Source: Nitrospirota bacterium
Lineage (GTDB): Bacteria; Nitrospirota; Thermodesulfovibrionia; Thermodesulfovibrionales; Dissulfurispiraceae
Length of the DNA stretch: 13,782 nucleotides
Reading direction: 5' to 3'
NCBI GenBank assembly: GCA_040758355.1
Contig: JBFLWF010000046.1
Span: forward strand, 1-13,782
Shown here: positions 1-13,782 of the stretch, in pieces
Layout: every line of letters begins with the position of its first letter
How positions within the stretch are numbered: the stretch's first letter is position 1
Translations under genes and position numbers: made by a program
Notes under the pieces: generated by a model
The model's database searches: none
Told to the model about the DNA's origin: nothing
What the model saw: only the letters and a program-made list of their open reading frames with translations

Positions 1-122
1 CAAAATTCGTGTTATACAGAGAAGGGCTTACGGTCTCAGAGACGAGGAGTATCTGCGCCTGAAAATACTTACATGTATGCTCAAGGAGATATAAAATGAC
101 CCACTCGATTACACGAAGAGCC
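1..122 (+). mobile_element. ISL3-family insertion sequence, right end (IRR ends at 122)
   Basis: The transposase tail is followed by ...ACCCACTCGATTACACGAAGAGCC, whose reverse complement begins GGCTCTTC, typical of ISL3 termini. The AT-rich TAAAATAA (123-130) is a candidate 8-bp target duplication; the other end is not visible. Confidence 0.85.
2..94 (+). CDS. ISL3-family transposase, C-terminal fragment (truncated by window start)
   Basis: Frame +2 reads KIRVIQRRAYGLRDEEYLRLKILTCMLKEI-stop(92-94). This matches the characteristic ISL3 C-terminal motif (NNKI(K/R)xIxRxAYG(F/L)R...Y(L/F)xLKI). Confidence 0.88.
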   Translation, partial: KIRVIQRRAYGLRDEEYLRLKILTCMLKEI

Positions 123-130
123 TAAAATAA

Positions 131-263
131 TTTCAAATAACAAAGACCAAAAAGCTTAAACAACAATGAATTGACATTTGGACTTTGAAACTTTAAACTT
201 TATTTGACATTTGGACTTTGAAACTTGAGCTTTATTTGTAATTTGGATTTTGTCATTTGAACT
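131..263. repeat. Inverted array of degenerate heptamers (CAAA-type units, then TTGACAT/TTGGACT/TTGAAAC-type units) including a 33-bp-period tandem duplication
   Basis: TTGACATTTGGACTTTGAAACTT occurs at 171-193 and 204-226. TT-initial (mostly TTG) 7-mers continue to 263. Complementary CAAA-type units (TCAAATA ACAAAGA CCAAAAA) lie at 133-153. Confidence 0.8.
171..199 (+). promoter_or_regulatory. Candidate sigma70 promoter for the cheW operon
   Basis: TTGACA (171-176) - 17 bp - TAAACT (194-199), about 85 bp upstream of the cheW ATG. It lies in AT-rich repeats, so it could be coincidental. Confidence 0.5.
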
Positions 264-284
264 TTACACTAAGGGGGGTTTGAT

Positions 285-809
285 ATGAACGAAGTCGTAG
301 CATTATCAGGCACAACAGATGTTATGAAATCTTCAGGGAGCAATGCGATATTACAACTCGTAACCTTCACCCTCGGCAACGAGGAATATGCTGTGGATAT
401 CCTGAAGGTTCAGGAAATAAACAGGATGAAGGAGATTACAAGGGTACCCAACTCGCCATCTTATGTTGAAGGGGTGATAAACCTCAGGGGAAAGGTGATA
501 CCGGTAGTGAATCTCAGAAGGAAGTTCGGCCTTGCTGAAAGGGAAAGCGACGAGCAGTCGAGGATAATGATAATGGACATACAGGGCATTACCATGGGCC
601 TTGTGGTGGATTCGGTATCCGAGGTCTTGAGGGTGCCTTCAGACATCGTGGAACCAACGCCGCCCATGGCATCGAACATAAGCACGGAGTTTATAAAGGG
701 CATAGCAAAGCTTGAGGACAGGCTCATAATACTCCTCGACATGGACAGGCTGCTGGGCAAATCAGAAGAGACGCTCATGATCGAGGCAACCACAAAGGCG
801 ATAGAATAA
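285..809 (+). CDS. cheW: Chemotaxis coupling protein CheW
   Basis: Motifs LVTFTLGNEEYAVDILKVQEI, ITRVPNSPSYVEGVINLRGKVIPVVNLR, GLVVDSVSEV, FIKGIAKLEDRLIILLD. G-rich SD upstream. Confidence 0.96.
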   Translation: MNEVVALSGTTDVMKSSGSNAILQLVTFTLGNEEYAVDILKVQEINRMKEITRVPNSPSYVEGVINLRGKVIPVVNLRRKFGLAERESDEQSRIMIMDIQGITMGLVVDSVSEVLRVPSDIVEPTPPMASNISTEFIKGIAKLEDRLIILLDMDRLLGKSEETLMIEATTKAIE

Positions 810-882
810 AGTGGAAGTGAAAGTGTAAGTGAAAGTGTATGTAAAGGATACATACACATGCACATACACATGCGCATACACT
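810..882. repeat. Inverted hexamer array (AGTG(A/T/G)A)n ... (T(A/G)CACA)n; imperfect hairpin
   Basis: Left arm 810-843 AGTGGA AGTGAA AGTGTA AGTGAA AGTGTA TGTA. Right arm 849-882 TACA TACACA TGCACA TACACA TGCGCA TACACT. A related copy is at 8970-9028. Confidence 0.88.
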
Positions 883-922
883 GCCTTTCAGTAAATAAAT
901 ATAAACAGAGGAGGTTTATCGT

Positions 923-2818
923 ATGAAGATCGGCACAAGTCTCAAAATCATTGTTGCAGTGCTGTTGACTTTTTCTTTAATCAGTGCGGTATCTGTTTTC
1001 TATCAGTTAAACAGGATGGCATCTGATGGGAATGTGGTCAACTATTCAGGCAGGCAGAGGGCAATATCTCAGAGACTGGCAAAATTTGTATTTGCAAAAC
1101 AGCATGGACATGATGCAGAAAGCAAGATAGCAGAACTCACAGGCAGCCTCGACAGGATAGTAAAAGGCCTGATAAATGGTGATGCTGAATGGAAGCTTCC
1201 AAAGGCAACTGATGAAAAAGCCCTTTCAAAAATGAGAGAGATTGAGTCATCATGGCAGAAATACAAAGAAGTAATTGAAAAGACAAAAAATGACCCATCA
1301 GCGTTGAAATCGGTCGTTGAAGAAAGCGAAAGCTTTTTGAAACTCGCCGATGAGGCAACCACTATCTTTGCAGCAGTATCGGAGGGCAAGGTAAAAACCT
1401 TAAAGACAATACAGATAATCCTTTTTGTGCTGAACCTCCTCATCCTTGCATTCATCTGGATAATGAGCAACAAAAAGATATCTACTCCCCTGTCTCATCT
1501 AACTGAAAATGTGGAAGAGATTGCTAACGGAAATCTTAAGATAACTATGGAAAGCTTAGGGAAAGACGAGATAGGTCTGCTTGCCCAGAATATGAACAAA
1601 ATGGTCCAGTCGTTCAATACTATGATAAACGGCATACTAACAGCCTCCAACAACGTAGTATCCACCGTGGACGTATTGAGGAACAGGGCAGAAAAGACAG
1701 CAGAGGGCGCTCAGAATCAATCGGGTCAGGCGCACCAGATAGCAACAGCAGCCTCGGAGATGAGCCAGACCATAACAGACATAGCAAGGAACGCATCTGT
1801 AGCATCCGAGACATCAGCCAATGCAATGGATGTTGCAGAAGGCGGAAAGGAGATTGCCAATAACGCAGTGGAGACAGTGAACAGGGTCTACACATCCACA
1901 GTAGAACTTTCCACAATGGTGGAGAAACTTAACAACAGGGCATCGGAGATAGGGGACATAGTAACAGTAATCAAAGACATCGCAGACCAGACAAACTTAT
2001 TGGCACTCAATGCAGCAATCGAGGCAGCCCGCGCAGGAGAACAGGGAAGGGGATTTGCGGTTGTCGCCGATGAGGTAAGGAAGCTTGCAGAAAGGACAAT
2101 AAAGGCAACAGCAGAGATCACAGAAAAGATACATGCAGTGCAGACAGAGTCCCAGCAGACAACAAAGTCCATGGAAGAGTCATCAGGAGAAGTGACAAAG
2201 GCAACACAGTATATAAGGAATGTGGGCGATGCACTGTTGTCCATAGTGCATGCAGTACAGAAAGTACGTGACCAGATAACACAGATAGCAACGGCAGTTG
2301 ACGAGCAGTCTGCTGCATCAGAAGAAGTGGCAAAGAACATAGAGAAGACATCGGCAATATCAAAGGATATGGAGAGGATGTCCGATGACGTGATGCATCA
2401 GGTGAACGGCCTGACAAAGATATCCGAGGAGTTGAGGAACTCCACAGCAAGATTCAAGACAAAGGGAAGCGAACTGATGATACTCGATATTGCAAAGACA
2501 GACCACAGGGTGTTTGTTGGGAAGATAGCATCGTGCTTAAAAGGAGATACGACACTTGACCCATCACAATTGCCGGACCATCACAACTGCAGGTTCGGCA
2601 AGTGGTATTTCGGAGAGGGAATGCAGATGTGCGGCAATCTTTCATCATTTAAGGCAGTGGATGAGCCACATGCAAGGATACATGCGATGGCAAAAGAGGC
2701 AGTCTCAGCATGCAATGCAGGCGACAAGCTAAAAGCAGAAAGACTTTATAAAGAGATAGAGAATATATCGGACCAGATAGGCAGCCTCCTCGATGGGATT
2801 AAGAGGGAGTGCAAGTAA
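923..2818 (+). CDS. Methyl-accepting chemotaxis protein: TM - PilJ/NarX-like periplasmic domain - TM - HAMP - MA signalling domain - C-terminal CZB domain
   Basis: Two hydrophobic helices; P-box-like [18 protein letters not shown] ([14 protein letters not shown]); [43 protein letters not shown] signature DH...[11 protein letters not shown]...HARIH. SD GGAGG. Confidence 0.95.
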
Positions 2819-2821
2819 GAA

Positions 2822-4570
2822 ATGACTTTTGAATCTTCCATAACAGGGGCTGAAATAAAGGAAAGGCTTCAGTGGCTTGTTAAACTCAGGTGGGCAGGAT
2901 GCATTGGTGTGCTCATTGTCACCCATATTATCAGGGAAATAGCAGACCTGACCTTCTCGCTGATACCTGTTTATCTGATACTGGGGTTTGTTGCAGTCTA
3001 TAACGCCTACTTCCAGTATAAGCTTAAACTTCCGTCAGAAGACCTGCAAAAATGCGCAATCAAGCAGATTAGTCTTGATTTCATCGCCCTTGCCGCTGCC
3101 GTGTATTTTTCCGGAGGATGCGACAGCCCATTCTTATATTATTACATCTTCCACATCGTAATCAGCGGCATCATCCTGCCGAGGAAATGGACATTCAGGT
3201 TTGCTGTTGTTGCAATAGCCCTTCCCACAACGATTATGGGGCTTAAGCATCTGGGCATTTTGCCCCATTTTGCAGTATTCAGAAATGAACCGATGCTCTT
3301 CACAGACCTTTCTGTAATAGCGGCATACGGCGGCGTTTTTATAAGCACACTGCTCCTTACAGCATATTTTGTCACCTATCTTTCCGACAGACTCTATAAA
3401 AAACAGGAAGAAATAAGGAGGCTATACATACTTTCAGAAAAATTACGGTCTTCCATTGTCATGGATGAGGTAATAAAAACAGTCCGGGAAGAGCTGTCAT
3501 CATTATCAGGCCATACAAACATAATTTATATGCCATTGGACAGAAACAAGTTGAATCTGGTCTATGATAACGGCCTGAACAGCCTCAGCATTCCGCTTAC
3601 CGACAAAAACATATTTACAGACACGCTGGTAACCTGTGAGGCACATACCCTTGAATCCGTAGTCGTAAGCTCTGAGCACGAGGATAGGGTATTTAAGACC
3701 CTGATGAAGGATGCAAAAGAGATAGCTGTTCTGCCTGTGCGGGCAGCATTCTCGTCTAAATGCTACGACTATCATCACTGCCCGCCGGATACGGGCTGTA
3801 CCGCCTATGGCTCTGACGACAAGAGATGCTGGTATATTTCGGGTACCCACTGCCATGGAAAGATAATGAGGAACATCACCGAAAAACTCAAGGAGTGCGT
3901 TAAGTGCGATATGTTCATGCCGGTGGGAATCTTTATTGTGGATATTACAAAGAGTTCAAGGCTTGAGGCAAAATGCGACCTCGATGCATGCATGCGCCTG
4001 CTGGATGCAGCAAGCCTCGCCATATCCAATGCAAAACTCTTCGAGAAAACCCTCGAACTCTCGGAAATAGACGGCCTCACAGGAGTCAAAAACCGCAGGA
4101 CATTCCTCAAATTATTGGATTCCGAAGTGCACAGGGCGCACAGATACAACAAAAGTTTCGGACTCATGATGATGGACATCGATTATTTCAAACAATACAA
4201 TGATACTCACGGACATCCCCAGGGTGATATCCTCTTAAAGATTGTGGCGGATATTATCGGTGATAAGCTTCGGGACACAGACGCTGTCGGCAGGTATGGA
4301 GGAGAGGAGTTCATTGCACTGCTTCCTGAAACAAATAAAGAGGAATCTATAGCAATAGCAGAAAGAATAAGAAACGAGATAGAAAACTATAAATTCCCCC
4401 GTGCCGAAACACAGCCCGGAGGCAGGATTACACTAAGTGTCGGCGTTTCTTCTTATCCCGAGGATGGAAATTCGCCTGAAAGGGTTATGCAGTCTGCTGA
4501 CGATGCCCTCTATTCGGCAAAGAATATGGGAAGAAACAGGGTCGTCGTAGCAAATGTGCCGATAATATAA
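2822..4570 (+). CDS. Membrane-bound diguanylate cyclase (RegB-like multi-TM N-terminus, GAF-like region with Cys-rich insert, GGEEF domain)
   Basis: DGLTGVKNRR, MMDIDYFKQYNDTHGHPQGD, RDTD I-site (RxxD), RYGGEEF, ITLSVGVS, ADDALYSAKNMGRNRV. About 5-6 hydrophobic helices at the N-terminus, with LRW and SGGCDSPF. Confidence 0.93.
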   Translation: MTFESSITGAEIKERLQWLVKLRWAGCIGVLIVTHIIREIADLTFSLIPVYLILGFVAVYNAYFQYKLKLPSEDLQKCAIKQISLDFIALAAAVYFSGGCDSPFLYYYIFHIVISGIILPRKWTFRFAVVAIALPTTIMGLKHLGILPHFAVFRNEPMLFTDLSVIAAYGGVFISTLLLTAYFVTYLSDRLYKKQEEIRRLYILSEKLRSSIVMDEVIKTVREELSSLSGHTNIIYMPLDRNKLNLVYDNGLNSLSIPLTDKNIFTDTLVTCEAHTLESVVVSSEHEDRVFKTLMKDAKEIAVLPVRAAFSSKCYDYHHCPPDTGCTAYGSDDKRCWYISGTHCHGKIMRNITEKLKECVKCDMFMPVGIFIVDITKSSRLEAKCDLDACMRLLDAASLAISNAKLFEKTLELSEIDGLTGVKNRRTFLKLLDSEVHRAHRYNKSFGLMMMDIDYFKQYNDTHGHPQGDILLKIVADIIGDKLRDTDAVGRYGGEEFIALLPETNKEESIAIAERIRNEIENYKFPRAETQPGGRITLSVGVSSYPEDGNSPERVMQSADDALYSAKNMGRNRVVVANVPII

Positions 4571-4574
4571 AAAC

Positions 4575-4666
4575 AGTGACAAGTAATAAGTAACGAGTAA
4601 CGAGTTAAAGACTGCAAACTGTCGACTATTAGACTTCTCGTCACTCGTTACTAAAAACTCGTTACT
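4575..4666. repeat. Inverted heptamer array (AGTAACG)n ... (CTCGTTA)n between convergent genes; possible bidirectional terminator
   Basis: Left 4575-4605 AGTGACA AGTAATA AGTAACG AGTAACG AGT. Right 4637-4666 CTCGTCA CTCGTTA CT AAAAA CTCGTTA CT. Confidence 0.82.
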
Positions 4667-4671
4667 ATCTT

Positions 4672-6084
4672 TTAAATATCGTAGTACAGGAAGAACTCGT
4701 ATGGATGCGGCCTCAATCTCAGGGCATCCACTTCCCTCGTCCTCTTGTAATTTATCCATGTCTCGATGGCATCCTCTGTAAAGACATTGCCCTTCATCAG
4801 GAACTCGTGGTCTTCTTCGAGGTGGTTGAGTGCATCCTCGAGTGTTCCAGGCATTGTGGGCACTGATGCAAGCTCCTCAGGGCCGAGTTCATAGATGTCC
4901 TTATCGAGAGGCTCACCAGGATGGATCTTGTTCTCTATGCCGTCGAGCCCTGCCATCAGCATTGCAGAGAATGCGAGATATGTGTTGCATGAAGGGTCAG
5001 GGAACCTGACCTCGACCCTTTTTGCCTTAGGACTTGCGGAATAGGTAGGTATCCTTATGGATGCAGAGCGGTTCCTTGCAGAGTATGCGAGGTTGACCGG
5101 CGCCTCAAAGCCCGGTGTAAGTCTCTTGTACGAGTTTGTTGTCGGGTTTGTCAGAGCTGCAAGCGCCTTTGCATGCTTCAATATCCCGCCAACATAATAA
5201 AGGGCAAGTTCGCTTAAGCCTGCATAGCCATTGCCTGCAAAGAGAGGCTTTCCGCCTTTCCATATGCTCTGATGGACATGCATTCCAGAGCCATTGTCGC
5301 CGAATAAGGGCTTGGGCATAAATGTTACGGTTTTTCCGTGCCTTCTTGCAACGTTCTTGATTATGTATTTGAAGAGCATGTTCTTGTCAGCCATCGCAAC
5401 AAGGGAATCAAACCTCATGTCGATCTCAGCCTGTCCTGCTGTTGCGACCTCATGATGCTCTCTTTCCACGTAAATGCCAACCTTCTGCATCTCCATGACC
5501 ATCTCTGTTCTTAGATTTACCTGGCTGTCTGTTGGAGGTACAGGGAAATAACCTTCCTTATGCCTTGGCTTGTAGCCTAAGTTCGGATTTTCTTCACGTC
5601 CTGAGTTCCAGATACCCTCAACTGATTCTATAAAGTAATATCCGCTGTGTGCGTTCTGGTCAAACCTGATGCCGTCAAAAATAAAGAACTCTGCCTCGGG
5701 GCCGAAATATGCTGTATCTCCGATGCCTGTTGATTTAAGATAAGCCTCTGCCTTCTGTGCAATATACCTTGGGTCCCTTGTATAGAATTCCTTTGTGATC
5801 GGATCTACGATATTGCATATTAAACTTATTGTGGGATATTCCATGAAGGGATCCATAAAGGCTGTAGCCGGATCAGGTATTATAAGCATATCCGATGTGT
5901 GGATCGCCTGCCATCCCCTTATGGATGAGCCGTCAAAGCCAAGCCCCTCCTCAAATATCTCCTCTCTCAGTTCTGCTATCGGCACAGCAAAATGCTGCCA
6001 GATCCCGGGGAAATCAAGGAACTTGAAATTTGCCATAACCGCCTTGTTTTCCTGAGCCATTTTGATTACGTCCTTCGGTGTCAT
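4672..6084 (-). CDS. glnA: Glutamine synthetase type I (GSI-beta-like)
   Basis: [71 protein letters not shown]. The adenylylation-loop Tyr is retained (DKDIYEL). SD GGAGG. Confidence 0.98.
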
Positions 6085-6102
6085 ACTTCTCCTCCTTTAT
6101 TT

Positions 6103-6188
6103 AGTTAATGAGTTAATGAGTTGAAGGGTGAATGAGTGAAAGGAGATTTTAACCTCATATGCTCATTTACCCATATACTCATATACTA
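6103..6188. repeat. Inverted octamer array (AGTTAATG-type)n ... (CTCATATA-type)n between glnB and glnA
   Basis: Left AGTTAATG AGTTAATG AGTTGAAG GGTGAATG AGTGAAAG. Right CTCATATG CTCATTTA CCCATATA CTCATATA CTA. Confidence 0.8.
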
Positions 6189-6190
6189 TT

Positions 6191-6532
<342 letters not shown>

Positions 6533-6611
6533 TCACCTCCTATACCCTTGATTGCACAGATTTTATCAGATTACACAGATTAAAATTATAAATCTGTGTA
6601 ATCTATATTTA

Positions 6612-6742
6612 GTGTCTGTCCATAAACTCTAACTTTTTTGTCATTCCGGCTTGTCCGGAATCTTTCTGACGGCTTTACAGAAGGATTCCCGACGCGCTCC
6701 GCTTGCGGGAATGACAGCTTTTGGTAATTTATGGACAGACGC
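6612..6742. mobile_element. 131-bp MITE-like element with 15-bp terminal inverted repeats and a 6-bp direct repeat (TATTTA)
   Basis: TIRs GTGTCTGTCCATAAA (6612-6626) and TTTATGGACAGACGC (6728-6742) match 14/15. TATTTA lies at 6606-6611 and 6743-6748. An equivalent reading is 6611-6743 with a 4-bp ATTT duplication. No coding capacity. Confidence 0.82.
6639..6716. repeat. REP/dRS3-like palindromic unit nested inside the MITE
   Basis: TGTCATTCCGGCTTGTCCGGAATC ... GATTCCCGACGCGCTCCGCTTGCGGGAATGACA: two ATTCC..GGAAT hairpins, with outer TGTCATTCC/GGAATGACA complementarity. Confidence 0.7.
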
Positions 6743-6764
6743 TATTTAATCTGCGTAATCATTT

Positions 6765-7454
6765 TTAAAAAAATGCATTATAAAAATTCCACGCCCTTGC
6801 ATGATAGACCTCGTACAGCCTCTCGGTATCTGTCTTAAGTTTATCATGGTCTATATCCTCAGCCTTCAACCAATCATATATCATCTCTTTAGTTACTTCA
6901 ATATGAAACTGAAAAGCGTATGCCCTGTTGCCGTACCTGAATGCCTGATTCGGGAAGAGCTCTGAGCCTGCAAGCCTTACAGCGCCTTCGGGAATATCAA
7001 AGGTCTCGCCGTGCCAATGAAACACCTTAAACCTTTTCCACATGTCGCCAACATGAGGATGCACTGCAAGCTTTCTCATAAGGGCATCCGCAATCCCCTC
7101 GGGTGTAAGCTCTATATCGTGCCACCCTATTTCCTGCTCCTTGCCTTTATAGACCCTCGAACCCAATGCCTTTGCCATAATCTGCGCTCCGAGACATACG
7201 CCAAAAACGCTTTTACTGTCTGCAATAAACTCTCTGACCAGTTTTTCCTCTTTTTTTATGTAAGGGTAGATGTCGTCTTCATTAACACTCATAGGCCCGC
7301 CCATCATGAGCAGAGTATCGAAGTCTTTTGTATCGGGAATCCCCTCTCCCTTTGACAAATCAATGATCGTGCAAGGAATCTCTTTTATCCTGAGAAAATC
7401 CTCGATCGTCCCGGGGCCTTCTGTTGGTATGTTCTTACAGATCAAGACCGGCAT
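6765..7454 (-). CDS. Class I (type 1) glutamine amidotransferase-like protein
   Basis: Oxyanion strand MGGPMSV, nucleophile elbow GVCLGAQ, HWHGETF, and catalytic His-x-Glu in FQFHIE. No synthase domain. Confidence 0.92.
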   Translation of the reverse strand: MPVLICKNIPTEGPGTIEDFLRIKEIPCTIIDLSKGEGIPDTKDFDTLLMMGGPMSVNEDDIYPYIKKEEKLVREFIADSKSVFGVCLGAQIMAKALGSRVYKGKEQEIGWHDIELTPEGIADALMRKLAVHPHVGDMWKRFKVFHWHGETFDIPEGAVRLAGSELFPNQAFRYGNRAYAFQFHIEVTKEMIYDWLKAEDIDHDKLKTDTERLYEVYHARAWNFYNAFF

Positions 7455-7465
7455 GTATATAGTTA

Positions 7466-7481
7466 AGCAAGTGTTATGCCA
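7466..7481 (-). promoter_or_regulatory. sigma54 (-24/-12) promoter for GATase-glnB-glnA
   Basis: Minus strand TGGCATAACACTTGCT = TGGCA-N6-TTGC, exact GG-N10-GC spacing. Confidence 0.88.
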
Positions 7482-7532
7482 GAATAGGAACTATTGAAAA
7501 ATAACAAAATTTACTCAAAACAGAACATGTCC

Positions 7533-7571
7533 TGCTTAAAACAGAAGCACGTCATGCCTAAAAATTAGGCA
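7533..7571. promoter_or_regulatory. Two NtrC-like enhancer sites (TGC-N11-GCA)
   Basis: TGCTTAAAACAGAAGCA (7533-7549) and TGCCTAAAAATTAGGCA (7555-7571) are both 17-bp dyads, like the NtrC consensus TGCACC-N5-GGTGCA. Centres are 22 bp apart, upstream of the sigma54 promoter. Confidence 0.68.
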
Positions 7572-7573
7572 CA

Positions 7574-8878
7574 CTACAACGTATACCCGCTCTCTCCATG
7601 CTGCGATATGTCAAGACCAACAACCTCTGACTCGTCATCAACCCTCAGCCCTATGGTCTTATCAAGCACCTTCAACATTATTGCTGTCACAATGAATGAG
7701 TATACAACCGTAACCGCAATGGCAATCAACTGAGAAACAAACAGCTTTGGATTCCCGAAGAACAGGCCGTCAGCGCCTGCTGGATTTATGGCCTTCTGTG
7801 CAAAAAGTCCCAAGGCGAGGGTTCCAAGGATTCCTCCGATTCCGTGAACACCGAAGGCGTCGAGGGAGTCGTCATATCCGAGGCGGTTTTTTATGTTCAG
7901 CGATATATAACAAACAGTGCCGGCAGCCAAACCTATAATCAGCGCAGACATGGGGCCTACAAAACCGGAGGCAGGCGTTATTGTTGCGAGTCCTGCAATT
8001 GCGCCTGTGGCAGCGCCGAACATTGTGGGCTTGCCCCTGTGAAGCCACTCGATAATCACCCATATTAAAGTCGCTGCTACTGCAGATATATGGGTGACCA
8101 CAAAGGTCATGGCGCTCAATGCACCGGAGGAAAGGGCACTGCCTGCATTAAATCCAAACCAGCCGAACCACAAAAGTCCAGCACCAAGCACGGTCATTGG
8201 CAGGTTGTGCGGATAAATTGCTTCATGCATATACCCCTTTCTCTTTCCGATGATTATCGCAGCAGCAAGTGCGGATATGCCCGATGTTATATGCACAACA
8301 ATACCTCCTGCAAAATCCAATACGCCCATATTCTTGAGCCATCCGCCGTTGCCCCATATCCAATGGGCAACAGGGTTGTATACTATTGTCGACCACAATA
8401 CAGTAAACAATAAAAATGCAGAAAACTTCATCCTCTCAGCAAAGGCGCCGGTAATCAATGCAGGTGTGATAACGGCAAACATCGCCTGATATATCATGAA
8501 TGCTATATGCGGAACGGTAGGGGCATAATCGGGATTAGGTTCAACACCAACTCCCCTTAATCCAAGCCAGTCAAGGCTTCCTATCATTCCGCTTACATCC
8601 GGGCTAAAGGAGAGGCTGTAGCCAAAGAGTATCCACTGCACGCTGACGACAGCTATGGCAACGAAACTCTGCATTATTGTGCCGAGGACATTCTTTCTCC
8701 TGACCATCCCGCCATAGAACATGGCAAGACCGGGTGTCATGAGCATTACAAGGGCAGCGGACAAAAGGACAAAGGCTGTGTCGCCGGCGTCTATTTTGCC
8801 CTCCGTCTGGGCATACACATTAAACGGGATTGAAAGCATAGCCGCCAAGAGTGACATCAAAAAGACCTTGTTTTTCAT
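7574..8878 (-). CDS. amtB: Ammonium transporter (Amt/AmtB family), third copy in transcription order
   Basis: Signal peptide; LVMLMTPGLAMFYGG, DFAGGIVVH (His1), [18 protein letters not shown] (His2), C-terminal GLD...HGESGY. ATG at 8878 is preferred over TTG at 8884 because AGGAG lies 7 nt upstream. Confidence 0.96.
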   Translation of the reverse strand: MKNKVFLMSLLAAMLSIPFNVYAQTEGKIDAGDTAFVLLSAALVMLMTPGLAMFYGGMVRRKNVLGTIMQSFVAIAVVSVQWILFGYSLSFSPDVSGMIGSLDWLGLRGVGVEPNPDYAPTVPHIAFMIYQAMFAVITPALITGAFAERMKFSAFLLFTVLWSTIVYNPVAHWIWGNGGWLKNMGVLDFAGGIVVHITSGISALAAAIIIGKRKGYMHEAIYPHNLPMTVLGAGLLWFGWFGFNAGSALSSGALSAMTFVVTHISAVAATLIWVIIEWLHRGKPTMFGAATGAIAGLATITPASGFVGPMSALIIGLAAGTVCYISLNIKNRLGYDDSLDAFGVHGIGGILGTLALGLFAQKAINPAGADGLFFGNPKLFVSQLIAIAVTVVYSFIVTAIMLKVLDKTIGLRVDDESEVVGLDISQHGESGYTL

Positions 8879-8926
8879 TTGCAATCTCCTTTATTTACCA
8901 TAATCAGCAGCCCAAACACTTACAGC

Positions 8927-9203
8927 AGCAAAGCAGGCATGAGTGAAAAGCCTTTATCAGCGATACCTCATGTGAAAGTGAAAGTGTAAGTGTATGTCTT
9001 ACATTCACATACACATGCACATTCACATATTGCATTCAGCAGTACAAACAGGCATATAATAATCTCATCGCATTGATAAAGGCTTTGAAGCCGTGCCTGC
9101 TTCGCTTGATTACGATTATGTAATTTACAAAAATACTCGACAGCCGTCAGGCAATGGTATGGTCTCGGAGCGACCATACCATTGCCTGACAGCCATGTCC
9201 AGC
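8927..9203 (-). ncRNA. Putative structured RNA / long 5' leader of amt transcribed from a sigma54 promoter
   Basis: A perfect 19-bp stem (9146-9164/9172-9190) extends to 25 bp with G-U pairs on the minus strand. A ~38-bp imperfect stem (8927-8964/9067-9106) encloses the hexamer hairpin 8970-9028. The structure starts just after the predicted TSS (~9203). Confidence 0.5.
8970..9028. repeat. Inverted hexamer array, same family as 810-882
   Basis: ATGTGAA AGTGAA AGTGTA AGTGTA TGT-CTT-ACA TTCACA TACACA TGCACA TTCACAT. Confidence 0.87.
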
Positions 9204-9213
9204 CTTCAATATA

Positions 9214-9229
9214 AGCCAAAAACATGCCA
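9214..9229 (-). promoter_or_regulatory. sigma54 (-24/-12) promoter upstream of the structured leader and amt
   Basis: Minus strand TGGCATGTTTTTGGCT (GG-N10-GC), followed by TATAT as at 12227-12242. A partial IHF-like AATCAAAGACATC lies at 9235-9247. Confidence 0.78.
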
Positions 9230-9267
9230 GAAAGGATGTCTTTGATTTTAAGCGGAAAGTCAAACAA

Positions 9268-9308
9268 GAAAAAAATGGAAATCCTACAATTTTGTAGGAT
9301 TTCCATTT
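9268..9308 (-). terminator. Long palindrome with U-tract: candidate intrinsic terminator of the glnK operon that also contains a CCTACA-N4-TGTAGG site
   Basis: AAATGGAAATCCTACAA-TT-TTGTAGGATTTCCATTT (9273-9308, perfect 17-bp arms), followed on the minus strand by a T run. About 80 bp downstream of the glnK stop. Confidence 0.6.
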
Positions 9309-9350
9309 CATATCGGCTTTATTATTTTAAAAAACAGGGACTTCTAATTT

Positions 9351-9383
9351 CCTACATTTTTGTAGGAGCTACATTTTTGTAGG
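9351..9383. promoter_or_regulatory. Tandem palindromic enhancer-like sites (C/G)CTACA-N4-TGTAGG
   Basis: CCTACATTTTTGTAGG (9351-9366) and GCTACATTTTTGTAGG (9368-9383). A third copy is at 9283-9298, and the same motif precedes the 12227-12242 promoter. Confidence 0.75.
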
Positions 9384-9387
9384 AAAA

Positions 9388-9818
<431 letters not shown>

Positions 9819-9820
<2 letters not shown>

Positions 9821-11144
9821 ACAGGTTATACGCCTTTTCTCCATGCTGGCTCTCATCAAGCCCTTCTATCTCTTCCTCAACATCGACCCTGAGACCAACA
9901 AAAGCCTTTATTATCATGAAAATTACCGCAGTAACAACAGCCGTATATACAATAGTCACTCCAGCAGCTATGATCTGGGTCCAGAGTTGTCCGGGGTTGC
10001 CGTACAGAAGTCCCTTGCCTGCCTCGTTTATTGATGGGTCTGCGAATATGCCGGTCAGGATCGCACCGAGTGTTCCGGCTACTCCATGTATTCCGAATGC
10101 ATCGAGTGTATCATCATACCCAAGTTTTGGCTTCATCACTGCAACAGATAAGAATGAGACTATACCTGCTGCAATTCCTATGATTAGGGCGCCGGTTATA
10201 TTCACAAAACCAGCTGCAGGTGTTATGGCAACAAGACCGGCAACAGCACCCGATGCAAGACCGAGGACCGTAGGCTTCTTTGAATGCATCCACTCTGTAA
10301 ACATCCATGCAACCGCCGCAACTGCAGTAGCTGTGTTGGTATTGATAAAGGCTGCTCCTGCAAGTCCGTTTGCTGCAAGCGCAGAGCCTGCATTAAACCC
10401 AAACCACCCGAACCAGAGAAGCCCTGCTCCTGTTACTACAAGGGTGAGATTATTAGGGATGAGGGTCATCTCGCGTCTCTTGCCCAAAATTAAAGCTCCT
10501 ACGAGGGCTGCGATACCTGCATTGATATGGACTACAGTACCGCCTGCAAAGTCCAGCGCACCAAGTTTTGCAAGGAATCCGCCTCCCCATACCCAGTGGG
10601 CAACAGGCAGATATGCAAATGTCATCCAAAGCATCGAGAAGATCAACCATGCAGAGAACTTCATCCTTTCTATATATGCGCCGCTTGCAAGGGCAACGGT
10701 AATTGCTGCAAAGGTCAACTGATAAACGATGAATATGTATTCAGGTATCGTCTTTGCTGCATCCGCAATGCTGTTAACACCGACTCCTGCAAGGAGAAGC
10801 TTTGCGGGGCTGCCTATGATTCCAGAGATGTCTGTTCCAAATGCAAAGGTATAGCCGTAGATTACCCATAAAACGCTCACGATACAAAATGTCACAAAGG
10901 ACATTGCAATAGTGTTAAGGGTGTCTTTGCGTTTTGAAAGTCCTCCGTAAAATAGCGCCAGTCCCGGTATTGTCATAAGCATAACAAGGGCAGTTGCCAC
11001 AATCATCCACGCTGTATCCCCTGTATCGATCTTAAGCGGAGCCGGAGCAGCAGGGGCCTGCTCAGCCAACCCCTCTTCTGCAAACGCAAGACCTGCAAAA
11101 CACAGCAAACCAATTATCATCAAAATACTTAATAGCCTTTTCAT
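9819..11144 (-). CDS. amtB: Ammonium transporter (Amt/AmtB family), second copy, divergent from the other two
   Basis: Signal peptide; [59 protein letters not shown]. Confidence 0.96.
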
Positions 11145-11156
11145 AGTTTCCTCCTG

Positions 11157-11975
11157 TTAAAAGCTGAATGTCAGATTTATACCTGTCACAAAGGTATCAT
11201 CCAGCTTTCCGTTATGGTTATATGAGTTTCCATCCACTGTCTTTTTTGCCTTGCTCGAAAGAGGGAACCAGTACTGTGCAACAGGCTGTACCGACAGATT
11301 CTTTGCTATTGGAATTGTGAAACCGGCCTTTACCATACCGTCATGGAATGCACTGTATTTCTTGCCGGTATAATCGCCTGTCGATGATTCGTAAGTCTTC
11401 CAGTAGTCATCGCTGCCCACAAAGTATCCGGCGGATGCGCCGAGGTCAAGGGTTATATCCTTATACACCGTTATCGAATGCGACAGGGAAAGGTTGAAAT
11501 AGGTGCCGGGATATGATGTTATGTCCCTGTACACAGACAGCGTAGGCTTCAAAAATGTGTCATAGCTTGCGCTCACAAACAATTCCTCGGTATCGCCGGG
11601 AGGATTATTATACTTCATGGCGTAGTAGATATAGCCCGCTGTAAGACTGAGCTTATCAATAACATAAGTGTAACTCAATGTCAGGTCTGTCTCGTTAAAG
11701 CTCTTGTGCCCGGCCTTGTCAGGCACAAAGGACTGTGTAGCATGCTCATCACTGTCAATGTTGCTCCATAAGCTGCCTGAAAAACCCTTATAGGAAACAC
11801 TCAAGGCAGGTTGAATGACGATGCTGTGGGAGCCTATCTCGTAGCCTCTGAATATATACCTGTTAAATACACCAACAGATGCACTGCCTGTTACCTTATC
11901 CTCCGCATAAGTACCGGCTGTTGAAAAGCCAAGCACCAGAAACATTGCCAGAACCAGAACCTTTAAACCTTTCAT
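11157..11975 (-). CDS. Putative outer-membrane beta-barrel protein (TorF/TIGR02001-like putative porin)
   Basis: Signal peptide MKGLKVLVLAMFLVLGFSTAGTYA; YIFRG, IQPALSVSY, ETDLTLSY, LTAGYIYY; C-terminal beta-signal VTGINLTFSF. ATG at 11975 has GGAGGTG upstream, so it is preferred over 12011. Confidence 0.75.
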   Translation of the reverse strand: MKGLKVLVLAMFLVLGFSTAGTYAEDKVTGSASVGVFNRYIFRGYEIGSHSIVIQPALSVSYKGFSGSLWSNIDSDEHATQSFVPDKAGHKSFNETDLTLSYTYVIDKLSLTAGYIYYAMKYNNPPGDTEELFVSASYDTFLKPTLSVYRDITSYPGTYFNLSLSHSITVYKDITLDLGASAGYFVGSDDYWKTYESSTGDYTGKKYSAFHDGMVKAGFTIPIAKNLSVQPVAQYWFPLSSKAKKTVDGNSYNHNGKLDDTFVTGINLTFSF

Positions 11976-12017
11976 CACAACACCTCCGAATATTTTTTGT
12001 TTCAAAGTCATGCCTCA

Positions 12018-12209
12018 TTACTCCGTAAGTTGTTTACTGTCTTTATCCTCCTCCCTTCCGATTCCGTATTTTTTGATCTTGTATCCGATCATCCTTTCGG
12101 TTATGCCGAGCTTTCTTGCTGCCCTCGCCATAACCCAATCACATTCCTTGAGGGCGTTGATTATCTCTTCCCTTTCAATCTCTTTTACCCTATCCTTTAA
12201 AGAACCCAT
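12018..12209 (-). CDS. Stand-alone Fis-type (HTH_8) DNA-binding protein resembling the C-terminal domain of NifA-like sigma54 activators
   Basis: 63 aa MGSLKDRVKEIEREEIINALKECDWVMARAARKLGITERMIGYKIKKYGI..., matching the NifA C-terminal pattern ER..I..AL....WV.A.AAR.LG.T.R..GY.I.KY.I. GAGGTG lies 6 nt before ATG 12209. No AAA+ domain upstream. Confidence 0.85.
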   Translation of the reverse strand: MGSLKDRVKEIEREEIINALKECDWVMARAARKLGITERMIGYKIKKYGIGREEDKDSKQLTE

Positions 12210-12226
12210 TGTCTTCACCTCATATA

Positions 12227-12242
12227 AGCCAGAATCGTGCCA
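12227..12242 (-). promoter_or_regulatory. sigma54 (-24/-12) promoter for HTH-porin-amt-glnK
   Basis: Minus strand TGGCACGATTCTGGCT (TGGCACG -24 box, GG-N10-GC). Confidence 0.82.
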
Positions 12243-12247
12243 GCCTG

Positions 12248-12260
12248 CAAGTCATTGATT
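12248..12260 (-). promoter_or_regulatory. IHF-binding site candidate
   Basis: Minus strand AATCAATGACTTG matches WATCAA-N4-TTR exactly and lies between the enhancer sites and the -24 box. Confidence 0.65.
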
Positions 12261-12283
12261 TATAATGGAATCTTGGCAGAAAA

Positions 12284-12320
12284 GTTGCTACATTTTTGTA
12301 TGTTGCTACATTTTTGTATG
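12284..12320. promoter_or_regulatory. Tandem enhancer-like sites GCTACA-N4-TGTATG (perfect 18-bp duplication)
   Basis: GTTGCTACATTTTTGTAT occurs at 12284-12301 and 12302-12319; same core as 9283-9298, 9351-9366 and 9368-9383. Confidence 0.75.
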
Positions 12321-12324
12321 ACTT

Positions 12325-13635
12325 TTATAGCATATAACCGCTTTCTCCATGCTGGGACTGGTCGAGTCCGATAAGCTCCTGCTCCTCATCAACCCTGAGA
12401 CCTACCATCCTGTCAACGATCTTGAGAATAATCAGTGTGGCCACAAAGACAAATACATAGGTCGCGGTTACAGCAATGGCCTGAATGCCGAGAAGGGGCG
12501 GGTTTCCGAAAAATAAACCATTCTTGCCTGCCGGGTTTATTGCTGTCGATGCAAAAAGCCCTGTTGCCAGCGCACCCCATGTTCCTCCAACTCCGTGAAT
12601 ACCGAGGACATCGAGGGAATCATCATAGCCGAGTCTCTGCTTTAGGTTTACAGCTATATAACAGAATACGCCTGCACCTATTCCAATCAGTATTGACGAT
12701 AGAGGGCCGACAAACCCTGCTGCCGGTGTTATGGCAACAAGCCCTGCCACTGCTCCGCTGACTGCGCCGAGGGCAGTTGGTCTGCCCCTCTGAATCCATT
12801 CAACAGCGAGCCAGCTCATTGCAGCAGCGCCAGTAGCGGTATTTGTGGTGACAAATGCAACAGAGGCAAGCCCTCCTGATGTAAGGGCGCTGCCTGCATT
12901 AAATCCGAACCACCCGAACCACAGGAGCGCTGCTCCGAGGATGGTCATTGGTAAGTTATGCGGGGGCATTGCCTCCATTCCATAACCCCGTCTCTTTCCT
13001 ATTACAAATACTGCAGTAATGGCAGCAATGGCTGAATTGATGTGAACAACCGTGCCTCCTGCAAAATCAAGGGCGCCCAGTGTGCCTCCTATCCATCCGC
13101 CTCCCCATACCCAGTGGGCCAATGGAGAATAGACAAATGTGAGCCAGAGGACTGAAAAGAGGATTAATGCAGAAAACTTCATTCTCTCGGCAAATGCCCC
13201 TGTAATAAGGGCAGGTGTGATGATGGCAAACATCCCCTGAAACATCATGAAGATGAGATGCGGGATTGTGGGCGCAAGAGGCGCTGACTCCTGACCAACA
13301 CCCTTAAGACCGAGCCATTCAAGACCGCCGATAATGCCCCATTTGTCAGGGCCGAATGCAAGGGTATATCCCCAGAGAACCCATATAACACTTACAATGC
13401 AAAGGATGGCAAAGCTCTGCATGATTGTGCCGAGGACATTTTTCCTCCTGACCATACCGCCATAAAAGAAGGCAAGCCCGGGGGTCATGAGCATAACAAG
13501 GGCTGTTGAGATAAGCATCCATGCAGTATCACCCGTATCTATCTTCTGCGGAGCCGGCGCTGTTTGCACCTCGGCAAAAGAGACTCCATTCAATGCTAAA
13601 AGACATAATAAAATCATTATTCCTAATCGTTTCAT
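12325..13635 (-). CDS. amtB: Ammonium transporter (Amt/AmtB family), first copy in transcription order
   Basis: Signal peptide; LVMLMTPGLAFFYGG, FQGMF Phe gate, [46 protein letters not shown]. Confidence 0.96.
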   Translation of the reverse strand: MKRLGIMILLCLLALNGVSFAEVQTAPAPQKIDTGDTAWMLISTALVMLMTPGLAFFYGGMVRRKNVLGTIMQSFAILCIVSVIWVLWGYTLAFGPDKWGIIGGLEWLGLKGVGQESAPLAPTIPHLIFMMFQGMFAIITPALITGAFAERMKFSALILFSVLWLTFVYSPLAHWVWGGGWIGGTLGALDFAGGTVVHINSAIAAITAVFVIGKRRGYGMEAMPPHNLPMTILGAALLWFGWFGFNAGSALTSGGLASVAFVTTNTATGAAAMSWLAVEWIQRGRPTALGAVSGAVAGLVAITPAAGFVGPLSSILIGIGAGVFCYIAVNLKQRLGYDDSLDVLGIHGVGGTWGALATGLFASTAINPAGKNGLFFGNPPLLGIQAIAVTATYVFVFVATLIILKIVDRMVGLRVDEEQELIGLDQSQHGESGYML

Positions 13636-13782
13636 TTTGTTACCTCCATTAATCCTTTTAGCCTGTTCAACAACTCGCTAAGCCTTGAAAATCAAGGTTC
13701 TGCGAGTATATTCTGATTTTCTTTTACCGCAAATCCTGTTAAAATATCTCATCTTAATTCCATATGGAGGCCTTTAGATGAG

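Follow-up and report, generated by a model that had tools for sequence, protein, structure and literature searches.

The window, by which we mean the whole stretch of DNA analysed (contig G000:C46, 13,782 nt, from a genome of 2.77 Mb and 43.6% G+C), carries a nitrogen island on its minus strand, as judged from the list of open reading frames (ORFs) and Pfam matches. Between the first two amt genes of this island lies a gene for a protein of only 63 residues, hereafter the mini-protein, at the head of an operon. The features with which we are concerned are the following.

13635..12325, minus strand: amt, upstream of the mini-protein gene (Pfam)
12306..12319, minus strand: distal enhancer-like palindrome ATACAAAAATGTAG (TACA-N4-TGTA), centred about -97 from the predicted transcription start
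12288..12301, minus strand: proximal enhancer-like palindrome ATACAAAAATGTAG, an exact copy 18 nt from the distal one, centred about -79
12248..12260, minus strand: match to the IHF consensus, AATCAATGACTTG, between enhancer and promoter (candidate site)
12227..12242, minus strand: predicted sigma-54 promoter TGGCACGATTCTGGCT, GG at -24 and GC at -12
12216..12221, minus strand: Shine-Dalgarno-like GAGGTG, with 6 nt between it and the ATG; the predicted sigma-54 transcription start coincides with it or lies just downstream
12209..12018, minus strand: mini-protein gene, 63 codons plus stop, a stand-alone NifA-type HTH_8 domain
12011..11157, minus strand: second operon gene, porin-like exported protein of 284 aa (weak Gcw_chp match, below the cut-off)
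11144..9819, minus strand: third operon gene, Amt ammonium transporter (Pfam E 4.4e-134)
9726..9388, minus strand: fourth operon gene, GlnK (PII protein; Pfam E 1e-34)
9369-9382, 9352-9365 and 9284-9297, minus strand: three more perfect CTACA-W4-TGTAG palindromes after glnK, in the region 9272..9382
9214..9229, minus strand: second predicted sigma-54 promoter, TGGCATGTTTTTGGCT, before a 332-nt leader and the amt at 8884..7574
8884..7574, minus strand: third amt of the window, behind the second sigma-54 promoter and the 332-nt leader

Further downstream the island includes genes for a class-I amidotransferase and a second PII protein, and glnA. No Rfam family was detected anywhere in the window.

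The mini-protein gene and its promoter

The ORF is intact, running on the minus strand from an ATG at 12209 to a stop at 12020-12018. The ORF lister places its start at a GTG at 12218 (66 aa), but alignment of the upstream regions of relatives identifies the ATG as the conserved start. Residues 8-48 match positions 2-42 of the 42-position Pfam model HTH_8 (PF02954; E 2.9e-14, 52.9 bits against a cut-off of 22), the other Pfam matches being weaker, overlapping HTH models, and the Pfam scan detected neither GAF nor AAA+ (PF00158) in the ORF. As it lacks PF00158, the AAA+ domain that interacts with sigma-54, the mini-protein is not a bacterial enhancer-binding protein. Its best NCBIfam match is to the last 42 positions (488-529) of the NifA model TIGR01817 (E 1.2e-10, 40.8 bits), far below the whole-protein score of at least 528.85 bits that defines the NifA equivalog; to judge from these matches, it is a paralogue of the NifA C-terminus and not a NifA. 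There was no Fis model among the NCBIfam matches at E ≤ 0.1, and the mini-protein is not assigned to that family.

An AF2 model of the protein is a three-helix bundle (pLDDT 83; helices 4-22, 27-34 and 38-48) followed by a tail that is disordered in the model and variable and charged across the family. The protein opens with the counterpart of Fis helix B, as seen from the model and a Foldseek search, in which the top matches (2m8g, 3e7l/4fth, 4l5e and Fis) were HTH_8 folds at TM 0.64–0.77, with weak E-values (at least 5e-3), as expected for 50 residues. The DNA-binding domains of Nlh2, NtrC1 and NtrC4 (the last also in its DNA complex), as well as Fis, superpose on the model. Only about 105 nt of non-coding sequence separates the ORF from the stop of the upstream amt (12325), thus there is no room upstream for hidden activator coding sequence. 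An earlier note on this DNA, made by inspection of the sequence, had described an intact 63-aa ORF consisting of a Fis-type HTH alone, with the pattern of the C-terminal domain of NifA-type enhancer-binding proteins and no trace of GAF or AAA+ coding sequence before the amt stop, and our analyses uphold this description throughout, HTH_8 being the sole Pfam domain type present and the NifA-type pattern being borne out by both the TIGR01817 and the fold matches.

Upstream of the gene, the two palindromes sit within an exact direct repeat of 2 × 18 nt (12284-12319). The block AATCAATGACTTG fits the IHF consensus, WATCAANNNNTTR, and TGGCACGATTCTGGCT is a predicted sigma-54 promoter of the TGGCAC-N5-TTGC type, conserved in position among relatives, in a genome that carries rpoN (on contig C7) and four genes of the HU/IHF family. 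The motif CTACAWWWWTGTA occurs eight times in the window (five sites, three of them read on both strands) compared to 0.01 expected from 200 shuffles. The arrangement of sigma-54 promoter, IHF site and tandem palindromes proposed in the earlier note is therefore present, as far as sequence can tell, and it is conserved across the class (see below). The same note credited the ORF with a Shine-Dalgarno sequence of its own, which holds in part. GAGGTG does lie 6 nt before the ATG; however, the GC at -12 lies only 18 nt before the ATG, which would put the canonical transcription start about 6–7 nt before it, at or after the Shine-Dalgarno sequence, so that the sigma-54 transcript may lack this sequence, which makes its translation in this genome uncertain. 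The predicted leader is short across loci, with a median of about 13 nt.

The porin-like gene starts 6 nt past the mini-protein stop, which places the two in one operon. The three palindromes after glnK likely serve the next amt unit. One of them (9284-9297) lies within a terminator-like hairpin with a 17-bp stem (9272-9309) that is followed by a T run, and the centre of this hairpin is a perfect enhancer-type palindrome, CCTACAAAATTGTAGG; the terminator and an activator site of the next amt unit may thus be one and the same sequence. The 332-nt leader of that unit (8885-9216, minus strand) follows the second sigma-54 promoter and folds at -137 kcal/mol (z -9.4 relative to shuffles). It opens with a perfect 21-bp stem (9172-9192 and partner), holds short periodic GTGAAA and ACATTC repeat arms, and may be a regulatory leader. 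Short periodic repeats of 6–8 nt also occur between genes at 808-881, 6103-6187 and 9739-9775 (AAAGTG/ACATAC, AGTTAATG/CTCATATA and ATTAAGTC), often as facing arms and of the same kind as those in the amt leader.

Distribution, conserved setting and selection

Homologues in short frames (58–192 aa, 55–100% identity) were found in about 39 of 61 genomes of the same order, including this one, and some of these genomes have two or three copies, each heading its own operon. A database search returned 1420 small-protein clusters at E ≤ 1e-5, annotated only as hypothetical, as 'helix-turn-helix domain-containing' or, automatically, as 'Nif-specific regulatory protein'. A scan of species-representative genomes gave 233 confirmed stretches, the best 80 of which belong to records of Nitrospirota, Thermodesulfovibrionia, Dissulfurispiraceae and Ca. 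Sulfobium, the exceptions being one labelled Acidobacteriota and a few labelled only 'bacterium'. The names carried by close homologues put the window in Thermodesulfovibrionales (phylum Nitrospirota). Sampling of 201 genomes from the phylum gave the short form in 21, every one a member of the class to which the window belongs; the other eight matches were full-length activators. No mini-protein was found in the 10 genomes of family f10 (1.6–2.0 Mb, several of them closed), which may correspond to cultured Thermodesulfovibrio. Most of the genomes are incomplete metagenome-assembled genomes, and 'not found' therefore does not equal absent.

The setting of the gene is conserved along with the gene. 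Among 30 loci (our own and 29 relatives), a porin gene is next in 25 and amt lies within the 1.5-kb flank in 23, with neither present at only one locus. In 68 of the 80 further species, porin, amt, glnK or glnA lies downstream on the same strand; seven of the other 12 have less than 1.4 kb of sequence downstream, and the remaining five have ORFs resembling a porin and an amino-acid permease, which a Pfam scan of one of the five identified as a BBP2 porin and a transporter of the amino-acid-permease family. The HTH-porin-amt-glnK order, the conservation of which the earlier note had singled out for checking, is thus a general feature of these loci. The promoter is equally regular: TGGCAY is present 27–73 nt (median 39) before the start codon in 77 of the 80 species (6/54 controls), while at least one ACA-N4-TGT occurs within 260 nt in 77/80 (3/54 controls) and at least two in 67/80 (1/54 controls). 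The 30 aligned upstream regions share the order of two palindromes about 18 nt apart, an tTAtAAATCAAnnnnTTa block (visible in most of the relatives), the sigma-54 promoter, a Shine-Dalgarno sequence and the ATG, and no second conserved motif was found in them beyond the palindromes, the IHF-like block and the promoter.

The very short predicted leader in this genome would be compatible with a deletion remnant, that is, the decaying end of an activator gene, or with an untranslated 5' region of the operon. Such a reading is at odds with the pattern of substitution, as the median dN/dS over the 50 core codons is 0.11 (75 pairs with 0.2 < dS < 2), and silent sites have reached saturation in 359 of 435 pairs, although protein identity is still 60–90%. 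It is also at odds with the conservation of start and length at all 30 loci examined, with the spread of homologues across the class, and with the lack of activator remnants flanking the gene. The earlier note had named, as grounds for abandoning its proposal, a full-length activator at this position in relatives together with neutral evolution of the fragment; no such activator was found at the position in any relative examined, and the dN/dS comparison, which the note had also suggested, points to purifying selection. On this comparative evidence we regard a dead remnant as extremely improbable and as refuted for practical purposes, and the ORF as a real, conserved gene that is evidently under purifying selection. 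A search for longer forms (16 matches) found no GITERM-type HTH inside a full-length activator. The forms of 121–141 aa look like long gene calls. A 343-aa form, which joins mini-protein and porin in one frame with the porin signal peptide intact, looks artefactual, and a 424-aa form joining mini-protein and Amt looks like an artefact of gene calling or read-through rather than a real fusion.

The full-length activator, its probable palindromes and its reading head

The closest protein to the mini-protein in its own genome is a 511-aa protein with GAF, Sigma54_activat and HTH_8 domains (G000:C68:2093-3628; E 2.8e-11), the other activators of the genome matching at E 1e-4 or worse. The full-length activator that had been expected to be encoded elsewhere is therefore at hand, as a GAF-AAA+-HTH protein with by far the closest HTH. 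There are 30 HTH_8 matches in the genome, 28 of which lie in frames of 336–547 aa. The other short frame (139 aa, G000:C20:40426-40515) overlaps an integrase-core-like transposase fragment on the opposite strand and looks disrupted.

Eight of the eleven best-scoring palindrome sites in the genome are meaningfully placed. Two precede the mini-protein operon, three precede the third amt, two precede nrfH-nrfA on C69, where they are followed by an IHF-like block and TGGCATGGTTTTGGC, and one lies 23 nt before the ATG of the C68 activator; the remaining three (on C8, C20 and C33) are in apparently unrelated contexts. The nrfH-nrfA pair (G000:C69:2108-4204) encodes a NapC/NirT cytochrome and a cytochrome c552 (E 8.8e-132), and given this arrangement of palindromes, IHF-like block and sigma-54 promoter, nitrite ammonification would belong to the NifA-like regulon. 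The genome's own nifH (on C45) has two degenerate copies of the palindrome, a match to the IHF consensus and a perfect TGGCACGGCTGTTGCT sigma-54 promoter. Tandem palindromes were found in 19 of the 61 related genomes, and a reversed control pattern in none.

Two of the related genomes help to assign the palindrome to its probable owner. G039 and G051 have no match to the mini-protein at E ≤ 1e-5, yet they have tandem palindromes and the complete promoter architecture before glnK-amt and glnK-porin-amt, and in G039 before nifH as well, and their activators carry the same GITPRQIGYK helix as the local activator. The palindrome is kept without the mini-protein in these genomes and would therefore be primarily the activator's site. 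We conclude that CTACA-W4-TGTAG is most likely the enhancer of the NifA-like activator, which, from the genes so marked, looks like a general nitrogen regulator here. The palindrome differs from the proteobacterial NifA site, given as TGT-N10-ACA in PMC7294313.

In 21 of the 33 activator genes examined there is an TTTACATTTTTGTAG-type palindrome no more than about 60 nt from the start, and between it and the ATG comes a conserved TTAAACT block, some 8 nt short of the ATG. The region upstream of the local activator gene (G000:C68:3629-3690), like those of its relatives (21/33), is without a Shine-Dalgarno sequence and contains a TTTACA and TTAAACT pair separated by 17–18 nt. This suggests that a leaderless mRNA is made from a -35/-10 pair of the sigma-70 type, and that the palindrome, which lies over the -35 element and spacer, is in a position to serve autorepression. 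We found no link between this palindrome and the mini-protein: it is present in G019, G009 and G017, in which no mini-protein was found, thus the arrangement is not tied to the mini-protein. G039 and G051 are without a palindrome over the activator's own promoter. There was also no trend, among 12 regions (four of them without a pattern match), for the activators of genomes lacking the mini-protein to carry a basic tail like that of the mini-protein.

A comparison of 30 mini-proteins with 33 activator domains indicates how far the two reading heads have diverged. In both sets, seven of the ten positions of the recognition helix, T-x-R-x-I-G-Y-K-x-K, hold the same, essentially unvarying residue. 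The family also has three fixed differences, within the recognition helix or next to it: the second helix begins with M in 29/30 mini-proteins and with Q in 28/33 activators, and within the recognition helix E in 30/30 replaces P in 24/33, and M in 29/30 replaces Q in 33/33. The comparison of recognition helices proposed in the earlier note thus has a mixed outcome, with most of the helix the same as in the activators and three positions fixed differently. By alignment to Fis, the three positions are presumably occupied by DNA-facing residues, in which case specificity or affinity may differ. In another class of the phylum (G081, G063 and G097) a NifA-like gene follows immediately on a PII gene, and its recognition helix, GITPRMIGYK, stands midway between those of the local activator (PRQ) and the mini-protein (ERM). 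These sister-group proteins are full-length activators, and the second Q-to-M change alone is therefore compatible with activator function. A search for the tandem pattern in five sister-group genomes gave chance-like matches, except for one site before the activator gene of f22. In a tree of 136 unique 49-residue domains, which offers too few columns to decide on a single origin, the mini-proteins do not form one clade: the largest pure clade holds 74 of 93 of them and the activators are nested among the rest; the three shared substitutions are the only argument for a single origin of the mini-proteins.

Possible roles of a free DNA-reading head

The reading that we favour, although we hold it tentatively and at a little under an even chance, is that the mini-protein occupies the CTACA-W4-TGTAG enhancer palindromes of the NifA-like activator and so damps activation, as a form of negative feedback. 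Under nitrogen scarcity the activator would bind the tandem palindromes and, with the help of an IHF-type bend, switch on sigma-54 RNA polymerase at the promoter of the mini-protein operon. The mini-protein would be the first product of this transcript and would be made together with Amt and GlnK. Having no GAF or AAA+ domain, and therefore no ATPase, it would be unable to activate transcription and could only occupy DNA, sitting on half-sites or whole palindromes (CCTACAAAAATGTAGG-type DNA), alone or mixed with activator subunits. Fewer activator subunits would then be tethered at the enhancer and hexamer assembly there would be weaker. The palindrome that overlies the promoter of the activator gene may be covered by the mini-protein as well. 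Nitrogen-uptake genes would, as a result, be expressed in a burst that limits itself.

The NifA C-terminal domain reportedly recognises its UAS alone, according to a report of 1988. In published work, the isolated DNA-binding domain of G. diazotrophicus NifA is described as binding its UAS in vitro, as a monomer in solution and with a Kd of about 20 uM, and such domains, which lack 'helix A', are described as not dimerising without DNA (PMC10590331). Such binding is far weaker than that of full activators, so competition by the mini-protein would need either a high copy number or improved binding. Two further points weigh against a simple brake: the presence of two or three copies per genome, each heading its own operon, is not obviously required by a purely global feedback, and the three fixed substitutions together with weak binding by the isolated domain leave room for other roles. 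A more specific form of the proposal, which we consider possible but rather doubtful, is that Thermodesulfovibrionia have a built-in microprotein brake in which the substitutions tune the free copy to outbind the tethered domain at the enhancer and at the nifA promoter, thereby ending the burst.

The same substitutions are open to a different interpretation, in which the duplicated domain acquired a new DNA specificity through the Q-to-M, P-to-E and Q-to-M changes and now acts away from the NifA enhancers, as a repressor induced by nitrogen limitation or as a Fis-like architectural protein. The three differences are conserved in 29–30 of 30 mini-proteins and were therefore selected rather than fixed by drift, and Fis, which descends from an NtrC domain and matches the mini-protein fold at TM about 0.7, already exemplifies a free HTH_8 protein that has taken on a new role. 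However, the alignment of 30 upstream regions yielded no second conserved motif; most of the recognition helix is that of the activator, and one of the three changes occurs in the GITPRMIGYK helix of sister-group activators. On balance we consider retargeting unlikely, although it is the alternative to which we give most weight.

We think it distinctly unlikely that the mini-protein is instead a helper, binding beside or with the activator to stabilise its binding, DNA bending or hexamer assembly in a positive feedback. It is always on the activated transcript and adjoins the IHF-type architecture, and since NifA-type domains bind weakly alone, extra contacts could help. Against this, it lacks the AAA+ and GAF surfaces through which the activator ring could be contacted, and genomes without a detected mini-protein use the same promoter architecture. 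A role off the DNA, with the mini-protein titrating the activator through its DNA-binding domain or binding another protein such as PII/GlnK, would fit both its predicted co-expression with glnK from a shared operon and the classic logic of microProteins, but the basic recognition helix does not vary; this speaks for contact with DNA having been kept and makes titration a distinctly improbable explanation. Negative feedback at the enhancer thus remains the reading that we prefer, at the tentative strength given above.

Several known systems resemble the proposed arrangement in part. The mini-protein has the same three-helix HTH_8 fold as the NifA C-terminal domain (TIGR01817; PDB 2m8g, 9qq6), with 45% identity to 2m8g over 51 aligned columns and a common signature, W-V-x-A-[KR]-A-A...G-I-T-x-R-x-I-G-Y-K-x-K-K-Y. 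Unlike that domain it has a gene and a start codon to itself, with no linker, AAA+ or GAF; it carries M, E and M in place of Q, P and Q; and its predicted promoter is one that the activator would target, not the promoter of the activator gene. Fis is likewise a free-standing HTH_8 protein, and the A/T-rich centre of the palindrome with C/G at ±7 presumably resembles Fis sites. Fis itself is a global nucleoid protein of 98 aa, in which an N-terminal hairpin and an extra helix give a stable dimer, whereas the mini-protein has no match to a Fis model and is the first gene of a sigma-54 nitrogen operon. The proposed outcome, feedback inhibition of an enhancer-binding protein, is the same as for NifL, PspA, FleN and HrpV. 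These proteins act by protein contact on AAA+ or regulatory domains and are unrelated in sequence; the mini-protein copies the activator's DNA-reading head and would act at the DNA. The mini-protein is a single-domain paralogue, as expected of a microProtein-type regulator, and the likeness extends to the eukaryotic microProteins, single-domain paralogues of multidomain transcription factors that are often induced by those factors. Id (with bHLH) and LITTLE ZIPPER (with HD-ZIPIII) keep the dimerisation domain and do not bind DNA, while the mini-protein keeps the DNA-binding domain.

The HTH_8 domain family is known, as is a free HTH_8 protein in the form of Fis. What appears to be new here is that the predicted target operons of the activator open with a gene for a free NifA-type domain. 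A stand-alone NifA-type HTH before amt/glnK, or leading an activator's target operons, was not described in the abstracts and paper passages surveyed, in agreement with the earlier note, which knew of no description of such a microprotein circuit for amt/glnK. A study of nitrogen fixation in a cultured Thermodesulfovibrio mentions only a nifA homologue (PMC12501866).

The very small and easily purified protein, together with a defined 14-bp site, makes a direct test system, and the three fixed substitutions are a natural experiment on the tuning of affinity and specificity in HTH_8 domains. Sigma-54 activators are thought to be controlled via their sensory and ATPase domains or by protein anti-activators. 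If the favoured reading is true, a free DNA-binding domain induced from the activator's own targets adds control at the enhancer itself, a mechanism described so far mainly for eukaryotic microProteins. In the more specific, tuned form of the proposal, no earlier natural antagonist of a sigma-54 activator would have consisted of a DNA-binding domain only. The predicted regulon in this genome comprises nifH, nrfHA, two amt units and nifA itself, and the circuit would explain how a NifA-type activator may govern general nitrogen uptake (amt, glnK, nrfHA and nifH) in a widespread group of subsurface sulfate reducers.
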